Positions 1 to 64,000 of a DNA stretch of 64,000 bases are shown piece after piece. The stretch is taken from the NCBI RefSeq assembly GCF_046105845.1, contig NZ_CP151004.1, one strand, 5' to 3'. The notes below the pieces were generated by a model. The model searched no databases and was not told where the DNA came from. It worked only from the letters and a program-made list of their open reading frames with translations. The stretch is from Escherichia coli. Its GTDB lineage: Bacteria > Pseudomonadota > Gammaproteobacteria > Enterobacterales > Enterobacteriaceae. Both the position numbers and the translations under genes were made by a program. Positions within the stretch are counted from its first letter, which is position 1. Each line of letters starts with the position of its first letter.

Positions 1-1
1 G

Positions 2-952
2 GCAAAACGCGGGATCCCGGTATTTAACGCACCGTTCTCAAATACGCGCTCTGTTGCGGAGCTGGTGATTGGCGAACTGCTGCTGCTATTGCGCGGCGTG
101 CCGGAAGCCAATGCTAAAGCGCACCGTGGCGTGTGGAACAAACTGGCGGCGGGTTCTTTTGAAGCGCGCGGCAAAAAGCTGGGTATCATCGGCTACGGTC
201 ATATTGGTACGCAATTGGGCATTCTGGCTGAATCGCTGGGAATGTATGTTTACTTTTATGATATTGAAAACAAACTGCCGCTGGGCAACGCCACTCAGGT
301 ACAGCATCTTTCTGACCTGCTGAATATGAGCGATGTGGTGAGTCTGCATGTACCAGAGAATCCGTCCACCAAAAATATGATGGGTGCGAAAGAGATTTCA
401 CTAATGAAGCCCGGCTCGCTGCTGATTAATGCTTCGCGCGGTACTGTGGTGGATATTCCGGCGCTGTGTGACGCGCTGGCGAGCAAACATCTGGCGGGGG
501 CGGCAATCGACGTATTCCCGACGGAACCGGCAACCAATAGCGATCCATTTACCTCTCCGCTGTGTGAATTCGACAACGTCCTTCTGACGCCACACATTGG
601 CGGTTCGACTCAGGAAGCGCAGGAGAATATCGGCCTGGAAGTTGCGGGTAAATTGATCAAGTATTCTGACAATGGCTCAACGCTCTCTGCGGTGAACTTC
701 CCGGAAGTCTCGCTGCCACTGCACGGTGGGCGTCGTCTGATGCACATCCACGAAAACCGTCCGGGCGTGCTAACTGCGCTGAACAAAATCTTCGCCGAGC
801 AGGGCGTCAACATCGCCGCGCAATATCTGCAAACTTCCGCCCAGATGGGTTATGTGGTTATTGATATTGAAGCCGACGAAGACGTTGCCGAAAAAGCGCT
901 GCAGGCAATGAAAGCTATTCCGGGTACCATTCGCGCCCGCCTGCTGTACTAA
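2..952 (+). CDS. serA: D-3-phosphoglycerate dehydrogenase, C-terminal part (5' end lies outside window)
   Basis: Frame is open from window position 2; translation AKRGIPVFNAPFSNTRSVAELVIGELLLL...IRARLLY matches SerA as I recall it; stop at 950-952. Confidence 0.93.
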   Translation, partial: AKRGIPVFNAPFSNTRSVAELVIGELLLLLRGVPEANAKAHRGVWNKLAAGSFEARGKKLGIIGYGHIGTQLGILAESLGMYVYFYDIENKLPLGNATQVQHLSDLLNMSDVVSLHVPENPSTKNMMGAKEISLMKPGSLLINASRGTVVDIPALCDALASKHLAGAAIDVFPTEPATNSDPFTSPLCEFDNVLLTPHIGGSTQEAQENIGLEVAGKLIKYSDNGSTLSAVNFPEVSLPLHGGRRLMHIHENRPGVLTALNKIFAEQGVNIAAQYLQTSAQMGYVVIDIEADEDVAEKALQAMKAIPGTIRARLLY

Positions 953-971
953 TTCCCCTTCTCTGAAAATC

Positions 972-1003
972 AACGGGCAGGTCACTGACTTGCCCGTTTT
1001 TTT
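972..1003 (+). terminator. Rho-independent terminator of serA
   Basis: Hairpin acgggca(g)gtcactgac ttgcccgt followed by a T7 run immediately after the serA stop. Confidence 0.7.
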
Positions 1004-1124
1004 ATCGCTTCTCCCGCGCATGTCGCTGCCATTTGTAGTGCGCTGCAATTGCCTTTGCGAGTCTGCTCGAAGAAATAAATCAAAGTCAGATCAATGCGTT
1101 GTGTTTATTTAATGGGGATTTACG

Positions 1125-1270
1125 ATGGCAGGGCAGCATGGGGCTGTAACGGTAAAGCCCTCACCGAAGCGAGGGCTTGAAGGAGAAGGGTTATGATGCG
1201 ACTTGTCATCATACTGATTGTACTGTTACTCATAAGTTTCCCAGCTTATTAACAGTCAGTCTCAGGGGAG
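1125..1270 (-). ncRNA. sibC: SibC antisense sRNA (antitoxin of ibsC); ends approximate
   Basis: Inferred from known gene organisation: Sib sRNAs are about 140 nt and fully antisense to the ibs ORF. The ends were not determined from the sequence. Confidence 0.4.
1193..1252 (+). CDS. ibsC: Ibs-family type I toxin, 19-aa hydrophobic peptide (MMRLVIILIVLLLISFPAY)
   Basis: Short ORF missed by the 60-aa ORF track; SD aaggag 6-8 nt upstream; sits in the serA-ygfA intergenic region where ibsC/sibC is known to lie; peptide matches the Ibs family pattern. Confidence 0.6.
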   Translation: MMRLVIILIVLLLISFPAY

Positions 1271-1352
1271 GAGTCATCCTCCCTTACCCTTACTCACTAA
1301 ATTAGGTTAAAGAATCAACGATGTCAATCAGGGCGATGCAGGTGTGTCGCCC

Positions 1353-1901
1353 TCACCACTCCCAGACTTTCGACGGTGTAACCACCGCAGGAAGTGGGAT
1401 ATCCCACTCTTCAACGGGGAGTTTTTCCACCAACTGACAATCATGCGCATAACCCACCGGTTGCATTTTATAGTGCTGCCAGTTTTGTAAGGTTCGATCA
1501 TAAAAACCACCGCCCATTCCCAGGCGCTGACCGTACTCATCAAAGGCGACCAGCGGTGTGATCAACACGTCTAATCGGGAAAGGGGTAGCACGTCACGCA
1601 CATCCAGTTTTGGCTCATGGATCTTCAACCTGTTCATCACCAGTTCGCTTTGCGGATGGTAATTCAGGAACAGCAAATTACCGGCACTAAAGGGATGCAA
1701 AACTGGAAGATATACGCGCTTACCGGCGCGCCAGAGTTGTTCTATGAGTGGCTGGGTGTCGAGTTCGCCATCAAAAGAGAGGAATACAGCGACCGTATGC
1801 GCCATCACCACTGGGGGATAAGTCATCATCCGGGTAGCAGCTTGTTGACCCATTTCCTGCTGTTGTTCCGGCGTTAACGCACGACGACGTTGCCGAATCA
1901 T
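1353..1901 (-). CDS. ygfA: 5-formyltetrahydrofolate cyclo-ligase family protein
   Basis: ORF translation ...MIRQRRRALTPEQQQEMGQQAATRMM... matches YgfA; start chosen at MIRQ to give 182 aa; an upstream in-frame ATG at 1955 is an alternative. Confidence 0.85.
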   Translation of the reverse strand: MIRQRRRALTPEQQQEMGQQAATRMMTYPPVVMAHTVAVFLSFDGELDTQPLIEQLWRAGKRVYLPVLHPFSAGNLLFLNYHPQSELVMNRLKIHEPKLDVRDVLPLSRLDVLITPLVAFDEYGQRLGMGGGFYDRTLQNWQHYKMQPVGYAHDCQLVEKLPVEEWDIPLPAVVTPSKVWEW

Positions 1902-1973
1902 TTTGCGGATTTCTTGTCGGGATAATGTCAGTGGGAGTTCTGGTAGTTGCGTCATGGCTGGTGCCAGATAAGA

Positions 1974-2159
1974 AGGGAATCTCCGAGATGCCGCCGCAGG
2001 CTGTAACCCTTGAACCCTTGGTTCAAGGTGAATGTGTCGTCGCAGTTTTAAGGCTTCTCGGACGGACCGAGCATGCTCACCAACCGCGGAGCGCCACATT
2101 CTTGTGGTATGAAATATCGGCTCAGGGGACTGGCCCGCTTGCGAACATCTCAGAGAAAT
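1974..2159 (-). ncRNA. ssrS: 6S RNA (RNA polymerase sigma-70 holoenzyme regulator)
   Basis: Reverse complement reads ATTTCTCTGAGATGTTCGCAAGCGGGCCAGTCCCCTGAGCCGATATTTCATACCACAAGAATGTGGCGCTCCGCGGTTGGTGAGCATGCTCGGTCCGTCCGAGAAGCCTTAAAACTGCG...GGCGGCATCTCGGAGATTCCCT, which is the 6S RNA sequence; lies directly upstream of ygfA on the same strand. Exact mature ends are within a few nt. Confidence 0.92.
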
Positions 2160-2200
2160 TTTGTCTTCACGGTTACTCTACCACAGTAAACCGAAAAGTG

Positions 2201-2596
<396 letters not shown>

Positions 2597-2697
2597 CTAT
2601 AGCTACCCTGATGAGAAGAGACAAGCCCTTTTCTGGTCCACCAGGGCCCAAAGTGGTAGCATATCATGAATATTCCTCCCTTTGACGACGAATGCTT

Positions 2698-3276
2698 ATG
2701 TCTATACAGAACGAAATGCCTGGTTACAACGAAATGAACCAGTATCTGAACCAACAAGGGACGGGTCTGACCCCAGCTGAGATGCATGGTTTAATCAGCG
2801 GGATGATATGTGGCGGTAACGATGACAGCTCATGGCTGCCGCTACTTCACGACCTGACGAACGAAGGCATGGCTTTCGGTCATGAGCTGGCACAGGCACT
2901 GCGTAAAATGCACTCTGCCACCAGCGATGCCCTCCAGGATGACGGCTTCCTTTTTCAGCTTTATCTGCCTGATGGCGATGATGTCAGCGTTTTCGATCGG
3001 GCTGATGCGCTGGCAGGTTGGGTCAATCACTTCCTGCTTGGTCTTGGCGTTACGCAACCGAAGCTGGACAAAGTGACCGGCGAAACCGGTGAAGCCATCG
3101 ACGATCTGCGTAACATCGCGCAGTTGGGCTACGACGAAGACGAAGATCAGGAAGAGCTTGAAATGTCGCTTGAAGAGATCATCGAATACGTTCGTGTTGC
3201 CGCGCTGTTATGCCACGACACCTTTACTCATCCGCAACCGACCGCGCCAGAAGTACAAAAACCGACTCTACACTAA
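2698..3276 (+). CDS. ygfB: UPF0149 family protein YgfB
   Basis: [35 protein letters not shown]...; start set at the second Met to give 192 aa. Confidence 0.85.
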
Positions 3277-3301
3277 AAACAAAAAACGTAAGGAGAGTGT
3301 T

Positions 3302-4627
3302 ATGAGTGAGATATCCCGGCAAGAGTTTCAGCGTCGCCGTCAGGCCCTGGTGGAGCAAATGCAACCCGGCAGCGCCGCGCTGATTTTTGCTGCACCAGAA
3401 GTAACACGTAGCGCCGACAGCGAATACCCCTATCGTCAGAACAGTGACTTCTGGTACTTCACCGGCTTTAACGAACCGGAAGCGGTGCTGGTGCTGATTA
3501 AAAGCGATGACACTCATAACCACAGCGTTTTGTTTAACCGCGTTCGCGACCTGACGGCAGAGATCTGGTTTGGTCGTCGCTTAGGCCAGGATGCCGCGCC
3601 AGAGAAACTGGGCGTTGACCGCGCACTGGCATTCAGCGAAATCAATCAGCAACTTTATCAACTGCTTAATGGTCTGGATGTGGTTTATCACGCTCAGGGC
3701 GAATATACCTATGCTGATGAAATCGTGAACAGCGCGCTGGAAAAGCTGCGTAAAGGCTCGCGACAGAATCTCACTGCCCCGGCTACGATGATCGACTGGC
3801 GTCCCATTGTTCATGAAATGCGCCTGTTCAAATCGCCGGAAGAGATTGCCGTACTTCGCCGCGCGGGAGAAATCACCGCCCTGGCGCATACCCGGGCGAT
3901 GGAAAAATGCCGTCCGGGAATGTTCGAGTACCATCTGGAAGGCGAAATTCACCACGAATTTAACCGCCACGGTGCGCGTTATCCGTCCTACAACACCATC
4001 GTCGGCAGCGGTGAAAACGGCTGCATTCTGCATTACACCGAAAACGAGTGTGAACTGCGTGACGGTGACCTGGTGTTGATTGATGCGGGTTGCGAATACA
4101 AAGGTTACGCTGGCGATATTACCCGCACCTTCCCGGTCAACGGCAAATTCACTCAGGCCCAGCGTGAAATCTACGACATTGTGCTGGAGTCTCTTGAAAC
4201 CAGCCTGCGCCTGTATCGTCCGGGAACTTCCATGCAGGAAGTCACTGGTGAAGTGGTGCGCATCATGGTTAGCGGCCTGGTAAAACTCGGCATCCTGAAA
4301 GGTGATGTTGATGAACTGATCGCTCAGAACGCCCATCGTCCTTTCTTTATGCATGGCCTTAGCCACTGGTTAGGACTGGATGTCCATGACGTTGGCGTTT
4401 ATGGTCAGGATCGCTCGCGCATTCTGGAACCTGGCATGGTACTGACCGTAGAGCCAGGTCTGTATATCGCGCCGGATGCAGATGTGCCAGAACAATATCG
4501 CGGTATCGGCATTCGTATTGAAGACGACATTGTGATTACCGAAACCGGCAACGAAAACCTCACCGCCAGCGTGGTGAAAAAGCCGGAAGAAATCGAAGCG
4601 TTGATGGCAGCTGCGAGAAAGCAATGA
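3302..4627 (+). CDS. pepP: Xaa-Pro aminopeptidase (aminopeptidase P II)
   Basis: Internal ATG at 3302 gives MSEISRQEFQRRRQALVEQMQPGS..., 441 aa; the ORF-track start at 3089 is an upstream extension; stop overlaps the ubiH start (ATGA). Confidence 0.93.
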   Translation: MSEISRQEFQRRRQALVEQMQPGSAALIFAAPEVTRSADSEYPYRQNSDFWYFTGFNEPEAVLVLIKSDDTHNHSVLFNRVRDLTAEIWFGRRLGQDAAPEKLGVDRALAFSEINQQLYQLLNGLDVVYHAQGEYTYADEIVNSALEKLRKGSRQNLTAPATMIDWRPIVHEMRLFKSPEEIAVLRRAGEITALAHTRAMEKCRPGMFEYHLEGEIHHEFNRHGARYPSYNTIVGSGENGCILHYTENECELRDGDLVLIDAGCEYKGYAGDITRTFPVNGKFTQAQREIYDIVLESLETSLRLYRPGTSMQEVTGEVVRIMVSGLVKLGILKGDVDELIAQNAHRPFFMHGLSHWLGLDVHDVGVYGQDRSRILEPGMVLTVEPGLYIAPDADVPEQYRGIGIRIEDDIVITETGNENLTASVVKKPEEIEALMAAARKQ

Positions 4628-5802
4628 GCGTAATCATCGTCGGTGGCGGCATGGCGGGCGCGACGCTGGCGCTGGCTATTTCCCGGTTAAGTCACGGGGC
4701 GCTGCCGGTACATTTGATTGAAGCGACAGCGCCAGAGTCACATGCTCATCCGGGCTTTGATGGACGAGCTATTGCGCTGGCGGCGGGCACTTGTCAGCAA
4801 CTGGCGCGCATCGGCGTCTGGCAATCTTTGGCTGATTGCGCAACCGCCATCACCAGCGTGCATGTCAGCGATCGTGGTCATGCCGGATTCGTCACTCTCA
4901 CCGCAGAAGATTACCAACTGGCGGCGCTGGGGCAGGTTGTCGAATTGCATAATGTCGGGCAACGGCTGTTTGCATTGCTGCGCAAAGCACCTGGCGTAAC
5001 GCTGCATTGCCCTGATCGCGTGGCTAACGTTGCCCGTACTCAGAGTCACGTTGAAGTGACGCTGGAGAGTGGCGAGACGCTGACGGGCTGCGTGCTGGTA
5101 GCCGCTGATGGCACCCATTCAGCGTTAGCCACTGTGTGCGGCGTTGACTGGCAGCAGGAGCCTTACGAACAACTGGCAGTGATTGCCAACGTTGCGACTT
5201 CCGTTGCGCATGAAGGGCGCGCTTTTGAACGCTTTACGCAACATGGCCCGCTGGCGATGTTGCCGATGTCTGACGGACGCTGTTCGCTGGTCTGGTGTCA
5301 TCCACTGGAACGGCGCGAAGAGGTGCTGTCGTGGAGCGACGAGAAGTTTTGCCGTGAACTCCAGTCGGCCTTTGGTTGGCGACTTGGGAAAATTACCCAC
5401 GCTGGTAAACGCAGTGCTTACCCGCTGGCGTTAACCCGCGCCGCCAGACCTGTTACCCATCGTACCGTGCTGGTGGGCAATGCGGCGCAAACTCTGCACC
5501 CGATTGCCGGGCAAGGATTTAATCTCGGTATGCGGGATGTCATGAGCCTTGCGGAAACCCTGACTCAGGCGCAGGAGCGCGGAGAAGACATAGGTGATTA
5601 CGGCGTATTGTGCCGTTATCAGCAGCGTCGACAGAGCGATCGCGAAGCAACCATCGGTGTCACGGACAGCCTTGTACATCTTTTTGCCAACCATTGGACG
5701 CCGCTGGTTGTCGGGCGCAACATCGGGCTGATGACGATGGAATTATTTACCCCGGCACGCGATGTGCTGGCGCAGCGCACCCTCGGTTGGGTGGCGCGTT
5801 GA
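4624..5802 (+). CDS. ubiH: 2-octaprenyl-6-methoxyphenol hydroxylase (FAD monooxygenase)
   Basis: 392-aa ORF MSVIIVGGGMAGATLALAIS... with N-terminal GxGxxG FAD-binding motif; matches UbiH. Confidence 0.93.
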   Translation: MSVIIVGGGMAGATLALAISRLSHGALPVHLIEATAPESHAHPGFDGRAIALAAGTCQQLARIGVWQSLADCATAITSVHVSDRGHAGFVTLTAEDYQLAALGQVVELHNVGQRLFALLRKAPGVTLHCPDRVANVARTQSHVEVTLESGETLTGCVLVAADGTHSALATVCGVDWQQEPYEQLAVIANVATSVAHEGRAFERFTQHGPLAMLPMSDGRCSLVWCHPLERREEVLSWSDEKFCRELQSAFGWRLGKITHAGKRSAYPLALTRAARPVTHRTVLVGNAAQTLHPIAGQGFNLGMRDVMSLAETLTQAQERGEDIGDYGVLCRYQQRRQSDREATIGVTDSLVHLFANHWTPLVVGRNIGLMTMELFTPARDVLAQRTLGWVAR

Positions 5803-5824
5803 AGGCGGTTTTAAGGAATAAACA

Positions 5825-7027
5825 ATGCAAAGTGTTGATGTAGCCATTGTTGGCGGCGGCATGGTGGGGCTGGCGGTTGCCTGTGGCTTACAGGGGAGCG
5901 GCTTACGCGTTGCCGTACTGGAGCAGCGCGTACCGGAACCTCTGGCGGCGAATGCACCACCACAACTGCGCGTTTCGGCTATCAATGCCGCCAGCGAAAA
6001 ATTACTCACCCGTCTTGGCGTCTGGCAGGACATTCTCTCTCGTAGGGCCAGCTGTTATCACGGTATGGAAGTGTGGGACAAAGACAGCTTTGGTCACATT
6101 TCGTTTGACGATCAAAGCATGGGCTATAGCCATCTTGGGCATATCGTTGAAAATTCAGTGATTCACTACGCGCTGTGGAACAAAGCGCATCAGTCGTCAG
6201 ATATCACTCTGTTAGCCCCCGCAGAATTACAGCAGGTCGCCTGGGGAGAAAATGAAACCTTCCTGACGCTGAAAGACGGCAGTATGTTAACGGCGCGTCT
6301 GGTGATTGGCGCGGACGGCGCTAATTCCTGGTTGCGCAACAAAGCCGATATTCCGCTGACCTTCTGGGATTATCAGCATCACGCGCTGGTAGCGACCATT
6401 CGCACTGAAGAACCGCATGATGCGGTGGCGCGGCAGGTTTTCCATGGCGAAGGCATTCTGGCCTTTTTACCGCTTAGCGATCCGCATCTTTGCTCGATTG
6501 TCTGGTCACTGTCGCCAGAGGAAGCGCAGCGGATGCAGCAGGCAGGTGAAGACGAATTTAATCGCGCGTTAAATATCGCTTTTGATAATCGCCTGGGCTT
6601 ATGCAAGGTTGAGAGCGAGCGTCAGGTGTTCCCGCTGACGGGGCGTTATGCCCGCCAGTTTGCCGCACACCGTCTGGCGTTGGTGGGCGACGCCGCGCAT
6701 ACTATTCACCCGCTCGCGGGGCAGGGCGTTAATCTCGGCTTTATGGATGCCGCAGAGCTGATTGCCGAACTGAAACGGTTGCATCGTCAGGGTAAAGACA
6801 TCGGGCAGTACATTTACCTGCGTCGCTATGAGCGTAGCCGTAAGCACAGTGCGGCGCTGATGCTGGCTGGTATGCAGGGATTTCGCGATCTGTTTTCCGG
6901 TACCAATCCGGCGAAAAAACTGCTGCGTGATATTGGTCTGAAACTGGCCGACACGCTTCCTGGCGTTAAACCACAACTTATCCGCCAGGCAATGGGATTA
7001 AACGATTTGCCTGAATGGCTGCGTTAA
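5825..7027 (+). CDS. ubiI: 2-octaprenylphenol hydroxylase (FAD monooxygenase)
   Basis: 400-aa ORF MQSVDVAIVGGGMVGLAVACGLQ...; UbiI/VisC, paralogue of UbiH. Confidence 0.92.
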   Translation: MQSVDVAIVGGGMVGLAVACGLQGSGLRVAVLEQRVPEPLAANAPPQLRVSAINAASEKLLTRLGVWQDILSRRASCYHGMEVWDKDSFGHISFDDQSMGYSHLGHIVENSVIHYALWNKAHQSSDITLLAPAELQQVAWGENETFLTLKDGSMLTARLVIGADGANSWLRNKADIPLTFWDYQHHALVATIRTEEPHDAVARQVFHGEGILAFLPLSDPHLCSIVWSLSPEEAQRMQQAGEDEFNRALNIAFDNRLGLCKVESERQVFPLTGRYARQFAAHRLALVGDAAHTIHPLAGQGVNLGFMDAAELIAELKRLHRQGKDIGQYIYLRRYERSRKHSAALMLAGMQGFRDLFSGTNPAKKLLRDIGLKLADTLPGVKPQLIRQAMGLNDLPEWLR

Positions 7028-7070
7028 AAATTTCTCATCTGTTGTTTATTTGATACCCATCACACTTTCA

Positions 7071-7100
7071 TCTCCCGGTTTTTTCGCCGGGAGATTTTCC
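7071..7100 (+). terminator. Rho-independent terminator after ubiI
   Basis: Hairpin tctcccgg ... ccgggaga with flanking T-rich tract about 45 nt after the ubiI stop. Confidence 0.55.
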
Positions 7101-7474
7101 TCATTTGAAATAAACTAATTTCACCTCCGTTTTCGCATTATATTTTCTAATGTCATGATTTTTTGATTTAGTGTTTTTTGACAATTTTTTAGTTCTTAAT
7201 ATTGCATTAATCAAATTAACTTTCTCATCTGTTTATCTTTATATAGAGATTTGTTCATTTTTTGGTTTTTTATTCTGTTGTGATTTTGGCGTTTTTTAAC
7301 CATAAGCTAATGTGATGATCAATTTTACCTTATGGTTAACAGTCTGTTTCGGTGGTAAGTTCAGGCAAAAGAGAACGATTGCGTTGGGGACCGGGAGTGG
7401 CTCCGATGCTGGGTTTCGTGGTGATAATTTCGCCATGGAAAAGTTGTCAGCCCCGCTTATTCAATGAGGACAAG

Positions 7475-8569
7475 ATGGCACAACAGACTCCTTTGTACGA
7501 ACAACATACGCTTTGCGGCGCTCGCATGGTGGATTTCCACGGCTGGATGATGCCGCTGCATTACGGTTCGCAAATCGACGAACATCATGCGGTACGTACC
7601 GATGCCGGAATGTTTGATGTGTCACATATGACCATCGTCGATCTTCGCGGCAGCCGCACTCGGGAGTTTCTGCGTTATCTGCTGGCGAACGATGTGGCGA
7701 AACTCACCAAAAGCGGCAAAGCCCTTTACTCGGGGATGTTGAATGCCTCTGGCGGTGTGATAGATGACCTCATCGTCTACTACTTTACTGAAGATTTCTT
7801 CCGCCTCGTTGTTAACTCCGCCACCCGCGAAAAAGACCTCTCCTGGATTACCCAACACGCTGAACCTTTCGGCATCGAAATTACCGTTCGTGATGACCTT
7901 TCCATGATCGCCGTACAAGGGCCGAATGCGCAGGCAAAAGCTGCCACACTGTTTAATGACGCCCAGCGTCAGGCGGTGGAAGGGATGAAACCGTTCTTTG
8001 GCGTGCAGGCGGGCGATCTGTTTATTGCCACCACTGGTTATACCGGTGAAGCGGGCTATGAAATTGCGCTGCCCAATGAAAAAGCGGCCGATTTCTGGCG
8101 TGCGCTGGTGGAAGCGGGCGTTAAGCCATGCGGCCTGGGCGCGCGTGACACGCTGCGTCTGGAAGCGGGTATGAATCTTTATAGTCAGGAGATGGACGAA
8201 ACCATCTCTCCTTTAGCCGCCAATATGGGCTGGACTATCGCCTGGGAACCGGCAGATCGTGACTTCATCGGTCGTGAAGCCCTGGAAGTGCAGCGTGAGC
8301 ATGGCACAGAAAAACTGGTTGGTCTGGTGATGACCGAAAAAGGCGTGCTGCGTAATGAACTGCCGGTACGTTTTACCGATGCGCAGGGCAACCAGCATGA
8401 AGGCATTATCACCAGCGGGACTTTCTCCCCGACGCTGGGTTACAGCATTGCGCTGGCGCGCGTGCCGGAAGGTATTGGTGAAACAGCGATTGTGCAAATT
8501 CGCAACCGTGAAATGCCGGTTAAAGTGACGAAACCTGTTTTTGTGCGTAACGGTAAAGCCGTCGCGTGA
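7475..8569 (+). CDS. gcvT: Glycine cleavage system T protein (aminomethyltransferase)
   Basis: Internal ATG at 7475 gives [41 protein letters not shown]..., 364 aa; the track ORF at 7352 is 5'-extended. Confidence 0.94.
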
Positions 8570-8592
8570 TTTACTTTTTTGGAGATTGATTG

Positions 8593-8982
8593 ATGAGCAA
8601 CGTACCAGCAGAACTCAAATACAGCAAAGAACACGAATGGCTGCGTAAAGAAGCCGACGGCACTTACACCGTTGGTATCACCGAACATGCCCAGGAGCTG
8701 TTAGGCGATATGGTGTTTGTTGACCTGCCGGAAGTGGGCGCAACGGTTAGCGCGGGCGATGACTGCGCGGTTGCCGAATCAGTAAAAGCGGCGTCAGACA
8801 TTTATGCGCCAGTAAGCGGTGAAATCGTGGCGGTAAACGACGCACTGAGCGATTCCCCGGAACTGGTGAACAGCGAACCGTATGCAGGCGGCTGGATCTT
8901 TAAAATCAAAGCCAGCGATGAAAGCGAACTGGAATCACTGCTGGATGCGACCGCATACGAAGCATTGTTAGAAGACGAGTAA
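8593..8982 (+). CDS. gcvH: Glycine cleavage system H protein (lipoyl carrier)
   Basis: [49 protein letters not shown]..., 129 aa. Confidence 0.94.
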
Positions 8983-8992
8983 CGGCTTTATT

Positions 8993-9064
8993 CCTCTTCT
9001 GCGGGAGAGGATCAGGGTGAGGAACTTTTACGCCTCACCCTCACTCTCTTCGCAAGGAGAGAGG
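8993..9064. repeat. Imperfect palindromic intergenic element (arms cctcttctgcgggagaggatcagggtgagg / cctcaccctcactctcttcgcaaggagagagg)
   Basis: Seen directly: two inverted arms sharing gggagagg and agggtgagg cores, between gcvH and the true gcvP start; shares motifs with the element at 12054-12155. Confidence 0.6.
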
Positions 9065-9100
9065 TTCACAATTCACTGCACGTTTCAGGAACCATCGCTC

Positions 9101-11974
9101 ATGACACAGACGTTAAGCCAGCTTGAAAACAGCGGCGCTTTTATTGAACGCCATATCGGACCGGACGCCGCGCAACAGCAAGAAATGCTGAATGCCGTTG
9201 GCGCACAATCGTTAAACGCGCTGACCGGCCAGATTGTGCCGAAAGATATTCAGCTTGCGACCCCGCCGCAGGTTGGCGCACCGGCGACCGAATACGCCGC
9301 GCTGGCGGAACTCAAGGCTATTGCCAGTCGCAATAAACGCTTCACGTCTTACATCGGCATGGGTTACACCGCCGTGCAGCTACCGCCGGTTATTCTGCGT
9401 AACATGCTGGAAAATCCGGGCTGGTATACCGCGTATACTCCGTATCAACCTGAAGTCTCCCAGGGCCGCCTTGAAGCACTGCTCAACTTCCAGCAGGTAA
9501 CGTTGGATTTAACCGGGCTGGATATGGCCTCTGCTTCTCTTCTGGACGAAGCCACCGCTGCCGCCGAAGCAATGGCGATGGCTAAACGCGTCAGCAAACT
9601 GAAAAATGCCAACCGCTTCTTCGTGGCTTCCGATGTGCATCCGCAAACGCTGGATGTGGTCCGTACTCGTGCCGAAACCTTTGGTTTTGAAGTGATTGTC
9701 GATGACGCGCAAAAAGTGCTCGACCATCAGGACGTCTTCGGCGTGCTGTTTCAGCAGGTCGGCACTACCGGTGAAATTCATGACTACACTGCGCTTATCA
9801 GCGAACTGAAATCACGCAAAATTGTGGTCAGCGTCGCCGCCGATATTATGGCGCTGGTGCTGTTAACTGCGCCGGGTAAACAGGGCGCGGATATTGTCTT
9901 TGGTTCGGCGCAACGCTTTGGCGTACCGATGGGCTACGGTGGCCCACATGCGGCATTCTTTGCGGCGAAAGATGAATACAAACGCTCAATGCCGGGCCGT
10001 ATTATCGGTGTATCGAAAGATGCAGCTGGCAATACCGCTCTGCGCATGGCGATGCAGACTCGCGAGCAACATATTCGCCGTGAGAAAGCGAACTCCAACA
10101 TTTGTACTTCCCAGGTACTGCTGGCAAACATCGCCAGCCTGTATGCCGTTTATCACGGCCCGGTTGGCCTGAAACGTATCGCTAACCGCATCCACCGTCT
10201 GACCGATATCCTGGCGGCGGGCCTGCAACAAAAAGGTCTGAAGCTGCGTCATGCGCACTATTTCGACACCTTGTGTGTGGAAGTGGCCGACAAAGCGGGC
10301 GTACTGACGCGTGCCGAAGCGGCTGAAATCAACCTGCGTAGCGATATCCTGAACGCGGTTGGGATCACCCTTGATGAAACCACCACGCGTGAAAACGTGA
10401 TGCAGCTTTTCAGCGTGCTGCTGGGCGATAACCACGGGCTGGAGATCGACACGCTGGATAAAGACGTGGCTCACGACAGCCGCTCTATTCAGCCTGCGAT
10501 GCTGCGCGACGACGAAATCCTCACCCATCCGGTGTTTAATCGCTACCACAGCGAAACCGAAATGATGCGCTATATGCACTCGCTGGAGCGTAAAGATCTG
10601 GCGCTGAATCAGGCGATGATCCCGCTGGGTTCCTGCACCATGAAACTGAACGCCGCCGCCGAGATGATCCCAATCACCTGGCCGGAATTTGCTGAACTGC
10701 ACCCGTTCTGCCCGCCAGAACAGGCCGAAGGTTATCAGCAGATGATTGCGCAGCTGGCTGACTGGCTGGTGAAACTGACCGGTTACGACGCCGTTTGTAT
10801 GCAGCCGAACTCTGGCGCACAGGGCGAATACGCGGGCCTGCTGGCGATTCGTCATTATCATGAAAGCCGCAACGAAGGGCATCGTGATATCTGCCTGATC
10901 CCGGCATCTGCCCACGGCACTAACCCCGCTTCCGCGCATATGGCGGGGATGCAGGTGGTGGTTGTGGCGTGTGATAAAAACGGCAATATCGATTTGACTG
11001 ATCTGCGCGCGAAAGCGGAACAGGCGGGCGATAACCTCTCCTGTATCATGGTGACCTATCCTTCCACCCACGGCGTGTATGAAGAAACGATCCGTGAGGT
11101 GTGTGAAGTCGTGCATCAGTTCGGTGGTCAGGTTTACCTTGATGGCGCGAACATGAACGCTCAGGTTGGCATCACCTCGCCGGGCTTTATTGGTGCGGAC
11201 GTCTCGCACCTTAACCTGCATAAAACTTTCTGCATTCCGCACGGTGGTGGTGGTCCGGGTATGGGACCGATCGGCGTGAAAGCGCATCTGGCACCGTTTG
11301 TACCGGGTCATAGCGTGGTGCAAATCGAAGGCATGTTAACCCGTCAGGGCGCGGTTTCTGCGGCACCGTTCGGTAGCGCATCTATTCTGCCAATCAGCTG
11401 GATGTACATCCGCATGATGGGCGCAGAAGGGCTGAAAAAAGCAAGCCAGGTGGCAATTCTTAACGCCAACTATATTGCCAGCCGCCTGCAGGATGCTTTC
11501 CCGGTGCTGTATACCGGTCGCGACGGTCGCGTGGCGCACGAATGTATTCTTGATATTCGTCCGCTGAAAGAAGAAACCGGCATCAGCGAACTGGATATTG
11601 CCAAGCGTCTGATCGACTACGGTTTCCACGCGCCGACCATGTCATTCCCGGTGGCGGGTACGCTGATGGTTGAACCGACCGAATCCGAAAGCAAAGTGGA
11701 ACTGGATCGCTTTATCGACGCGATGCTGGCTATCCGCGCAGAAATTGACCAGGTGAAAGCCGGTGTCTGGCCGCTGGAAGATAACCCGCTGGTGAACGCG
11801 CCACACATTCAGAGCGAACTGGTCGCCGAGTGGGCGCATCCGTACAGCCGCGAAGTTGCAGTATTCCCGGCAGGCGTGGCAGACAAATACTGGCCAACAG
11901 TGAAACGTCTGGATGATGTTTACGGCGACCGTAACCTGTTCTGCTCCTGCGTACCGATTAGCGAATACCAGTAA
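9101..11974 (+). CDS. gcvP: Glycine dehydrogenase (decarboxylating), glycine cleavage P protein
   Basis: Internal ATG at 9101 gives [35 protein letters not shown]..., 957 aa; the track ORF start at 9017 runs through the upstream palindrome. Confidence 0.94.
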
Positions 11975-11996
11975 TTTACTGATTCGACTATCTTCT

Positions 11997-12020
11997 AAAG
12001 GCGCTTCGGCGCCTTTTTAG
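11997..12020 (+). terminator. Rho-independent terminator of gcvTHP operon
   Basis: aaaggcgcttcggcgcctttttag: perfect GC-rich hairpin followed by T5. Confidence 0.8.
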
Positions 12021-12053
12021 TCAGATGACAAAGTACAAAAGTGCTCAGACAGT

Positions 12054-12155
12054 CCCCTCGCCCCTTTGGGGAGAGGGTTAGGGTGAGGGGAACAGGCCGG
12101 CACTGGCGCGAATATTTACCCTCACCCCGGCCCTCTCCCTGAAAGGGCGAGGGGG
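12054..12155. repeat. About 100-bp GC-rich imperfect palindrome (dispersed intergenic repeat-like)
   Basis: Arms cccctcgcccctttggggagagggttagggtgagggg and ccctcaccccggccctctccctgaaagggcgaggggg are near reverse complements of each other. Confidence 0.6.
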
Positions 12156-12240
12156 AAAAGCGTGCCAACATTGAAGATTGAGCCAGTTTGTTAGCAATCT
12201 AAAAGATACGTCAACGAATTAATTTTTCCAGGAAAAACAA

Positions 12241-12984
12241 TTGGCTATAGCACTTGTGACCGGTGGCAGTCGCGGCATCGGGCGGGCAACTGCATTACTG
12301 TTGGCGCAAGAAGGGTATACGGTGGCGGTTAATTATCAGCAAAACCTCCACGCGGCGCAGGAAGTGGTGAACTTAATCACGCAAGCCGGTGGCAAGGCAT
12401 TCGTGCTCCAGGCGGATATCAGCGACGAAAATCAGGTCGTCGAGATGTTTACCGCAATCGATCTGCACGATGAACCGCTAGCTGCACTGGTCAATAACGC
12501 CGGGATCTTGTTTACCCAGTGCACCGTAGAAAACCTTACCGCAGAGCGAATCAACCGGGTACTTTCCACCAATGTGACGGGACATTTTCTCTGTTGCCGC
12601 GAGGCGGTAAAACGCATGGCGCTGAAAAATGGCGGTAATGGCGGTGCTATCGTCAACGTCTCTTCAGTGGCCTCACGGCTGGGATCTCCGGGGGAATACG
12701 TTGATTATGCGGCATCGAAAGGGGCGATTGATACGTTAACCACAGGGCTGTCGCTGGAAGTCGCTGCGCAAGGAATTCGCGTTAATGGCGTGCGGCCCGG
12801 TTTTATCTATACCGGAATGCACGCCAGCGGTGGCGAACCTGGACGCGTTGATCGCGTTAAGTCGAACATCCCCATGCAGCGCGGTGGGCAGGCGGAAGAG
12901 GTCGCGCAGGCCATCGTCTGGCTGTTAAGTGATAAAGCCTCTTATGTCACGGGAAGTTTTATCGATTTGGCGGGCGGAAAATAA
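12241..12984 (+). CDS. ygfF: Short-chain dehydrogenase/reductase (SDR) family oxidoreductase
   Basis: TTG start; (M)AIALVTGGSRGIGRATALLL... with the TGxxxGxG Rossmann motif; 247 aa. Confidence 0.85.
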   Translation: MAIALVTGGSRGIGRATALLLAQEGYTVAVNYQQNLHAAQEVVNLITQAGGKAFVLQADISDENQVVEMFTAIDLHDEPLAALVNNAGILFTQCTVENLTAERINRVLSTNVTGHFLCCREAVKRMALKNGGNGGAIVNVSSVASRLGSPGEYVDYAASKGAIDTLTTGLSLEVAAQGIRVNGVRPGFIYTGMHASGGEPGRVDRVKSNIPMQRGGQAEEVAQAIVWLLSDKASYVTGSFIDLAGGK

Positions 12985-13002
12985 GATGGGAAAGTTATCT
13001 GA

Positions 13003-13033
13003 CCGGATGCAACACAATTGGCGTTGCATCCGG
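13003..13033. terminator. Palindromic hairpin between convergent ygfF and bglA (probable bidirectional terminator / REP-like)
   Basis: ccggatgcaacacaattggcgttgcatccgg, perfect 11-bp arms. Confidence 0.5.
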
Positions 13034-13045
13034 CACATCAGATAA

Positions 13046-14506
<1,461 letters not shown>

Positions 14507-14523
14507 TTACAGGAAATAGTACC

Positions 14524-14835
14524 ATGCAGCCAAACGACATCACTTTTTTTCAACGTTTCCAGGATGACATTCTGGCTGGGCGTAAAACCATCACCATCCG
14601 CGACGAGTCTGAATCGCACTTCAAAACGGGTGATGTGCTTCGTGTCGGGCGTTTTGAAGATGACGGTTATTTTTGCACGATTGAAGTCACCGCAACCTCA
14701 ACCGTAACGCTGGATACACTGACGGAAAAACATGCAGAGCAGGAAAATATGACCCTGCCTGAACTGAAAAAGGTCATTGCCGACATCTATCCCGGCCAGA
14801 CACAGTTTTATGTGATTGAATTTAAATGCCTTTAA
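14524..14835 (+). CDS. yqfB: ASCH-domain protein (N4-acetylcytidine amidohydrolase)
   Basis: 103-aa [44 protein letters not shown]... Confidence 0.88.
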
Positions 14836-14995
14836 ATTGAACTTACGCCTGTTAGTTGAAATTTTGCATTTAATTTCATGATTTTTAGGAGATTAGTCCC
14901 AAATCAGAATTTATTTTAGCTAACAGGTGTTCACTGGAACTATTCTCAGTTACGCTGGAGAGGTATACATGTGCGTGTACGTTTCTCCGGAGTAA

Positions 14996-15658
<663 letters not shown>

Positions 15659-15693
15659 TGGGTGTGCCTTTGTAGGCCTGAAAAGACACACCC

Positions 15694-15728
15694 TTGTCGC
15701 ATCAGGCGATAAATGCATGATGCGACAC
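15694..15728. repeat. REP (repetitive extragenic palindrome) unit
   Basis: ttgtcgcatcaggcgataaatgcatgatgcgacac contains the REP core GCCTGATGCGAC on the minus strand in palindromic arrangement; lies between convergent yqfA and ygfZ. Confidence 0.6.
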
Positions 15729-15734
15729 AGAGAT

Positions 15735-16715
15735 TTACTCTTCGAGTGAATACGGCAGCGGCTCGATACGCAATGTATTCGCATCGTCACGCACGCGGAA
15801 GATGCTGTCCGGTTCCATATCGTTATTCATGACAACCTGTACCACGACCTGACCATCTTCCAGTTTTACCGCAGCCAGCACGGTTCCGGTACGACGCCAG
15901 TTCTCGCCCATTTTCAGCTCTAAGTCTTCACCGGCTTCCGGCAGTCGGCTGGCGCTACCCGTCAGCAACCAGAGCGCGCGTTTGTTGGCACCACGGAATT
16001 TAGCTCGCGCCACCATCTCTTGTCCGGTATAGCAGCCTTTTTTAAAGCTAATGCCGCCCAGCGCCTGGAGGTTGGTCGCCTGTGGGATAAACTGCCCGCT
16101 GTTGGCGGCATCAATCACCGGGAAACCCGCTTCAATGTTTAATGCCAGCCACTGTTGGCTATTGTTCAGTTCCGCTTCACCGCGCAGTTTATCGGTCAGC
16201 ATATTGGCAGTGGCTTCATCGGTTACGATCAGGAAACGTTCTGCCGGGTGTTCAAACCATAGCAAAGCGGTCGCGCCTTCTTTAACTACCTGTTTTTCTT
16301 TCGAAGGCAGTTCACTAAAGAGATTTGCCAGCGCGGCGCGCGCCTGAAAACCGGCAACACCAAGCAGCACACGCTCGTCGTCTGGCGCGATGGTCACTTT
16401 AGAGAACACCGCATATTTTTTCAGTTCAGTCAGCTGCGGTTCACGCACGCTGCGCCGTTCAATCCATGCAAAGCCATCGCCGTCGCGGAACAGACGTAAA
16501 TTGCTCCACATTTTACCTTTGGCGTCGCAATGGGCGGCGAGCAGGTGCTGATCTTCAGTCATCTGGCTGACATCTGCTGTCACCTGGCCTTGCATATATT
16601 TTTCGCTGTCCGCGCCAGTAATAGTGGCAAGCGCCCAGTCATCAAGCGTCATCAGCGTCAGCGGTAAACGGGCAGAAGCCGTAGGCTGACGGGGAGGAAA
16701 AGGTGTAAAAGCCAT
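15735..16715 (-). CDS. ygfZ: Folate-binding tRNA-modifying protein
   Basis: 326-aa [47 protein letters not shown]... Confidence 0.9.
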
Positions 16716-16945
16716 AATAGAGTCCTGAGTTGCTTAACGGCGTATTAATAACTAATGGTAAAAGAGCTATGAGGCAATGCAAGTGCTTTCACTACGCGAT
16801 CTGTGCCTTCTGCGAGGCGACTTCCAAAAAAATGAAGCCCTTGAATTGTTGTGAATTAATTTCGCGATCGTGATGGTGTTTACTGATATTCCCGTAAAAG
16901 AAGTCGAAAAACACGTTACAATAGCGGGGTACTGGATTTTCGTGA

Positions 16946-17612
<667 letters not shown>

Positions 17613-17651
17613 AGATGACGGCAAAGCATATGCGCTAAGCCGTCAGTGACA

Positions 17652-18173
17652 TCAGGCGTAATGCTCTGCCATTTCGTTGAGGATTTGCTCGCACCAGTTC
17701 TGAATACGCTCGTCGCTAAGGTCATACTGATTGGTTTCGTCCAGCGCCAGGCCCACGAACAGTTGCCCGTCAGCTATCACCGGTTTCGGGCTGGTAAACT
17801 CATATCCTTCCGTTGGCCAGTAGCCGACGAACTTCACGCCTTTGGTCGAGAGCTTGTCATGCAGCATACCGAGCGCATCGAGGAACCACTCGCCGTATCC
17901 CAGTTGATCGCCAAGCCCATACAGCGCAACAATTTTACCTTCGAGGTTCAGGTCGTCGAGCTGATCCCAGATGGCTTCCCAGTCTTCCTGGATTTCACCA
18001 AAATCCCAGGTCGGGATACCCAGAATGAGCACATCGTACTGCTCCATTAATTTCGGGGAGTCGTCCTTGAGGTTATGTAAGGTCACCAGTTCTGGGCCGA
18101 TAATATCGCGGATTTTTTCTGCCGCCATTTCGGTGTAACAGGTGCTGGAACCGTAAAAAAGACCCATATTCAT
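17652..18173 (-). CDS. fldB: Flavodoxin 2
   Basis: 173-aa [29 protein letters not shown]...; long-chain flavodoxin signature. Confidence 0.92.
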
Positions 18174-18284
18174 AACGTAAGCTTCTCGATTCTGCTGTGG
18201 CTTTTGTGGCTAGTGTATCAGAATCGCTTTAGTCACGGCACAATAAGGCATAATGGATCAAATGAGTGACCATAAGGGGCGCAA

Positions 18285-19181
18285 GTGAAACAGGATCTGG
18301 CACGCATCGAGCAGTTTCTTGATGCTCTGTGGCTGGAAAAAAATCTGGCTGAAAATACGTTGAACGCTTACCGTCGCGATCTGTCAATGATGGTGGAGTG
18401 GTTGCATCACCGCGGGTTGACGCTGGCGACGGCGCAAAGTGACGATTTGCAGGCATTACTGGCAGAAAGGCTGGAGGGCGGGTATAAAGCCACCAGCTCA
18501 GCGCGTTTGCTGAGTGCAGTGCGCCGATTGTTCCAGTATCTTTATCGCGAAAAGTTTCGTGAAGACGATCCCAGTGCGCATCTCGCTTCACCGAAATTGC
18601 CACAGCGTTTGCCAAAAGATTTAAGCGAAGCGCAGGTCGAACGTTTATTACAGGCACCATTAATTGATCAGCCACTGGAGCTACGCGATAAAGCCATGCT
18701 TGAAGTGTTGTATGCTACAGGGCTGCGTGTCTCTGAACTGGTCGGGCTGACAATGAGTGATATCAGTCTGCGTCAGGGCGTAGTGCGGGTCATTGGTAAA
18801 GGCAACAAAGAGCGCCTGGTGCCGTTAGGTGAAGAGGCGGTTTACTGGCTGGAAACGTATCTCGAGCATGGGCGACCTTGGTTGTTGAACGGTGTCTCTA
18901 TTGATGTGTTGTTCCCCAGCCAGCGTGCGCAGCAGATGACGCGACAGACCTTCTGGCACCGCATTAAACATTATGCCGTGCTGGCGGGTATCGACAGCGA
19001 AAAGCTGTCACCGCATGTGTTGCGTCACGCTTTTGCCACTCATTTATTAAATCATGGTGCGGATTTACGCGTGGTGCAGATGCTACTGGGCCACAGCGAT
19101 CTCTCCACCACGCAAATTTATACGCATGTCGCTACCGAGCGTCTGCGGCAACTTCATCAACAGCATCACCCGCGGGCGTGA
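18285..19181 (+). CDS. xerD: Site-specific tyrosine recombinase XerD
   Basis: GTG start; 298 aa; C-terminal R..HxxR..Y catalytic region (LRHAFATHLL...TQIYTHV). Confidence 0.93.
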   Translation: MKQDLARIEQFLDALWLEKNLAENTLNAYRRDLSMMVEWLHHRGLTLATAQSDDLQALLAERLEGGYKATSSARLLSAVRRLFQYLYREKFREDDPSAHLASPKLPQRLPKDLSEAQVERLLQAPLIDQPLELRDKAMLEVLYATGLRVSELVGLTMSDISLRQGVVRVIGKGNKERLVPLGEEAVYWLETYLEHGRPWLLNGVSIDVLFPSQRAQQMTRQTFWHRIKHYAVLAGIDSEKLSPHVLRHAFATHLLNHGADLRVVQMLLGHSDLSTTQIYTHVATERLRQLHQQHHPRA

Positions 19182-19205
19182 TGTCTGAAAAGAACGGGAA
19201 GATTT

Positions 19206-19916
19206 ATGAAGAAAGGTTTTATGTTGTTTACTTTGTTAGCGGCGTTTTCAGGCTTTGCTCAGGCTGATGACGCGGCAATTCAACAAACGTTAGCCAAAAT
19301 GGGCATCAAAAGCAGCGATATTCAGCCTGCGCCCGTAGCGGGCATGAAGACAGTTCTGACTAACAGCGGTGTGTTGTACATCACCGATGATGGTAAACAT
19401 ATCATTCAGGGGCCAATGTATGACGTTAGTGGCACGGCTCCGGTCAATGTCACCAATAAGATGCTGTTAAAGCAGTTGAATGCGCTTGAAAAAGAGATGA
19501 TCGTTTATAAAGCGCCGCAGGAAAAACACGTCATCACCGTGTTTACTGATATTACCTGTGGTTACTGCCACAAACTGCATGAGCAAATGGCAGACTATAA
19601 CGCGCTGGGGATCACCGTGCGTTATCTTGCTTTCCCGCGCCAGGGGCTGGATAGCGATGCAGAGAAAGAAATGAAAGCTATCTGGTGTGCGAAAGATAAA
19701 AACAAAGCGTTTGATGATGTGATGGCAGGTAAAAGCGTCGCACCAGCCAGCTGCGACGTGGATATTGCCGACCATTACGCACTTGGCGTCCAGCTTGGCG
19801 TTAGCGGTACTCCGGCAGTTGTGCTGAGCAATGGCACACTTGTTCCGGGTTACCAGCCGCCGAAAGAGATGAAAGAATTCCTCGACGAACACCAAAAAAT
19901 GACCAGCGGTAAATAA
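19206..19916 (+). CDS. dsbC: Thiol:disulfide interchange protein DsbC
   Basis: 236 aa with signal peptide and CGYC active site (TDITCGYCHKLH). Confidence 0.93.
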   Translation: MKKGFMLFTLLAAFSGFAQADDAAIQQTLAKMGIKSSDIQPAPVAGMKTVLTNSGVLYITDDGKHIIQGPMYDVSGTAPVNVTNKMLLKQLNALEKEMIVYKAPQEKHVITVFTDITCGYCHKLHEQMADYNALGITVRYLAFPRQGLDSDAEKEMKAIWCAKDKNKAFDDVMAGKSVAPASCDVDIADHYALGVQLGVSGTPAVVLSNGTLVPGYQPPKEMKEFLDEHQKMTSGK

Positions 19917-19921
19917 TTCGC

Positions 19922-21655
19922 GTGAAACAACAGATACAACTTCGTCGCCGTGAAGTCGATGAAACGGCCGACTTGCCCGCTGAATTGCCTCCCTTGCTGC
20001 GCCGTTTATATGCCAGCCGGGGTGTGCGTAGCGCGCAGGAACTGGAACGCAGTGTTAAAGGCATGCTGCCCTGGCAGCAACTGAGCGGCGTCGAAAAGGC
20101 CGTTGAGATCCTTTACAACGCTTTTCGCGAAGGAACGCGGATTATTGTGGTCGGTGATTTCGACGCCGACGGTGCCACCAGCACGGCTCTAAGCGTGCTG
20201 GCGATGCGCTCGCTTGGTTGCAGCAATATCGACTACCTGGTTCCAAACCGTTTCGAAGACGGTTACGGCTTAAGCCCGGAAGTGGTCGATCAGGCCCATG
20301 CCCGTGGCGCGCAGTTAATTGTTACCGTGGATAACGGTATTTCCTCCCATGTGGGGGTTGAACACGCTCGTTCGTTGGGCATTCCGGTTATTGTTACCGA
20401 TCACCATTTGCCGGGCGACACATTACCCGCAGCGGAAGCGATCATTAACCCTAACTTGCGCGACTGTAATTTCCCGTCGAAATCACTGGCAGGCGTGGGT
20501 GTGGCGTTTTATCTGATGCTGGCGCTGCGCACCTTTTTGCGCGATCAGGGCTGGTTTGATGAGCGCGGCATCGCAATTCCTAATCTGGCAGAACTGCTGG
20601 ATCTGGTAGCGTTGGGGACAGTGGCGGACGTCGTGCCGCTGGACGCTAATAATCGCATTCTGACCTGGCAGGGGATGAGTCGCATCCGTGCCGGAAAGTG
20701 CCGTCCAGGGATTAAAGCGCTGCTGGAAGTGGCAAACCGTGATGCACAAAAACTCGCCGCCAGCGATTTAGGTTTTGCGCTGGGGCCACGTCTCAATGCT
20801 GCCGGGCGACTGGACGATATGTCCGTCGGTGTGGCGCTGTTGCTGTGCGACAACATCGGCGAAGCGCGCGTGCTGGCAAATGAACTCGATGCGCTAAACC
20901 AGACGCGAAAAGAGATCGAACAAGGAATGCAAGTTGAAGCCCTGACCCTGTGCGAGAAACTGGAGCGCAGCCGTGACACGCTACCCGGCGGGCTGGCAAT
21001 GTATCACCCCGAATGGCATCAGGGCGTTGTCGGCATTCTGGCTTCGCGCATCAAAGAGCGTTTTCACCGTCCGGTTATCGCGTTTGCGCCAGCAGGTGAC
21101 GGTACGCTGAAAGGTTCCGGTCGCTCCATTCAGGGGCTGCATATGCGTGATGCGCTGGAGCGATTAGACACACTCTACCCCGGCATGATGCTCAAGTTTG
21201 GCGGTCATGCGATGGCGGCGGGTTTGTCGCTGGAAGAGGATAAATTCGAACTCTTTCAACAACGGTTTGGCGAACTGGTTACTGAGTGGCTGGACCCTTC
21301 GCTATTGCAAGGCGAAGTGGTGTCAGACGGTCCGTTAAGTCCAGCCGAAATGACCATGGAAGTGGCGCAGCTGCTGCGCGATGCTGGCCCGTGGGGGCAG
21401 ATGTTCCCGGAGCCGCTGTTTGACGGTCATTTCCGCCTTCTGCAACAACGACTGGTAGGCGAACGCCATTTGAAGGTCATGGTTGAACCGGTCGGCGGCG
21501 GCCCGCTGCTGGACGGCATTGCCTTTAACGTTGATACCGCCCTTTGGCCGGATAACGGCGTGCGCGAAGTGCAACTGGCTTATAAGCTTGATATCAACGA
21601 GTTTCGCGGCAATCGCAGCCTGCAAATTATCATCGACAATATCTGGCCAATTTAG
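19922..21655 (+). CDS. recJ: Single-stranded-DNA-specific 5'-3' exonuclease RecJ
   Basis: GTG start 5 nt after the dsbC stop; 577 aa; DHH motifs (VVGDFDADGATS, VTDHH). Confidence 0.93.
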   Translation: MKQQIQLRRREVDETADLPAELPPLLRRLYASRGVRSAQELERSVKGMLPWQQLSGVEKAVEILYNAFREGTRIIVVGDFDADGATSTALSVLAMRSLGCSNIDYLVPNRFEDGYGLSPEVVDQAHARGAQLIVTVDNGISSHVGVEHARSLGIPVIVTDHHLPGDTLPAAEAIINPNLRDCNFPSKSLAGVGVAFYLMLALRTFLRDQGWFDERGIAIPNLAELLDLVALGTVADVVPLDANNRILTWQGMSRIRAGKCRPGIKALLEVANRDAQKLAASDLGFALGPRLNAAGRLDDMSVGVALLLCDNIGEARVLANELDALNQTRKEIEQGMQVEALTLCEKLERSRDTLPGGLAMYHPEWHQGVVGILASRIKERFHRPVIAFAPAGDGTLKGSGRSIQGLHMRDALERLDTLYPGMMLKFGGHAMAAGLSLEEDKFELFQQRFGELVTEWLDPSLLQGEVVSDGPLSPAEMTMEVAQLLRDAGPWGQMFPEPLFDGHFRLLQQRLVGERHLKVMVEPVGGGPLLDGIAFNVDTALWPDNGVREVQLAYKLDINEFRGNRSLQIIIDNIWPI

Positions 21656-21745
21656 CGTCATCTTCTCTATAAAAAAGAGCGTGGATTGGGTACAATCCCG
21701 CTCTTATCACCGCATTTTGACTAGCTCAAGAAAAGAAATCAGACC

Positions 21746-22844
21746 ATGTTTGAAATTAATCCGGTAAATAATCGCATTCAGGACCTCACGGAACGCTCCG
21801 ACGTTCTTAGGGGGTATCTTTGACTATGACGCCAAGAAAGAGCGTCTGGAAGAAGTAAACGCCGAGCTGGAACAGCCGGATGTCTGGAACGAACCCGAAC
21901 GCGCACAGGCGCTGGGTAAAGAGCGTTCCTCCCTCGAAGCCGTTGTCGACACCCTTGACCAAATGAAACAGGGGCTGGAAGATGTTTCTGGTCTGCTGGA
22001 ACTGGCTGTAGAAGCTGACGACGAAGAAACCTTTAACGAAGCCGTTGCTGAACTCGACGCTCTGGAAGAAAAACTGGCGCAGCTTGAGTTCCGCCGTATG
22101 TTCTCTGGCGAATATGACAGCGCCGACTGCTACCTCGATATTCAGGCGGGGTCTGGTGGTACGGAAGCACAGGACTGGGCGAGCATGCTTGAGCGTATGT
22201 ATCTGCGCTGGGCAGAATCGCGTGGTTTCAAAACTGAAATCATCGAAGAGTCGGAAGGTGAAGTGGCGGGTATTAAATCCGTGACGATCAAAATCTCCGG
22301 CGATTACGCTTACGGCTGGCTGCGTACAGAAACTGGCGTTCACCGCCTGGTGCGTAAGAGCCCGTTTGACTCCGGCGGTCGTCGCCACACGTCGTTCAGC
22401 TCCGCGTTTGTTTACCCGGAAGTTGATGACGATATTGATATCGAAATCAACCCGGCGGATCTGCGCATCGACGTTTATCGCGCGTCCGGCGCGGGCGGTC
22501 AGCACGTTAACCGTACCGAATCTGCGGTGCGTATTACCCACATCCCGACCGGGATCGTGACCCAGTGCCAGAACGACCGTTCCCAGCACAAGAACAAAGA
22601 CCAGGCCATGAAGCAGATGAAAGCGAAGCTTTATGAACTGGAGATGCAGAAGAAAAATGCCGAGAAACAGGCGATGGAAGATAATAAATCTGATATCGGC
22701 TGGGGCAGCCAGATTCGTTCTTATGTCCTTGATGACTCCCGCATTAAAGATCTGCGTACCGGGGTAGAAACCCGCAACACGCAGGCCGTGCTGGACGGCA
22801 GCCTGGATCAATTTATCGAAGCAAGTTTGAAAGCAGGGTTATGA
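21746..22844 (+). CDS. prfB: Peptide chain release factor 2, translated with a programmed +1 ribosomal frameshift at codon 25/26
   Basis: Frame 0 reads [25 protein letters not shown] then TGA at 21821-21823; the +1 frame from 21822 continues [18 protein letters not shown]... to the stop at 22844 and contains the GGQ motif ([11 protein letters not shown]). Confidence 0.92.
21809..21824 (+). promoter_or_regulatory. prfB autoregulatory +1 frameshift site (internal SD-like AGGGGG, slippery CUU UGA C)
   Basis: Sequence agggggtatctttgac is present exactly in the canonical arrangement. Confidence 0.9.
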
Positions 22845-22853
22845 GGAACCAAC

Positions 22854-24371
22854 ATGTCTGAACAACACGCACAGGGCGCTGACGCGGTAGTCGATCTTAA
22901 CAATGAACTGAAAACGCGTCGTGAGAAGCTGGCGAACCTGCGCGAGCAGGGGATTGCCTTCCCGAACGATTTCCGTCGCGATCATACCTCTGACCAATTG
23001 CACGCAGAATTCGACGGTAAAGAGAACGAAGAACTGGAAGCGCTGAACATCGAAGTTGCCGTTGCTGGCCGCATGATGACCCGTCGTATTATGGGTAAAG
23101 CGTCTTTCGTTACCCTGCAGGACGTGGGGGGCCGCATTCAGCTGTACGTTGCCCGTGACGATCTGCCGGAAGGCATTTACAACGAGCAGTTCAAAAAATG
23201 GGACCTCGGCGACATCCTCGGCGCGAAAGGTAAACTGTTCAAAACCAAAACTGGCGAACTGTCTATCCACTGCACCGAGCTGCGTCTGCTGACCAAAGCA
23301 CTGCGTCCGCTGCCGGACAAATTCCACGGCTTGCAGGATCAGGAAGCGCGCTATCGTCAGCGTTATTTGGATCTCATCTCTAACGATGAATCCCGCAACA
23401 CCTTTAAAGTGCGCTCGCAGATCCTCTCTGGTATTCGCCAGTTCATGGTGAACCGCGGCTTTATGGAAGTTGAAACGCCGATGATGCAGGTGATCCCAGG
23501 CGGTGCCGCTGCGCGTCCGTTTATCACCCACCATAATGCGCTGGATCTCGACATGTACCTGCGTATCGCGCCGGAACTGTACCTCAAGCGTCTGGTGGTC
23601 GGTGGCTTCGAGCGTGTATTCGAAATCAACCGTAACTTCCGTAACGAAGGTATCTCCGTACGTCATAACCCAGAGTTCACCATGATGGAACTCTATATGG
23701 CTTACGCGGATTACAAAGATCTGATCGAGCTGACCGAATCGCTGTTCCGTACTCTGGCACAGGATATTCTCGGTAAGACGGAAGTGACCTACGGCGACGT
23801 GACGCTGGACTTCGGTAAACCGTTCGAAAAACTGACCATGCGTGAAGCGATCAAGAAATATCGCCCGGAAACCGACATGGCAGATCTGGACAACTTCGAC
23901 TCTGCGAAAGCGATTGCTGAATCTATCGGTATCCACGTTGAGAAGAGCTGGGGTCTGGGCCGTATCGTTACCGAGATCTTCGAAGAAGTGGCAGAAGCAC
24001 ATCTGATTCAGCCGACCTTCATTACTGAATATCCGGCAGAAGTTTCTCCGCTGGCGCGTCGTAACGACGTTAACCCGGAAATCACAGACCGCTTTGAGTT
24101 CTTCATTGGTGGTCGTGAAATCGGTAACGGCTTTAGCGAGCTGAATGACGCGGAAGATCAGGCGCAGCGCTTCCTGGATCAGGTTGCCGCGAAAGACGCA
24201 GGCGACGACGAAGCGATGTTCTACGACGAAGATTATGTCACCGCACTGGAACATGGCTTACCGCCGACAGCAGGTCTGGGAATTGGTATCGACCGTATGG
24301 TAATGCTGTTCACCAACAGCCATACCATCCGCGACGTTATTCTGTTCCCGGCGATGCGTCCGGTGAAATAA
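22854..24371 (+). CDS. lysS: Lysine--tRNA ligase (constitutive)
   Basis: 505-aa class II aa[38 protein letters not shown]...; start 7 nt after the prfB stop. Confidence 0.94.
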
Positions 24372-24389
24372 GCATTACGTTATGCTCAC

Positions 24390-24416
24390 AACCCCGGCAA
24401 ATGTCGGGGTTTTTTA
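24390..24416 (+). terminator. Rho-independent terminator of prfB-lysS (overlaps the idi stop codon; probably bidirectional)
   Basis: aaccccggcaaatgtcggggtttttt: 7-bp GC-rich stem followed by T6. Confidence 0.8.
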
Positions 24417-24962
24417 ATTGTGCTGCGCGAAAGCAGACAACAATTTTCTTGCTTCACTATTGGCTGCCTGCATCACCATCCACGGACTGAACGCCCACGG
24501 TGTGGCATCAATACCGTGTAATACATCTGCTAAATCACACCATTGATAATCCATCACTTCATCATCGTTGATCTGTAATGCACTGGTCGTGCGTGCGGCA
24601 AATACCGGACACACTTCATTTTCCACAATGCCATTCGGATCGGTGGCGCGATAGCGAAAGTCAGGATAGATAGATTCAGGAGGCGTAATTTCCACGCCAA
24701 GCTCATAACGGCAACGGCGGATCACCGCGTCTTCGTTGCTTTCGCCCAGTTGTGGGTGCCCACAAACCGAGTTAGTCCACACGCCCGGCCACGCTTTTTT
24801 GCTAAGGGCGCGGCGAGTAACTAATAATTGCCCTTTGGCATTAAACAGCCAACTGGAGAACGCGAGATGTAAGAGAGTGTCTGCCGTGTGTGCGGCATAC
24901 TTTTCCAGCGTACCCGTGGGAACTCCCTGTGCATTCAATAAAATGACGTGTTCCGTTTGCAT
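24414..24962 (-). CDS. idi: Isopentenyl-diphosphate delta-isomerase (Nudix type 1)
   Basis: 182-aa [44 protein letters not shown]... Confidence 0.92.
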
Positions 24963-25084
24963 AATTTCTCACATGTAATTCTGATCACTCATCATTATAG
25001 ATAATTGAAGAGTGAAATGATTAACCAAGTGAGCGTTTATCGACAACCGCCCGTTTTGAGCGGATGCCGACAGGTAAAAACCAT

Positions 25085-25210
25085 TTAAAAAAGTAGCATC
25101 ATATATTTGAAGCGACTTTCAATGGCCATTGCAACACAGTCAGAAATGACAGGAATAGAGAGAGTAAAAAGCAACAACAGACTGAATATAGCGCGCATTA
25201 AAAGATTCAT
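25085..25210 (-). CDS. Candidate 41-aa small hydrophobic protein translationally coupled to uacT (MNLLMRAIFSLLLLFTLSIPVISDCVAMAIESRFKYMMLLF)
   Basis: Not in the ORF track (under 60 aa). ATG 2 nt after the uacT stop, with GGAG 6 nt upstream inside the uacT 3' end; hydrophobic core typical of a small membrane protein. Possibly the known small protein yqfG, but I cannot verify that. Confidence 0.4.
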   Translation of the reverse strand: MNLLMRAIFSLLLLFTLSIPVISDCVAMAIESRFKYMMLLF

Positions 25211-25211
25211 A

Positions 25212-26660
25212 TTATTCTCCATGCTCATTTTTCTTCAGCTTGCGCATCAGAAGCCACATACGTACTGTCCTGACTTTTAAATCTTTATCAGAGACGGATT
25301 CCTTCACCAGATCAGCATGATGCTGATAGCCATTAAAGAAGACGTTCAGCACAACGGCGCTAAGGGTTGCGAGCATAATGCCGCTATGCAGCAACGGTTG
25401 CAGTACGGCCGGTAACTTAGAAAAGAAATCGTGAGAGAGCGTCGGAGTCATGCCAACGCCGAGACTGATCGCCACAATATAGAGGTTGTAACGGTTAGTG
25501 GTGTAGTTACAGCGCGACAGAATTCGAATCCCTGTCGCCAGTACCATGCCGAACATCACCAGCCCAGCACCGCCCAGCACAAATTGCGGAATGGAGGCGA
25601 CCAGCACCGCCATTTTTGGCACCATGCCAAACAGGATTAATATAATTCCCGAAGAAATACACACCCAGCGGCTATGAACGCGCGTCACGCTAACCAGGCC
25701 AACGTTTTGTGAAAATGACGTGTGGGGGAAGCTGTTAAACGTTCCGCCTATCATTGTCCCTATGCCATCGACACGCAGCCCGCGAATAATATCGTGTGAA
25801 GAGAGTTTACGACCGACTATTTCACCCAGTGCCAGGAACATCCCCATCGACTCGATAAACACGATGATTAACACGGCAGTCATGGTCAGAATGGAAACGG
25901 GATCGAAAATCGGCATACCAAATGACATCGGCGTGACAATCGCAAACCATGAAGCATCATGTAGCCCGGATAAATTGACTTCATTCATCATCCACGAAAG
26001 TAAAAAGCCAAATACAATCCCCAGTAATACGGCGACGTTGGACATAAATCCTTTCGCATAGCGAGTAATGAGCAAGATAAAAATTAAGACGGCAAAGGAG
26101 ATCCCCAAATAAACGGGATTACCATATTGCGGATTCCCTTTACCTCCGGCGGCCCAGTCAATACCCACCTGAATGATGCTAAGTCCGATAGAAGTAATAA
26201 CCACACCGGTAACCAGTGGCGGGAATAAAGGCATCAAGCGACCGATAAGTGGCGCTAATAATGTGGTGATAAAACCCGCGGCGATAGTGGCACCAAATAT
26301 CCCCAGCAGGCCGATATCCGGGTTCATCCCAATGGCTATCATTGGTGTTACAGCGGCGAAGGTCACCGACATAATCACCGGCAGGCGGATCCCCATAAAG
26401 CGGCCGATACCGATACATTGCAATAATGTGACGATCCCGCAGCAAAAGAGATCCGAGCTAATGAGCATCGCAATAGCTTCTTTTGAGAGGCCCAGTCGGT
26501 CACCAATCATAAGTGGAACAGCGACTGCACCTGCGTACATGACAAGGACGTGTTGCAGACCGAGTATGATCAGCTTTCCTGGTGATAATATGCGGTCAAC
26601 CTCATCAGTTGGGCGGTCTTGCCCTGAAGATGAGGAAAGTTGGGAATCTATGGCGCTCAT
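25212..26660 (-). CDS. uacT: Uric acid:H+ symporter (NAT/NCS2 family)
   Basis: Start set at MSAIDSQLSSSSGQDRPTDEVDRILSPGK... to give 482 aa; 12-14 TM NCS2 transporter. Confidence 0.88.
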   Translation of the reverse strand: MSAIDSQLSSSSGQDRPTDEVDRILSPGKLIILGLQHVLVMYAGAVAVPLMIGDRLGLSKEAIAMLISSDLFCCGIVTLLQCIGIGRFMGIRLPVIMSVTFAAVTPMIAIGMNPDIGLLGIFGATIAAGFITTLLAPLIGRLMPLFPPLVTGVVITSIGLSIIQVGIDWAAGGKGNPQYGNPVYLGISFAVLIFILLITRYAKGFMSNVAVLLGIVFGFLLSWMMNEVNLSGLHDASWFAIVTPMSFGMPIFDPVSILTMTAVLIIVFIESMGMFLALGEIVGRKLSSHDIIRGLRVDGIGTMIGGTFNSFPHTSFSQNVGLVSVTRVHSRWVCISSGIILILFGMVPKMAVLVASIPQFVLGGAGLVMFGMVLATGIRILSRCNYTTNRYNLYIVAISLGVGMTPTLSHDFFSKLPAVLQPLLHSGIMLATLSAVVLNVFFNGYQHHADLVKESVSDKDLKVRTVRMWLLMRKLKKNEHGE

Positions 26661-27095
26661 CAGTGTTTCTCCTTTCGCCCGCCAGAGTAAAAAGCAACCG
26701 TTTACGTTAATGAAACTGTCTAAACACATGCTCGTGGAGTGCCAGTTTTTGCGAGGAAGGGGAGTTAGAGACAGGAATTGCGGAGGCAATCACATAATCG
26801 TGGTTAAACCACGAAAATGAGAAGAGAACCTGACAATGGAATTATCTGTAATTTTCTCATATTGATATTTCATTAATCATTCTGGCATGTCGCACTCTCG
26901 CTTTTAATCGTTTTTATCTGGATAGCGCTCTTTTGGTCGGCAATGTTGAAATAATGAAAGCGGCACAGATTGAGGGGCAATAATTTGAACTCAGTCGCAA
27001 AATTATAATTAAAACGGTCATGCTACCTAATATATGCCCGTTTATTGCATCGCGAAATTTGAGAAGACATAACTCATTAAATGAAAGGGATGCAA

Positions 27096-29015
27096 ATGAA
27101 TAAGTTTATCGCTGCTGAAGCTGCGGAATGTATAGGCTGTCATGCTTGTGAAATTGCCTGTGCGGTGGCACATAATCAAGAAAACTGGCCGCTGAGTCAC
27201 AGTGACTTTCGACCGCGTATCCACGTTGTAGGGAAAGGCCAGGCTGCGAATCCGGTGGCCTGCCATCACTGCAACAATGCTCCTTGCGTTACGGTTTGTC
27301 CGGTTAATGCTCTGACTTTCCAGCCCGATAGCGTACAACTGGACGAGCAAAAATGTATTGGTTGTAAAAGATGCGCAATCGCTTGCCCCTTTGGCGTCGT
27401 TGAGATGGTCGATACGATTGCGCAGAAATGCGACCTTTGTAACCAGCGCAGTTCCGGCACGCAAGCCTGTATTGAAGTCTGCCCAACACAGGCGTTACGG
27501 CTGATGGACGATAAAGTGTTGCAGCAGATAAAGGTGGCCCGCCAGCGCAAAACGGCAGCAGGAAAAGCGTCATCAGACGCTCAGCCATCTCGCAGTGCAG
27601 CGTTGCTCCCCGTTAACTCGCGTAAAGGCGCAGATAAAATTTCAGCGAGTGAACGGAAAACCCACTTTGGCGAAATCTATTGCGGGTTGGATCCACAACA
27701 AGCGACTTATGAGAGTGACCGCTGTGTTTATTGTGCCGAAAAAGCTAACTGCAACTGGCATTGCCCGCTGCATAACGCTATTCCGGATTACATCCGTCTG
27801 GTGCAGGAAGGAAAGATTATTGAAGCGGCAGAACTTTGCCACCAGACCAGTTCCTTACCAGAAATTTGCGGCAGAGTTTGCCCACAGGACCGTCTTTGTG
27901 AAGGCGCATGTACTTTGAAAGATCACTCTGGCGCAGTCACTATCGGTAATCTGGAACGCTACATCACCGATACCGCGCTGGCGATGGGCTGGCGTCCCGA
28001 TGTCAGCAAAGTTGTTCCCCGTAGCGAAAAAGTGGCGGTGATTGGCGCTGGGCCAGCAGGGTTAGGGTGTGCTGATATTCTGGCGCGCGCAGGAGTTCAG
28101 GTTGATGTCTTTGATCGCCATCCAGAAATTGGCGGTATGCTGACTTTTGGCATTCCTCCTTTCAAACTCGATAAAACGGTATTAAGCCAGCGGCGAGAGA
28201 TATTCACCGCAATGGGAATCGACTTTCATCTCAACTGTGAAATTGGCCGCGATATTACCTTTAGCGATTTAACTTCTGAATATGATGCAGTTTTCATCGG
28301 CGTGGGGACTTACGGGATGATGCGAGCAGATCTGCCGCATGAAGATGCGCCCGGTGTCATTCAGGCTCTACCGTTCCTGACTGCCCATACCCGCCAGCTC
28401 ATGGGATTGCCGGAGTCTGAAGAGTATCCGCTGACGGACGTGGAAGGTAAGCGAGTCGTGGTATTGGGCGGTGGCGATACGACAATGGATTGTTTGCGGA
28501 CTTCCATCCGCCTCAATGCCGCCAGCGTGACCTGCGCGTATCGTCGTGATGAAGTCAGTATGCCGGGCTCGCGCAAAGAGGTGGTTAATGCGCGCGAGGA
28601 AGGTGTCGAGTTTCAGTTCAATGTTCAACCGCAATATATCGCTTGTGACGAAGATGGGCGTTTAACTGCGGTGGGCCTGATTCGTACCGCCATGGGTGAG
28701 CCGGGGCCGGATGGTCGCCGTCGTCCTCGTCCGGTAGCGGGTTCAGAGTTTGAATTGCCCGCCGATGTTCTCATTATGGCCTTTGGTTTCCAGGCGCATG
28801 CCATGCCGTGGTTGCAGGGCAGCGGAATTAAACTCGATAAATGGGGCCTGATTCAAACCGGCGACGTTGGGTATTTACCTACCCAGACGCATCTGAAAAA
28901 AGTCTTTGCTGGTGGTGATGCAGTTCATGGCGCGGATCTGGTTGTCACTGCAATGGCCGCAGGAAGGCAGGCGGCGCGCGATATGTTAACTCTGTTTGAT
29001 ACGAAGGCATCGTGA
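27096..29015 (+). CDS. ygfT: Fused Fe-S / FAD-NAD(P)-binding oxidoreductase (GltD-like beta subunit with N-terminal ferredoxin domain)
   Basis: [26 protein letters not shown]... with multiple CxxCxxCxxxCP motifs followed by the GAGPAG dinucleotide-binding motif; 639 aa from ATG 27096. Confidence 0.88.
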
Positions 29016-29503
29016 TGAAATCGTTAATTATCGTTAATCCGGCTGACTGTATTGGCTGCCGTACTTGTGAAGTAGCCTGTGTGGTCGCTCACCCTTCAGA
29101 ACAGGAGTTGAATGCCGATGTCTTTTTACCCCGGCTGAAGGTACAGCGACTGGACAGCATCAGTGCGCCGGTGATGTGCCATCAGTGTGAAAACGCCCCT
29201 TGTGTTGGCGCTTGCCCCGTGGGGGCGCTGACGATGGGCGAGCAGGTGGTGCAGACCAATTCTGCCCGTTGTATTGGCTGTCAGAGTTGCGTCAGTGCGT
29301 GCCCGTTTGGAATGATCACCATTCAGTCGTTGCCGGGGGATACCCGGCAACAAATCGTGAAATGCGATCTCTGTGAACAGCGGGAAGAGGGGCCAGCCTG
29401 CGTTGAATCTTGCCCGACACAGGCGCTGCAGTTGCTTACTGAAAGAGAACTCAGGCGAGTCCGCCAGCAGCGTATTGTTGCCAGCGGTGAGAATCCTCTG
29501 TGA
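29012..29503 (+). CDS. ygfS: 4Fe-4S ferredoxin-type electron transfer subunit
   Basis: [23 protein letters not shown]... with four Cys clusters; start overlaps the ygfT stop. Confidence 0.88.
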
Positions 29504-29538
29504 AAGAAATCTCCGCGCTGAAAGGCGCGGAGAATCTA

Positions 29539-30906
29539 TTAGATTGCCCAACCACCCGCGTAAAATGCGACCAGTGCGGCAGTAATGATCACCGTACCAA
29601 TATTCAACTTTTGCCATTCGCGAGCAAAGACACGGCCTACGACCAGTGTCACAAAGCCCAGCATAATACCGGTAACGATATTACAAGTCAGAACGATGAA
29701 CACGGCACACACCAGGCCAGCCATTGCGTCAATAAAATCGTTGAAATCCAGCTTCGAGACGTTACTTAACATCAGCAAACCCACGTACATCAGAGCGGGT
29801 GCAGTGGCGTAACCAGGGATCAAAAATGACAGCGGTGATAAGAACAGAATCAGCAGGAATAACGCCCCCACTACGGTTGCGGTCAACCCTGTTTTACCCC
29901 CGGCGGCGGTTCCTGCCGCTGATTCGATATAAACCGCTGCGGGCGCTGCGCCCACCAGGCCGGAGAATATTGAACTTACTGAGTCACTGGTCAGGGCTTT
30001 GCCGCCGTTGATGATCTGGTTGTCTTTATCCAACAAATTCGCCTGACCGGCGACGGCACGGATGGTGCCAGTGGCGTCGAACACTGCGGTCATCACCAAT
30101 GCCAGTACACTCGGAAGTACAGTTGGCTGGAGTGCGCCCATAATATCGAGGCTGAAAATCAGAGACTTACCATCTTCGCCAGTCAGGCTTGGCATCGCCA
30201 CCAGACCGTGGTACTTCACCGCTGGGTCAAAGATTAAGCCGATGATCGAAATTGCGATAATTACCAACAAGATCCCGCCTGGTACGCGGCACTTTTCCAG
30301 ACCGAAGATGACCGCCAGGCCCAGTAAGCTCATCATCACCGGGAAGGAGGTAAACGCACCGAGCGCCACCGGCAAGCCTTCAATCGGGTTTTTGATAACC
30401 ATTCCCACACCGTTAGCAGCAATCAGCAGCAGAAACAGGCCGATACCGATACCAGTACCGTGAGCGATACCCATCGGCAAATTACGTAAGATCCAGGTAC
30501 GCACACCGGTTACGGAAATGGCGGTGAAGATGACGCCCATCAGAAAGACCGCGCCCAGTGCGACAGGAACGCTAATTTGTTGCCCGAGTACCAGACTGAA
30601 TGCGGTAAACGCCGTCAAGGAAATCGCGCAACCAATCGCCATTGGCAAATTGGCCCACAACCCCATCAGCAACGAGCCGAAGCCCGCGACCAGACAGGTG
30701 GCAACAAACACAGCTGCGGGAGGAAAACCTGCTTTGCCCAGCATTCCCGGAACGACGATAACGGAATAAACCATGGCCAGAAAGGTCGTTAAGCCAGCCA
30801 GTACTTCCTGACGAACGGTACTGCCACGAGCGGTAATTTTAAAATAATTATCCAGCGCGCCCTGTGGCTTTGGTGCGTCCGGTGTTTGTAGGATGTCTCC
30901 AGACAT
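29539..30906 (-). CDS. ghxQ: Guanine/hypoxanthine permease (AzgA-like NCS2 family)
   Basis: 455-aa polytopic membrane [48 protein letters not shown]... Confidence 0.88.
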
Positions 30907-30941
30907 AATGATGTCCTCACGAGGATGTTAAAGTTTTATTA

Positions 30942-32261
30942 TTAGTTGCGTTCGTACACCAGACGACCATCAACGTAGGTGCGGTAGATCGAACGGTCAT
31001 CGCCCAACGTCATCATCACGAACAATTTGTCGACTAAAGAAACAGAGTTGTCATAGCGCAGCTGCTGTAGCGGAGTGGCGGTGGGTTCCATCACCACGAA
31101 ATCAGCCTCTTTGCCAGGTAAAAAGTTGCCAATCAAATCGTCAAGGCCCAGAGATTTCGCTCCGCCGAGCGTGGCCAGGTAAAACGCTTCATATGCCGAG
31201 AGGCGATAGCCTTGTAATTGCAATACTTTGTAGGCTTCGTTCAGCGTTTGCAGCATGTTGAAAGTGGTTCCGGCACCGATATCCGTTCCCATGCCCACTT
31301 TAACTTTCTTCTGCCATGCTTTTTTCAAGTTGAATAAGCCGCTGCCGAGGTAAAGGTTGGAGGTCGGACAGAAAGCAATGCTGGATTTGGTTTCGCTGAG
31401 ACGATCCCACTCTTTTTCTTCGAGATGGACGCAGTGAGCAAAGACACAGTTTTTACCGGTCAGGCCGTACTGATGGTAAACATCCAGATAACCATCATGG
31501 TCAGGATAAAGCGATTTCACCCAGGCAATTTCATCTTTGTTTTCACAGAGATGGGTATGTACCCACGTATCCGGATATTCTTCTTTCAGGCGTTGCGCCA
31601 TCGCCATCTGTTCAGGAGATGAGGTAGGGGCGAAGCGTGGCGTAATCGCATACAACAGACGACCATTTTTGTGCCAGCGTTCGATCAGTTCTTTGCTTTG
31701 GTGATAGCTGCTTTCGGCAGTGTCTAGCAGATAATCCGGTGCGTTGCGGTCCATCATCACCTTACCGGCAATCATACGCATATTGATATGACTGGCGGCT
31801 TCAAACAGCGCATCAACGGATTGCGGATGAACAGTGCCAAACACCAGAGCCGTGGTGGTTCCGTTACGTAAAAGCTGCTTGATGAAGAACGCCGACATTT
31901 CGCGGGCGTACTCTAAATCCTCATAACGACGTTCAGTAGGGAAGGTGTGTTTATTCAACCACTCCAGCAATTGTTCACCATAGGCCCCCACCATTTCACT
32001 TTGCGGATAATGGATATGTGTATCGACAAAGCCCGGTACTATCAGTTTGCCGCGATAGTCGCGCACGCGAATAGTGTCAGGAATTTGATGCTTTCCGTCT
32101 TCCCATTCGCCAAACCATTCCACTTTTCCCTGTTTAATGAGTAATAAACCATCCTCAATAAACCGCAGCGCAGAGGCAATCTCCTCTGGGTTATCGACTG
32201 TACGGGTGACATCAATAAAACTGCCTCGTACCGCTTTTAACGTGTGTTCTCCTGACATCAT
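30942..32261 (-). CDS. guaD: Guanine deaminase
   Basis: Start set at MMSGEHTLKAVRGSFIDVTRTV... to give 439 aa; amidohydrolase metal-binding motifs (DTHIHYPQ, HCVHL). Confidence 0.9.
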   Translation of the reverse strand: MMSGEHTLKAVRGSFIDVTRTVDNPEEIASALRFIEDGLLLIKQGKVEWFGEWEDGKHQIPDTIRVRDYRGKLIVPGFVDTHIHYPQSEMVGAYGEQLLEWLNKHTFPTERRYEDLEYAREMSAFFIKQLLRNGTTTALVFGTVHPQSVDALFEAASHINMRMIAGKVMMDRNAPDYLLDTAESSYHQSKELIERWHKNGRLLYAITPRFAPTSSPEQMAMAQRLKEEYPDTWVHTHLCENKDEIAWVKSLYPDHDGYLDVYHQYGLTGKNCVFAHCVHLEEKEWDRLSETKSSIAFCPTSNLYLGSGLFNLKKAWQKKVKVGMGTDIGAGTTFNMLQTLNEAYKVLQLQGYRLSAYEAFYLATLGGAKSLGLDDLIGNFLPGKEADFVVMEPTATPLQQLRYDNSVSLVDKLFVMMTLGDDRSIYRTYVDGRLVYERN

Positions 32262-32275
32262 TGACTCCTTTACTG

Positions 32276-33676
32276 TTAATCCATCTCTTCCGCTGAGGTA
32301 ATACCAGGCAGAACGTTTTCCTGTCGGTAGCCACCAGGGAGGATAATATTTAATAAAATCGCAGTTAACCCGCCAGCACAAATAGGGTTTTCAACTAGTA
32401 CATATATAGAGGCTGGCAATATTTTAAAAATTTCGGGATCGTAGGAGACGCCAAGTCCTAAACCTAAAGAAGTGGCGACAATAAGTGTTTCTCGGCGCTT
32501 TAAACCGTTGGTGATGATGATGCGAATCCCAGCGATAGCAATCATGGAAAACATCAACGTCATTGCGCCTCCCAGAACTGCAGAGGGTATGGTTGTGAAG
32601 AAGCCGCCAATCATCGGAAACAAGCCGAGGATAACCAGCATTACCGCGATGGTTCGCCCGACATAACGTGAAGCGACGCCAGTCATCTGAATAACCCCAT
32701 TATTTTGCGCAAACGTGGTTAAGGGTAATGAACCGACAGCGGAGGCGATAACAGAAACCAGACCATCTGCCAGCACGCCGCCTTTCAGTCGGGACTGATA
32801 CTCTTCCCCCTGAATAGGGCGGCGAGAAACCATTGCCGTGGCGGTGATATCGCCGACAGCTTCCAGCACGCTAAGCAAATAAATCGTGCCAACCACCAGG
32901 AACTGATGGAAGCTGAAACTAAACCCGTATTTGAACGGATGCGGGATGGTGATTAACGGCAAATTGCGCATACTGCTGAAATCCACCATACCCAGGCATA
33001 ACGACACGATATAACCGACGCAAAGGCCAATGGCGATCCCTCCCATGCGTAGCAACGGACTGCGACAGCAGTTAAAGCCGATCACCACAATCAAAACCAA
33101 TAAACCAACGCCGAGATGTTCGTAATTGCCGAACGTACCGCTGCTTTTGGCTGCAAATCCTCCACCAAAATCGATAATGCCGACTTTAATCAGGCTTAAG
33201 CCGATCATCAGTACCACAATACCGCTGACAGTAGGCGTAATAACCCGACGTAAATAGGGCAGGATAAAAGAAGAGCCGACAACCAGAAATGCGCCAACGA
33301 AGGAGACGCCGAGGAGCGACGACATGATTAACTCTTCGTGAAAACCGTCGCTTTTCATGCTGCTGCCCAGCGCAATCATGACCGTAACAAATGAAAAATT
33401 GACTGACTGAATTGAGAGTAGGCCAGAACCGACGATGCCGTAGCGGTTTACTTGTAACCAGGTACCAATACCAGAGGCGATCATCGCCATAGAAACAAGA
33501 TAGGCGGTTGTTTCAGCGGAAAGCTGTAAGGCCGCACCCACGATTAACGCGGGGGTTACCATCGGAACAAAAATTGCCAACAGATGGGTAATGGCACCAA
33601 CGAGAGCCTGATGAAAGGGAGGGCGATCCTCCAGTTCAAATATAAGGTCAGAACCTGCATGGTTTATATCAGACAT
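32276..33676 (-). CDS. xanQ: Xanthine permease (NAT/NCS2 family)
   Basis: Start set at MSDINHAGSDLIFELEDRPPFHQALVGA... to give 466 aa. Confidence 0.9.
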   Translation of the reverse strand: MSDINHAGSDLIFELEDRPPFHQALVGAITHLLAIFVPMVTPALIVGAALQLSAETTAYLVSMAMIASGIGTWLQVNRYGIVGSGLLSIQSVNFSFVTVMIALGSSMKSDGFHEELIMSSLLGVSFVGAFLVVGSSFILPYLRRVITPTVSGIVVLMIGLSLIKVGIIDFGGGFAAKSSGTFGNYEHLGVGLLVLIVVIGFNCCRSPLLRMGGIAIGLCVGYIVSLCLGMVDFSSMRNLPLITIPHPFKYGFSFSFHQFLVVGTIYLLSVLEAVGDITATAMVSRRPIQGEEYQSRLKGGVLADGLVSVIASAVGSLPLTTFAQNNGVIQMTGVASRYVGRTIAVMLVILGLFPMIGGFFTTIPSAVLGGAMTLMFSMIAIAGIRIIITNGLKRRETLIVATSLGLGLGVSYDPEIFKILPASIYVLVENPICAGGLTAILLNIILPGGYRQENVLPGITSAEEMD

Positions 33677-33840
33677 CCCTTCACTCCTTTTAAAGTAAAT
33701 TTGATCATCTGAATTAGTAAAATAAATTCCCACGAATTTGGGGCGCAGGACGCCTTGAGAACGGCTTATCTCATTTTCGCAGTCACTATTTAGTCATCGT
33801 TCAAACAGAGAAACAGGCCGCCGAAGCGGCCATTTATTAT

Positions 33841-36711
33841 TTATATTTTTTCCAGCGCAGTGAGTATTTTCTCCGGTGTGAAATGCCATTCGCGTAACCA
33901 GATGCCGCAGGCATCGTGAATTGCGGTAGCAATCGCCGGAGCTGCGCCATTTACACCGATTTCCGAGATCGATTTCGCCCCGAACGGGCCGACTTTATCG
34001 TCGCTCGGCACCAGCACAGCGCGGAAATCACGCGGAATATCGCCTATTTTCGGTGCGCCGTAACTGCGTAAATCACGCGTTAACGGGTGACCTTCGGCGT
34101 CATAAATGATTTCTTCGCTCATACTGTGGCCGATTGCACGAAGGGTGGCACCGTAGATTTGTCCCAACGCTAACTCTGGATTGACCGGTGTACCGCAATC
34201 CAGCAAGGCGTAGAATTTATCCAGGCGGATTTCACCCGTACGCGTGTTGACGGCAACTTCAGCAAAGTTTGCGCCATACGGGAAGGCGAAATCAGGCGTG
34301 ATATAACTGCCAGTTCCCACCAGTGAACCAAAGCCTGTGCCGGTTTCGCCTTTATGGGCAATATCCCCGAAACTAACTTCGCCTTTCTTGCCGCGTACGA
34401 CGCCCGGCGTTGCTAGTTGGACATCTGCCACTGGCTCACCCAACATTTGCGCACCGTGGAACAGAATTTTCTCCCGCAGATTTTCTGCTGCCAAACGCGC
34501 CGCGTTACCCGAGAAGCAAGTACCGGACGAGGCATATGCGCCTTTATCAAACAACGCATGATCGGTATCACCGGAGATAACATGCACGTCCTGCGGTGGG
34601 CAGTGCAGCACTTCTGCTGCCAGTTTCGTCACCACGGTATCCAGACCAGTACCAATATCCGCACCGCCAGAATGAACGATAAAGGTACCGTCTGATTCCA
34701 GTTTGATCATGCAGTTAGCCTGATCGATATCCGGGATCCCTGATTTCTGCATGATAATGGCGACGCCACGACCGATGTGCCAGTCACCGTTTTGTGGTTT
34801 TGGTGAAGACCATTGGATCATCTCGCGACCCTGACGCAGGATCTCTTCCAGTGCGCAGCTGGCGGCGGAAGGAACGGAGGTCGGCGCTTTACCTTCACCG
34901 ATTGCACCGAGAATTTTCAGCTCTTGCCCTTCGTGTACCCGGTTACGTTCGATAATTTCCAGTTGGTCGATCTGTAACTGTTCAGCCAGTTCCGCTAATG
35001 CCATGGTGATAGCGAAGTTACCTTTCGGTGCGCCATAACCCTGATAAGCACCATTTGGGCAAATGTTGCTGTAGTAGGTGGTGACCTGGAAATCGACGTT
35101 ATCGCACGGATATAACGGCAGCGACAGCGCCGGTCCGTTACACGGTACGGTGAGTGAGTGGTTGCCGTAAGGGCCAGTGTTGGCGCGGAAATCCATCTTC
35201 ACTGCCGTCAGGCGACCATCTTTTTTCGCTCCCAGTTTGACGGTGACTTTCGCGACGTGACGAGAGGTGTTAGCAATAAACTCTTCTTCACGGGTGTAGC
35301 GGAACAGTACCGGACGCCCGGTCACGCAGGTTGCCCAGGCGCACACTTCTTCCAGCAGGATGTCCTGTTTGGAACCAAAACCGCCGCCAACTCGCTCTTT
35401 AATGACATGAACTTTATGCTGTTTCATGCCCACGAGGCGCGCGACCTGGCGGCGTAAGTGCCATGGTACCTGGGTGGAGGCGTGGATAACCAGACGATCG
35501 CCGTCCATACGGGTAAAGCAGATATGAGTTTCAGTCGGGCACTGCTGCGCCTGCGTTGAGTTATAGGTTCGCTCAATGATCACATCGGCATCGGCAAAGC
35601 CTTTGTCCATATCGCCGATATGACCATGAATACTGGCGGCGATATTTTTACGGGGGCGAGAACCGATCGGGAAGTTGATGATCATATGCTCGCCGCGCTG
35701 GGCTGCATGGCTGTTATCGTCTTCCAGAGTATCTGGCGCACCAGCAACATACACCACCGGTTCATCGTGCACGACAGGCGCATCTTCCGCCATTGCTTCG
35801 TCGATCGACATTACAGGTTTAAGCACTTCATATTCAACGTCGATGAGCTTCAGTGCTTCGAGCGCAATTTCTTCACTTTCTGCGACGACCGCAGCAACAC
35901 GATCGCCGACGTGACGCATTTTCTTGCCGAACATACGGCGGTCAAGCGGTGACGGTTCCGGTGCGCTCTGACCGCCCGGGGTATAGTAGATATCCGGGCA
36001 ATTCAGGTGAGTAATAACGTGAACAACGCCCGGTAAGGCTTCAGCTTTGCTGACATCCAGATGAGTAATCAGTGCGTGAGCGTGTGGGCTACGTAACATT
36101 TTAATGACGCAGGCGTCAGCCGTTACGCGGTCTTCAACATAGCAGGGTTTCGCCTGCACCATTTTCGCGGCATCAGTTTTAGGATAATGCTTACCAATGA
36201 CTTCAAGGTCATCGCGGAAAGTCGGAGCGATATCAATGGTGGCCTGCGGATTATTTTTACGTGCAACCGCCAGTTCAATGACCTGATAGTATTGTTGCCA
36301 GCCTGCATCGCGGCTGAACAAACCAGAAAGCGCGTCGTCGATCTCTTCGCGGGTCGGTGCGGCAATGCGATCGAGAAGATCGGTGATAATCAGAGCCGCA
36401 GCTGGATCGTTATAACCAGACTGCACCACGCCAACATCAACCATTGCCTGTTGAACCAGACTTAACTCGTTCCATTTGCCCAGAGACTCTGCGGTACGAA
36501 TATCTGCCTTCTCTAACTGTGCGGCGATAAGCAAGGACGCGTTAACGATATTACCGTTACAGATAATTGCGTCAGAACCGGCAAACCCGAATCCATCATC
36601 GCTGTTGCGTACAGAGTGCATTCCCATGTTAAACAACAGCTTTTGCACGTTTTCGCCTGGATTAACGGTTAGCTCCTGAGGCGCGCCATTTAAAGTAAAG
36701 TGGATGATCAT
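33841..36711 (-). CDS. xdhD: Molybdopterin-dependent hydroxylase, fused 2Fe-2S and Mo-binding domains (xanthine dehydrogenase family)
   Basis: 956-aa ORF MIIHFTLNGAPQELTVNPGENVQKLLFNMG...; N-terminal 2Fe-2S ferredoxin-like domain then aldehyde-oxidase/xanthine-dehydrogenase Mo domain. Confidence 0.9.
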   Translation of the reverse strand: MIIHFTLNGAPQELTVNPGENVQKLLFNMGMHSVRNSDDGFGFAGSDAIICNGNIVNASLLIAAQLEKADIRTAESLGKWNELSLVQQAMVDVGVVQSGYNDPAAALIITDLLDRIAAPTREEIDDALSGLFSRDAGWQQYYQVIELAVARKNNPQATIDIAPTFRDDLEVIGKHYPKTDAAKMVQAKPCYVEDRVTADACVIKMLRSPHAHALITHLDVSKAEALPGVVHVITHLNCPDIYYTPGGQSAPEPSPLDRRMFGKKMRHVGDRVAAVVAESEEIALEALKLIDVEYEVLKPVMSIDEAMAEDAPVVHDEPVVYVAGAPDTLEDDNSHAAQRGEHMIINFPIGSRPRKNIAASIHGHIGDMDKGFADADVIIERTYNSTQAQQCPTETHICFTRMDGDRLVIHASTQVPWHLRRQVARLVGMKQHKVHVIKERVGGGFGSKQDILLEEVCAWATCVTGRPVLFRYTREEEFIANTSRHVAKVTVKLGAKKDGRLTAVKMDFRANTGPYGNHSLTVPCNGPALSLPLYPCDNVDFQVTTYYSNICPNGAYQGYGAPKGNFAITMALAELAEQLQIDQLEIIERNRVHEGQELKILGAIGEGKAPTSVPSAASCALEEILRQGREMIQWSSPKPQNGDWHIGRGVAIIMQKSGIPDIDQANCMIKLESDGTFIVHSGGADIGTGLDTVVTKLAAEVLHCPPQDVHVISGDTDHALFDKGAYASSGTCFSGNAARLAAENLREKILFHGAQMLGEPVADVQLATPGVVRGKKGEVSFGDIAHKGETGTGFGSLVGTGSYITPDFAFPYGANFAEVAVNTRTGEIRLDKFYALLDCGTPVNPELALGQIYGATLRAIGHSMSEEIIYDAEGHPLTRDLRSYGAPKIGDIPRDFRAVLVPSDDKVGPFGAKSISEIGVNGAAPAIATAIHDACGIWLREWHFTPEKILTALEKI

Positions 36712-37487
36712 ACGGCTTCCTCCCCAGCCTGTTGGCAGTCGGCATACAGGTCGGCTACCAGAACTCCCGTGATATAGCGTTTATAGGCCACGCTGCCCCG
36801 CAAATCTTCCTGCGGGAAAATGGCGTTGGCGACAGCCTGTTCAAGTGCATTGCCTTCCAGATTTTGTTTTTCAACATCGTGCAGACGCAGTGCTTTACTG
36901 GCGACGCCATCCAGCGCAATTCGCATACCGTCGTGGTCTGTCATTGCAACGGCTGCCGTCACGACGGTTAAACCTGCCTGAGAACGGCTAATTTTGCGGG
37001 TCGCACAGGTGCGATACGGATCTTTAATGATAATTTCGGTTAGCAGGCGATCGCATGGGCAGGCCAGGTAGTCCTCGATTGACAGCGTTTCGCCGTTGCC
37101 AAAAACCAGTTCAGCATCCAGTGCCAGCAGGACGGGAAGCAGCACCGACTCTTCCTGCCGGGCGGCGATTTCACCACCAATGGTCGACTGATTACGAACA
37201 TGGCGAGAGTAGACAAAGCCGAGGGCTTCACGCAGTGCTGCAGGAATAAATCGCGCATCACGCAGTGGCTGCAAGCGAGACATTGCACCAATCCGCAGTG
37301 CACCGTTATCCCAGTCAACCCAGTCCAGTTCCAGATCCTGTAAGGAAATGGCAATCTTTTTATCGGTACGGGTTGGTGTAGCGTTGAGTTTGCTGCCCCC
37401 GGCGAACCAGACGGCTTCATCCTGGTAGCGGCGCTTCAGTTCCAGCGCCTGTTCGACAGAGTCGGGCCTGAAAAATTGTTCAATCAT
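36708..37487 (-). CDS. ygfM: FAD-binding subunit of molybdopterin hydroxylase (CoxM/XdhB-like)
   Basis: 259-aa ORF MIEQFFRPDSVEQALELKRRYQDEAVWFAGGSKL...; stop overlaps the xdhD start. Confidence 0.88.
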   Translation of the reverse strand: MIEQFFRPDSVEQALELKRRYQDEAVWFAGGSKLNATPTRTDKKIAISLQDLELDWVDWDNGALRIGAMSRLQPLRDARFIPAALREALGFVYSRHVRNQSTIGGEIAARQEESVLLPVLLALDAELVFGNGETLSIEDYLACPCDRLLTEIIIKDPYRTCATRKISRSQAGLTVVTAAVAMTDHDGMRIALDGVASKALRLHDVEKQNLEGNALEQAVANAIFPQEDLRGSVAYKRYITGVLVADLYADCQQAGEEAV

Positions 37488-37537
37488 CTTCTTTCCTTAT
37501 TTAACCCTCTTCCCTACGGGAAGAGGGTATTTGTCAT

Positions 37538-38866
37538 TTATGCCAGCGCATCCATCCGACGCCACATACTGGCAGCGGCTTTTCTGGCTTGCGCATAAAT
37601 GGAATCGCAATCGAAGTTAAACTGACGGTCTTCATAGACCATCACACCATTGACCATCACGCTGTGAACGCTGCCTGAGCCCATACCGAAAGCGATATGC
37701 CCGGCGATATTGTCTGCCAGCAGCGGCGTCGGCGAGTTGTAATCGCAAATGGTTAAATCGGCTTTGTAACCGGCTTCCAGAAGGCCAAATTTCGCGCCAA
37801 AATTGCGGCTCATCAGTTCGTTGCCGTTAGCCAGTGCTTTGGCAAAACTGTCAGGCCACAGCGGACCACCCGCATCGCGATGTTTAAAGAAGGCAAATTT
37901 CATCTCTTCAAACATGTCCGAACCAATGCCGTCCGTTCCCAACGCCAGATTGCGGATGTCGCTAAGGTGATGGTTGTAGCCGACATGGTTGTTCATGTTT
38001 GAACGGGCGTTATGCACCAGGAACGCATCGCGCTGATTGAGTAGGGCGATGTCATCTTTCGACAAGTACAGCCCATGAGCGACCAGCGTTTTGCTGTCGA
38101 TGAGATCGAATTGCGCCAGTCGTGCCAGCAGGTCTTTGCCGTACCAGTGGTGACTGTAGGAAACGTCATAAAGGTCTTCCGCAGCGTGAATATGCAAACC
38201 ACGACCTGTGGCTTTCACGGCTTCACGCAGCATCTCCAGACCGGCATCCGGCACGGTAAACGGCGCGTGAGCGCCGATATGTGCTTCCACCAGATACGGC
38301 TCGGTTGTTGCTTTCTTCGCCTTATCAATCTGACGGGCGAAGCGGATGTTTTCTTCTACACCTTCCTGCAACTCTTTGATGCCGTTGTTACGGTCAGTAG
38401 TTTCAAAACAGGTCATCGCGCGCAGGCCAACTTTTAAAAATGCGTTGCGCAATGTGGAGAGCGACCTGCCGATATACGCCGGAGAGGCATGGTGATCGAT
38501 AACCGATGTACATCCGCTCTTAATTGCTTCCAGGGAACAAATCAGTCCGCTGTAATAGAGCGACTCTTCATCAAGGGCGCGATCGAGTCGCCACCAGAGA
38601 TTTTTCAGCGTTGAGATGAAATCCGGGCAGGGGGCGATGTTTGCCATAATTCCGCGGGAAAGTCCCGAGTAAAAATGGTTGTGCGAGCAGACAATTCCCG
38701 GCATCACAATCCGACCATGCATCTCTTTGTAGCTGGCATCGGGGTAGCGTTGCGTCAGGGCATCGCCGATAGCGACAATCACATCATTTTCGATGGCGAT
38801 ATCAACGCCTTCCTGCACTTTCGCCGGGTGTAACTGCACTGCGGTGACATTCTTCAGAATCAACAT
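37538..38866 (-). CDS. ssnA: Aminohydrolase (amidohydrolase superfamily, chlorohydrolase-like)
   Basis: 442-aa ORF MLILKNVTAVQLHPAKVQEGVDIAIENDVIVAIGDAL...; HNH metal-binding motif (CSHNHFYS). Confidence 0.9.
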   Translation of the reverse strand: MLILKNVTAVQLHPAKVQEGVDIAIENDVIVAIGDALTQRYPDASYKEMHGRIVMPGIVCSHNHFYSGLSRGIMANIAPCPDFISTLKNLWWRLDRALDEESLYYSGLICSLEAIKSGCTSVIDHHASPAYIGRSLSTLRNAFLKVGLRAMTCFETTDRNNGIKELQEGVEENIRFARQIDKAKKATTEPYLVEAHIGAHAPFTVPDAGLEMLREAVKATGRGLHIHAAEDLYDVSYSHHWYGKDLLARLAQFDLIDSKTLVAHGLYLSKDDIALLNQRDAFLVHNARSNMNNHVGYNHHLSDIRNLALGTDGIGSDMFEEMKFAFFKHRDAGGPLWPDSFAKALANGNELMSRNFGAKFGLLEAGYKADLTICDYNSPTPLLADNIAGHIAFGMGSGSVHSVMVNGVMVYEDRQFNFDCDSIYAQARKAAASMWRRMDALA

Positions 38867-38868
38867 GA

Positions 38869-41800
38869 TTACACCTCCACACGGTCCAGCAGATAATGAT
38901 GATGCTGGTGGACATGGCTAATAATGCGGCACATATCGTTCAGCTCCGGTGGTACGTTGTTGAACTGACCTTCGCTGTCGATGTTTAACACCCAGCTTTG
39001 GTTATTCAGACGTACTCGTACCCGGCAATCTTCCACAAGGAAGCCTGGGTTGCTGCTGTTATCAAAGTCTTGCGACAGGCTGAAGACGGTGATTTTGTCT
39101 TTGTACGGTTTACCGTTCCACGGGCAGAACTGAGCGCAGTTGCCGCATTCGTTACAGTAAGCGTCGAGGTGCAGCGTCTGGAAACGGTTCTGGAAGCCAG
39201 GGACCGCAATGGATACGTTGGCGCGGTTCGGGCAGACATCCACACACTTGCTGCAAACGTAGTTACATTCAAGGCAGCGTGCGGCTTCCTGGGCGACAAA
39301 CGCGTCACGATCGTCGCTATCCACCAGGGTGATAGAGATATCGCCTTTGCGTTGATAGATTTCCGCCGGATTAACGTTGTTCCAGTATTTATCGTTCTGG
39401 TGGGAACGGATATTTTCCCGACTAAGGATGGCATCGGTCGCCCGACGCGCGGTTCCGACAGCAGCGACAATGGAGGATGGTCCGTGCTGTACGTCGCCGA
39501 TCATAAAGACGTCAGTCAGACGAGTTTCGCCATTATGGTCGACGTCTGGCCAGCCGTTTTTGTCCAGCGGCACGCCCATCGCATTCAGGGCTTCAGTATC
39601 CTGCTGTTCACCAATGGCGGTGATCAGGCTGTCTACATGCAGTGTTACTGTTTCGTTGGTTTCAACCGGACGGCGACGACCTTTCTCATCAGGTTCGCCA
39701 AGCGACATAACGCGCAAGGTTAAGGTGCCATCAGCATCGAAACGTTCCGGATTATTCAGGAAACGGAACTCCACGCCGTCGTGCAACGCTTCTTCATACT
39801 CTTCGCGCCATGCTGGCATCTCTTGCAGTGAACGACGGTAAACGACCGTTGCTTTTTCTACGCCTGGAACGCGTAACGCCGCACGAGCGCAGTCCATTGC
39901 CGTGTTACCCGCCCCGACAACGACCACATGTTTGCCCAGCTTGAGCGCTGTGCCCTTGTTGTATTCACGCAGGAAGGGGAGTGATTTCCAGACATTTTGG
40001 TTGTCGCCCGCGAGTTTCACACCGCTATTTTTATCAGTGCCGGTGGCAATCAGAACATAGTGGAAGCCCTGATTTTTTAACTGTTCAACGGTCAGATCGG
40101 GTGAGCAGCCATACTCAAATTTCACGCCGTGAGCGGCAACAAAATCAATATCGTGCTGAATTAACTCTGCAGGAATACGGAACTGAGGAATGATATTTTT
40201 CACCACGCCGCCCGCATTGGCTTCGCGTTCAAACAGCGTAACCGGATGGCCCGCTCTGGCAAGGAAGTAACCTGCTGCCAGACCCGCCGGACCTGCACCA
40301 ATCACGGCAACCGGATGGCGTGAACCAGAACCGGCTGGTTTGTGCCAGCGTTGCTTATATTCATCCCAACCTTTTTCCAGCACGACTTTTTTCAGTTCGC
40401 GGATATTCAGCGCACTGTCGTAATCCAGGCGGGTACAGTTGTATTGGCACTGGTGATCGCAAATATGACCGGTAATGGCGGGCAGGGCGTTGCGTTGGTA
40501 GATGAGTTCCAGCGCGTCGGCATAGCGGTGTTCGCCAAGCAAACGGATGTATTCCGGAATATCTTGCTTGATAGCGCAGGCAGTAACACAGGGGGCAACG
40601 TAGCAGTCGGTCAGCGGCAGGTCTTCTGCCACTTCAATACGCTCTTCTGGCTTCCAGTGTTTCTGAGTGTATTCCATGGTTAACGCGTCTGCTGCCAGTT
40701 TGTTCAGGCGTTCGACGTCAACATGGTCAAGCCCCCAGGCGTCGGAGCCTTCCAGCTCGCGCATGCAGGCACTTAAGCGCAGATAGCCGCCAGGTTTCAG
40801 CAGGTCGGTTGCCATAGTAATAGGGCGAATACCAGTATCAAAAATATCGCGGATAGTCAGCTGACTGGCACCACCGGAATAAGAAATGGGCAGTTTGCCG
40901 TCAAAGGCGCGAGAGAGAACTGCTGCAACATTGATGGAGAGCGGGAACAGAGCACGGCCTGACATATACATCTCTTCACCAGGCAGTGCGCCTTTATTGT
41001 TGATGGTGCCGAGAGTGTTAGTCAGTTTTACGCCAAAGCCGAGTGATTTTTCTTTTGCCAGTACCATCAGGCGTTCCAGCATTTCCAGCGCTTGCGTCAG
41101 CTTGAGGTCGTGATCAAATGACTCTTCTTTTAAGCCTATGTAACCGAAACCGCAGACATCGAGGATCTCACGAACACGCGCATACCCCAGTAAGGTCGGG
41201 TTGAGTTTCACAAAGGTATTGAGCCCTTTTTCTTCCAGCATGTAGCGGCAAATGGCTTCGATTTCATGCGGAGGACAGCCGTGCATGGTGGAGAGGGTGA
41301 CGCCCTGCACCATACTGGTGGGGATGCGAGCGGGTAAGGCTTGCAAGCTTTCGCGTTTTTCCTGCAATCCGTGGCGGGCTAAAAATGCGTCATCCTGGAG
41401 TAATTTATTCAGCGTATCGCGATATTGCGCGAATTTCGGATGGTCAGATGCGTCCATCATATTGTCGATGAACTGTTGCATCGGTGGTTGCTTAATACCT
41501 TCGAGGTTATAACCGACGCTCATATTAAAGATGAACGATTTACCGGAATCAGAAGGCTGGAACATCGCTTCGAGAAGGTGCAGGGCAAACCAGGCTTTGA
41601 GGTATTCATCCCAGGCTTTAAGCAGGGTAAATTCGGTAGACCATTCGGTGTTAAAGCACTCGTCTTCGGCATCGATACAGGGCTTTTCCAGCTCCAGGCG
41701 GTCAAGAATTTGGACGGTTTTTAGTTCGATGAAGCGCCCGCCAGTCAGCCAGGAAGTGACAATATTTTGCGCGAGCTGCGTGTGCGGGCCAGCGGCAGGG

Positions 41801-41967
41801 CCGACGGGAGTGGCACAGGTTTCACCGAAGACGCTAACAGTTTTACCTTTTACGGGTGAGTAAAACTGTTGCTCGGGAATACCAAAGATTGAGCGTTGTT
41901 GTTGGTATTCATCAAATATGCGCGTCAAAAGTTCCTCAAACGGAATGGGACGCATAATATCCCCCAT
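38869..41967 (-). CDS. ygfK: Large Fe-S / FAD-NAD(P) oxidoreductase (GltD-like plus DPD-like domains; annotated putative selenate reductase subunit)
   Basis: 1032-aa ORF MGDIMRPIPFEELLTRIFDEYQQQRSIFGIPEQQF...; starts 3 nt after... rather, its stop lies 3 nt upstream of the ssnA start on the same strand. Confidence 0.88.
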   Translation of the reverse strand: MGDIMRPIPFEELLTRIFDEYQQQRSIFGIPEQQFYSPVKGKTVSVFGETCATPVGPAAGPHTQLAQNIVTSWLTGGRFIELKTVQILDRLELEKPCIDAEDECFNTEWSTEFTLLKAWDEYLKAWFALHLLEAMFQPSDSGKSFIFNMSVGYNLEGIKQPPMQQFIDNMMDASDHPKFAQYRDTLNKLLQDDAFLARHGLQEKRESLQALPARIPTSMVQGVTLSTMHGCPPHEIEAICRYMLEEKGLNTFVKLNPTLLGYARVREILDVCGFGYIGLKEESFDHDLKLTQALEMLERLMVLAKEKSLGFGVKLTNTLGTINNKGALPGEEMYMSGRALFPLSINVAAVLSRAFDGKLPISYSGGASQLTIRDIFDTGIRPITMATDLLKPGGYLRLSACMRELEGSDAWGLDHVDVERLNKLAADALTMEYTQKHWKPEERIEVAEDLPLTDCYVAPCVTACAIKQDIPEYIRLLGEHRYADALELIYQRNALPAITGHICDHQCQYNCTRLDYDSALNIRELKKVVLEKGWDEYKQRWHKPAGSGSRHPVAVIGAGPAGLAAGYFLARAGHPVTLFEREANAGGVVKNIIPQFRIPAELIQHDIDFVAAHGVKFEYGCSPDLTVEQLKNQGFHYVLIATGTDKNSGVKLAGDNQNVWKSLPFLREYNKGTALKLGKHVVVVGAGNTAMDCARAALRVPGVEKATVVYRRSLQEMPAWREEYEEALHDGVEFRFLNNPERFDADGTLTLRVMSLGEPDEKGRRRPVETNETVTLHVDSLITAIGEQQDTEALNAMGVPLDKNGWPDVDHNGETRLTDVFMIGDVQHGPSSIVAAVGTARRATDAILSRENIRSHQNDKYWNNVNPAEIYQRKGDISITLVDSDDRDAFVAQEAARCLECNYVCSKCVDVCPNRANVSIAVPGFQNRFQTLHLDAYCNECGNCAQFCPWNGKPYKDKITVFSLSQDFDNSSNPGFLVEDCRVRVRLNNQSWVLNIDSEGQFNNVPPELNDMCRIISHVHQHHHYLLDRVEV

Positions 41968-42288
41968 AACCCTCTCCTTAGCTTATACAGATATCATTGA
42001 GTGACCGGTGTTGAGAAATCCGGTGGTTTAGGGGGATAGAGCAACAATCGCACCACTCTTGCCAGGTTTGGCGGGAAATATAAAAAAATGTGAGGCGGCT
42101 CGAAACTTAAGGGCTTTTTGTGAATGAACTCACAGGTGCCAAATGAGAATTAAAATCACTCCTGAAAATTATTATTGCCAGCCCATTTATCACTTTTTCT
42201 CTTTTCTCAAAATCAGTGATTCCTTATCATTATGATAAAGAGTGCCGGAAGGATTAAATATTTGAACGCAATCGTTTAACTACGTTTT

Positions 42289-42867
42289 CTAAAATTCAGT
42301 ATACCTTTTCTTCGCTGTAATAAAGTCGTCAGGAGTATCAATATCTAAAATTATTTCTGCATTTTCTATTTCGACGGAATAATGATCTCCCATAAGGAGT
42401 GCCTGACGCATATTGGTGATATTGGGACGCTGGATTGCCTGCATCAGGCATGGCTTTGATACTAAAATCGGATGGCCGGGAATGCCATTATGGAGTGGCA
42501 GTATTGCGCCATCATTTCGTAACGACCAGATTTTTCTAAAAATATCGATGGTGAGGGTAGGCATGTCACCGTGGGTGAGAAAACAATATTCTGTTTTTAC
42601 CGCGGGTACTGCGGCCTTTACTGATGTGAGTAAACCCTGCGCATAATCTGGGTTGTGAATAATAGTGATATTGCTCTGGTTCGCATAACGTTCGTGCAGT
42701 TCATTACCACGATAGCCGGTGACTAAAATAATTCGGCTACAAAACTGCAACGCATTTTTGATACTTGTATCAAGAATTGTTCCCTGTTGCCAGGGTAACA
42801 TCATTTTCCATTGCCCCATTCTTGATGATAATCCGGCAGCGGTAATTATACAGTCGATGGCTGACAT
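42289..42867 (-). CDS. mocA: Molybdenum cofactor cytidylyltransferase
   Basis: 192-aa ORF MSAIDCIITAAGLSSRMGQWKMMLPWQQG... with the MobA-like nucleotidyltransferase N-terminal motif. Confidence 0.88.
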   Translation of the reverse strand: MSAIDCIITAAGLSSRMGQWKMMLPWQQGTILDTSIKNALQFCSRIILVTGYRGNELHERYANQSNITIIHNPDYAQGLLTSVKAAVPAVKTEYCFLTHGDMPTLTIDIFRKIWSLRNDGAILPLHNGIPGHPILVSKPCLMQAIQRPNITNMRQALLMGDHYSVEIENAEIILDIDTPDDFITAKKRYTEF

Positions 42868-42969
42868 AGTGGTTCCATTATTTATAGGGGCTAATAACGC
42901 CTGATAATTGCGTTACTTCCTGATGGATTAAGTTGGGGATAATTTATCCCAGAGAGGTCATAAAGACTC

Positions 42970-43740
42970 GTGAAAAGTATAGTTGACCCATCGGCATTAT
43001 TCATTGATTTAGGTGCGCAGAAACGTCCCACTGTGATTTCTGTTGTTGGTGCTGGGGGGAAAACCAGCTTGCTTTTTTGGCTGGCAGAACTGCTCCAGGC
43101 TAGCGGCAGGCGTGTGTTAATCACGACGACGACACATATGTTTATGCCAACGTCTCACTGGCCCGTGGTTTTCTGTCGTGATCCCGCCATGCTTCCTCAT
43201 GCGTCTTTTATATCCCCCATTTCATTTTGTTTTCACAGTTGGAAAGCGAACCAGGGAAAAGTGCAGGGATTTACGCCAGAAGCGATTGATGCACTGGTAC
43301 AACGATCAGAGTGTGACGTAATTCTCATTGAGGCAGATGGCTCGCGTGGAATGCCGTTAAAAGCGCCTGATGAGCACGAACCTTGCATACCTAAAAGCAG
43401 TTGCTGCGTGATTGCTGTGATGGGAGGACATATTTTGGGTGCAAAAGTGAGCACAGAAAATGTCCATCGCTGGTCGCAGTTTGCTGATATTACTGGGTTA
43501 ACACCTGATGCACCCTTGCAACTGAGCGATCTCGTTGCGCTGGTTCGCCACCCTCAGGGCGCATTTAAAAACGTACCGCAAGGTTGTCGGCGAGTCTGGT
43601 TCATTAACCGTTTTTCTCAATGTGAGAATGCGATTGCGCAAAGCGAGCTCCTTCAACCGCTGCAACAACACGACGTAGAGGCAATCTGGCTGGGCGATAT
43701 ACAAGAACATCCTGCAATCGCGCGCAGATTTGTGAATTAG
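42970..43740 (+). CDS. yqeC: Selenium-dependent molybdenum hydroxylase system protein, YqeC family (P-loop)
   Basis: GTG start; 256 aa; Walker A-like VVGAGGKTSL. Confidence 0.85.
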   Translation: MKSIVDPSALFIDLGAQKRPTVISVVGAGGKTSLLFWLAELLQASGRRVLITTTTHMFMPTSHWPVVFCRDPAMLPHASFISPISFCFHSWKANQGKVQGFTPEAIDALVQRSECDVILIEADGSRGMPLKAPDEHEPCIPKSSCCVIAVMGGHILGAKVSTENVHRWSQFADITGLTPDAPLQLSDLVALVRHPQGAFKNVPQGCRRVWFINRFSQCENAIAQSELLQPLQQHDVEAIWLGDIQEHPAIARRFVN

Positions 43741-43787
43741 CGGCCCGGGTATTCCGGGTTACTGAAAGGATATCCATTGAGGTTGGT

Positions 43788-45413
43788 ATGAATATTTTCA
43801 CAGAGGCTGCAAAACTCGAAGAGCAAAATTGTCCGTTTGCGATGGCGCAAATTGTTGATAGCCGAGGCTCGACTCCCCGCCATTCTGCACAAATGTTAGT
43901 GCGCGCCGATGGCTCTATCGTCGGTACAATTGGTGGCGGAATGGTTGAGCGGAAGGTGATTGAAGAGTCGCTTCAGGCATTGCAGGAACGTAAGCCGCGA
44001 TTATTCCATGGACGTATGGCTCGTAACGGTGCGGATGCTGTCGGGTCAGATTGTGGAGGTGCAATGTCAGTATTTATCAGCGTCCATGGTATGCGTCCAC
44101 GTCTGGTGTTGATTGGCGCGGGGCATGTCAACCGGGCGATAGCCCAGAGTGCGGCGCTATTAGGATTTGATATTGCCGTTGCTGATATTTATCGCGAAAG
44201 CCTCAATCCTGAACTATTCCCACCATCAACCACGCTTCTCCATGCTGAGTCGTTTGGTGCGGCAGTGGAAGCACTGGATATTCGCCCTGATAATTTTGTC
44301 CTGATTGCCACGAATAATCAGGATCGTGAAGCCCTCGACAAACTCATTGAACAGCCCATTGCATGGTTGGGGTTGCTGGCAAGTCGTCGCAAGGTTCAGC
44401 TTTTCCTGCGTCAATTGCGTGAGAAAGGCGTGGCTGAAGAACATATTGCCCGTTTACATGCGCCTGTTGGTTACAACATAGGTGCGGAAACGCCGCAGGA
44501 GATCGCCATCAGCGTGCTGGCAGAAATATTACAGGTGAAAAATAACGCGCCGGGTGGGCTGATGATGAAACCTTCTCATCCTTCTGGACACCAGCTGGTG
44601 GTGATTCGCGGTGCGGGGGATATCGCCAGTGGTGTGGCGCTACGTCTGTATCATGCGGGTTTTAAAGTGATCATGCTGGAAGTGGAAAAACCGACAGTGA
44701 TTCGTTGTACCGTGGCGTTTGCCCAGGCCGTGTTCGATGGCGAAATGACGGTCGAAGGCGTCACTGCCCGCCTGGCAACCAGCTCTGCGGAAGCGATGAA
44801 ACTTACCGAACGCGGATTCATCCCTGTGATGGTAGATCCCGCCTGTTCATTGCTTGATGAACTGAAACCGCTTTGCGTGGTGGACGCTATTCTGGCGAAA
44901 CAGAATTTGGGGACGCGGGCAGATATGGCACCAGTAACAATCGCGCTTGGGCCGGGCTTTATTGCAGGGAAGGATTGTCATGCGGTAATTGAAACAAATC
45001 GCGGGCACTGGCTCGGTCAGGTGATTTACTCTGGTTGTGCGCAGGAGAATACCGGTGTTCCTGGCAATATTATGGGGCATACCACCCGACGGGTGATCCG
45101 TGCTCCTGCTGCAGGCATTATGCGATCCAACGTGAAATTAGGCGATCTGGTGAAAGAGGGCGATGTGATTGCCTGGATTGGTGAGCATGAAATTAAAGCA
45201 CCGTTGACGGGGATGGTGCGTGGCTTGTTGAACGACGGCCTGGCAGTGGTTGGTGGTTTTAAAATTGGTGATATCGATCCTCGTGGTGAAACGGCTGATT
45301 TCACCAGCGTTTCTGATAAAGCCCGGGCGATTGGCGGCGGCGTACTTGAGGCGTTAATGATGTTGATGCATCAGGGCGTTAAAGCGACGAAAGAAGTGCT
45401 GGAAGTGGCTTAA
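43788..45413 (+). CDS. yqeB: Selenium-dependent molybdenum hydroxylase 1 accessory protein, YqeB family (XdhC/CoxI-like)
   Basis: 541-aa ORF MNIFTEAAKLEEQNCPFAMAQIVDSRGSTPRHSAQMLVR... Confidence 0.85.
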   Translation: MNIFTEAAKLEEQNCPFAMAQIVDSRGSTPRHSAQMLVRADGSIVGTIGGGMVERKVIEESLQALQERKPRLFHGRMARNGADAVGSDCGGAMSVFISVHGMRPRLVLIGAGHVNRAIAQSAALLGFDIAVADIYRESLNPELFPPSTTLLHAESFGAAVEALDIRPDNFVLIATNNQDREALDKLIEQPIAWLGLLASRRKVQLFLRQLREKGVAEEHIARLHAPVGYNIGAETPQEIAISVLAEILQVKNNAPGGLMMKPSHPSGHQLVVIRGAGDIASGVALRLYHAGFKVIMLEVEKPTVIRCTVAFAQAVFDGEMTVEGVTARLATSSAEAMKLTERGFIPVMVDPACSLLDELKPLCVVDAILAKQNLGTRADMAPVTIALGPGFIAGKDCHAVIETNRGHWLGQVIYSGCAQENTGVPGNIMGHTTRRVIRAPAAGIMRSNVKLGDLVKEGDVIAWIGEHEIKAPLTGMVRGLLNDGLAVVGGFKIGDIDPRGETADFTSVSDKARAIGGGVLEALMMLMHQGVKATKEVLEVA

Positions 45414-45421
45414 ATGAAAAT

Positions 45422-45447
45422 GGCCGGATGGTATTACCCACCCGGCC
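45422..45447. terminator. Bidirectional terminator hairpin between convergent yqeB and yqeA
   Basis: ggccggatggtattacccacccggcc, roughly 10-bp stem. Confidence 0.55.
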
Positions 45448-45453
45448 TTTAAA

Positions 45454-46386
45454 TTACTGACAAATCACCGTTCCGGTTTTGCCTTCAATCCCTTCTTTCG
45501 CTTTGCTCAATACGGTAATCAGTGCTTCACGACCTGCGCGAGAGCGAGCAAACGAGGCGGCAGCTTCCACTTTAGGCAGCATAGAACCTTTCGCAAAATG
45601 ACCTTCTTCGATAAAGCGTTCAGCATCACTTAATGACAGGCGATCGAGCCACTGTTCATTCTCTTTACCGAAGTTAATGGCCACTTTTTCTACCGCAGTC
45701 AGAATGATCAGCATATCGGCATCAATCATTTCTGCTAAACGGGCGCTGGCCCAGTCTTTATCGATAACCGCACTGGCACCACGCAGGTGGTTACCTTCAC
45801 GAATAACAGGGATACCACCTCCGCCAACGGTGATCACCACCTGGCCTGCATCTACCAACGCTTTAACCGTTTCTTTTTCAATGATATCAACCGGTTTTGG
45901 CGAGGCAACAACACGGCGATAGCCGCGACCAGCATCTTCTTTCAGAGTGTAACCCTGTTTTGTCAGTTGCTCTGCTTCTTGTTCGGTAAAGAACGAACCG
46001 ATCGGCTTGGTCGGGTTGAGGAATGCCGGGTCGTTAGCATCGACTTCGACCTGGGTAACCAGCGTTGCTACAGGTTTATTAATGCCACGAGAAAGCAGTT
46101 CTTCTCTTAATGCGTTTTGTAGATCGTAACCAATATAACCCTGGCTTAAGGCAACACAGACAGACATCGGCAGCATTGGCGAGTGCGCTTCAGTTTTTGC
46201 GGCAGCTTCAAAGGCCTGGTTAATCATGCCCACCTGTGGCCCGTTACCGTGAGTGACGATGACCTCATGTCCCTGGGCAATTAAATCAACAATTGCCTGA
46301 GACGTAATTTTTACCGCTTTCATTTGTCCGGCCAGGTCATCGCCCAGCGCATTCCCGCCCAGGGCGAGAACAATTTTCTTACTCAT
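45454..46386 (-). CDS. yqeA: Carbamate kinase-like protein
   Basis: 310-aa ORF MSKKIVLALGGNALGDDLAGQ...; amino-acid-kinase family N-terminal motif. Confidence 0.9.
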   Translation of the reverse strand: MSKKIVLALGGNALGDDLAGQMKAVKITSQAIVDLIAQGHEVIVTHGNGPQVGMINQAFEAAAKTEAHSPMLPMSVCVALSQGYIGYDLQNALREELLSRGINKPVATLVTQVEVDANDPAFLNPTKPIGSFFTEQEAEQLTKQGYTLKEDAGRGYRRVVASPKPVDIIEKETVKALVDAGQVVITVGGGGIPVIREGNHLRGASAVIDKDWASARLAEMIDADMLIILTAVEKVAINFGKENEQWLDRLSLSDAERFIEEGHFAKGSMLPKVEAAASFARSRAGREALITVLSKAKEGIEGKTGTVICQ

Positions 46387-46433
46387 TTTTCCTCACTCAT
46401 CATTCTTGATTGTGTATAGATCCCTGGCAGTGG

Positions 46434-47819
46434 TTAGAGCACGGGAGGGACAAACGGTTTGCGTCGCAGGAAACGACCTCGCCCGGCTTTGCCTGTAAAG
46501 GTGCCGTCACAGAAAATCGTTTCACCACGGGATAAGGTTCTGACAATCGCGCCCTGACAGGTAAAACCCTCCCATGGCGAGTAGTCGGCGTTGTCGTGGA
46601 GATGGCGATGCTGAATTTGTTGGCTCTGACGTGGGTCGATAATCACCACGTCGCCATCGGAACCGGGCGCTAATAATCCTTTTTGCGGCCACAGGCCAAA
46701 CAGCCTGGCGGGCATTGCGCTGGTTAATTCAACAAAACGTTCCGGTGTTATACGTCCCGTCATAACGCCACTGGAAAACAGTAACTGCATGCGGTTTTCC
46801 ACACCGGGTAAGCCATTTGGGCAGCGACTGAAATCGCCTTTAGAAATTTGCAGGCGTTGAGCCATCGAGAACGTGCAGTGATCGGTCGCTACCACGTCAA
46901 TCGCACCATCGCTGATGCCACACCACAGTTTGTCCTGCTCGCGTACGTTACGCAGCGGTGGGCTAAGAATGAACTTCATGCCATCTTCTGTATCGTAACT
47001 GCGTTCGTCCAACAGGAGATATTGTGGGCAGGTTTCAACCCAGACTGGCTGGTGATTCGCACGGGCAAGACGCAGATAATCCAGACCTAAGCCGTTAGAC
47101 AGGTGCACGATATAGAGCGGGGCGTTACCGGCAATTTGTGCCAGGTTAATCATGCGGGCGATGGCTTCCGCTTCGCATTCCAGAGGGCGACTCAAGGCGT
47201 GATAGCGCGGCGCGGTTAACCCTGCGGCAATAAACTCCGCCCGCTTGCTGGCGATAGCTGCATCATTTTCCGGGTGCACGGTGGTCAGCGCGCCGGACTC
47301 ATGCAAGCGGCGTAACGCCTGCAAAACTTCGTCATCGTTGAGTTTGTATTGATAGGTTAAATAGAGTTTAAAACTGCTCAGCCCTTCCTCGACCATCATC
47401 GGGATTTCGTCGAGGATGGCGTGATTAATGTGCTGGATCACACCGTGAAAGCTGTAGTCGATGACCGCCTTATGGGCGGCATAACCACGATAAACCTCCA
47501 GTTGATGGCGTAACCGGCAGCCATTCGGGCCAAATCCCATATGGTCAATAATGGTTGTTGTACCGCCACACGCAGCTGCGCGGGTACCGGTAAAAAAATC
47601 ATCACAACTGCGCGCGATGCCGACATCAATATTGAAATGCGTATGGACATCCACGCCGCCAGGGAAAACGTAACAGCCAGTGGCATCAATTTCTTCATAC
47701 GGGAGCTGTGGCGAAATATTGTTGCCCAACTGGCGAACAATCCCGCTTTCAATCAGCAAATCCTGTTTGGCTTGTCCATCTGCGTTAACGACAGTGCCGT
47801 TTTTGATCAATACGCGCAT
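46434..47819 (-). CDS. hyuA: D-phenylhydantoinase / dihydropyrimidinase-like cyclic amidohydrolase
   Basis: Start set at MRVLIKNGTVVNADGQAKQDLLIESGIV... to give 461 aa; DxHxH metal motif (GGVDVHTHF). Confidence 0.9.
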   Translation of the reverse strand: MRVLIKNGTVVNADGQAKQDLLIESGIVRQLGNNISPQLPYEEIDATGCYVFPGGVDVHTHFNIDVGIARSCDDFFTGTRAAACGGTTTIIDHMGFGPNGCRLRHQLEVYRGYAAHKAVIDYSFHGVIQHINHAILDEIPMMVEEGLSSFKLYLTYQYKLNDDEVLQALRRLHESGALTTVHPENDAAIASKRAEFIAAGLTAPRYHALSRPLECEAEAIARMINLAQIAGNAPLYIVHLSNGLGLDYLRLARANHQPVWVETCPQYLLLDERSYDTEDGMKFILSPPLRNVREQDKLWCGISDGAIDVVATDHCTFSMAQRLQISKGDFSRCPNGLPGVENRMQLLFSSGVMTGRITPERFVELTSAMPARLFGLWPQKGLLAPGSDGDVVIIDPRQSQQIQHRHLHDNADYSPWEGFTCQGAIVRTLSRGETIFCDGTFTGKAGRGRFLRRKPFVPPVL

Positions 47820-47871
47820 AGCAAACTCCAAAAACCCTCCGGCGAACCGGAGGGGAATAAGTGAAGAGTAA

Positions 47872-49083
47872 TTATTCGGTTGCCAGCCAGCTTAACGGGA
47901 TTGCAGCGTACATCGCGGCACAGGTCACCAGGTGAGATTTCCAGGTTTTTTCGTTAGGTGCATGTGCTTCAGGTTCTTTACCCGGGCCAAAGCCGATCAC
48001 CGGAATGCCGTGACGGCCCATGATAGATACGCCGTTAGTTGAGAAGGTCCACTTATCAACAACCGGCGCTTTGCCAAACAGCCCTTCGTAGGCATTCACC
48101 AGTGCTTTAACGGTGAAGTGATCTTCTTCCACTTTCCAGGTCGGGAAGTAGCATTCGGTTGGGTATACCAGGCCAGTCCAGGACGGACGGTCGTAGTTGT
48201 ACATAGAAACAACCGCGTTAGCTTTCTGTACCGCAGGCAGGGCGCGGATTTCATCCAGCGCGCCTTCCCAGGTTTCGCCCCAGGTCAGACGGCGGTCAAT
48301 AGAGACGGCGCAGCTATCTGCTACTGCGCAACGGCTTGGGGATGTGAAGAAGATTTCAGAAACGGTGAGGGTGCCTTTGCCGAGGAATTCGTCATAACCC
48401 AGACGTTGGGAGAGTTCTTGTAATTCGCCAAGAATCGGACCCATTTTGAAAATGGCGTTGTCACCGCGTTCTGGTGCAGAACCGTGGCAGCTAACACCCT
48501 GAACATCAATACGAATTTCCATACGACCGCGCTGACCACGGTATACCTGGCAGTCGGTTGGTTCGGTACTGACCACAAATTCCGGGCGAATGCCGGATTG
48601 TTCAATAATGTACTGCCAGCACAGGCCGTCGCAGTCTTCTTCCTGCACAGTACCGGTAACCAGCAGGGTATATTCATCTTCCAGACCGAGGTCTTTAATG
48701 ATTTTACCGGCATAAACCATAGATGCCATGCCGCCTTCCTGGTCGGAAGTACCGCGACCACCGATCAGCTCATCAGTTTCCATGCCTTCGTACGGATCGA
48801 AGTCCCAGTTTTTGATGTTGCCAATGCCGACGGTATCGATATGAGCGTCCATTGCCACCAGACGCGGGCCGTGGCCGATATAACCGAGAACGTTGCCCAT
48901 CGGGTCGATTTCAACTTTATCGAAGCCTACTTTTTCCATCTCTTCTTTAATACGATGTACTACGCGTTTTTCGTCGCAGCTTTCACTGGGAATAGCAACC
49001 ATGTCGCGCAGGAAGCGAGTCATGTCCGCCTGGTAATCTTTTGCTTTTTCAAGAATCAGTTTGAATGGAATATTCTTAGCCAT
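47872..49083 (-). CDS. ygeY: M20-family peptidase / amidohydrolase
   Basis: 403-aa [38 protein letters not shown]... Confidence 0.9.
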
Positions 49084-49140
49084 TATTTTTCTCCAGATTT
49101 TTTACTCCCCGTTTTGCAGGGAGCAGTTCCAATAGGGTGA

Positions 49141-50337
49141 TTAAGGTGCTACAGCGTGTTTGCCTTCCCAGACAACTTCGCGGTAGTGCTTCACGTCTGT
49201 GTCGCCTTCAGTGCTGATAACCAGCACTACGGCATCTTTGTTCAGCGCCAGTTTTTCCATCAGGCTTTGACGTTGCGGGTGATAATGAACCGCTGCGAGA
49301 ACGCCCAAACCGACAGCGCCGGATTCACCGGAGATGATGCGCGGGTCATTGCCGTACGGATTACCCAGCACACGCATACCTAATGCGGCAACGCTGTCCT
49401 GGCAGGAGATGAATTGGGTGGCGCAGTTACGTAGGATTTCCCAGCCCAGCGGGTTAGGTTCGCCGCAGGCCAGGCCCGCCATGATGGTGGCCATATCACC
49501 GCCAACGTTGACGATGTCGCCTTTGACGCCGGAGCGATAAATACAGTCAGCTTTGTCAGGTTCAACAATAATGCTGTGCAGATTTTGCGGGCTGTAGACG
49601 TCGACCAGATAACCCAGCACACCACCGGCCATTGCACCGACACCGGCTTGCAGCAGAACGTGTGTCGGGGTTACGCCCATTTCACGCATTTGCTCGACGG
49701 CTTCATCTGCCAGTGTTGCGTAGCCTTGCATGATCCAGGTTGGGATTTTGGTGTAACCTTTCCATGCTGTGTCCTGTACCACTTCCCAACCGTGCTGCTG
49801 CGCATGTTGCATGGTCAGGCGAACGGTATCGTCATAGTTCATATCCGTGACGATGCACTCGGCACCGAGGTTCAGAATGGCGTCAACGCGTTCCTGAGCA
49901 GAACCTTTCGGCATGTAAATCACCGCATTCTGTCCGAGTTGCTGCGCTGCCCACGCCACACCGCGCCCGTGGTTGCCGTCGGTGGTGGTCGCGAAAGTCA
50001 TTTTTTCGCCGATGGCATTTTTCAGGTGCTCAAATGACAGCGTTTCGATATCAAGATGATATTTTTCACACAATAATTGAGCGATGGCGTATGCACCGCC
50101 GAGCATTTTGAAGGCGTTCAGACCGAATCGTTTTGATTCGTCTTTGACGAGAATTTTCTTCACACCAAAAAGGTTTGCGAGATCGTCCAGCGCACAAAGC
50201 GGTGTTGGGCGATAACCAGCAATTTTCTGGTGGAACTGGCGCGCCAGTTTGGCCTGGCTTTGCGAAAAGAGCGGTGATGTTTCGCCGTTGAAAAATTTGT
50301 TATCGGCGATATCAATCTTCAATGAGAAAACGGACAT
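49141..50337 (-). CDS. ygeX: Diaminopropionate ammonia-lyase (PLP-dependent)
   Basis: 398-aa ORF MSVFSLKIDIADNKFFNGETSPLF...; PLP-lysine region DESKRFGLNAFKMLGG. Confidence 0.9.
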   Translation of the reverse strand: MSVFSLKIDIADNKFFNGETSPLFSQSQAKLARQFHQKIAGYRPTPLCALDDLANLFGVKKILVKDESKRFGLNAFKMLGGAYAIAQLLCEKYHLDIETLSFEHLKNAIGEKMTFATTTDGNHGRGVAWAAQQLGQNAVIYMPKGSAQERVDAILNLGAECIVTDMNYDDTVRLTMQHAQQHGWEVVQDTAWKGYTKIPTWIMQGYATLADEAVEQMREMGVTPTHVLLQAGVGAMAGGVLGYLVDVYSPQNLHSIIVEPDKADCIYRSGVKGDIVNVGGDMATIMAGLACGEPNPLGWEILRNCATQFISCQDSVAALGMRVLGNPYGNDPRIISGESGAVGLGVLAAVHYHPQRQSLMEKLALNKDAVVLVISTEGDTDVKHYREVVWEGKHAVAP

Positions 50338-50394
50338 ATCCTATCCTTTTGGCCTCTGGAAATAGAGGGCCGACCAGCTGATCGGCCCGAGGGG

Positions 50395-51585
50395 TTATTT
50401 CACGCGTTCTTGCGCTTCTTTCAGCAGTTGCTCGAGCAGTGCACCTGGTTTGGCGTATTTACGGGACAGGATCATCGCGGCGATGATATAAGGCTTCCAG
50501 CTGGCTTCTTTGTAGGTCGCGATACGGTATTTTTCGAATACGCCTTCAGTCACTTCACCTTCTTTGCAGGATACGCCGCTGATATCAGCTGGCAGGCAGT
50601 GCATGTACAGGGCTTCGCCATCACGGGTCAGTTCCATCATCTCTTCAGTACAATGCCAGTCTTTGTGTTGCGCGTTCTGTGCCAGACACTGTTTTTCCAG
50701 TGCTTTTAAGCCTTCGTGGTCGTTCGCACGCAGCAATTCAGTACGCTCTTCCATCACTTTGTAAGGTGCCCATGACTTCGGATAAACGATGTCTGCGTCT
50801 TTGAAGGCTTCTTCCATGCTGGTGACCTGACGGAAACTACCGCCAGAGGCTTTAGCATTGTTTTTCGCCACTTCAACCACATCCGGGATCAGGTCGTAGC
50901 CTTCCGGATGGGCCAGGGTGACATCCATACCGAAGCGAGTCATCAGACCGATGATGCCTTGTGGTACAGAGAGCGGTTTGCCATAGCTTGGGGAGTAGGC
51001 CCAGGTCATGGCGATTTTTTTACCTTTCAGGTTTTCCAGTGAACCAAAGTGTTCACGTAACCATGCCAGGTCAGCCATTGACTGAGTCGGGTGGTCAATA
51101 TCGCATTGCAGGTTCACTAAAGCCGGACGTTGCGGCAGCACACCCTGCTTGTAACCGTCATCAAGTGCAGCGCCAACTTCACGCATATAGGCGTTGCCTG
51201 CGCCCAGATACATATCGTCGCGAATACCAATAGCGTCGGCGCAGAAGGAGATCATATTGGCGGTTTCACGCACGGTTTCGCCGTGAGCGATTTGTGATTT
51301 GCCTTCGTCGAGATCTTGCTGTGCAAGGCCGAGCAGGTTAAGCGCGGAAGCATAAGAGAAGCGGGTTCGGGTGGAGTTGTCGCGGAATACGGAAATACCT
51401 AATCCACTATTAAAGACTTTGGTTGAGATGTTTTCAGCACGCAGTGCTTTTAATGCTGCGGCAACGTCCAGTACTTGTTTCAGTTCATCTGGCGTCTGTT
51501 CCCACGTTAACAAAAAATCTTTTTCGTGAAGGTGAGAGGTCAGCGAATTGATATCCTTAATCAGCTCATTAACAGTTTTCATCAT
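50395..51585 (-). CDS. ygeW: Carbamoyltransferase-like protein (ATCase/OTCase fold)
   Basis: 396-aa ORF MMKTVNELIKDINSLTSHLHEKDFLLTWEQ...; STRTR carbamoyl-phosphate-binding motif. Confidence 0.9.
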   Translation of the reverse strand: MMKTVNELIKDINSLTSHLHEKDFLLTWEQTPDELKQVLDVAAALKALRAENISTKVFNSGLGISVFRDNSTRTRFSYASALNLLGLAQQDLDEGKSQIAHGETVRETANMISFCADAIGIRDDMYLGAGNAYMREVGAALDDGYKQGVLPQRPALVNLQCDIDHPTQSMADLAWLREHFGSLENLKGKKIAMTWAYSPSYGKPLSVPQGIIGLMTRFGMDVTLAHPEGYDLIPDVVEVAKNNAKASGGSFRQVTSMEEAFKDADIVYPKSWAPYKVMEERTELLRANDHEGLKALEKQCLAQNAQHKDWHCTEEMMELTRDGEALYMHCLPADISGVSCKEGEVTEGVFEKYRIATYKEASWKPYIIAAMILSRKYAKPGALLEQLLKEAQERVK

Positions 51586-52060
51586 AAAGTCCCGGTAGTG
51601 GAATGACAGGCAAAGAGGTTTATTTCACTGTGACTTGCCAAAGTGATTGGTGTTTTCACAGCTATACCTGGGACTAACAATAAGTGTGCCAGAATTATCC
51701 GCGCGGCTGGAAAAGACTAATTTGACGGATAATGTGTGGGGTTGATCACAAATTGATGCCAGCTTCCGGTTGTTTGTAAAATACGAAAACGTTTGGCTTT
51801 TTTTATCGCGTTATTTATTTGCTGCTAAGTATCAGAAATAAGATAAAGGGACAGGCGATCTCTCTTCAGTTTGATAAACTCACCGCCGTAATTCTCATAT
51901 TGATATAGAAATGTGATATCTCTTCCATAATTTCATTAGAAAGTGATAAAAATCTTATGTTTTTATCAAAGCCAATTTCGCCTGAGTTAATATCATCATG
52001 ATCTATGAACCATCAACGTCTTCAATGATCGACTTTTAAGTAAGTCTGGAAGGTAAAGCT

Positions 52061-53839
52061 ATGGAGCTTGCTACTACGCAGTCAGTATTGATGCAAATTC
52101 AACCGACAATTCAGCGTTTTGCCAGAATGCTTGCCAGCGTTTTGCAGCTTGAGGTTGAGATCGTTGATGAAAACTTGTGTCGCGTCGCCGGAACGGGCGC
52201 GTATGGGAAGTTTCTTGGTCGCCAGTTGAGCGGCAACTCACGCCTGCTCCGCCACGTCCTGGAAACGAAAACTGAAAAAGTTGTGACACAGTCTCGCTTC
52301 GATCCCCTTTGTGAAGGTTGCGATAGTAAAGAAAATTGCCGCGAAAAAGCATTTCTGGGTACGCCTGTCATTTTACAGGATCGTTGTGTTGGGGTGATAA
52401 GTTTGATTGCCGTTACCCACGAGCAACAAGAGCATATTAGTGATAATTTACGCGAATTTTCTGATTACGTTCGCCATATATCCACCATTTTTGTTTCGAA
52501 ACTTCTGGAGGATCAGGGACCAGGAGATAACATCAGTAAAATATTCGCGACCATGATCGATAATATGGATCAGGGTGTATTAGTTGTTGATGACGATAAT
52601 CGGGTTCAGTTTGTTAATCAGACAGCCTTAAAAACACTCGGTGTTGTGCAAAATAATATTATTGGGAAACCTATCCGTTTCAGACCATTAACATTTGAGA
52701 GTAATTTTACCCATGGACATATGCAGCATATTGTTTCGTGGGACGATAAAAGTGAGTTAATCATTGGTCAATTGCATAACATTCAGGGCCGACAATTATT
52801 TTTAATGGCGTTTCACCAATCGCATACCAGTTTTTCTGTAGCAAATGCACCTGATGAACCGCATATTGAACAATTGGTTGGCGAGTGCCGTGTTATGCGG
52901 CAATTAAAACGACTCATTAGCCGTATTGCACCCAGCCCATCCAGCGTTATGGTGGTTGGTGAAAGCGGCACAGGTAAAGAAGTCGTCGCCCGTGCAATCC
53001 ATAAGTTGAGCGGAAGACGGAATAAACCCTTTATTGCTATCAACTGTGCCGCGATTCCGGAGCAGCTTCTGGAGAGCGAACTGTTCGGTTATGTTAAAGG
53101 CGCATTTACTGGCGCTTCTGCCAACGGTAAAACAGGGTTGATTCAGGCGGCGAATACGGGCACGCTGTTTCTCGATGAAATAGGTGATATGCCATTAATG
53201 TTGCAGGCTAAATTACTGCGCGCTATTGAGGCGCGTGAAATTCTGCCGATTGGTGCCAGTAGCCCAATACAAGTCGACATTCGCATCATTTCTGCAACTA
53301 ACCAGAATTTGGCCCAGTTCATTGCCGAAGGTAAATTCCGCGAAGATCTCTTCTACCGACTTAATGTTATCCCGATAACTCTGCCACCGCTGCGTGAACG
53401 TCAGGAAGATATTGAACTACTGGTGCATTACTTTTTACATCTGCATACCCGTCGTCTGGGATCGGTTTATCCGGGCATTGCTCCCGATGTCGTCGAAATA
53501 TTGCGTAAGCATCGTTGGCCCGGAAACCTGCGCGAGTTAAGCAATTTGATGGAATATCTGGTTAACGTGGTTCCTTCAGGTGAAGTTATCGACAGCACGC
53601 TATTGCCGCCAAATCTGCTGAATAATGGCACAACGGAGCAAAGTGGTGTAACAGAGGTCAACGAGGCGCACCTGGCACTCGATGATGCGGGCGGCACGGC
53701 GCTGGAGGAGATGGAAAAGCAAATGATCCGCGAGGCGCTTTCACGTCATAACAGCAAGAAGCAAGTTGCTGATGAACTGGGCATCGGCATTGCTACGCTC
53801 TATCGCAAGATTAAGAAATATGAGTTGTTAAACACATAA
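52061..53839 (+). CDS. ygeV: Sigma-54-dependent transcriptional activator (bacterial enhancer-binding protein)
   Basis: 592 aa; AAA+ sigma-54 interaction domain (GESGTGKE Walker A, GAFTGA motif, C-terminal HTH). Confidence 0.92.
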   Translation: MELATTQSVLMQIQPTIQRFARMLASVLQLEVEIVDENLCRVAGTGAYGKFLGRQLSGNSRLLRHVLETKTEKVVTQSRFDPLCEGCDSKENCREKAFLGTPVILQDRCVGVISLIAVTHEQQEHISDNLREFSDYVRHISTIFVSKLLEDQGPGDNISKIFATMIDNMDQGVLVVDDDNRVQFVNQTALKTLGVVQNNIIGKPIRFRPLTFESNFTHGHMQHIVSWDDKSELIIGQLHNIQGRQLFLMAFHQSHTSFSVANAPDEPHIEQLVGECRVMRQLKRLISRIAPSPSSVMVVGESGTGKEVVARAIHKLSGRRNKPFIAINCAAIPEQLLESELFGYVKGAFTGASANGKTGLIQAANTGTLFLDEIGDMPLMLQAKLLRAIEAREILPIGASSPIQVDIRIISATNQNLAQFIAEGKFREDLFYRLNVIPITLPPLRERQEDIELLVHYFLHLHTRRLGSVYPGIAPDVVEILRKHRWPGNLRELSNLMEYLVNVVPSGEVIDSTLLPPNLLNNGTTEQSGVTEVNEAHLALDDAGGTALEEMEKQMIREALSRHNSKKQVADELGIGIATLYRKIKKYELLNT

Positions 53840-53850
53840 CCTCAGTGAAT

Positions 53851-53870
53851 CCGGCCTGAATTCAGGCCGG
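53851..53870. terminator. Perfect palindrome between convergent ygeV and xdhC (bidirectional terminator candidate)
   Basis: ccggcctgaattcaggccgg followed by T-rich tract. Confidence 0.55.
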
Positions 53871-53878
53871 ATATCCTT

Positions 53879-54358
53879 TTACTTCGTTTTCTCGCAATCC
53901 AGAACTGTATTTACAATCATCTGATACCCCGTGCAGCGACAAAGATTTCCCGCCAGTCCGCGACGAATTTCCGTAATGGTTAATGGTTTCTCGCGTGGTT
54001 TCGCCAGCATTGCTGTGGTAGCCATAATCAGGCCAGGCGTACAAAACCCGCACTGCACTGCGCCGGATTTCGCATAAGCCTGCTGAACATGAGAAAGTTT
54101 TCCGCCTTTCGCTTCACCTTCCAGCGTGCGGATCTCTTTTCCTTCAGCCCAGGCGGCAAGGTATAAGCAACTGTCTATTGCTGTGCCGTCGACCAGCACC
54201 GTACAGGCACCACATTCACCCACGCAGCACCCTTGTTTGACACTTAGCAGTCCTTGTTCGCGGAGTAATTCCGAGAGCGGCGTGCCTGGTGCGGCGTGAA
54301 GCTGAAAAGGCATCCCGTTAATGGTGCATTCGATGGTAATTGTTTCGCTGTGATTCAT
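53879..54358 (-). CDS. xdhC: Xanthine dehydrogenase 2Fe-2S subunit
   Basis: 159 aa with two Cys clusters ([11 protein letters not shown]; CGFCTPG). Confidence 0.92.
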
Positions 54359-55233
54359 TGCAATTTTCCCCCCGCCGCGGCGACGGCTTCGCTAATCACT
54401 TTTTTGGTCATCGTCTGGATGAGATGCAGACGAAACTCTTTACTGGCCCGCCATGAAGAACGCGGGGCGACATCTTGCAGGACAGATTCGCTGATAGCTT
54501 CCAGCGTTTGCAGGTTTAATGGCGCATTTTGTGCAGTCTGTTCGGCATGTTGGCAGCGAATTGGCGTTGGCGCGGCAACACCAAATGCCAGGCGTAATTC
54601 GCTGAAATTGCCGTTATCCAGTCGGCAATGTGCGGCGCAGCCAATCGTTGAAATATCCATTGCGTCGCGCATGGCATATTTAAAATGCGCGCTGCCCGCG
54701 TGTTCTTTCGGCTGGGGCGGAAAATGAAAGGCGACAAGGATTTCGTCATGCTCAAGAGACACTTTGCCCGGTCCGGTGTGAAAGCCATTAATCGGGACGA
54801 AACGAACACCGCGCGGGGAGTGGATCTCCAGTTTCGCGTCATAAATGAGCGTTGGCGTGGCAGAATCTGCGCTGGTAGCACCGTTGCAAATATTTCCACC
54901 GTAGGTAGCGACGTTACGGATCTGCGGTCCGGCAATGGATGAGGCCGCAGCACATAACGCTGGGAGATGACGTTGAGTTACAGGATCTTCAATGAGCTGG
55001 GTAAATGTCGTTGCAGAGCCGATACGTAGTGAGCCATCTTCCGCCAGCGTAATTCCCCGCAGCTCCGCCAGATTGTGAATATCAACAATATGGCGATAAC
55101 GGTCATTGTGATGGTGGAGCTGAATCAGTACGTCAGTGCCACCGGCGAGCAGTTTGGCCTGCGGGTTGTCAGCCAGCAGGTTGATGGCATCGGCAAGGGT
55201 TGCTGCGCGATGGTAAGAAGCAAAATCAAACAT
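54355..55233 (-). CDS. xdhB: Xanthine dehydrogenase FAD-binding subunit
   Basis: 292-aa [39 protein letters not shown]...; overlaps xdhC by 4 nt. Confidence 0.92.
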
Positions 55234-55243
55234 GATGTTATCC

Positions 55244-57502
55244 TCAAATCAATCCTGCCAGATGGAACTCTTCATATAACCGTTTTGGCGTCAGCGGCAG
55301 TGTATTGATTGCAACACCGGTAGCCATCTTCACCGCGTTACGAATAGCAGCGGCAACAGGAATTATTGGTGGCTCACCCAGTGACTTATGTCCGTATGCG
55401 GATTGCGGCTCATTGATTTCGACAAACGCGCTTTCCAGTTGTGGCAGATCCGGCATGGTGGGCATTTTGTAATCCAGCAGATTGGGGTTACGGACCACGC
55501 CGCTTTTCGCATCGATGATCATCTCTTCAAATAGCGCCCAGCCAATGCCCATTCCCATTCCGCCGTGTACCTGACCTTCTGCCAGCAACGGATTAAGAAT
55601 ATGGCCCGAATCATGAACGTTGAGGATGCGGTTGATGGTGACTTTGCACAGCGCAATATCGACCGTCAGATCAACAAAGGTACAGCCAAACGCCGGTGGG
55701 TTAGTGGTGGTTTTGATGGAGCTTTCAGCAGAGAGCTGCCCACCGCGTTCAGGGTGGTAGAAAGCGTCCATCGCCAAATCTTTTAAAGACATTAACGGCT
55801 CTTCCGGTCGTTCAACCAGCACGATATGGCCTTTTATCAGGGTCAGATTCATCGCTGACTGATGTAGCATGACTGCGGCGTGAGCGATGATTTTCTCTTT
55901 TATTAACAGTGCCGCACTGCGCAGCGCAGGCGCGGCAACATAGCTCTGCCGTGAGGCAAATGCGCCGGGATCGAACGGCGTAACATCGGTATCTTGTGTT
56001 GAAATAACGCGAACGTCGCTGACCGGAACCCCCACGGTTTCTGCCACCATTTGCGAGAAGACGGTGTCGGCACCCTGGCCGATTTCCGTCGCGCCGCTTT
56101 GCACGTTGATGGTTCCATCCTGATTCATCAGAAGGCGCGCGCCTGCTATTTCTACGCCGACAGGCCAGGTGTTCGAGGTGTAGCTAAAACAGGCGACGCC
56201 AACGCCGCGGCGTAAATTGCCTTGCTGGTTCTGGCACTCTGCACGGCGTTTTTCCCATTCAAAGATTTTCCGGCCTTTTTCAAGACACTCCGGCAACCCT
56301 GCGCTGTAAATACGTTTGCCTGTGAGCGGATTAGCATCTCCTTCGCGGGCGGCGTTGCGTAAACGAATTTCAACAGGATCAATACCTAACGCTGTCGCGG
56401 CGTCATCAAGCATAGACTCAACGGCAAATACGACTTGTGGCGCGCCATAACCACGCATCGCACCAGCCGAGGGGAGGTTGGTATAGCAGGTCTTTGAACT
56501 GTAAGCGTAGGCACAACGAGGATAAAGGTAAGCGACTTTATTCCCCCCTGCAGAAGCGATGGAGTGCCCGTGAGATGCATAAGCGCCGGTGTTAGACAGA
56601 ACATCCAGACTATAACCTTTCAATGTTCCGTCGCGGTTCACGCCCATTTGCCCGTCAATAGTAAAAGCGTGGCGGGTACGGGTTGCGAGGAAACACTCTT
56701 CACGGCTAAGGGAAACTTTCACCGGAATGCCGCCAAGCTTGCTGGTCAGGAATGCCGCCATTGGCTCTTCCAGTACATCCTGTTTATTACCAAAACCGCC
56801 ACCGACAAACGGTTTGATGACTCGTACGCATGACCAGGGGATATCCAGCGCCTGACCAACCACGCGGCGCACAATGTGCGGGATCTGGGTGCTGGAAACG
56901 ATGGTAATTCGCGAGTCATCTTCCATCCATGCCAGCGATGTCACGCTTTCCATGTGACAATGTTGAATGACCGGCGTCTGATAGTGCCCCTGTACCTGGT
57001 AGTCGGCGGCATCGATTGTTTGTTGGACATTGCCCGTCGACATCGTGCTTTGTTTTAGTAAATTGCCGCCGTTATGGATTGGTTCAGCGTCATCAGCCAG
57101 CGCCGCTTCTGGGGTGGTGATAACGGGTAATTCTTGCCACTCAATGCTGACCAATTGCGCCGCTTTTTCTGCCGTGAGTTCATCACGGGCCACGACGATG
57201 GCAACGGCGTCTCCATGGTGACGAACATGGCGAGTTAGCAGTGCGCGATCGGCGGTATCGCGCTTGTTTTCGTCAAGTGTCCAGGCATGCCCAGCTGTAG
57301 CGAATGGGATATCAGGCACATCTTCCCAGGTAAAAATCGCCAGTACGCCTGGTAAACTTCTGGCTTGTTCATCATTAATACTTACGGCATAACCATGTGC
57401 GATAGGGCTACGTACATATTTCGCGTAACACATGCCCGCCATAACATAATCGTCAGTATATCGTGCCCGCCCGGTGACCTTAGCAATGGCATCGACGCGC
57501 AT
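55244..57502 (-). CDS. xdhA: Xanthine dehydrogenase molybdenum-binding subunit
   Basis: Start set at MRVDAIAKVTGRARYTDDY... to give 752 aa; the track ORF extends 13 codons further upstream. Confidence 0.92.
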   Translation of the reverse strand: MRVDAIAKVTGRARYTDDYVMAGMCYAKYVRSPIAHGYAVSINDEQARSLPGVLAIFTWEDVPDIPFATAGHAWTLDENKRDTADRALLTRHVRHHGDAVAIVVARDELTAEKAAQLVSIEWQELPVITTPEAALADDAEPIHNGGNLLKQSTMSTGNVQQTIDAADYQVQGHYQTPVIQHCHMESVTSLAWMEDDSRITIVSSTQIPHIVRRVVGQALDIPWSCVRVIKPFVGGGFGNKQDVLEEPMAAFLTSKLGGIPVKVSLSREECFLATRTRHAFTIDGQMGVNRDGTLKGYSLDVLSNTGAYASHGHSIASAGGNKVAYLYPRCAYAYSSKTCYTNLPSAGAMRGYGAPQVVFAVESMLDDAATALGIDPVEIRLRNAAREGDANPLTGKRIYSAGLPECLEKGRKIFEWEKRRAECQNQQGNLRRGVGVACFSYTSNTWPVGVEIAGARLLMNQDGTINVQSGATEIGQGADTVFSQMVAETVGVPVSDVRVISTQDTDVTPFDPGAFASRQSYVAAPALRSAALLIKEKIIAHAAVMLHQSAMNLTLIKGHIVLVERPEEPLMSLKDLAMDAFYHPERGGQLSAESSIKTTTNPPAFGCTFVDLTVDIALCKVTINRILNVHDSGHILNPLLAEGQVHGGMGMGIGWALFEEMIIDAKSGVVRNPNLLDYKMPTMPDLPQLESAFVEINEPQSAYGHKSLGEPPIIPVAAAIRNAVKMATGVAINTLPLTPKRLYEEFHLAGLI

Positions 57503-57649
57503 GCAAGATTCACCCGTAGCGGTTGCTTCCCGCGCTTCCATAGAAATCCCCTCGATTTGAACATTTGGTTCTTATGGCAAAGATTTAGTCTAAGCAGGCA
57601 AGATTTACGCCAGAAACGACGATAAGCGTTAAGGGAGGAAGGAAGTGTG

Positions 57650-57697
57650 ATGACGTTAAAAAAACACAGATATGATACGAAACAGGACCCTGAATAG
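57650..57697 (+). CDS. Candidate 15-aa ORF with strong SD (MTLKKHRYDTKQDPE) in the xdhA-ygeR divergent region
   Basis: aagggaggaaggaagtgtgATG: SD-like GGGAGG/GGAAGG upstream of the ATG; not in the ORF track; function unknown, may be spurious. Confidence 0.2.
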   Translation: MTLKKHRYDTKQDPE

Positions 57698-57956
57698 GGG
57701 CAGTGATACGTATCAATATGAGTGGCGATAAAATCAATGTGATAAATTGGGATTATTACGCATCAGGATGGGAAATAGGGTAAATGAGTCAGGAAATTCG
57801 ATACATCTATAGTGAATATTTTGCTGATGATACTTCCCTTTGCCAAATGAAATTAACCTCTTTCTCTATTACCGCGTTTTTCCAGAAGCAAGAGATTGGG
57901 TATCCAGAGGCTGGCTGCTATGATATGGCGTCTTGTTTTTTAAGCGAGGAAAGATT

Positions 57957-58709
57957 TTGAGTGCGGGACGCCTGAATAAAAAATCTCTGGGTATCGTGAT
58001 GTTGTTATCGATTGGACTGCTTTTGGCGGGCTGTTCGGGTAGCAAATCATCCGATACAGGAACGTATTCCGGCTCCGTTTACACCGTGAAACGGGGGGAT
58101 ACGCTATATCGTATTTCGCGCACCACGGGAACCAGCGTAAAAGAACTTGCGAGACTGAACGGCATTTCACCCCCTTACACCATTGAAGTTGGTCAGAAAC
58201 TAAAACTGGGTGGGGCGAAAAGTAGCAGTACACGTAAATCAACCGCCAAATCAACGACCAAAACCGCATCGGTTACACCGTCATCAGCAGTACCGAAATC
58301 TTCCTGGCCGCCAGTAGGGCAACGTTGTTGGTTATGGCCAACGACAGGGAAAGTTATCATGCCGTATTCGACAGCTGATGGCGGCAATAAAGGGATTGAT
58401 ATCTCAGCTCCACGGGGTACACCTATTTACGCCGCGGGTGCAGGAAAGGTGGTGTATGTGGGCAACCAGCTGCGTGGCTACGGTAATCTCATCATGATTA
58501 AACACAGTGAAGATTACATTACGGCTTACGCCCATAATGACACGATGCTGGTAAATAATGGGCAAAGCGTGAAGGCTGGGCAAAAAATCGCCACTATGGG
58601 GAGCACTGATGCGGCATCTGTTCGCCTGCATTTCCAGATTCGTTACCGTGCAACGGCAATTGATCCGCTGCGTTACTTGCCGCCTCAGGGCAGCAAGCCA
58701 AAATGCTGA
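57957..58709 (+). CDS. ygeR: LysM-domain / M23 peptidase-family lipoprotein
   Basis: Signal peptide with lipobox LLAGC; LysM motif (YTVKRGDTLYRISRTTG); C-terminal M23-like domain. Start uncertain: TTG at 57957 chosen, the track uses TTG at 57933. Confidence 0.85.
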   Translation: MSAGRLNKKSLGIVMLLSIGLLLAGCSGSKSSDTGTYSGSVYTVKRGDTLYRISRTTGTSVKELARLNGISPPYTIEVGQKLKLGGAKSSSTRKSTAKSTTKTASVTPSSAVPKSSWPPVGQRCWLWPTTGKVIMPYSTADGGNKGIDISAPRGTPIYAAGAGKVVYVGNQLRGYGNLIMIKHSEDYITAYAHNDTMLVNNGQSVKAGQKIATMGSTDAASVRLHFQIRYRATAIDPLRYLPPQGSKPKC

Positions 58710-58742
58710 TGGCGAATTAATCAGCAGTCAGCAGCGCGGCAC

Positions 58743-58770
58743 TTGCTAAGGAGAGCGTAAGGTTTATAAT
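58743..58770 (+). promoter_or_regulatory. Sigma-70 promoter of glyU (-35 TTGCTA, 16-nt spacer, -10 TATAAT, GC-rich discriminator)
   Basis: cTTGCTAaggagagcgtaaggttTATAATgccttacgc located 18 nt upstream of the tRNA 5' end. Confidence 0.65.
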
Positions 58771-58787
58771 GCCTTACGCATCTCGAA

Positions 58788-58861
58788 GCGGGCGTAGTTC
58801 AATGGTAGAACGAGAGCTTCCCAAGCTCTATACGAGGGTTCGATTCCCTTCGCCCGCTCCA
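58788..58861 (+). tRNA. glyU: tRNA-Gly (anticodon CCC)
   Basis: 74 nt: acceptor stem gcgggcg/cgcccgc, anticodon loop cttCCCaag, T-arm ggttcgattcc, and 3' end ...tcca (CCA not encoded). Confidence 0.93.
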
Positions 58862-59081
58862 ATTTATCTTCACCGCATCAACCTGTCATTTTTGTTGTAT
58901 CTTATTTTCCATATTATCTTAATTCAATCGCTTCAGACTTTTCGCAATCGCCGAAATACTTCCCCATTTTTTTGTAAATAAAAGCGTTTACGCAATGCAA
59001 TCCATTTGTAACAACCCAGGTAAAATACCTTATTTTCAAGTTGTTAAATAAGTGGTTATCTACGCTTTTAACAAACGATTG

Positions 59082-60704
59082 ATGGAATCTTTTATGAAAG
59101 GGAAATCTACATTAACTCTTCTGCTCGCTGGTATATTTTCATGCGGCACATGCCAGGCGACAGGGGCAGAAGTGACGAGTGAATCTGTATTTAACATTCT
59201 TAATTCCACGGGGGCAGCAACTGATAAAAGTTATTTATCGTTAAATCCAGATAAGTATCCTAATTATCGTCTTCTGATTCACTCAGCCAAATTAAAAAAT
59301 GAAATAAAGAGCCACTATACCAAAGACGAAATTCAAGGATTGTTAACATTAACAGAAAATACACGAAAGTTAACGTTGACGGAGAAACCCTGGGGAACAT
59401 TTATTCTTGCTTCTACTTTCGAAGATGACAAAACAGCGGCAGAAACCCACTATGATGCTGTCTGGCTGAGGGATAGTTTATGGGGCTATATGGCATTAGT
59501 ATCAGAACAGGGAAATAGTGTAGCCGCAAAAAAGGTTCTGCTCACTCTGTGGGATTATATGTCTACGCCCGACCAGATTAAGCGGATGCAGGATGTCATT
59601 AGCAACCCAAAACGACTGGATGGAATTCCCGGGCAAATGAATGCTGTGCATATCCGATTTGACAGCAACTCCCCCGTGATGGCAGATGTGCAGGAAGAAG
59701 GCAAGCCGCAGCTGTGGAACCATAAACAAAATGATGCTTTAGGTCTTTATCTTGATCTCCTTATACAAGCAATCGACACTGGTACTATTAACGCTGAAGA
59801 CTGGGAAAAAGGTGACCGATTAAAATCGATTGCGCTGTTGGTTGCTTATCTGGATAAAGCCAATTTCTATGTTATGGAAGATTCCGGAGCGTGGGAAGAA
59901 GATGCCAGATTAAACACATCTTCCGTTGCACTGGTGACCTCTGGACTGGAACGTTTGTCGAACTTACTCTCGAAGAAAGACTCTGTTTTTATCTCTGATT
60001 TACTACGCGAAGCTAAAGCCAATGAACTGGATGAAACTCTTTCAACAACGAGGTTGAACCATCTCATAGATAAAGGGTATGAAAGAATAACGCTACAGCT
60101 TGATTTAGGGGGAGAATCCCCTGGTTATCTGGAAAAAGATAAACATTACAGAGAAGCTGATGCGGCCTTACTTAATGTTATTTATCCTGCAAATCTTTCA
60201 AAGATAAATACCAGAAGAAAAGAGCAAGTTCTAAAAATAGTTAAAAAACTAGCAGGTCCGTATGGTATAAAAAGATACGAGAAGGATAATTATCAGTCGG
60301 CAAATTTTTGGTTCAATGATATTAAAACTGATACTGATGAAAATTCACATGCGAAAAGAGAAAAGAGCTTCATTCCATCAACAGAAGCAGAATGGTTTTT
60401 TGACTCATGGTATGCAAAATCAGCAGCAATTGTTTATAAAGAATCAAGAAAAGAAGAATATTTGAATGACTCAGTGCAATTTATGAATAGATCATTGGCC
60501 CAAATAACAGGCGAGAATATGATTGGTGCAAATGGCAGGAGCGTACCTGAAATGGCACTTCCCGAAAGCTATAACTATATCCACAAGTCAGGAACTTTGC
60601 ATGAAGCGCCAAGCCCTATCATTCCGCTAAACTGGTCGAAAGCCTCAATGACTCTTATGTTGAAAGAAATGTCCAACCTTATCAATGATGAGGGAATTAA
60701 ATAG
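59082..60704 (+). CDS. Secreted glycoside-hydrolase-like protein, GH15 (glucoamylase-like) motifs
   Basis: Signal peptide MKGKSTLTLLLAGIFSCGTCQA; motifs AVWLRDSLWGY and EDSGAWEEDARLN resemble the GH15 substrate-binding Arg and catalytic acid regions. Start ambiguous (ATG at 59082 or 59094). Probably corresponds to the ygeQ locus, which is a pseudogene in K-12. Confidence 0.6.
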   Translation: MESFMKGKSTLTLLLAGIFSCGTCQATGAEVTSESVFNILNSTGAATDKSYLSLNPDKYPNYRLLIHSAKLKNEIKSHYTKDEIQGLLTLTENTRKLTLTEKPWGTFILASTFEDDKTAAETHYDAVWLRDSLWGYMALVSEQGNSVAAKKVLLTLWDYMSTPDQIKRMQDVISNPKRLDGIPGQMNAVHIRFDSNSPVMADVQEEGKPQLWNHKQNDALGLYLDLLIQAIDTGTINAEDWEKGDRLKSIALLVAYLDKANFYVMEDSGAWEEDARLNTSSVALVTSGLERLSNLLSKKDSVFISDLLREAKANELDETLSTTRLNHLIDKGYERITLQLDLGGESPGYLEKDKHYREADAALLNVIYPANLSKINTRRKEQVLKIVKKLAGPYGIKRYEKDNYQSANFWFNDIKTDTDENSHAKREKSFIPSTEAEWFFDSWYAKSAAIVYKESRKEEYLNDSVQFMNRSLAQITGENMIGANGRSVPEMALPESYNYIHKSGTLHEAPSPIIPLNWSKASMTLMLKEMSNLINDEGIK

Positions 60705-60769
60705 TTTTCATAATGAGGCGGTCCTGGATTAAAAGGACCGCTCAAAGAGAAATCGTAAGGGAGGTAAAA

Positions 60770-60949
60770 GTGATCAATAAATTACTGTTAGCTTACCTGA
60801 TAGGTCTGGTTGTGACATCGACCTTAATATTTATCTTCTCGGAAGAAAAAGTAACATATCGGTTGTTTGCTGCAGTAATTACAGGGTTGACCTGGCCGCT
60901 TAGCCTCATTCCATCCATCATAAGTCTCATGATTCGTAAATCCGACTAA
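60770..60949 (+). CDS. Small (59-aa) two-helix membrane protein
   Basis: Strong SD aagggagg 6 nt upstream of GTG 60770; two hydrophobic segments (LLLAYLIGLVVTSTLIFIF; LFAAVITGLTWPLSLIPSIISLMI). The track ORF from 60713 lacks an SD. Confidence 0.45.
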   Translation: MINKLLLAYLIGLVVTSTLIFIFSEEKVTYRLFAAVITGLTWPLSLIPSIISLMIRKSD

Positions 60950-61294
60950 CAAGAAAATTATATGAACGATTAAGAAAAATAGAATCGAAAAAGAGAATAA
61001 AATATATGCGGGGAGTAACAAAACACTCGCAGTACGTTAATGTGTAACTAACAAATATGATTTTTATTGAAAATAGTCACCAAACAAGTGTTATAAGAAA
61101 TACGGGGTATGTTTAAGTAAAACATATCAACAGTTGCAATTCTGTATATGGACAGGATGACTTACTACTGTAAGTGGCTGATAGCTATTCGCTCATAACA
61201 AAATCATTATTTTATAAATAGTAATCATCACTTTTTAATCATGTTTTTATAGCAAGTTTATGGAGAATGAGAATATGGAATAAGGAGATGAAAC

Positions 61295-62044
61295 ATGATT
61301 GAAGAAGGGCTGTTACTTCCAATGAATGTTTTGCTTCAAGGACAGAAGTTAACCCTACTGGACCCTGAAATGTGGTTCTTACGGGGAAATGAAAACAAGG
61401 ATGTAACCCTTGTTATTACGATTGGTAATAACCATCAAAAATTAATGGTAGTGGAAGATATATTACTGCTCATTGACCGAAGCCAAATTGAGGTAACTGC
61501 AGGGAAAGTAATTTATCATCCACTTCGCATTGATATCCTGAGTAAATTATTAGCTTTTATAGATGAATCAACGGGGAGTGTGGAAAGGGAACACCATGAA
61601 TTGTTTGCTGATGCCTTGCCCTTTGCATCAGAAGTTGTGCTATTCAGTAAAGTTGCAAGTGAAGCCTGGTTTTTAGCCACTTATCTGAGCAGCGATAATA
61701 TTAATGAAATTCTGTTTCAGCATCTAAGAAAAACAGAATGCTATAAACTGGTTCGCTATTTATTATCGCAATCGCTCATACAGACTTCACTCTATGATCT
61801 TGGTGAGCTTTACGGCGTATCGTATTCACATTTTCGCCGTTTATGTAGTTATGCATTGGGTGGTAAAGTTAAAACGGAATTATGTGGCTGGAGAGTTGCC
61901 AGAGCCGTGTTGGAAATCATTGAAGGAAACAGTGATATGACAACTATTGCGCATAAATATGGCTACTCATCCTCATCACACTTTTCAGCCGAAGTAAAAA
62001 GCCGGTTAGGAAAAACACCGAGAGAACTATGTAAAAAGTTATGA
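61295..62044 (+). CDS. eivF: AraC-family T3SS transcriptional activator (InvF-like)
   Basis: 249 aa; C-terminal AraC HTH (TIAHKYGYSSSSHFSAEVKSRLGKTPREL); SD aaggag upstream; stop overlaps the secretin start (ATGA). Confidence 0.7.
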   Translation: MIEEGLLLPMNVLLQGQKLTLLDPEMWFLRGNENKDVTLVITIGNNHQKLMVVEDILLLIDRSQIEVTAGKVIYHPLRIDILSKLLAFIDESTGSVEREHHELFADALPFASEVVLFSKVASEAWFLATYLSSDNINEILFQHLRKTECYKLVRYLLSQSLIQTSLYDLGELYGVSYSHFRRLCSYALGGKVKTELCGWRVARAVLEIIEGNSDMTTIAHKYGYSSSSHFSAEVKSRLGKTPRELCKKL

Positions 62045-63744
62045 AAATAAAATTACGTATTACTATTATATTAATTTCAGCCTTATGCATTTTTAATGGA
62101 TTATTGACTCCTGGTGCATATGCCGCAACAGCGAATGGATACGTAGCAAATAAAGAAAATCTACGTAGTTTTTTTGAAACGGTTTCATCATATGCGGGTA
62201 AGCCTACAATAGTAAGTAAGCTTGCCATGAAGAAACAGATCAGCGGAAATTTTGATTTAACCGAACCCTATGCCTTGATTGAACGCCTGTCGGCGCAGAT
62301 GGGACTTATTTGGTACGATGATGGCAAAGCTATTTATATCTATGACTCATCAGAGATGCGTAATGCGCTGATTAATCTGAGAAAGGTATCGACGAATGAG
62401 TTTAATAATTTTTTAAAAAAATCGGGTCTGTATAACTCTCGTTATGAAATTAAAGGGGGCGGCAATGGTACTTTCTATGTATCGGGGCCACCAGTTTATG
62501 TTGACCTGGTCGTTAATGCTGCAAAATTAATGGAGCAAAACAGTGATGGCATCGAGATCGGACGCAATAAAGTAGGGATTATTCACCTGGTCAACACATT
62601 CGTTAATGATCGGACTTATGAATTACGTGGCGAAAAGATAGTTATTCCTGGCATGGCAAAAGTACTATCGACGTTGTTAAATAATAACATTAAGCAAAGC
62701 ACTGGGGTTAACGTACTTTCTGAAATTTCAAGTCGTCAACAACTAAAAAACGTATCACGTATGCCTCCTTTTCCTGGTGCTGAAGAAGATGATGATCTAC
62801 AAGTAGAGAAAATAATATCGACAGCTGGAGCGCCAGAGACTGACGATATACAAATTATTGCATATCCTGATACCAACAGTTTACTTGTTAAAGGAACAGT
62901 ATCTCAGGTTGATTTTATCGAGAAGTTAGTAGCTACACTCGATATTCCAAAGCGACACATTGAATTATCTTTATGGATAATAGATATTGATAAGACTGAT
63001 TTAGAACAGTTAGGAGCTGACTGGTCGGGCACGATAAAAATTGGATCCAGCCTAAGTGCATCATTTAATAATTCAGGTTCAATTAGTACCCTGGATGGGA
63101 CACAGTTTATTGCAACAATACAGGCACTTGCGCAAAAAAGAAGAGCCGCCGTTGTTGCTCGTCCTGTCGTTTTAACACAGGAGAATATTCCTGCTATATT
63201 TGATAATAACCGTACTTTCTATACTAAATTAGTCGGCGAGCGTACTGCGGAGTTGGATGAAGTAACCTATGGTACGATGATTAGCGTGCTACCACGATTT
63301 GCTTCGCGAAATCAAATTGAATTACTCTTGAATATTGAAGATGGCAATGAAATCAATTCTGACAAGACCAATGTTGATGATCTGCCTCAGGTTGGTAGAA
63401 CGCTTATAAGTACTATTGCGCGCGTGCCTCAAGGGAAAAGTCTTTTGATTGGTGGATATACACGAGATACGAATACCTATGAAAGTCGCAAGATCCCAAT
63501 ATTAGGCAGTATTCCATTTATTGGTAAATTATTTGGATATGAAGGAACAAATGCGAATAACATCGTTCGTGTCTTTCTTATTGAGCCAAGAGAGATCGAT
63601 GAGCGCATGATGAATAATGCGAATGAGGCTTCGGTTGACGCCAGAGCAATAACACAGCAAATGGCAAAAAATAAAGAAATCAACGATGAATTACTGCAGA
63701 AATGGATAAAAACTTACCTGAATCGTGAAGTCGTCGGAGGATAG
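62041..63744 (+). CDS. eivG: Type III secretion outer-membrane secretin (SctC / InvG family)
   Basis: 567 aa; signal peptide; secretin C-domain motifs (VPILGSIPFIGKLFG). Confidence 0.8.
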   Translation: MKIKLRITIILISALCIFNGLLTPGAYAATANGYVANKENLRSFFETVSSYAGKPTIVSKLAMKKQISGNFDLTEPYALIERLSAQMGLIWYDDGKAIYIYDSSEMRNALINLRKVSTNEFNNFLKKSGLYNSRYEIKGGGNGTFYVSGPPVYVDLVVNAAKLMEQNSDGIEIGRNKVGIIHLVNTFVNDRTYELRGEKIVIPGMAKVLSTLLNNNIKQSTGVNVLSEISSRQQLKNVSRMPPFPGAEEDDDLQVEKIISTAGAPETDDIQIIAYPDTNSLLVKGTVSQVDFIEKLVATLDIPKRHIELSLWIIDIDKTDLEQLGADWSGTIKIGSSLSASFNNSGSISTLDGTQFIATIQALAQKRRAAVVARPVVLTQENIPAIFDNNRTFYTKLVGERTAELDEVTYGTMISVLPRFASRNQIELLLNIEDGNEINSDKTNVDDLPQVGRTLISTIARVPQGKSLLIGGYTRDTNTYESRKIPILGSIPFIGKLFGYEGTNANNIVRVFLIEPREIDERMMNNANEASVDARAITQQMAKNKEINDELLQKWIKTYLNREVVGG

Positions 63745-63748
63745 TGAA

Positions 63749-64000: not shown

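Follow-up and report, generated by a model that had tools for sequence, protein, structure and literature searches.

The probable sigma-54 promoter of ygeW in Escherichia coli: a known binding site, and a candidate upstream operator for the divergently encoded activator YgeV

Background

Amongst the sigma-54 promoters described in E. coli, those of pspA and pspG, which depend on the activator PspF, are functional with the same TTGT at the -12 position (TTGGCACGCAAATTGTA and TTGGCATGATTCTTGTA) as is found upstream of ygeW, although they respond to a different activator and carry another upstream element. IHF assists looping at pspA. The ygeV-ygeW spacer, however, contains no IHF consensus (allowing up to one mismatch), and a CRP-type site is found between the upstream elements and the core promoter. 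The NtrC-activated promoter glnAp2 also resembles ygeW in having a -24/-12 core, tandem upstream sites, an AAA+ protein with a GAFTGA motif and looping, which at ygeW is a proposal. CRP reportedly influences glnAp2 through DNA bending. NtrC is, however, a phosphorylated response regulator, whereas YgeV lacks a receiver domain and possesses an N-terminal region and a PAS domain instead. The palindrome at ygeW (TATCA-N3-TGATA) also differs from the NtrC box (TGCACCA-N3-TGGTGCA), and the upstream sites are located farther away (about 185-215 bp) than at glnAp2.

In terms of gene content, a comparable system is that of DioR, a sigma-54 activator of Clostridiales, whose regulon comprises dpaL, ygeW-ygfK-ssnA-ygeY, yqeB, yqeC and xdhC (Nie et al. 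2019, PMC6615313). As in the YgeV cluster, a sigma-54 activator is set over the same gene set, although the lineage is distant; a YgeV relative with 36 % identity adjoins ygeW in Desulfosporosinus.

The ygeW operon serves the anaerobic (reductive) degradation of uric acid in gut bacteria and is of interest for gout and hyperuricaemia. A 2025 review describes ygeWXY-hyuA-yqeA as needed for this degradation and as a 'UacR-regulated operon', uacR being ygeV, and cites Iwadate and Kato 2019. YgeV, which was renamed UacR and is also called IsrR, has been reported to be necessary for uric acid degradation, a process that requires this operon. A 2025 study elucidated the enzymology of the pathway, YgeW included, and the pathway was re-engineered by replacing the ygeV-ygeW spacer; the same work mentions that glucose represses the pathway and that the spacer contains a 'native Crp-binding site' (PMC12507026).

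A sigma-54 promoter was predicted for b2870 (= ygeW) by Francke et al. 2011, and a later citation credits an earlier prediction to Reitzer and Schneider 2001. Binding was subsequently mapped by ChIP-seq in E. coli K-12 as site OS30, with the peak at 3004190, a fold-above-threshold occupancy score (FAT) of 3 and 80 nt from the predicted start to ygeW (Bonocora et al. 2015, PLoS Genet, PMC4591121). The site was not yet in EcoCyc when published, and table S5 of that study reports its conservation in Citrobacter, Yokenella and Raoultella. The same authors caution that binding alone is no proof of a productive promoter and that many sites may never fire. Genomic SELEX with the RpoN holoenzyme gave, in vitro, a peak in the ygeV/ygeW spacer at 53-55 % (Shimada et al. 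2021). Lamoureux et al. define a YgeV iModulon in which ygeWXY co-varies with the cluster's other sigma-54 operons; the member list of a later study includes xdhABC, ygeWXY, hyuA, ygfK, ssnA, ygfM, xdhD, ygfT and uacT. The promoter was thus predicted in 2011, its binding by sigma-54 was shown in 2015 and 2021, and its assignment to the YgeV/UacR regulon dates from 2019-2023.

Methods

The window analysed here is a stretch of 64,000 nucleotides (64 kb) from an E. coli chromosome, in which a reading of the sequence alone (the sequence-only reading) had pointed to a sigma-54 promoter upstream of ygeW. For scoring sigma-54 sites, a weight matrix was derived from the 135 ChIP-seq motifs of Bonocora et al. 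2015 minus the five that belong to the window itself, leaving 130. The predicted transcription start was placed following the convention of these authors. A second matrix, for the upstream palindrome, was trained on twelve non-E. coli copies and applied to the window.

Orthologous loci were collected by a scan with the YgeW protein, using one genome per species, which returned at least 80 loci. Amongst the matches listed, 20 are proteobacterial, belonging to Edwardsiella, Pluralibacter, Serratia, Enterobacter, Hafnia, Kosakonia, Cedecea, Erwinia, Aeromonas, Photobacterium, Endozoicomonas and a Rhodocyclaceae MAG. Neither Escherichia nor Citrobacter is represented in the matches listed, and conservation within the species was checked separately. 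Thirteen ygeV-ygeW spacers, from 13 species, were aligned.

Results and discussion

The -24/-12 element and its genes

The motif flagged upstream of ygeW is confirmed, and its reading as a sigma-54 promoter of the ygeWXY-hyuA-yqeA operon is supported and already known: since sigma-54 binding at exactly this 17-mer has been published, the finding is correct and not new. The 17-mer is identical to that of OS30 in K-12, with the same orientation and the same 80-nt distance, so that there is no difference at the site itself; the window comes from another E. coli strain and shows 7 substitutions elsewhere in the 475-bp spacer. Overall, the spacer is 98.5 % identical to that of K-12 MG1655 and all elements discussed below are identical. 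Coordinates of the features are provided in the table.

Table. Features of the ygeV-ygeW spacer, its flanking genes and the related sites of the cluster in the window
Feature	Sequence	Position	Strand	Basis or remark
sigma-54 core promoter of ygeW	CTGGCACACTTATTGTT	51676..51692	-	17-mer; letters, weight matrix, ChIP-seq identity, orthologs
predicted transcription start of ygeW		51665	-	12 nt past the -12 position, equal to 19 nt past the motif centre (51684); K-12 U00096.3 about 3006182
ygeW leader (5' UTR), about 80 nt		51586..51664	-	from motif and predicted start coordinates
CRP-type site	TGTGATCAACCCCACA (minus-strand reading)	51735..51750	.	one mismatch to TGTGA-N6-TCACA
UAS2	TTATCAAACTGAAGA (minus-strand reading)	51863..51877	.	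centre 186 bp upstream of sigma-54 motif centre, 29 bp from UAS1
UAS1	TATCAATATGAGA (minus-strand reading)	51893..51905	.	candidate YgeV/UacR operator; centre 215 bp upstream of sigma-54 motif centre
ygeW, knotted carbamoyltransferase		50395..51585	-	ORF; Pfam OTCace_N + OTCace; RefSeq annotation of 99.3%-identical strain
ygeW-ygeX-ygeY-hyuA-yqeA, ygeW first		45454-51585	-	ORFs
ygeV (uacR, isrR), sigma-54 enhancer-binding protein		52061..53839	+	ORF, RefSeq annotation, Pfam domains
ygfK sigma-54 promoter	GTGGTGCGATTGTTGCT	42040..42056	-	site OS31; weight matrix
ygfK perfect palindrome	TTATCATAATGATAA (minus-strand reading)	42224-42238		183 bp upstream of ygfK sigma-54 site
ygfK perfect CRP-type core		42119-42134		between palindrome and promoter
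xdhA sigma-54 promoter	CTGGCGTAAATCTTGCC	57597..57613	-	site OS29; weight matrix
xdhA palindrome-like sites		57711-57723, 57732-57744		112 and 133 bp upstream of xdhA sigma-54 site
ygfT weak sigma-54 site	TATGCCCGTTTATTGCA	27033..27049	+	site OS32
ygfT palindrome	TTCTCATATTGATAT	26854-26868		180 bp upstream of ygfT sigma-54 site

The sequence-only reading had described a -24/-12 element with one mismatch, in the GC at -12, and the letters bear this out. On the minus strand (context ggataattCTGGCACACTTATTGTTagtccc), the element is made up of TGGCAC (51691-51686), the N5 spacer (51685-81) and TTGT (51680-77). The GG at -24 (51690-51689) is an exact match, the spacing is exact, and the dinucleotide GT instead of GC at 51678-51677 is the sole departure from TGGCAC-N5-TTGC. 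The element had been located correctly, whereas its extent, given as 51677-51692, was one base short. A distance of about 90 nt to the start of ygeW had been claimed, and 91 nt were measured from the 3' end of the motif to the first ATG (51585). A second ATG follows directly (51582; 94 nt); the K-12 record takes the first and PGAP (RefSeq) the second. The motif is intergenic and lies on the ygeW strand, and the predicted start is 80 nt from the ATG, which equals the value in Table 1 of Bonocora et al. The leader that would result has an ordinary fold (z = -1.0), and a search of the spacer and leader against Rfam gave no match beyond a chance score of 14.8 bits.

Downstream, a strong terminator-like hairpin is present 3' of yqeA (45447-45422). 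GC-rich hairpins are also seen in the ygeW-ygeX gap (50367-50388, minus strand) and in the ygeY-hyuA gap (47835-47854, minus strand), the latter being followed by TTTTT. These may be internal attenuators or RNA-stabilising elements, and the operon may therefore give rise to several transcript lengths.

On the other side of the spacer, ygeV had been taken for a divergent gene of a sigma-54 activator, and its domains agree with this. Encoded on the plus strand, opposite to ygeW, YgeV comprises a Sigma54_activat domain (E = 8e-71) with the GAFTGA loop at residues 347-352, a HTH_8 domain at 548-587 and a PAS domain. It contains no receiver domain, which makes the label 'orphan response regulator' of the IsrR paper a loose one, and its N-terminal 160 residues (52061-52540) match no Pfam family. 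A cluster of cysteines (CEGCDSKENC) is seen in this N-terminal region.

Scores of the element against chance

Using the bare consensus TGGCAC-N5-TTGC with at most one mismatch, 8 matches are found in the window as against 6.8 +/- 2.8 expected from shuffles. Such a count is at chance level and would be in keeping with a functionless chance resemblance; the consensus was therefore replaced by the weight matrix built from published sites. With this matrix the ygeW motif scores 13.75 bits, which ranks 4 amongst 127,968 positions in the window and exceeds the score of 37 % of the published ChIP-seq sites. The probability of such a score is ~1e-5 per position, corresponding to between 1.3 (independent bases) and 2.9 (first-order Markov) expected matches per window; for the 475-bp spacer and the ygeW strand alone, the expectation is about 0.005. 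Three matches in the window score higher, two being the published sites of xdhA and ygfK and the third a motif within xdhD; three of the four best matches thus precede operons of the cluster, in the correct orientation. Along with the rank of the motif, its binding in ChIP-seq and genomic SELEX, its presence in all 20 orthologous loci and the lack of any substitution amongst E. coli strains that differ by 4 % (see below) speak against mere resemblance, which we regard as excluded. A weight-matrix scan for RpoN sites and RpoN ChIP data had been named as checks in the sequence-only reading; the former gave the score and rank above and the latter a published peak, OS30, on the same 17-mer.

The second-best score in the ygeV-ygeW spacer is only 0.7 bits, and ygeV itself thus has no sigma-54 promoter. 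With regard to the mismatch at -12, C is present in 125 of the 135 published sites and absent in 10.

The motif inside xdhD (ATGGCGCAAACTTTGCT, 34261-34277, minus strand) scores 15.5 bits and ties for the best match in the window. The motif is in sense orientation, about 580 nt before xanQ, and is absent from the high-stringency tables of Bonocora et al.; a text search of their supplements for it was negative.

Conservation across strains and species

Of 5,426 complete E. coli genomes, 5,282 contain a match to the ygeW-ygeV region, with identities of 95-99.3 %. Even in strains with 19-20 differences over the 475 positions of the spacer (4 %), the 17-mer carries no substitution. Amongst the proteobacterial loci listed, a sigma-54-type site is found upstream of ygeW in 20 out of 20, with scores of 12-15.4 bits in 19 of them and a weak 6.6 bits in Endozoicomonas. 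In most of these listed loci the site reads TTGGCAC-N5-TTG(T/A)T and precedes ygeW by 70-110 nt, correctly oriented, the exceptions in distance being Photobacterium pectinilyticum (232 nt) and Endozoicomonas (141 nt); nothing comparable was found on the opposite strand of the 20 loci. As in the window, ygeV is divergent from ygeW in 14 of the 20. Alignment of the 13 spacers revealed four conserved islands, namely the -24/-12 element, the palindrome, a CRP-type block and leader blocks.

The base at -12 is never the consensus C in the 20 listed proteobacterial orthologs, being T in 11, A in 7 and G in 2 (T at 51677 in the window), while the TTG before it and the T after it stay fixed. The departure from C may represent a sub-optimal element that is kept by selection, as at pspA and pspG. 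Phylogenetic relatedness of the loci makes the statistics on this base weak.

In most of the non-proteobacterial loci listed, ygeW is an internal operon gene that follows a ygeY-like one and has no promoter immediately in front of it. A sequence that recurs upstream of ygeW in these loci, TTGGnCCnGGnAAnGAA, was considered as a riboswitch or promoter and rejected, as it is coding sequence (GFGPGNE) of the ygeY-like gene; Rfam gave no match for the non-proteobacterial upstream regions that contain it.

A palindrome as candidate YgeV/UacR operator

Upstream of the element, the palindrome UAS1 keeps the form T[A/C]TCA-N3-TGA[T/G]A in every one of the 13 aligned spacers; it scores 20.1 bits with the matrix trained on other species only and shows no substitution in divergent E. 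coli strains. The neighbouring UAS2 has a conserved left half-site, TTATCA, and a weak right half that varies among E. coli strains. On applying the palindrome matrix to the window, 7 matches of at least 10 bits were obtained as against 1.3 expected, and all 7 lie inside the purine/urate cluster. Five of these seven are located upstream of the four intergenic sigma-54 sites, i.e. those of ygfK, ygeW, ygfT and xdhA. In loci of Aeromonas, Photobacterium, Rhodocyclaceae and Endozoicomonas, which were outside the training set, the palindrome is again found 156-236 bp upstream of the sigma-54 site, usually as the sole strong match in 9 kb. Based on its position, conservation and co-occurrence, including that in the held-out loci, the palindrome TATCA-N3-TGATA is likely to be the YgeV/UacR operator. 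The sequence-only reading had considered ygeW a plausible direct target of the divergent activator; the shared upstream palindrome, the divergence in 14 loci and the published membership of ygeW in the YgeV/UacR regulon all lend weight to this.

Two further strong matches to the palindrome (15.6-15.8 bits) are situated in coding regions, at 50049-50061 in ygeX and at 43615-43627 in yqeC. The one in ygeX recurs at the equivalent position in Kosakonia (about 5529 of locus L012), and it could be a functional intragenic site or merely reflect conserved codons.

The CRP-type site and transcription by sigma-70

Between the palindromes and the core promoter lies the CRP-type site, centred at about -77.5 from the predicted start, in the block that is conserved in the 13-species alignment. 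This distance is not a canonical activating position of CRP (-41.5, -61.5, -71.5 ... relative to a sigma-70 start). The site could serve as a DNA bender, in activation of a sigma-70 promoter, or for the divergent ygeV promoter. In a reasonable model, the bend needed for enhancer looping at ygeW would come from CRP-cAMP; this would account for the reported glucose repression.

The main alternative to a productive sigma-54 promoter arises here, namely that sigma-54 binds without effect, or acts as a roadblock or repressor, while ygeW is transcribed from a CRP-activated sigma-70 promoter. Both the low ChIP-seq occupancy (FAT 3) and the GT at -12 count against productive use of the site, the caveat of Bonocora et al. 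on sites that do not fire applies to it, and the alternative is favoured by the conserved CRP-type site, by the native Crp site and glucose repression mentioned in the re-engineering work (PMC12507026) and by a GATAAT hexamer (51699-51694) directly upstream of the -24 element. However, a sigma-70 scan toward ygeW yielded no convincing pair of -35 and -10 elements, the only candidate being a 9-of-12 match that lies over the start codon, and CRP at -77.5 from the sigma-54 start, or at about -55 from a start set by GATAAT, would occupy neither a canonical class I nor a canonical class II position. Moreover, the sigma-54 element and the palindrome are conserved jointly from Enterobacterales to Aeromonas, Photobacterium and a Rhodocyclaceae genome, which an inert site does not explain, and within the YgeV iModulon ygeWXY varies together with the cluster's remaining sigma-54 operons. 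On balance, we consider transcription by sigma-70 past an idle sigma-54 site unlikely.

Related sites in the cluster and the identity of the activator

The arrangement seen at ygeW recurs at ygfK, ygfT and xdhA (table), so that the whole purine/urate cluster would form one YgeV/sigma-54 regulon. The 15-mer TTCTCATATTGATAT is identical in the uacT-ygfT spacer (26854-26868) and in the ygeV-ygeW spacer, where it spans 51892-51906 and contains UAS1.

Upstream of xdhA, TTGATACGTATCAC (57703-57716, minus strand) agrees at 9 of 10 positions with the FNR consensus TTGAT-N4-ATCAA and overlaps a palindrome-like site. It is possibly an anaerobic input to xdhABC.

If the promoter depends on sigma-54, its activator could still be another enhancer-binding protein, of which E. 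coli has about a dozen according to the cited literature, or the palindrome could be the operator of a different regulator such as Fur or FNR. The ygfK palindrome does match the Fur box at 13 of 19 positions and the FNR-like sequence overlaps the element at xdhA. Matches to the Fur box of 11-13 out of 19 are, however, no better than those in random 70-bp windows (95th percentile 12), and the conserved form T.TCA-N3-TGA.A with its variable centre fits neither protein; Fur and FNR were accordingly rejected as owners of the palindrome, their matches being at background level except for the FNR-like site at xdhA. As to other activators, ygeV is divergent from ygeW in 14 loci, the top matches to the palindrome are confined to the cluster that contains ygeV, and ygeV is the gene reported as necessary for the degradation of uric acid, which requires the operon. 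Regulation of ygeW by some other enhancer-binding protein, or another owner for the palindrome, therefore seems very improbable.

Proposed activation of the operon

Considering these lines of evidence together, it is very probable that the motif is the -24/-12 core of the sigma-54 promoter for the uric-acid-degradation operon ygeW-ygeX-ygeY-hyuA-yqeA, and that it is activated by YgeV from the upstream palindromes. The sigma-54 holoenzyme would form a closed complex that it is unable to open alone. An oligomer of YgeV (UacR) would bind the palindromes at 51893-51905 and 51863-51877, about 185-215 bp upstream, and the intervening DNA would loop, probably aided by the CRP-type site at -77.5, which would add catabolite (glucose) control. 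Through ATP hydrolysis and its GAFTGA loop, YgeV would then open the promoter, with initiation near 51665, the predicted position. The literature searched, which did not extend to Iwadate and Kato 2019 or Reitzer and Schneider 2001, contains no primary report of rpoN- or ygeV-dependent initiation at this predicted start.

More tentatively, and with somewhat less than even confidence, a common architecture may be proposed for the YgeV/UacR regulon, in which the sigma-54 sites of ygeW, ygfK, ygfT and xdhA are preceded, at a distance of about 110-235 bp, by a 13-bp operator T[A/C]TCA-N3-TGA[T/G]A, a CRP site in the place usual for IHF couples looping to catabolite control, and a -12 base that is never C is under selection. 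This architecture was described in no paper found, the search having extended to sources other than EcoCyc, RegulonDB and Iwadate and Kato 2019.

The sigma-54 site itself is not new, since its binding has been on record since 2015 and its regulon has been assigned in the meantime. The additions made here are modest and consist of a candidate sequence for the YgeV/UacR operator, the model of CRP-assisted looping and the -12 base that never follows the consensus. The operator and the looping model could guide the design of reporters or the de-repression of the pathway in probiotic strains.

Minor observations

Within yqeC, a CRP-type site with one mismatch (43312-43327) precedes the published intragenic sigma-54 site IS34 (TGAGCACGAACCTTGCA, 43371-43387, plus strand) at a spacing of 59.5 bp, as compared with 58.5 bp at ygeW. 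This layout hints at an internal promoter for yqeB that is arranged as at ygeW.

In E. coli MEW, the closest complete genome, remnants of a type III secretion system are found beyond xdhA (30901-34209 of locus L001). They consist of eivF and a truncated secretin, split by an IS1 element.

Follow-up and report, generated by a model that had tools for sequence, protein, structure and literature searches.

The intergenic region between the divergent genes xdhA and actS (formerly called ygeR) in Escherichia coli contains a very short ORF led by an SD-like purine run, raising the question of whether a leader peptide or small protein is encoded upstream of actS, or whether the frame has arisen by chance. 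Here this question is explored in a 64-kb stretch of E. coli DNA (the window), the orientation of which is reversed with respect to K-12. An earlier note had described the locus as a divergent xdhA-ygeR control region of ~390 bp, extending from 57541 to 57932. The divergent arrangement is borne out by the annotation, in which xdhA lies on the minus and actS on the plus strand. The limits, however, must be redrawn. As xdhA starts at ATG 57541 and actS, according to RefSeq, at TTG 57957, the intergenic region comprises 57542-57956 (415 bp); the right-hand limit of 57932 was wrong because it had been set by an upstream in-frame codon, TTG 57933. With respect to xdhA, the K-12 annotation places the start 13 codons downstream of ATG 57541, giving a protein of 752 amino acids. 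The sequence evidence favours the longer 765-residue form, because a GAGGGG SD is located 6 nt upstream of ATG 57541 and this start is conserved across genera. A 701-nt query centred on the locus matched 5411 of 5426 complete E. coli genomes, with identities of 95-99.7%.

The sequence of the 15-codon ORF, which would encode MTLKKHRYDTKQDPE, is exactly as originally claimed (Table 1), and an in-frame GTG (57647) stands ahead of its ATG. In U00096.3 the ORF corresponds to complement(3000150..3000197). The purine run places the motif AGGA 6 nt from this ATG, and its anti-SD duplex energy of ~-11 kcal/mol ranks among the top five of the 2263 ATG contexts in the window (top 0.2%). The description of this stretch as unusually strong is therefore justified with respect to strength, but not with respect to rarity. 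Among the 996 ATG-started ORFs of 10-50 codons in the window a second is led by a sequence that is at least as strong (start 58165, minus strand, 28 codons, -12.1 kcal/mol). As this second ORF is antisense inside actS it is plainly spurious, and such pairs therefore occur about once per 64 kb, which is the level of chance. The antisense ORF (58082-58165) is in itself a useful internal control for fortuitous combinations of an SD and a short frame.

Alignment of nine E. coli strains shows the ORF to be undisrupted in each, with two polymorphisms, both nonsynonymous (T2M and P14S). It is not annotated as a CDS in the K-12 RefSeq record, although PGAP does annotate the tiny proteins YqfH and YqfG in the same neighbourhood. 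Indeed, neither K-12 nor five of six other strains have any CDS annotation in the region, the sole extra being an unrelated ORF of 58 amino acids. The latter, a ‘hypothetical protein' (WP_001329734.1) in strain EC488, was considered as an alternative small gene and ruled out, as both its ATG and its frame are strain-specific: the ATG occurs only in the window, EC488 and VCSW7, with the other E. coli strains having AAAAAG at this position together with indels of 1-3 nt. It is probably a chance ORF confined to these strains, and its annotation an artefact. A full-text literature search returned no match to the peptide MTLKKHRYDTKQDPE, and a tagRNA-seq paper on sigmaE does not mention ygeR, actS or xdhA. 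An Rfam scan of 57000-59200 detected no family at the ORF, the only hits being a tRNA-Gly and a sub-threshold tpke11 on that tRNA.

It should be emphasized that the ORF is located in the spacer of the sigma54 promoter of xdhA, and that the control region between xdhA and actS is largely known already. The sequence CTGGCGTAAATCTTGCC, which has the full -24/-12 core, corresponds to the sigma54 ChIP-seq site OS29, assigned to xdhA in Table 1 of the published study (motif centre 2998264 in U00096.2, PSSM 10.9, FAT 11, flagged as confirmed in EcoCyc; PMC4591121). The core is present in every one of the 30 sequences that we compared, in the form TGGCGTR-N4-TTGC. The operon xdhABC has been placed in a putative YgeV iModulon (PMC10602906), and published suggestions for the inducing signal include urate/purines, indole and ethanol. 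We propose that the ORF is most probably a chance frame within the enhancer-to-promoter spacer of this sigma54 promoter, and neither a small-protein gene nor a leader of actS. Of the options raised in the earlier note the ‘chance ORF' is thus the one favoured, as the conserved bases track the xdhA promoter and the peptide is unconserved. The features on which this proposal is based are listed in Table 1.

Table 1. Features of the xdhA-actS region and of the related sigma54 promoters in the window. Positions relative to xdhA are counted from its predicted TSS, the C of the -12 GC being taken as -12.
Feature	Window coordinates	Strand	Position relative to TSS	Remarks
xdhA	55244-57541	minus, leftward		765-aa form, start ATG 57541; PGAP
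xdhA SD GAGGGG and start codon	57553-57548; 57541-57539	minus		ORF list, PGAP, block conserved across genera
xdhA ATG	57541	minus	+46	5'UTR of ~45 nt from the predicted TSS
Predicted xdhA TSS	~57586	minus	+1	from the -12 element; ~3000261 (plus strand) in U00096.3
sigma54 -24/-12 promoter of xdhA, CTGGCGTAAATCTTGCC	57613-57597	minus		pattern match, full TGGC-N7-TTGC core
SD-like purine run, AAGGGAGGAAGGAAG	57631-57645	plus	-45 to -59 (xdhA)	
Conserved element TGTGA-N6-TAAAA	57646-57661		centred -67.5 (xdhA)	CRP-like half-site and A-tract
15-codon ORF, MTLKKHRYDTKQDPE	57650-57697	plus	-64 to -111 (xdhA)	ATG 57650, TAG 57695-57697
UAS inverted pair, TATCAATATGA and TCAATGTGATA	57711-57721; 57734-57744		starts -135 and -158 (xdhA orientation)	candidate YgeV/IsrR operator
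58-codon ORF	57784-57960	plus		ORF list, annotation (WP_001329734.1 in EC488); overlaps actS start
Predicted actS sigma70 promoter	57896-57924	plus		-35 TTGGGT 57896-57901, 17-bp spacer, extended -10 TGcTATGAT 57916-57924
Predicted actS TSS	~57931	plus		from the extended -10 promoter; ~2999917 (minus strand) in U00096.3
actS SD GAGGA and TTG start	57946-57950; 57957-57959	plus, rightward		RefSeq annotation, cross-genus conservation
CRP-like site, xdhA	57646-57661		centre -67.5	8/10
CRP-like site, ygeW	51735-51750		centre -77.5	9/10
CRP-like site, ygfK	42119-42134		centre -97.5	10/10
CRP-like site, ygfT	26984-26999		centre -68.5	8/10
TATCA-N3-TGATA-type copies	57711-57744; 51866-51905; 51991-52001; 42225-42237; 26857-26867			upstream of xdhA, ygeW, ygfK, ygfT

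The evidence that carries this conclusion comes from a comparison across genera. A scan of representative genomes for XdhA yielded 32 loci (from Escherichia, Citrobacter, Kluyvera, Atlantibacter, Buttiauxella, Hafnia, Yokenella, Enterobacillus, Klebsiella indica, Trabulsiella and Pluralibacter), and the upstream regions were compared in 30 sequences representing at least 11 genera. Among these loci actS is the divergent neighbour of xdhA only in Escherichia, Citrobacter, Atlantibacter and K. indica. The alignment consists of sharply bounded conserved blocks, the sequence between which cannot be aligned. Two of the blocks are the SD and ATG of xdhA and, in all sequences, the sigma54 core. A third, TGTGA(TG)-NNN-TTAAAA, holds the ATG of the ORF together with codons 3-5, and a fourth comprises the inverted pair TATCA-N3-TGA(G) ... 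(C)TCA-N3-TGATA. The fifth lies just upstream of actS and is found only where actS is present.

The third block explains why the ORF appears to be conserved at its beginning. Its ATG is formed by the last three bases of TGTGATG and codons 3-5 (TTA AAA AAA) coincide with the A-tract, which accounts for the apparent conservation of the first five codons. After codon 5 the frame is not retained, ranging from 3 to 38 codons and specifying unrelated peptides among the 30 sequences, and the ATG itself is absent in nine of the 30, with E. whittamii, for example, having ACG at this position; the in-frame GTG occurs in nearly all. The conservation analysis that the earlier note had called for gives no indication that the frame is kept as a coding sequence: a small protein would be expected to have its frame, length and sequence preserved by purifying selection, whereas here only codons 1-5 are conserved. 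None of the three positions of codon 2 is fixed (ACG, TCG, TTG, ATG, GAG, ACC, CCG, CGC and ACT), and conserved bases reach 4 nt upstream of the ATG (TGTG), in a pattern of half-site, N6 and A-tract and not of codon periodicity. Judged from these sequences, the variation at codon 2 is that of the central spacer (N6) of a bipartite protein-binding site and not that of a codon. The position of the element is fixed by the xdhA promoter: in 26 of the 30 sequences the distance from the TCACA half to the TGGC downstream of it is exactly 33 nt, and in three it is 34 nt. Genera in which actS is not next to xdhA also have the element, namely Kluyvera, Yokenella, Trabulsiella, Pluralibacter, Buttiauxella and Enterobacillus.

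The reciprocal comparison used the ActS orthologues of Salmonella, Enterobacter, Yokenella, Trabulsiella and E. fergusonii, whose five loci are unlinked to xdhA and have lysS/idi or other genes as neighbours. With E. coli these genes share only a proximal block (TTGGsN, 17 bp, TGnTAKNAT, GAGGA and TTG) no more than ~70 nt from the TTG start, and beyond this block their upstream sequences are unrelated. This block corresponds to the predicted actS promoter, which is conserved in all genera in which actS is linked to xdhA. Salmonella, Yokenella, Trabulsiella and E. fergusonii have it too, and in Enterobacter it is less well conserved. The promoter was missing from our consensus scan because its -35 matches at only 3/6 positions. 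The 500 nt upstream of the five unlinked actS genes contain neither a TGTGA-N6-TWAWA element nor a sigma54 core or a UAS motif, and nothing that resembles the ORF; in E. fergusonii the entire intergenic region upstream of actS measures 83 nt. As the element is retained upstream of xdhA without actS, and is absent from actS without xdhA, the conserved bases of the ORF travel with xdhA. Furthermore, ~200 nt separate the ORF stop from the predicted actS promoter downstream of it, and the ORF would therefore be outside the predicted actS mRNA.

The remaining conserved block suggests how the xdhA promoter may be activated. The position of the UAS pair, -158/-135, varies by no more than 2 nt across at least 11 genera. 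In the window the motif TATCA-N3-TGA occurs 13 times against 1.7 expected, a count reached in none of 100 shuffles, and eight of the 13 copies lie upstream of the four promoters of the cluster that are sigma54 ChIP-seq sites (xdhA, ygeW, ygfK and ygfT); a 12-mer, CTCATATTGATA, is identical at three of these four promoters. The gene ygeV (52061-53839) encodes PAS, Sigma54_activat (AAA+) and HTH_8 domains, and in at least seven genera xdhABC is found together with a YgeV orthologue. On the basis of the fixed position of the pair, the enrichment of the motif at the four promoters and the association of YgeV with xdhABC, we infer that the TATCA-N3-TGATA-type motif is a candidate operator of YgeV/IsrR. 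The literature searched contained no description of this motif at the four promoters. The palindrome TGATACGTATCA (57704-57715), which overlaps the proximal UAS site, was set aside, its extension being specific to E. coli.

Alternatively, the ORF could be translated into a leader peptide or small protein from a long 5'UTR of actS, and so control the gene in cis. Its well-spaced and strong SD-like run, its integrity in nine E. coli strains and its orientation, which is that of actS, are consistent with such a role, and like the leader-peptide systems trpL, pyrL and tnaC it is a very short intergenic ORF with a strong RBS-like sequence on the strand of the downstream gene. Unlike these systems, however, it has no promoter upstream (no plus-strand sigma70-like promoter was found upstream of 57631 by consensus scan and manual inspection) and no terminator or antiterminator downstream. 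Indeed, the consensus scan of 57400-58100 revealed no terminator-like site, and thus no terminator or attenuator after the ORF, and a single, weak, minus-strand promoter-like site; the only notable RNA hairpin (z = -2.4) lacks a U-tail and is formed by the TGATA/TATCA DNA repeats. Its peptide is unconserved, and its conserved bases are in register with the promoter of the divergent gene. The proximal promoter, moreover, is the sole upstream block that actS has in common in all contexts, and conservation is poor, even within Escherichia, over the ~260 nt that separate the ORF from actS. EcoCyc, as cited in PMC8360153, predicts a sigmaE-type actS promoter 186 nt upstream of the TTG, from which our predicted extended -10 promoter differs. 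This sigmaE site was rejected as support for a leader, because it is downstream of the ORF, and the segment containing it lacks conservation even among Escherichia species. With prediction and conservation placing the ORF off the 5'UTR, no RNA switch in evidence and no counterpart at the five actS loci unlinked to xdhA, we regard a leader of actS, the role put forward in the earlier note, as extremely unlikely; the fixed 33-nt distance from the xdhA promoter, the unlinked actS genes that are devoid of the element, and an ORF whose length and peptide vary, whose ATG is missing in nine of 30 sequences and that no terminator or attenuator follows, all speak against it. It could also be argued that the ORF is a micro-protein of the Escherichia lineage, or a uORF of 5-8 codons, that is expressed from pervasive or unmapped transcription independently of actS. 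Here the SD-like run deserves attention. It is purine-rich in all Escherichia species, in which, as in a near-identical record labelled Citrobacter sp. MGH106, its energy is -11 to -15 kcal/mol, compared with only -1 to -8.5 kcal/mol in other genera. An eight-codon MSLKK.. ORF recurs in E. albertii and strains E1V33 and E69, the ATG is kept in 21 of the 30 sequences and M-x-L-K-K/N is found in several genera. Genuine E. coli proteins of 15 residues do exist, an example being the one encoded by Spot 42 (PMC8916003), which the ORF resembles in size, ATG start and SD-like sequence. Such validated micro-proteins, however, have a mapped transcript, ribosome-profiling support and detection of the tagged protein, and what is available for the ORF is comparative sequence evidence, which argues against coding. 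The frame has 15 codons in E. coli and 6-9 in its sister species, with a changed C-terminal sequence, both polymorphisms in E. coli are nonsynonymous, E. whittamii has lost the ATG, conservation extends upstream of the start without codon periodicity, and K-12 RefSeq omits the ORF while including YqfH and YqfG. We consider a micro-protein of this kind improbable. More specifically, it is very improbable that the M-x-L-K-K... frame starting in TGTGATG (5-15 codons) is translated in Escherichia from a rightward transcript, so that an RBS and mini-ORF are overlaid on the enhancer spacer. Were this the case, the expression of xdhA or actS could be linked to translation of the mini-ORF in the spacer, or to transcription across the enhancer.

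A different matter is whether the element that gives the ORF its conserved codons is a CRP site. Compared with TGTGA-N6-TCACA it matches at eight of 10 positions, with one perfect half, and the window has no significant excess of matches this good (35 versus 28 expected). The promoter model may be right with an element that is not bound by CRP but by IHF, by another regulator or by YgeV itself at a promoter-proximal half-site, or that acts as an intrinsic bend. Only one half is CRP-like, the other being a conserved A/T tract; cATCACA resembles the UAS sequence TATCACA, and the core ATCACA is likewise part of the distal UAS site, TTATCACATTGA. It is common for sigma54 promoters to rely on IHF or on bent DNA in the interval from the UAS to the core promoter. 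An IHF site at this position was nevertheless rejected, as the consensus WATCAA-N4-TTR is, in a manual comparison, poorly matched (core cATCAc, with CCT, CTA or TAA at the TTR position). In favour of CRP, the element has a fixed position across genera, good matches are located in the same spacer at ygfK (10/10) and ygeW (9/10), the CRP-like sites lie between UAS and sigma54 core at all four promoters, and their offsets differ by multiples of ~10 bp, a spacing that suggests a role in phased bending or co-activation. This is consistent with a report of a native Crp site in the ygeV-ygeW spacer, of control of the cluster by Crp and of glucose repression of the pathway (PMC12507026). An element other than a CRP site is a possibility that we hold tentatively, without preferring it.

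Returning to the chance frame in the xdhA spacer, the proposed mechanism is as follows. Sigma54-RNA polymerase occupies CTGGCGTAAATCTTGCC, binding that is known from the published ChIP-seq data (PMC4591121), and transcription of xdhABC would require an AAA+ activator, most likely YgeV/IsrR of the same cluster. The activator may bind the inverted pair TATCA-N3-TGA / TCA-N3-TGATA at -158/-135 and would reach the polymerase through DNA looping. The loop could be aided by the TGTGA-N6-A-tract element at -67.5, either as a CRP site with one good half or as an intrinsic bend. The SD-like purine run would simply be the part of this spacer from -45 to -59, and actS would be transcribed from its own conserved extended -10 promoter. 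Such an arrangement resembles other enhancer-dependent sigma54 promoters that combine a UAS with an intervening bending site, such as glnAp2 with NtrC, hycA-hypA with FhlA, and prpBCDE with PrpR, IHF and CRP. Similar to these systems, xdhA has a GG-N10-GC core that is bound by sigma54 in vivo (PMC4591121), a paired inverted-repeat candidate UAS 110-160 bp upstream, a conserved and helically phased spacer element, and a bEBP gene, ygeV (PAS, AAA+ and HTH_8), in the same cluster. It differs from them in that the activator-operator pair is predicted from sequence, and in that the spacer element is CRP-like and not a consensus IHF site.

As a gene candidate the ORF therefore matters little. It does, however, show how a conserved operator (TGTGATG and A-tract) beside a purine-rich spacer can mimic an SD-led mini-ORF with seemingly conserved codons. 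The more useful by-product of this analysis is that the sigma54 promoters of xdhA, ygeW, ygfK and ygfT share a candidate operator of the TATCA-N3-TGATA type and a phased CRP-like site. The purine/urate-degradation cluster to which they belong is of current interest with respect to gut urate homeostasis, and these shared motifs are testable targets for understanding how YgeV/IsrR and catabolite control may switch the cluster on.

Two further features of the region were observed. An inverted repeat specific to E. coli, ATATGATACG ... CGTATCAATAT (57670-57719), ties codons 7-10 of the ORF to the proximal UAS site and adds a third TATCATA-like half-site at approximately -87 to -97; the repeat is missing from the other Escherichia species. 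In E. coli ET82 an IS1-associated deletion reaches from uacT almost to the actS -35 region, ending just upstream of it (from ~57894 leftwards in the window); it removes xdhA, the whole purine cluster and the mini-ORF, and leaves actS and its proximal promoter intact.

Follow-up and report, generated by a model that had tools for sequence, protein, structure and literature searches.

The first gene of the ETT2 island in the Escherichia coli sequence analysed here (a single stretch of 64 000 nucleotides, hereafter the window) is an intact copy of pkgA, the full-length form of ygeQ, which encodes a 536-residue protein resembling glycoside hydrolase family 15 (GH15) enzymes (positions 59094 to 60704 including the stop codon, plus strand). 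The gene was recognised correctly but was already known: it is a rediscovery of the annotated and named pkgA. From its sequence and predicted structure, we consider it probable that PkgA is an exported inverting α-glucoside hydrolase of the phosphorylase kinase (PhK)-like branch of GH15, acting in the periplasm or at the cell surface. In the 2014 ETT2 review, ECs3736 appears as pkgA ("Phosphorylase kinase and glucoamylase") and ECs3737 as the adjacent ORF in strain Sakai, and the review again speculates that host glycogen metabolism is the target of the protein. In the literature, pkgA is described as a homologue of glucoamylase and phosphorylase kinase that lies at the end of ETT2, and the 2024 ETT2 review does not mention it. 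No experimental study or activity assay of PkgA, or of any member of its family, was found in the literature.

The reading frame is free of stop codons from position 59052 to the TAA codon ending at 60704. The preliminary description had started the gene at 59082, an in-frame ATG (MESFMKGKS) located four codons upstream of 59094, which is probably not the start. Because no Shine-Dalgarno-like ribosome-binding sequence accompanies the ATG at 59082, and because the Escherichia albertii orthologue starts with MKRKS, at the MK(G/R)KS position, we took pkgA as 59094 to 60704. PGAP also starts the orthologue of strain 06-00048 at the ATG equivalent to 59094 (MKGKS..., 536 amino acids) and gives it the product name "glycoside hydrolase family 15 protein". 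With the start set at 59094, the ORF was still uninterrupted over its full length to the TAA at 60704, in agreement with the earlier claim of an intact gene. Strain 06-00048 is the nearest complete genome (99% identical, with the same gene order by PGAP), and the DNA identity of pkgA was 99.2% to this strain and 96.8–98.6% to the other full-length alleles listed. Over window positions 58700–61300, the best match of the island allele of the source strain among 5426 complete E. coli genomes was 99.0–99.2%. Only one of these genomes reached 99% over pkgA, and the allele is thus poorly represented in complete RefSeq genomes. A scan for promoters and terminators around pkgA found sites no more numerous than in shuffled controls.

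The ETT2 insertion site is the tRNA-Gly gene glyU (anticodon CCC; 58788–58861, plus strand), which was detected by ARAGORN and is annotated as tRNA-Gly by PGAP in the orthologous loci. In CFT073, which has no ETT2, homology to the window extends only to 59002, and glyU is followed directly by yqeG. The matches of island-free genomes stop at position 303 of the query 58700–61300, and the GC content falls from about 52% to 34–45% at 59000; we therefore placed the approximate left boundary of the island at 59002/59003. Because the CFT073 match ends at 59002 and the GC content falls at 59000, the description of pkgA as the first gene of the island is correct. As judged from PGAP gene order and ORFs, the genes on the tRNA side are xdhA (55244–57541, minus strand) and actS/ygeR (ending at 58709), and pkgA is followed by a 59-residue GhoT/OrtT-like ORF (60770–60949, plus strand, with a longer frame from 60713), an InvF-like AraC-family regulator (61295–62044) and the T3SS secretin (62041–63744). 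The flanks common to the orthologous pkgA loci in PGAP annotations are glyU upstream and the GhoT/OrtT-like ORF, eivF and sctC downstream. The stretch separating the tRNA gene from the island varies (58862–59002 in the window, compared with about 6163–6225 in the K-12 locus sequence L002): the K-12 spacer lacks approximately 70 nt present in the window (roughly 58876–58947) and carries a 1-nt insertion near 58979.

Two further elements were observed immediately downstream of pkgA. A stable hairpin predicted by RNA folding, with the core GCGGTCCT / AGGACCGC, occupies 60714–60744 on the plus strand, 10 nt past the stop codon (–19.7 kcal/mol, z –3.84), and has no U-tract. The left end of a widespread ETT2 deletion, in which pkgA is joined to an eivJ remnant, was placed at 60718, within the left arm of this hairpin, by comparison with O111:H2 strain 12A. 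The 59-residue hydrophobic ORF at 60770–60949 has an orthologue named 'GhoT/OrtT family toxin' in PGAP, and its E. albertii orthologue matches Pfam PF10753, although the E. coli and E. albertii proteins are only 60% identical; an NCBIfam search with the ORF gave no match. No antitoxin-like partner was apparent between this ORF and eivF. In the 2014 ETT2 review, the ORF is ECs3735, a ydcX homologue.

We examined the family assignment of PkgA using sequence models, structure databases and structure prediction. The Pfam GH15 model PF00723 gave a significant match (i-E 6.6e-6, 25.7 bits), which is weak and partial, covering residues 94–417 of the protein and positions 16–309 of the 427 in the model, and many pkgA homologues have no precomputed Pfam match. 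NCBIfam contained no fitting family model, the sole match being TIGR01577 with 14.8 bits against a cut-off of 820.7. Pfam identified neither a starch-binding domain nor the bacterial N-terminal β-sandwich domain in PkgA. A sequence search of the PDB with PkgA returned only the D1 domains of phosphorylase kinase (β subunit, E 1.3e-3; α subunit, E 0.05), and a profile built from 80 family sequences raised these matches to 1.4e-7 for PhK α and 1.3e-4 for PhK β; no classical glucoamylase appeared at E 0.01 or better with this profile. The AlphaFold2 model computed on the 80-sequence alignment is of high confidence (pLDDT 93.3, pTM 0.92), and PkgA is thereby predicted to contain the (α/α)6-barrel catalytic domain of GH15. 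Thus, the family match, the motifs discussed below and the predicted fold all support the earlier reading of a GH15-like enzyme, with small corrections. We regard PkgA as a single-domain member of the GH15 (glucoamylase) superfamily, placed in a sub-group with PhK α/β D1, and this placement forms part of the overall explanation that we judge probable.

The catalytic motifs reported in the preliminary description, WLRD and AWEED, were present where claimed, at residues 124–127 (59463–59474) and 266–270 (59889–59903), respectively. In an alignment of 80 homologues that were 38–76% identical, residues R126, W208, H210, Q212, N213, D214, W267, E268, E269, R394, E491 and W514 were invariant, and Y120, W124 and D127 were conserved in at least 90% of the sequences. 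The conservation of R126, W267, E268 and E269 in every sequence, and of W124 and D127 in at least 90%, shows that the two motifs are not chance matches. The sequence of the Aspergillus niger glucoamylase was checked residue by residue against PDB 3eqa, and four correspondences to it were identified on the plus strand. By motif and spacing, Y120-x3-W124-L-R126-D127 (59451–59474) corresponds to Y48-x3-W52-T-R54-D55 of subsite –1, and W208-N-H-K-Q-N-D214 (59715–59735) to W120-G-R-P-Q-R-D126; the latter segment also aligns with WGHLQLD of PhK α ('WGHLQLDA'). By motif, the invariant W267-E268-E269 (59892–59900) corresponds to W178-E179-E180, with E268 as the predicted general acid. The invariant R394 (60273–60275) corresponds to the substrate-binding R305, as 'GIKRYEKDNYQSANFWF' of PkgA pairs with 'AVGRYPEDTYYNGNPWF' of A. 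niger in the hhalign and HMMER alignments alike. Consequently, counterparts of the whole subsite –1 set of A. niger (Y48, W52, R54, D55, W120 and R305) are present in PkgA as Y120, W124, R126, D127, W208 and R394.

The general base was more difficult to place. GH15 enzymes carry this residue in the loop that leads into the last barrel helix (E400 in A. niger). In the PkgA model, the last two long helices (residues 454–469 and 513–531) flank a loop in which E491, within L-P-E-S-Y (60564–60566, plus strand), is the only invariant glutamate, and on the basis of conservation and the model we consider it the probable general base. A BLOSUM62 local alignment paired PESYN..KSG with SEQYD.KSDG of A. 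niger, which contains E400, whereas HMMER and hhalign placed LPESY on LTWSY instead, that is, in another register than E400. The hhalign comparison of the family profile with the A. niger glucoamylase, which shares this register with HMMER, had a probability of only 4%, and its C-terminal register is doubtful. A sub-profile of the C-terminal part (A2) retrieved no GH15 chain from the PDB, the matches being to GH76 mannanases and other unrelated chains at E 0.06 or worse.

A cleavable signal peptide had been proposed in the preliminary description, and the N-terminus of PkgA, judged by eye and by hydrophobicity, is shaped like a signal peptide of the Sec type. The sequence begins with MKGK, continues with a 12-residue hydrophobic core that includes LTLLLAGIFS and ends with CGTCQA/TG, and the hydrophobicity scan reached its maximum of 2.26 in the segment starting at residue 7. 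Signal peptidase I would probably cut after CQA (Ala23), so that the predicted signal peptide comprises residues 1–23 (MKGKSTLTLLLAGIFSCGTCQA; 59094–59162, plus strand). An alternative is a lipobox, I-F-S-C, with Cys17 (59142–59144) as the modified residue; this sequence agrees with a permissive PROSITE-type pattern, but its Phe at –2 departs from the strict [LVI][ASTVI][GAS]C. The E. albertii orthologue also has Cys17 (V-L-A-C17), which is absent in the Yersinia homologues and in a 65%-identical homologue (P0004), and the K-12 protein is named "Uncharacterized lipoprotein YgeQ" in UniProt (Q46797). A Tat signal was ruled out, as the N-terminus contains no twin-arginine motif. A comparable hydrophobic N-terminal segment was found in 79 of 113 full-length homologues. 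Export of PkgA is therefore well supported by these sequence features, and the exported protein may be either soluble in the periplasm or lipid-anchored.

The family is small: a search of 1.84 billion proteins gave 859 representatives at E 1e-3 or better. Full-length homologues with 40–60% identity were found in Yersinia enterocolitica, Commensalibacter, Bifidobacterium, Elusimicrobiota, Planctomycetota, Synergistaceae and Bdellovibrionales. Matches in the AlphaFold database included bacterial proteins of approximately 430 residues labelled "Phosphorylase kinase", as well as chytrid and dinoflagellate proteins. In three loci, one each from Y. enterocolitica, Commensalibacter and Bifidobacterium, no T3SS genes were present within 7–8 kb of the homologue. 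No neighbouring genes hinting at a substrate were common to these three loci, and the gene context therefore gives no substrate hint. In three Y. enterocolitica contigs, a pair of genes on the opposite strand (encoding 848 and 326–332 residues, without Pfam matches) precedes the pkgA homologue (L003 positions 3748–7440, contig JBKOPC010000002.1), and an invasin/intimin-like gene lies beyond this pair on the longest contig. A eukaryote-like protein of 1360 residues (P0246) was considered as a PhK-like intermediate and dropped, since its GH15-like domain is fused to an M1 aminopeptidase. This combination of a PkgA-type domain with an M1 aminopeptidase may reflect a genuine fusion or an artefact of gene-model merging, and the same applies to the chytrid protein A0AAD5Y4W4, named 'Aminopeptidase N-like N-terminal domain-containing protein'.

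We then compared the window allele with those of other strains, in which several independent lesions were found. The preliminary description had regarded K-12 ygeQ as a pseudogene remnant, and the alignment bore this out: the K-12 (DH1) gene has the same start, and codon 265, which is GGA (Gly) in the window (59886–59888, plus strand), is TGA in K-12-type alleles. Translation comparison (MEDS* versus MEDSGAWEED) shows that YgeQ ends two residues before the catalytic W-E-E, and K-12 homology itself ends at about window position 60230 (codon about 379), adjoining IS2. NT1W22 and similar strains retain full-length DNA with the first stop also at codon 265, and O157:H7 EC4115 carries a 5-nt deletion (gene positions 559–563) with the first stop at codon 188 and is flagged as frameshifted by PGAP. 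At least 80% of the pkgA DNA was present in 2968 of the 5426 complete E. coli genomes, and the downstream island segment was also kept in only 1324 of the 5426. In a sample of 40 rows evenly spaced across the hit-list ranking, about 18–19 looked intact (a rough count), and a similarly rough figure of one third of complete genomes is suggested for intact pkgA. The independent losses in K-12, O157 and other strains indicate that E. coli can do without pkgA, at least in some niches. These lesions, together with the limited share of intact copies, could also be explained if pkgA were a functionless passenger decaying with ETT2 that happens to be intact here by chance. However, dN/dS was 0.08 relative to the E. 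albertii orthologue, which is syntenic and 76% identical at the amino-acid level, and 0.05 relative to another E. coli allele, and the gene looks, from these comparisons, to be under purifying selection. Moreover, pkgA is full length in many strains, including O111:H2 strain 12A, in which the gene is intact and the deletion of the 5' part of ETT2 begins at window position 60718, 13 nt past the stop codon, and the family is conserved in many phyla. We consequently regard decay without function as improbable.

It has been speculated in print that ETT2 injects PkgA into host cells as a type III effector, where it would disturb glycogen metabolism. This possibility draws on the location of pkgA at the end of the ETT2 cluster, a position kept in E. 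albertii, and on the fact that its nearest solved relatives by sequence are subunits of a eukaryotic phosphorylase kinase. The suggestion recurs in two papers, each of which gives Pallen 2003 (PMC2323967) as its source; the content of that paper and of Ren 2004 (PMC415751), the primary papers, is given here at second hand. The N-terminus, with its charged residues, 12-residue hydrophobic core and CQA or lipobox site, is instead the signature of Sec export, and most homologues possess similar signal peptides. Known T3SS effectors do not use this route of export. The Yersinia, Commensalibacter and Bifidobacterium homologues have no T3SS genes as neighbours, the occurrence of others in Elusimicrobiota, Planctomycetota and Synergistaceae indicates a distribution that is not tied to T3SS, and pkgA is intact where ETT2 is deleted or decayed. 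The effector reading is disfavoured because of the Sec-type N-terminus, the presence of the family in T3SS-free loci and the intact gene beside a deleted ETT2, and we hold it to be very unlikely. The best-supported reading is that pkgA is carried by the ETT2 island but is independent of the secretion system. PkgA does not fit a role as a PhK α/β regulatory subunit, since these proteins exceed 1000 residues and are built of five domains.

Another explanation is that PkgA binds carbohydrate without cleaving it, using the GH15 pocket for a ligand only, as PhK D1 apparently does. W267/E268 of PkgA align with W184/E185 of PhK α D1, the closest solved relative with a seemingly intact active site, and the PhK structure paper counts E185 among the two catalytic glutamates; the domain retains both glutamates, but no hydrolysis of maltose, isomaltose or glycogen was detected. 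The inactivity of PhK α D1 implies that conserved catalytic residues are no guarantee of activity, at least on maltose, isomaltose and glycogen, so that PkgA may act on an unusual substrate or may only bind a ligand. PkgA is closer in sequence to this domain than to the active glucoamylases. We consider a purely binding function unlikely, and we favour that of an exported hydrolase. In this mechanism, a Sec signal peptide at the N-terminus would direct PkgA across the inner membrane, and the protein would become either soluble in the periplasm, after cleavage following Ala23, or lipid-anchored through Cys17. The protein would most likely function as an inverting exo-α-glucosidase, in which Y120, W124, R126, D127, W208 and R394 would hold the terminal α-linked glucose in subsite –1, E268 would protonate the glycosidic oxygen and E491 would activate the attacking water.

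A bolder proposal is that PkgA and its roughly 860 representative relatives are catalytically competent bacterial counterparts of PhK α D1 that act on an α-glucoside other than maltose, isomaltose or glycogen. We offer this only tentatively, as a conjecture of rather low probability; if it is true, the substrate of an easily expressed E. coli enzyme would point to the ligand or activity of PhK D1. Among solved structures, the closest sequence relative of the PkgA family is PhK α/β D1, a domain of unexplained function, and PkgA may thus serve as a tractable and inexpensive bacterial model for the glucoamylase-like domain of PhK. In addition, the analysis provides sequence-based grounds for dropping the recurring suggestion that the product of pkgA is a T3SS effector acting on glycogen metabolism of the host. 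It also cleans the annotation of the first ETT2 gene with respect to its start, predicted export signal, putative catalytic residues and exact K-12 and O157 lesions, the practical value of which is modest.

With respect to known systems, pkgA, EC042_3075, ECs3736–ECs3737 and full-length ygeQ (b2863) are the same gene at the same locus, and the window allele is intact, in contrast to those of K-12 (stop at codon 265 and truncation) and O157:H7 (5-nt frameshift, stop at codon 188). Sequence identity between PkgA and structurally solved glucoamylases and glucodextranases is low, at 13–15% for the A. niger (3eqa), Thermoanaerobacterium (1lf6) and Arthrobacter (1ulv) enzymes. It is 16% for PDB 5z3a/7c24 (deposited as 'Glycosidase' and 'Glycoside hydrolase 15-related protein'), which we take to be the isomaltose glucohydrolase of Kribbella flavida and the 371-residue chain of which is approximately 165 residues shorter than PkgA. 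In the PkgA model, the loop that follows the putative base is longer than in classical GH15 enzymes and is predicted to form a β-hairpin. The nearest solved relatives by sequence are the D1 domains of PhK α and β (PDB 8jfk). The PhK subunits are cytosolic eukaryotic kinase regulators of 1093–1223 residues with four domains in addition to D1 (D1–D5 in all), whereas PkgA is a stand-alone bacterial protein of 536 residues that is predicted to be exported, and it is the D1-like part alone that matches PhK. PkgA differs from PhK D1 in having about 90 additional, conserved residues at its N-terminus, and in the second glutamate that follows the acid, the motif being W-E-E in PkgA and W-E-R in PhK α.

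Follow-up and report, generated by a model that had tools for sequence, protein, structure and literature searches.

ECs3735 at the glyU end of the Escherichia coli ETT2 island encodes a conserved membrane protein of the GhoT/OrtT family adjoining a GH15 gene

GhoT (YjdO, b4559) and OrtT (YdcX, b1445) of Escherichia coli belong to one family of small proteins of about 57 aa with two transmembrane helices (Pfam PF10753, Toxin_GhoT_OrtT). OrtT is linked to tetrahydrofolate stress and to the stringent response. GhoT has ghoS upstream, the two forming the type V GhoST pair. Both proteins cause lysis, membrane damage and loss of ATP, and they share 63% identity, but OrtT lacks an antitoxin and GhoS does not counteract it (PMC4344625). 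The F38R substitution abolishes the toxicity of GhoT and reduces that of OrtT (PMC4344625). Two further groups bear comparison: the type I toxins Hok, TisB and Ldr, small hydrophobic inner-membrane peptides that depolarise the membrane, and the class II holins of type 10 release systems, two-helix small proteins encoded beside a glycoside hydrolase. A gene table of the E. coli ETT2 island lists a further relative, ECs3735 (180 bp), as a 'ydcX' homologue and 'inner membrane protein' (PMC3977695).

In the window (the whole 64-kb stretch of E. coli DNA analysed here), ECs3735 lies at the glyU end of the ETT2 island, in the gene order glyU, GH15, ECs3735, eivF, eivG/sctC. The features of this region are the following:

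58788-58861, plus strand: glyU, tRNA-Gly(CCC), chromosomal landmark beside the start of the low-GC ETT2 island (ARAGORN, RefSeq, ETT2 literature)
59094-60704, plus strand: GH15 gene (ygeQ / pkgA-like, 536 aa; Pfam, PGAP start)
60660-60689, plus strand: weak sigma-70-like match, TTGAAA-18-AATGAT, at the 3' end of the GH15 gene (consensus scan, 9/12)
60718-60741, plus strand: GC-rich stem-loop with a 7-bp core, GCGGTCC/GGACCGC, and a 10-nt loop (folding, conservation)
60757-60764, plus strand: Shine-Dalgarno sequence AAGGGAGG, 5 nt before the start codon
60770-60949, plus strand: ECs3735, small membrane protein gene of the GhoT/OrtT family (Pfam, PGAP, conservation)
60773-60838, plus strand: first transmembrane helix, codons 2-23 (hydropathy, AlphaFold2)
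60851-60943, plus strand: second hydrophobic helix, codons 28-58 (hydropathy, AlphaFold2, family alignment)
60950-61294, plus strand: AT-rich spacer before eivF, 29% GC
61295-62044, plus strand: eivF, InvF-like AraC regulator of ETT2 (Pfam HTH_18/HTH_AraC, RefSeq)
62041-63744: eivG/sctC

The GC content of ECs3735, the GH15 gene and eivF was about 39-40%, compared to 50% for the window. The ECs3735 ORF comprises 180 nt, 59 codons plus a TAA stop ending at 60949, and its product from the GTG start (60770-60772) is MINKLLLAYLIGLVVTSTLIFIFSEEKVTYRLFAAVITGLTWPLSLIPSIISLMIRKSD. A sequence-only reading of this DNA had described a 59-aa ORF opened by GTG, a hairpin after the stop codon of the hydrolase gene, and a strong Shine-Dalgarno sequence six nucleotides from the start. 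The ORF (60770-60949) and the hairpin were found as described, the latter with arms GCGGTCC at 60718-60724 and GGACCGC at 60735-60741, downstream of the stop at 60704; the Shine-Dalgarno sequence and the GTG were also in place, but the spacer between them (TAAAA) was 5 nt long and not 6. Since many ORFs of 30-80 aa arise nearby by chance, the length of the ORF is not significant by itself, and ECs3735 was considered a real gene because of its Pfam match, its conservation and its synteny. Several gene finders and pipelines called instead a 78-aa form starting at an ATG at 60713. This was rejected as the conserved form because in E. albertii an in-frame stop lies shortly before the ATG of the orthologue, and because the N-termini of GhoT and OrtT align with the GTG start.

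The product of ECs3735 matched PF10753 with 45 bits (E = 1.3e-11; gathering cut-off 22.1), a family also matched by all 8 aligned relatives, so that the earlier guess of a toxin or regulator, made from the letters alone, now points to the GhoT/OrtT toxin family. K-12 GhoT shared 39% identity with it over 46 residues (E = 2e-12), OrtT about 25%. The residues common to GhoT and OrtT, a Tyr in helix 1, a Ser-x-Glu/Asp-Lys loop, an Arg and Gly-x-Thr-Trp-Pro-x-Ser, are present in ECs3735. In an alignment of 8 sequences including GhoT and OrtT, all the invariant columns (Y9, S24, R31, G39, T41, W42, P43 and S45) were kept by ECs3735, and the motifs Y, S-x-E-K, R and G-x-TWP-x-S are common to ECs3735 and GhoT. 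The two proteins are similar in length (59 and 57 aa) and both have two hydrophobic helices; ECs3735 differs from GhoT in its GTG start, in an extra charged C-terminal tail (MIRKSD) and in having Val or Ile in place of Phe38. The equivalent residue is Val36 in ECs3735 and Ile in other E. coli lineages; among the relatives from Yersinia and E. albertii, Val, Ser and Ile all occur. This position is therefore neither invariant in the family nor diagnostic, and loss of function is not predicted from a hydrophobic replacement there.

The two hydrophobic helices proposed from the DNA alone were borne out by a transmembrane-helix check, in which hydropathy maxima and AlphaFold2 helices agreed. Kyte-Doolittle 19-residue means reached 2.54 for residues 5-23 and about 1.7 for residues 32-55, and the GRAVY value of the whole protein was 1.12. 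The AlphaFold2 model (8 homologues, mean pLDDT 85) contained helices at residues 2-23, 28-40 and 46-58, with a short turn after the first and a break at TWP, the second hydrophobic helix being kinked at the family-invariant G39-x-T41-W42-P43-x-S45. With 59 aa and two such helices, ECs3735 has the length and topology of a GhoT/OrtT protein. No specific model was matched in NCBIfam, no match at the ECs3735 locus was obtained with PADLOC, and no relative of the protein was found in the PDB. The best PHROGs hit had an E of 0.019, to families of unknown function, and neither PHROGs nor Pfam returned a holin-family match.

Neither the gene nor its placement in the family is new, both being recorded in public annotation and in ETT2 papers. 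The suggestion that an ORF of this kind might have escaped annotation did not hold: RefSeq/PGAP annotates a CDS with identical coordinates as 'GhoT/OrtT family toxin' (WP_001305821.1), and the gene is ECs3735 of the published ETT2 table (PMC3977695). The exact protein sequence has the UniProt entry Q2TJ82 and was found on at least 1000 contigs. In the published literature searched we found no experimental work on the ECs3735 protein: it is passed over in ETT2 reviews, and an ETT2-borne copy goes unmentioned in papers on GhoT and OrtT. What is added here are distribution counts, purifying selection, and a pairing with GH15, including an intergenic stem-loop, that is independent of secretion genes; no mention of the distribution, the selection or the pairing was found in the literature covered by our incomplete search. 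The practical value is small, in that the long-annotated ECs3735 is confirmed as real, conserved and a relative of GhoT and OrtT.

The full ECs3735 ORF was present in 1325 of the 5426 complete E. coli genomes (24%), and 60 out of 60 copies, sampled evenly down the ranking, aligned over positions 1-180 without gaps and were annotated as a CDS. Compared with the O157:H7 sequence, ECs3735 showed 6 synonymous differences and 1 non-synonymous difference (dN/dS of about 0.05), and compared with the E. albertii orthologue a pN of 0.23 and a pS of 0.79. Six E. coli-type sequences, one of them from a contig labelled as a Collinsella MAG, contained 11 polymorphic sites, 7 of them synonymous and 4 conservative (S17L, L19F, A35T and V36I); the GTG, the Shine-Dalgarno sequence and the hairpin were unchanged across all six. 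The frame was thus kept in all 60 sampled copies with an excess of synonymous change, the opposite of the lost frame that the sequence-only reading had named as refuting, and ECs3735 is under purifying selection. In the same species ghoST is found in 97-98% of complete genomes and ortT in 99.7%. GhoT is thus near-core, and OrtT has its own locus with other neighbours; ECs3735, at 24%, is a third, accessory paralogue, which K-12 lacks.

Relatives were few. An exhaustive phmmer search of 1.8 billion cluster representatives returned only 12 at E ≤ 0.001, and a scan of species-representative genomes found a single locus, on an E. coli-like contig binned as Collinsella; the ECs3735 sub-clade, whose non-E. 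coli members have the motif TWPLSLIP in common, is either rare or was missed by the narrow peptide pattern of the scan. The Collinsella record (JAIJJM010000090.1, 'MAG: Collinsella sp.', locus L009) is a 7.8-kb contig that encodes the identical ECs3735 protein with one synonymous DNA difference and is almost certainly a mis-binned E. coli contig. The only match to ECs3735 in PLSDB was NZ_CP134663.1, a 4.9-Mb E. coli record and evidently a chromosome filed as a plasmid.

Unlike GhoT, ECs3735 has a GH15 hydrolase gene and not ghoS upstream, its neighbours being an enzyme gene (GH15) and a regulator gene (eivF). By tblastn, GhoS was found neither in the 64-kb window nor in eight related loci (best E = 0.39), and neither YdcY nor any other antitoxin was found; residues 16-53 of GhoS repeatedly matched the C-terminal part of GH15, with non-significant E values of 0.4-9. 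As judged from these searches, ECs3735 is not part of a GhoST type V system, because an adjacent ghoS antitoxin gene was looked for and was absent. With no GhoS gene beside it, it therefore resembles the orphan OrtT rather than the GhoST pair, although an unrecognised antitoxin, or protection by GH15, might escape an analysis of sequence. The likeness to type I toxins extends to size, hydrophobicity and the membrane. It differs from them in that no Rfam match, to an antitoxin RNA or otherwise, was obtained in 60400-61400, in the upstream gap of only 65 nt, and in a ribosome-binding site that was not sequestered beyond controls.

The 65-nt intergenic RNA between the GH15 gene and ECs3735 folded more stably than any of 200 shuffles, at -19.7 kcal/mol (z = -3.5). 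The GCGGTCC/GGACCGC motif was unique in the window and the stem-loop was invariant in five E. coli loci. A stem-loop was present in the gap between GH15 and the small gene in all five loci with that gene order, their sequences being different; outside E. coli these were:

E. albertii gap: 17-bp stem, -25.6 kcal/mol, z = -6.0
Yersinia L008 gap: 12-bp stem, z = -3.8
Yersinia L007 and L010 gaps: 9-bp stem, z of about -1.1 for the whole gap

The hairpin of the Yersinia loci was followed by a U-rich stretch and 60-70 nt, which leaves room for a separate promoter. As no U-tract follows the stem in E. coli, an intrinsic terminator at this hairpin was rejected. Since there is no U-rich stretch, and the GTG is reached 28 nt after the stem, ECs3735 would be co-transcribed with GH15, and the hairpin between them would be leaky or stabilising. 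The sigma-70-like match at 60660-60689 was discarded as a promoter of its own, sites of this quality being at chance level (9 in the region versus 7.6 ± 2.9 in shuffled sequence), as was a terminator-like match at 60808-60823, which lies inside the ORF and belongs to a class found at chance frequency. No recognisable intrinsic terminator was found in 60950-61294, between ECs3735 and eivF.

The Shine-Dalgarno sequence, kept as (G)GGGAGG in other E. coli lineages, was largely unpaired in the local fold of the intergenic RNA. A long-range pairing of the Shine-Dalgarno sequence and start codon with codons 43-46, seen in the minimum-energy fold of the full mRNA, failed its control: in 7 orthologous mRNAs the ribosome-binding site was no more paired than in codon-shuffled versions, and there is therefore no evidence for a conserved translational lock.

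With the family membership, topology, conservation, absence of GhoS and GH15 linkage observed at this locus, we think it somewhat probable that ECs3735 is an orphan membrane-damaging protein of the GhoT/OrtT type, co-transcribed with GH15 at a low level. It would be the third, accessory E. coli paralogue of the family, a 59-aa helical hairpin in the inner membrane, orphan like OrtT and not one half of a type V pair. By homology, its overproduction would be expected to damage the cytoplasmic membrane and to collapse the proton-motive force and ATP, resulting in slow growth or lysis; this toxicity is extrapolated from relatives that are 25-39% identical. GH15 and ECs3735 may form a two-gene unit in which the transcript reads through the stem-loop lacking a U-tract, this read-through keeping the level of ECs3735 below that of the hydrolase, and translation would start at the GTG from the strong Shine-Dalgarno sequence. 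Three features count against a toxin: Phe38 is replaced by Val or Ile, though the change is conservative; a strong Shine-Dalgarno sequence in an unoccluded ribosome-binding site is unusual for a lethal product, unless transcription is very low; and the gene adjoins GH15 so strictly that a function connected with the enzyme is hinted at.

That last feature leads to the strongest competitor of the orphan-toxin reading, which we regard as unlikely but not negligible. ECs3735 would here be the partner of a secreted GH15 enzyme, either as a holin-like or lysis-type factor that releases the periplasmic hydrolase from the cell, or as a subunit or regulator in the membrane by which the enzyme is tethered or gated. 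The GH15 protein matched Pfam PF00723 with 27.1 bits (cut-off 22) and had in the PDB only a weak match, to the GH15-like domain of phosphorylase kinase (beta). Its N-terminus, MKGKSTLTLLLAGIFSCGTCQA|T, aligns with the ..AQA|S of the Yersinia orthologues and would be a signal peptide, making the enzyme a secreted one; signal-peptide-like N-termini were present on all the GH15 proteins compared, as a secreted partner would have them.

The linkage itself was strict. Every relative of the sub-clade found outside E. coli (n = 5, 44-60% identical) adjoined an orthologous GH15 gene (59-77% identical), so that adjacency holds for E. coli and for loci L006, L007, L008, L010 and L011. In 4 of the 5 the small gene lies 65-102 nt downstream of GH15 on the same strand (L006, L007, L008 and L010). 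The small protein of E. albertii (L006, whose GH15 shares 99% identity with a protein labelled E. albertii) is 60% identical to ECs3735, and those of the Y. enterocolitica-type loci L007, L008 and L010 are 44-47% identical. Adjacency has survived heavy IS traffic in L010, where the pair is surrounded by IS66, IS110, RES and AbiEii genes, and also re-ordering in L011, where the order of the two genes is reversed and an IS remnant lies between them. Both genes are moreover intact where ETT2 has decayed. The synteny check named by the sequence-only reading thus gave a consistent answer, relatives adjoining GH15 with or without type III secretion genes.

Several observations weigh on the other side. 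GH15 orthologues at 65% (L015) and at 55% and 52% identity (L016/L017 and Commensalibacter L018/L019) had no GhoT-like ORF beside them, and the enzyme therefore does not need the small protein. In O157:H7 (L002 2450-4055) the small ORF is intact despite a frameshift in GH15, the region of which is split into ECs3736 and ECs3737 in the Sakai annotation, and linkage alone keeps genes 65-100 nt apart together. A release function would also sit poorly with the lack of a holin-family match in PHROGs or Pfam, and GH15 is not a known peptidoglycan hydrolase. The resemblance to class II holins, to which the short charged C-terminus of the E. coli and E. albertii versions adds, is architectural only: ECs3735 has no sequence match to holins, and its partner is a GH15 with its own putative signal peptide and not a muramidase. 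The ECs3735-GH15 pair hence does not combine a holin-family protein with a peptidoglycan hydrolase, as holin-endolysin systems do.

A broader version of this partnership, which we hold to be rather doubtful, is that the small protein functions together with the secreted GH15 as a two-gene module, conserved in Escherichia and Yersinia and repeatedly beside SPI-1-type islands, in which the GhoT-like member has a non-suicidal job. Such a module may serve controlled permeabilisation or lysis of a subpopulation that releases the glycosidase, or may couple the enzyme to the energy state of the membrane. If this were true, not all GhoT-family proteins would be toxins of toxin-antitoxin systems. The constant pairing with GH15, independent of type III secretion, offers a cheap, testable lead on the role of such orphan toxins.

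For ECs3735 as a type V toxin controlled in trans, its mRNA being cleaved by chromosomal GhoS from the distant ghoST locus, the chances appear slim. Nearly all carriers would make GhoS, given ghoST in some 97-98% of complete genomes, and no characterised relative is closer to ECs3735 than GhoT (39% identity). GhoS fails, however, to neutralise OrtT, which is 63% identical to GhoT, and in E. albertii and Yersinia the gene accompanies GH15 and not ghoS.

Still less probable is a role of ECs3735 as an accessory membrane component or regulator of ETT2, encoded directly upstream of eivF-eivG. The gene does lie between GH15 and eivF in both E. coli and E. albertii, an InvH-like gene neighbours the small gene in L011, and no clear terminator separates ECs3735 from eivF. 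Against this, no type III secretion genes were present in the fetched Yersinia sequence around the pair (10 kb on each side for L010, about 2-4 kb for L007 and L008), and ECs3735 is kept where ETT2 is degraded: in strains AR434 and N137 (L012 and L013, 2526-4180) GH15 and ECs3735 are intact, with eivF truncated and fused to an eivA fragment and sctN carrying an internal stop. Taken with the frameshifted GH15 of O157:H7, decay of the region is mosaic. We know of no ECs3735-like component in SPI-1-type systems. From these comparisons the GH15-ECs3735 pair appears to be inherited and retained independently of secretion genes.

Finally, although short ORFs are abundant in this AT-rich region, a chance ORF or decaying pseudogene without a product can be dismissed given the Pfam match well over threshold, the synonymous excess, the 60 of 60 intact copies sampled, and the orthologues in other genera that retain frame and length.

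A third GhoT/OrtT paralogue is present in roughly one in four E. coli strains, among them O157:H7 and many extraintestinal lineages. It is relevant to work on persistence and stress tolerance, in which GhoT and OrtT are at present the only members considered.

Other observations were made around the locus. In L015 (357-5647), probably a plasmid, the GH15 gene and prgH-prgI-prgJ-prgK-orgA are divergently oriented, and parA/parB-like and SopD-like genes come after GH15; in L011 (2537-5823) GH15 lies near an InvH-like gene. Judging from these gene orders, GH15 may long have travelled with SPI-1-type secretion islands. A single deletion junction is common to about 1,940 of the 5,426 complete E. 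coli genomes: identity ends at 60717 (L003 3068), immediately before the 5' arm of the hairpin, and an eivJ remnant follows. The hairpin, ECs3735 and the stretch from eivF into eivJ are thereby lost; this is presumably the known large ETT2 deletion.

The non-coding DNA flanking ECs3735 was not conserved between E. coli and E. albertii, except for the eivF leader. The minus strand has a 65-aa ORF with a very hydrophobic N-terminus (60824-61021), antisense to the 3' end of ECs3735 and to the AT-rich spacer; it is probably a chance ORF, as conservation with E. albertii does not extend to the spacer. Upstream of the GH15 start, about 90 nt were conserved between E. coli (59000-59093) and E. albertii (L006 340-432); further upstream the two sequences were unrelated, and no glyU precedes the island in the L006 contig. 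This is consistent with a GH15 promoter in the conserved stretch and with a different insertion context in E. albertii. The last ~95 nt of the spacer before eivF (61200-61294) were likewise conserved with L006 (2545-2638) as the eivF leader, and contain a 7-codon mini-ORF, ATGGAGAATGAGAATATGGAATAA, that ends just before the eivF Shine-Dalgarno sequence, which suggests a conserved leader or a regulator-binding region.

Follow-up and report, generated by a model that had tools for sequence, protein, structure and literature searches.

In the ETT2 island of E. coli, the operon headed by eivF is preceded by 345 bp of non-coding, AT-rich DNA, which raises the question of how much of this gap is regulatory and what kind of promoter, if any, it contains. 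The ETT2 regulators EivF and EtrA/EtrB cross-talk with LEE in EHEC, and to our knowledge the switching-on of ETT2's own operons is known at the qRT-PCR level only. Here we analyse the gap upstream of eivF within a 64-kb stretch of E. coli DNA (the window, 64,000 nucleotides in its entirety), describe a conserved direct-repeat box close to the eivF start codon, and compare it with the control regions of related secretion islands.

Location and composition of the eivF upstream gap

The gap (60950-61294) lies between a gene of the GhoT/OrtT family and eivF. Upstream of it are found, in order, actS/ygeR (57933-58709), tRNA-Gly (58788-58858), a glycoside hydrolase family 15 (GH15) gene (59052-60704) and a 59-aa toxin-like gene (60770-60949, plus strand), whose stop codon sets the start of the gap. 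The toxin-like gene (ECs3735/ydcX-like) is taken from the RefSeq annotation of identical loci; its product matches the Pfam family PF10753 (Toxin_GhoT_OrtT, E=1.3e-11), and the gene is called ECs3735/ydcX in PMC3977695. Downstream, the eivF reading frame (61295-62044, plus strand, with its ATG at 61295) heads the eivFGEA... operon and is followed by the secretin gene eivG/sctC (62041-63744). EivF is an InvF-like AraC-family regulator (Pfam HTH_18 and HTH_AraC), carrying the RefSeq product name 'type III secretion system transcriptional regulator EivF'.

The GC content drops from ~50% to ~38% directly beyond tRNA-Gly, and the gap itself has 29.0% GC, compared with 50.4% for the whole 64-kb window and 38% for its island part. 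It is the lowest-GC segment of its length in the 64 kb: the minimum falls at 60950, and a value this low is reached by only 0.03% of all 345-bp windows. Stop codons are abundant in all six frames of the gap, and an Rfam scan of 58500-62500 (E <= 1) returns tRNA-Gly and chance matches only, none of them inside the gap. The preliminary description of this DNA, an AT-rich and non-coding interval of 345 bp before eivF, is borne out by these figures. Within ETT2, the low GC is nevertheless ordinary and no distinguishing mark of the gap. Intergenic regions of 100 bp or more, of which the intact island has nine, all have 25-31% GC, and the genes neighbouring the gap have a GC3 of 32-37%.

Conservation of the proximal and distal parts of the gap

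In E. albertii, the gene order GH15, toxin-like gene, eivF is kept, with a gap of 340 bp and 28.5% GC. The two species are identical at 68 of the 75 positions of 61220-61294 (91%), compared with 52-60% of the third codon positions of GH15, eivF and eivG, a level at which silent sites are near saturation. Against this silent-site rate, an identity of 68/75 has a binomial P of 3e-9 or lower. In the distal gap, the two species agree at 10-18 positions in each 30-bp bin, a level near that of the third codon positions. Judged from these comparisons, constraint is limited to about one fifth of the gap (~75 bp), and the other ~270 bp evolves at the silent-site rate.

The pattern within E. coli is similarly uneven. 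The ETT2 gap is found in 1320 of 5426 complete E. coli genomes (about a quarter), with 94-100% identity and always on the chromosome. Of 1312 carrier genomes, 805 have an identity of at least 99% over the proximal 100 bp, and none falls below 95%; one representative of the 95-99% band differs in this segment only at 61222 and 61251. A megablast search with the middle 165 bp (61030-61194) matched only 558 of the ~1310 carrier genomes. An alignment of seven E. coli strains contains no indels in the gap and a very uneven distribution of substitutions. Polymorphism in the neighbourhood is highest over 60950-61190, where 13 and 10 columns vary per 150 bp, and 61190-61294 together with eivF is nearly invariant. 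The low diversity of the proximal segment extends into eivF itself. The signal within E. coli could partly reflect linkage to a low-diversity haplotype, from which the E. albertii comparison is free.

The distal AT-rich part (60950-61224, 29% GC, not assigned to a strand) is fast-evolving and takes IS1 insertions and deletions. Two strains that have lost ETT2 genes carry IS1 in the gap, at ~61040 in IAI39 and at ~61238 in MS 115-1, the latter within the box described below. Hairpins in the polymorphic middle (61105-61176) were considered and rejected, as one substitution produces a wobble, another breaks a stem, and none of the hairpins is present in E. albertii. Taken over its length, the distal ~270 bp looks like unconstrained AT-rich island DNA with no conserved sequence element.

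A direct-repeat box conserved in four lineages

The last 96 nt before the start codon can be aligned ungapped among E. coli, E. albertii, E. fergusonii and Y. enterocolitica, the EivF homologues of the latter two being 54% and 57% identical, respectively. Columns invariant in all four lineages comprise TCATCA, TT, AATCATGTT, the AAT of the first of two GAGAAT motifs, GGAG and ATGAT. Outside the ribosome-binding site, the only conserved block common to the four is the direct-repeat box TCATCACTTTTTAATCATGTT (61225-61245, plus strand), which we propose as a site for the HilA-family regulators YgeH/EilA. The box is built of two TCAT-type hexamers in an 11-bp register, CATCAC (61226-61231) and AATCAT (61237-61242), with 5 nt between them (TTTTT) and GTT following. 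It reads TCA-TCACTT-TTTAA-TCATGTT in E. coli, TCA-TCATTT-TTTAA-TCATGTT in E. albertii, TCA-TCATCT-TTAAA-TCATGTT in E. fergusonii and TCA-TCATTA-TTCAA-TCATGTT in Y. enterocolitica, and its end lies 50, 50, 50 and 49 nt, respectively, from the start codon. Both hexamers are intact in six of the seven E. coli strains; in the seventh, which has a truncated eivF, CATCAC is changed to CATCAA. This change falls on a position that varies between C and T among the lineages.

The surroundings of the box are much less uniform. The gap upstream of the E. fergusonii homologue is 850 bp long with 43% GC and has different neighbours. In Y. enterocolitica, the orthologous gene (57% protein identity) is ysaE of the Ysa type III secretion system, with the box TCATCATTATTCAATCATGTT located 49 nt before the ATG; this region differs from that of eivF in the length and composition of the gap (512 bp, 38% GC) and in its upstream neighbour. 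The regulation of Ysa as published centres on YsrRS, RcsB and YsaE/SycB.

A second, degenerate repeat (GCTCAT-AACAA-AATCAT, 61193-61209, plus strand) lies 35 bp upstream of the main box and is part of a direct repeat AATCAT(T/G)(A/T)TTTTATA. Being present in E. coli only, with no conserved counterpart in E. albertii, E. fergusonii or Yersinia, it is probably non-functional or lineage-specific. The upstream region of an Obesumbacterium-like invF has TCA repeats but in another register, and was left out. A search of genome contigs with EivF yielded nothing beyond one unrelated match and a contig labelled as a Collinsella MAG that in fact belongs to E. coli.

Recurrence of the box within ETT2

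The pattern TCATCA-N8-TCATG, derived from the eivF orthologues, occurs in exactly two sense copies in intact ETT2 (34-kb region), one before eivF and one before eprH, the prgH homologue, and has no copies elsewhere in the 64-kb window. A base-composition model predicts 0.02 copies in the 28-kb island compared with the two seen (Poisson P = 2e-4), and simple arithmetic gives about 1e-4 copies for the 258-bp eprH gap alone; the motif was defined post hoc and orthologous sites share descent, so that these counts are non-independent trials. At eprH, the E. coli and Yersinia copies fit the pattern exactly, and the E. albertii copy departs from it at one position. The prgH gene of E. fergusonii is split and its start uncertain, and the box-like matches upstream of it were therefore excluded.

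With a relaxed pattern on the operon strand, all four sense matches fall in gaps upstream of genes, namely two before eivF, one before eprH and one before etrB/ygeK. The etrB/ygeK box (TTTCAT-TATTA-TTTCAT) is kept in E. albertii, E. fergusonii and Yersinia, and in all four lineages a perfect TATAAT follows 23-24 nt on. The box type is thus found at both the invF-type (eivF) and the prgH-type (eprH) operon of ETT2.

Similarity to HilA-dependent promoters of Salmonella SPI-1

The closest known parallel is found in Salmonella SPI-1, the DNA of which was retrieved through InvG and PrgK. The HilA box is said to have been defined by Lostroh and Lee in 2001 as two hexamers 5 nt apart, located at -54 to -37 of PinvF-1 and PprgH. 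In the retrieved DNA, the repeat at invF is TTTCAT-AATGA-TTGCAT, followed after 24 nt by TATTGT, and that at prgH is TTTCAT-TCTAT-TTTCAT, followed after 24 nt by TAATCT. Reading these sequences against this definition, we take both repeats to be HilA boxes. Each is followed by CAGGA, and the -10 candidates are of the TAnnnT type.

The eivF region shares with the HilA-dependent PinvF-1 and PprgH the arrangement of two TCAT-containing hexamers, 5 nt apart, tens of nt before the start. The setting is also alike. SPI-1 invF is the orthologous gene, placed in the same order regulator-secretin-gatekeeper, and the invH-invF gap is 357 bp long (36% GC), compared with 345 bp in ETT2; SPI-1 prgH and its ETT2 homologue eprH both carry this box type. 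A HilA-family protein (Trans_reg_C and TPR domains) is encoded in the island of every box-bearing lineage, and the regulator encoded in ETT2 is able to replace HilA in Salmonella: YgeH042, and likewise EilA, complements a hilA mutant and restores SPI-1 secretion (PMC4210603).

There are several differences between the two systems. The hexamers of ETT2 eivF and eprH (CATCAy / rrTCAT(G)) have the TCAT core and the register in common with those of Salmonella (TTTCAT / TTkCAT(CAGGA)), whereas the first two bases of each hexamer differ; the ETT2 etrB hexamers (TTTCAT-N5-TTTCAT) are the same as those of the Salmonella prgH box. The distance from the box to the start codon is 52 nt at eivF and 68 nt in Salmonella, and that to the candidate -10 element is 20 or 26 nt at eivF and 24 nt in Salmonella. 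The upstream neighbour of eivF is a co-oriented toxin-like gene, unlike the divergent invH in SPI-1, and no HilC/HilD-type regulators are annotated in the intact ETT2 examined, in contrast to SPI-1. The best reading of the eivF element is that of a HilA-box-type promoter, and thus of a known kind, with putative binding of YgeH/EilA.

A more distant resemblance is to the direct-repeat boxes of the OmpR/PhoB family, such as the pho box, which lie beside the -35 element or take its place, likewise have an 11-bp register (one helical turn) and adjoin a promoter without a recognisable -35 element. HilA and YgeH contain the same winged-helix Trans_reg_C domain as the OmpR/PhoB-family activators. HilA-family proteins nevertheless lack a receiver domain (they are not response regulators), and have a large TPR-containing C-terminal part, and the half-sites differ in sequence.

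Candidate core promoter and translation start of eivF

The preliminary description had picked out no obvious consensus promoter, and two sigma-70 scans of the plus strand agree with it. A tool-based scan reports no plus-strand site within the gap, and in our own position-weight scan the best plus-strand score in the gap is below that of 97% of shuffles. Candidate -10 elements are provided by the tandem GAGAAT GAGAAT (61263-61268 and 61269-61274, plus strand). The AAT at 61266-61268 is invariant in 4/4 lineages, and the neighbouring bases vary; our scan places a weak promoter at 61269-61274, paired with TTTATA at 61246. The two candidates start 20 nt (61263-61268) and 26 nt (61269-61274) past the box, compared with 23-24 nt at etrB and in Salmonella. 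This spacing mismatch of 3-4 nt is the weakest point of the model.

By analogy with these promoters, transcription would start at about 61274-61282, giving a predicted leader of about 13-21 nt. A leader of this length is unusually short. A Shine-Dalgarno sequence (AAGGAG, 61282-61287, plus strand) lies 7 nt before the eivF ATG, with its GGAG invariant in the four lineages. A 7-codon mini-ORF (ATG at 61260 to TAA at 61283) lacks a Shine-Dalgarno sequence, is absent in E. fergusonii and Yersinia, and is treated as a chance occurrence.

A proposed two-part model for the eivF upstream gap

Published expression data connect eivF to the HilA-family regulators. In EAEC 042, qRT-PCR found expression of eivF, eprH and ygeK to be lowered by mutation of ygeH and raised by mutation of hns (PMC4210603). 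EilA activates eivF (PMC11068852), and EtrB represses it (PMC11068852, PMC10877973). The box is no less intact in O157, where YgeH is reportedly without function (PMC4210603).

The explanation that we consider probable is a gap of two parts, in which the proximal ~75 bp serves as a YgeH/EilA-dependent promoter of eivF and the distal ~270 bp is unconstrained AT-rich DNA. We infer that the repeat at 61226-61242, which overlaps a weak -35 region or ends immediately before it, is bound by the ETT2-encoded winged-helix activator YgeH and probably by EilA as well. Bound YgeH/EilA would then recruit RNA polymerase to the weak core promoter, in which one of the two GAGAAT motifs (61263-68 or 61269-74) would act as the -10 element, followed by the short leader, AAGGAG and the ATG. 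Transcription of eivF would be activator-dependent because the core promoter is poor. The distal ~270 bp is probably bound by H-NS like other ETT2 DNA, which would add to silencing. By analogy, this proposal matches the HilA-dependent invF and prgH promoters of SPI-1.

The earlier view of the gap as a regulatory region therefore holds in part. The conserved box and the published effects of YgeH and hns on eivF speak for it, but only the last ~75 of the 345 bp is constrained.

Possible H-NS silencing of the whole gap

The gap could alternatively act over its whole length, with H-NS nucleating in the 345 bp and spreading, and with several regulators competing along it. In this form the explanation is possible, though we would adopt it only tentatively. 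The reading can coexist with a promoter at the box. It draws on the low GC of the gap (29%, the chromosome having 50%), on a mild enrichment of A-tracts (12, compared with 7.9 +/- 2.3 in shuffles), on the increase of eivF expression in the EAEC 042 hns mutant (PMC4210603), and on the analogous SPI-1 invF-invH interval, which is H-NS-bound by ChIP-seq (PMC9335307). The E. albertii gap, with 340 bp and 28.5% GC, also agrees in length and composition with that of E. coli (345 bp, 29.0%), although the sequence is scrambled. H-NS-silenced island promoters, including those of SPI-1 (hilA/hilD and invF-invH), LEE1 and ETT2 ygeH, are likewise AT-rich relative to the chromosome, and the gap is further like them in its position at the edge of a tRNA-linked island and in preceding a gene that is up in an hns mutant.

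Several features of the gap itself argue against a role of its full length. About 270 of the 345 bp is without sequence constraint. The high-affinity H-NS consensus (TCGATAAATT-like) has a single match in the gap, with 2 mismatches, and its counts across the window are at chance. A check for curvature, which the preliminary description had called for, gave no support: the AA/TT helical periodicity of the gap is matched by 19% of shuffles, and its A-tracts are not significantly phased. The gap has the same composition as every other ETT2 gap, close to the GC3 of the genes beside it, and its AT-richness can therefore be explained without selection. The corresponding gaps of E. fergusonii and Yersinia (850 and 512 bp, 43% and 38% GC) differ in length and composition, and have other neighbours. 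The gap thus differs from known H-NS-silenced promoters in lacking a high-affinity motif and phased A-tracts, and derepression of eivF may be indirect, via ygeH. H-NS binding has been demonstrated for the ygeH promoter only, and the authors ascribe the hns effect on ETT2 genes, including eivF, to H-NS acting on ygeH and its derepression (PMC4210603). A literature search for H-NS ChIP data covering ETT2 found none. From its composition and by analogy with the SPI-1 invF-invH interval, H-NS silencing of the gap is plausible, though binding of H-NS would not set it apart from the rest of ETT2; H-NS occupancy of its distal part would be compatible with the two-part model.

Less likely alternatives: read-through, RNA structure and antisense transcription

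The remaining explanations are less likely. In the first of these, the gap contains no promoter, all transcription of eivF is read-through that originates at the GH15 and toxin-like genes, and the block of conservation represents no more than translation-initiation context. This is improbable in our estimation, even though no strong sigma-70 match is found, a terminator scan detects no terminator-like site in the gap, and hence no intrinsic terminator between the toxin-like gene and eivF, and a review has eivF co-transcribed with neighbours, which are left unstated (PMC10877973). Conservation reaches 70 nt upstream of the ATG, well beyond a ribosome-binding site, and is focused on the direct repeat. 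The same repeat occurs before eprH and etrB despite different upstream neighbours and orientations, and in E. fergusonii and Yersinia both the box and its spacing persist next to different or divergent neighbours. Expression of eivF also depends on YgeH (PMC4210603). The presence of the box across genera, together with the effects of YgeH and hns on expression, argues against transcription of eivF by read-through only.

The second possibility is control at the RNA level, in which a structure in the 5'-UTR governs translation of eivF, either as an RNA thermometer, as at Yersinia lcrF, or through pairing of 13 nt with the AUG. It derives from an inverted repeat on the plus strand, TTTAATCATGTTT (61234-61246) and AAACATGATTGAA (61291-61303), which is complementary at 12 of 13 positions, covers the start codon and forms in a 391-nt fold; the complementarity AATCATG / CATGATT is shared by E. 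coli, E. albertii and E. fergusonii. In a read-through RNA, the repeat could pair the box with the start codon, though it is not supported as a functional structure. The stability of the folds is unexceptional (z = -1.55 and -1.44; between -0.4 and -1.6 over both strands and the putative leader); a short fold prefers another structure, and Rfam gives no match at E <= 1. Although the box is kept in Yersinia and at eprH, its pairing is degraded in the former (GATGATC) and lacking at the latter, and the distal conserved hexamer TCATCA has no pairing partner. The region is invariant, hence without covariation. We regard RNA-level control of this kind as very unlikely.

The two ideas can be joined into a two-layer switch, in which read-through RNA would be kept silent by the 13-nt pairing of 61234-61246 with 61291-61303, only the short-leader mRNA started by YgeH/EilA would be translated, and the distal 270 bp would form an H-NS platform. 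Such a switch, to which we likewise attach very little probability, would mean that the same 20 bases act twice, in DNA as the site of the activator and in RNA as an element that blocks the start codon, and that the distal 270 bp is kept for length and AT content only.

Least credible of all is an antisense or small RNA that is encoded in the gap, driven by a promoter-like minus-strand site (61238-61209, TTAAAA-18-TAAAAT), and targets the mRNA of the GhoT/OrtT-type toxin like a type I antitoxin. This site is the best consensus match of the gap, and a small membrane-toxin gene lies directly upstream. Sites of such quality nevertheless number 2 compared with 3.7 expected by chance in AT-rich DNA, and more than 250 nt without conservation would have to be transcribed before the RNA reached the toxin gene. 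Folding of the minus strand is unremarkable (z = -0.43), with no Rfam match, OrtT is described as an orphan toxin, and the antitoxin of GhoT is a protein.

Implications

If the two-part model applies, most of the AT-rich gap upstream of eivF is without sequence information, which calls for caution in reading such gaps as regulatory hubs. The box provides a simple sequence test for retained control regions in degenerate ETT2 islands. A box common to eivF, eprH and etrB is a concrete, mutable target for the study of the YgeH/EilA regulon, and would explain the ability of YgeH to replace HilA in Salmonella.

HilA-type boxes at other ETT2 promoters

The direct repeat upstream of eivF (the box, CATCAC-TTTTT-AATCAT, window 61226-61242), the proposed site of the HilA-family activators YgeH/EilA, has counterparts at two further genes in the intact ETT2 island of NZ_CP098880.1 (L015). 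An exact box of the eivF type, TCATCATAATTTGGTCATG, is present on the minus strand at L015 18128-18110, within the 258-bp divergent gap between eprH and etrA, and the eprH start codon lies 61 nt past it. This box is exact in Yersinia and carries one mismatch in E. albertii. A third HilA-type box, TTTCAT-TATTA-TTTCAT (L015 14169-14153, minus strand, outside the window), lies 89 nt upstream of etrB/ygeK and is followed 23 nt downstream by a perfect TATAAT. The etrB box is kept in E. albertii, E. fergusonii and Y. enterocolitica, with a box-TATAAT spacing of 23-24 nt. The presence of a conserved HilA-type box and a TATAAT upstream of etrB suggests that this gene is under direct YgeH control.

Features flanking and within the gap

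Directly upstream of the AT-rich gap (window 60950-61294) is a gene encoding a 59-aa homologue of the GhoT/OrtT-family membrane toxins (60770-60949, PF10753; ECs3735, ydcX-like), with no evident antitoxin candidate. A syntenic copy is present in E. albertii, and the gene is missing at the E. fergusonii and Yersinia loci. Between the GH15 stop codon, which is immediately 5', and the GGAGG of the toxin-like gene is a perfect 8-bp GC-rich hairpin (GCGGTCCT-N8-AGGACCGC, 60718-60741), which lacks a T-run and might serve to stabilise mRNA or as a terminator-like element.

At the other end of the gap, a mini-ORF (ATG GAG AAT GAG AAT ATG GAA TAA, encoding MENENME; 61260-61283) has no Shine-Dalgarno sequence of its own and terminates within that of eivF. 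Its sequence does not vary in E. coli and E. albertii, whereas E. fergusonii and Yersinia do not retain it.

When window 59450-60700 is set against 61250-62300, E. coli strains differ from one another by 2-5% in GH15, the toxin-like gene and the distal gap, but by <1% in the proximal gap and eivF. The shift in diversity is located at ∼61190 and could mark altered constraint but also a recombination boundary.

The only other stretch of the window with GC ≤32% in 345-bp windows, apart from the island end, is at 6961-7385, between ORFs 5825-7027 and 7352-8569.

Insertions and deletions at the eivF locus

An eivF gene with 100% protein identity to E. coli is found in a ‘Collinsella sp.’ MAG, on contig JAIJJM010000090.1, which is almost certainly a binning contaminant. 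In Survcare253 and 08-00022, eivF is truncated after ∼41 codons (equivalent to window 61295-61417) and fused to the 3' part of eivA, with deletion of eivG and eivE. Survcare253 also carries the sole substitution seen within a box hexamer (CATCAC to CATCAA). The gap itself has been hit by two independent IS1 insertions, each accompanied by a large ETT2 deletion: in IAI39 the junction is at window ∼61040, with loss of the eiv through epr genes, and in MS 115-1 it is at ∼61238, inside the box, with loss of everything up to yqeF. AT-rich gaps appear to serve as end-points for deletions of the island.
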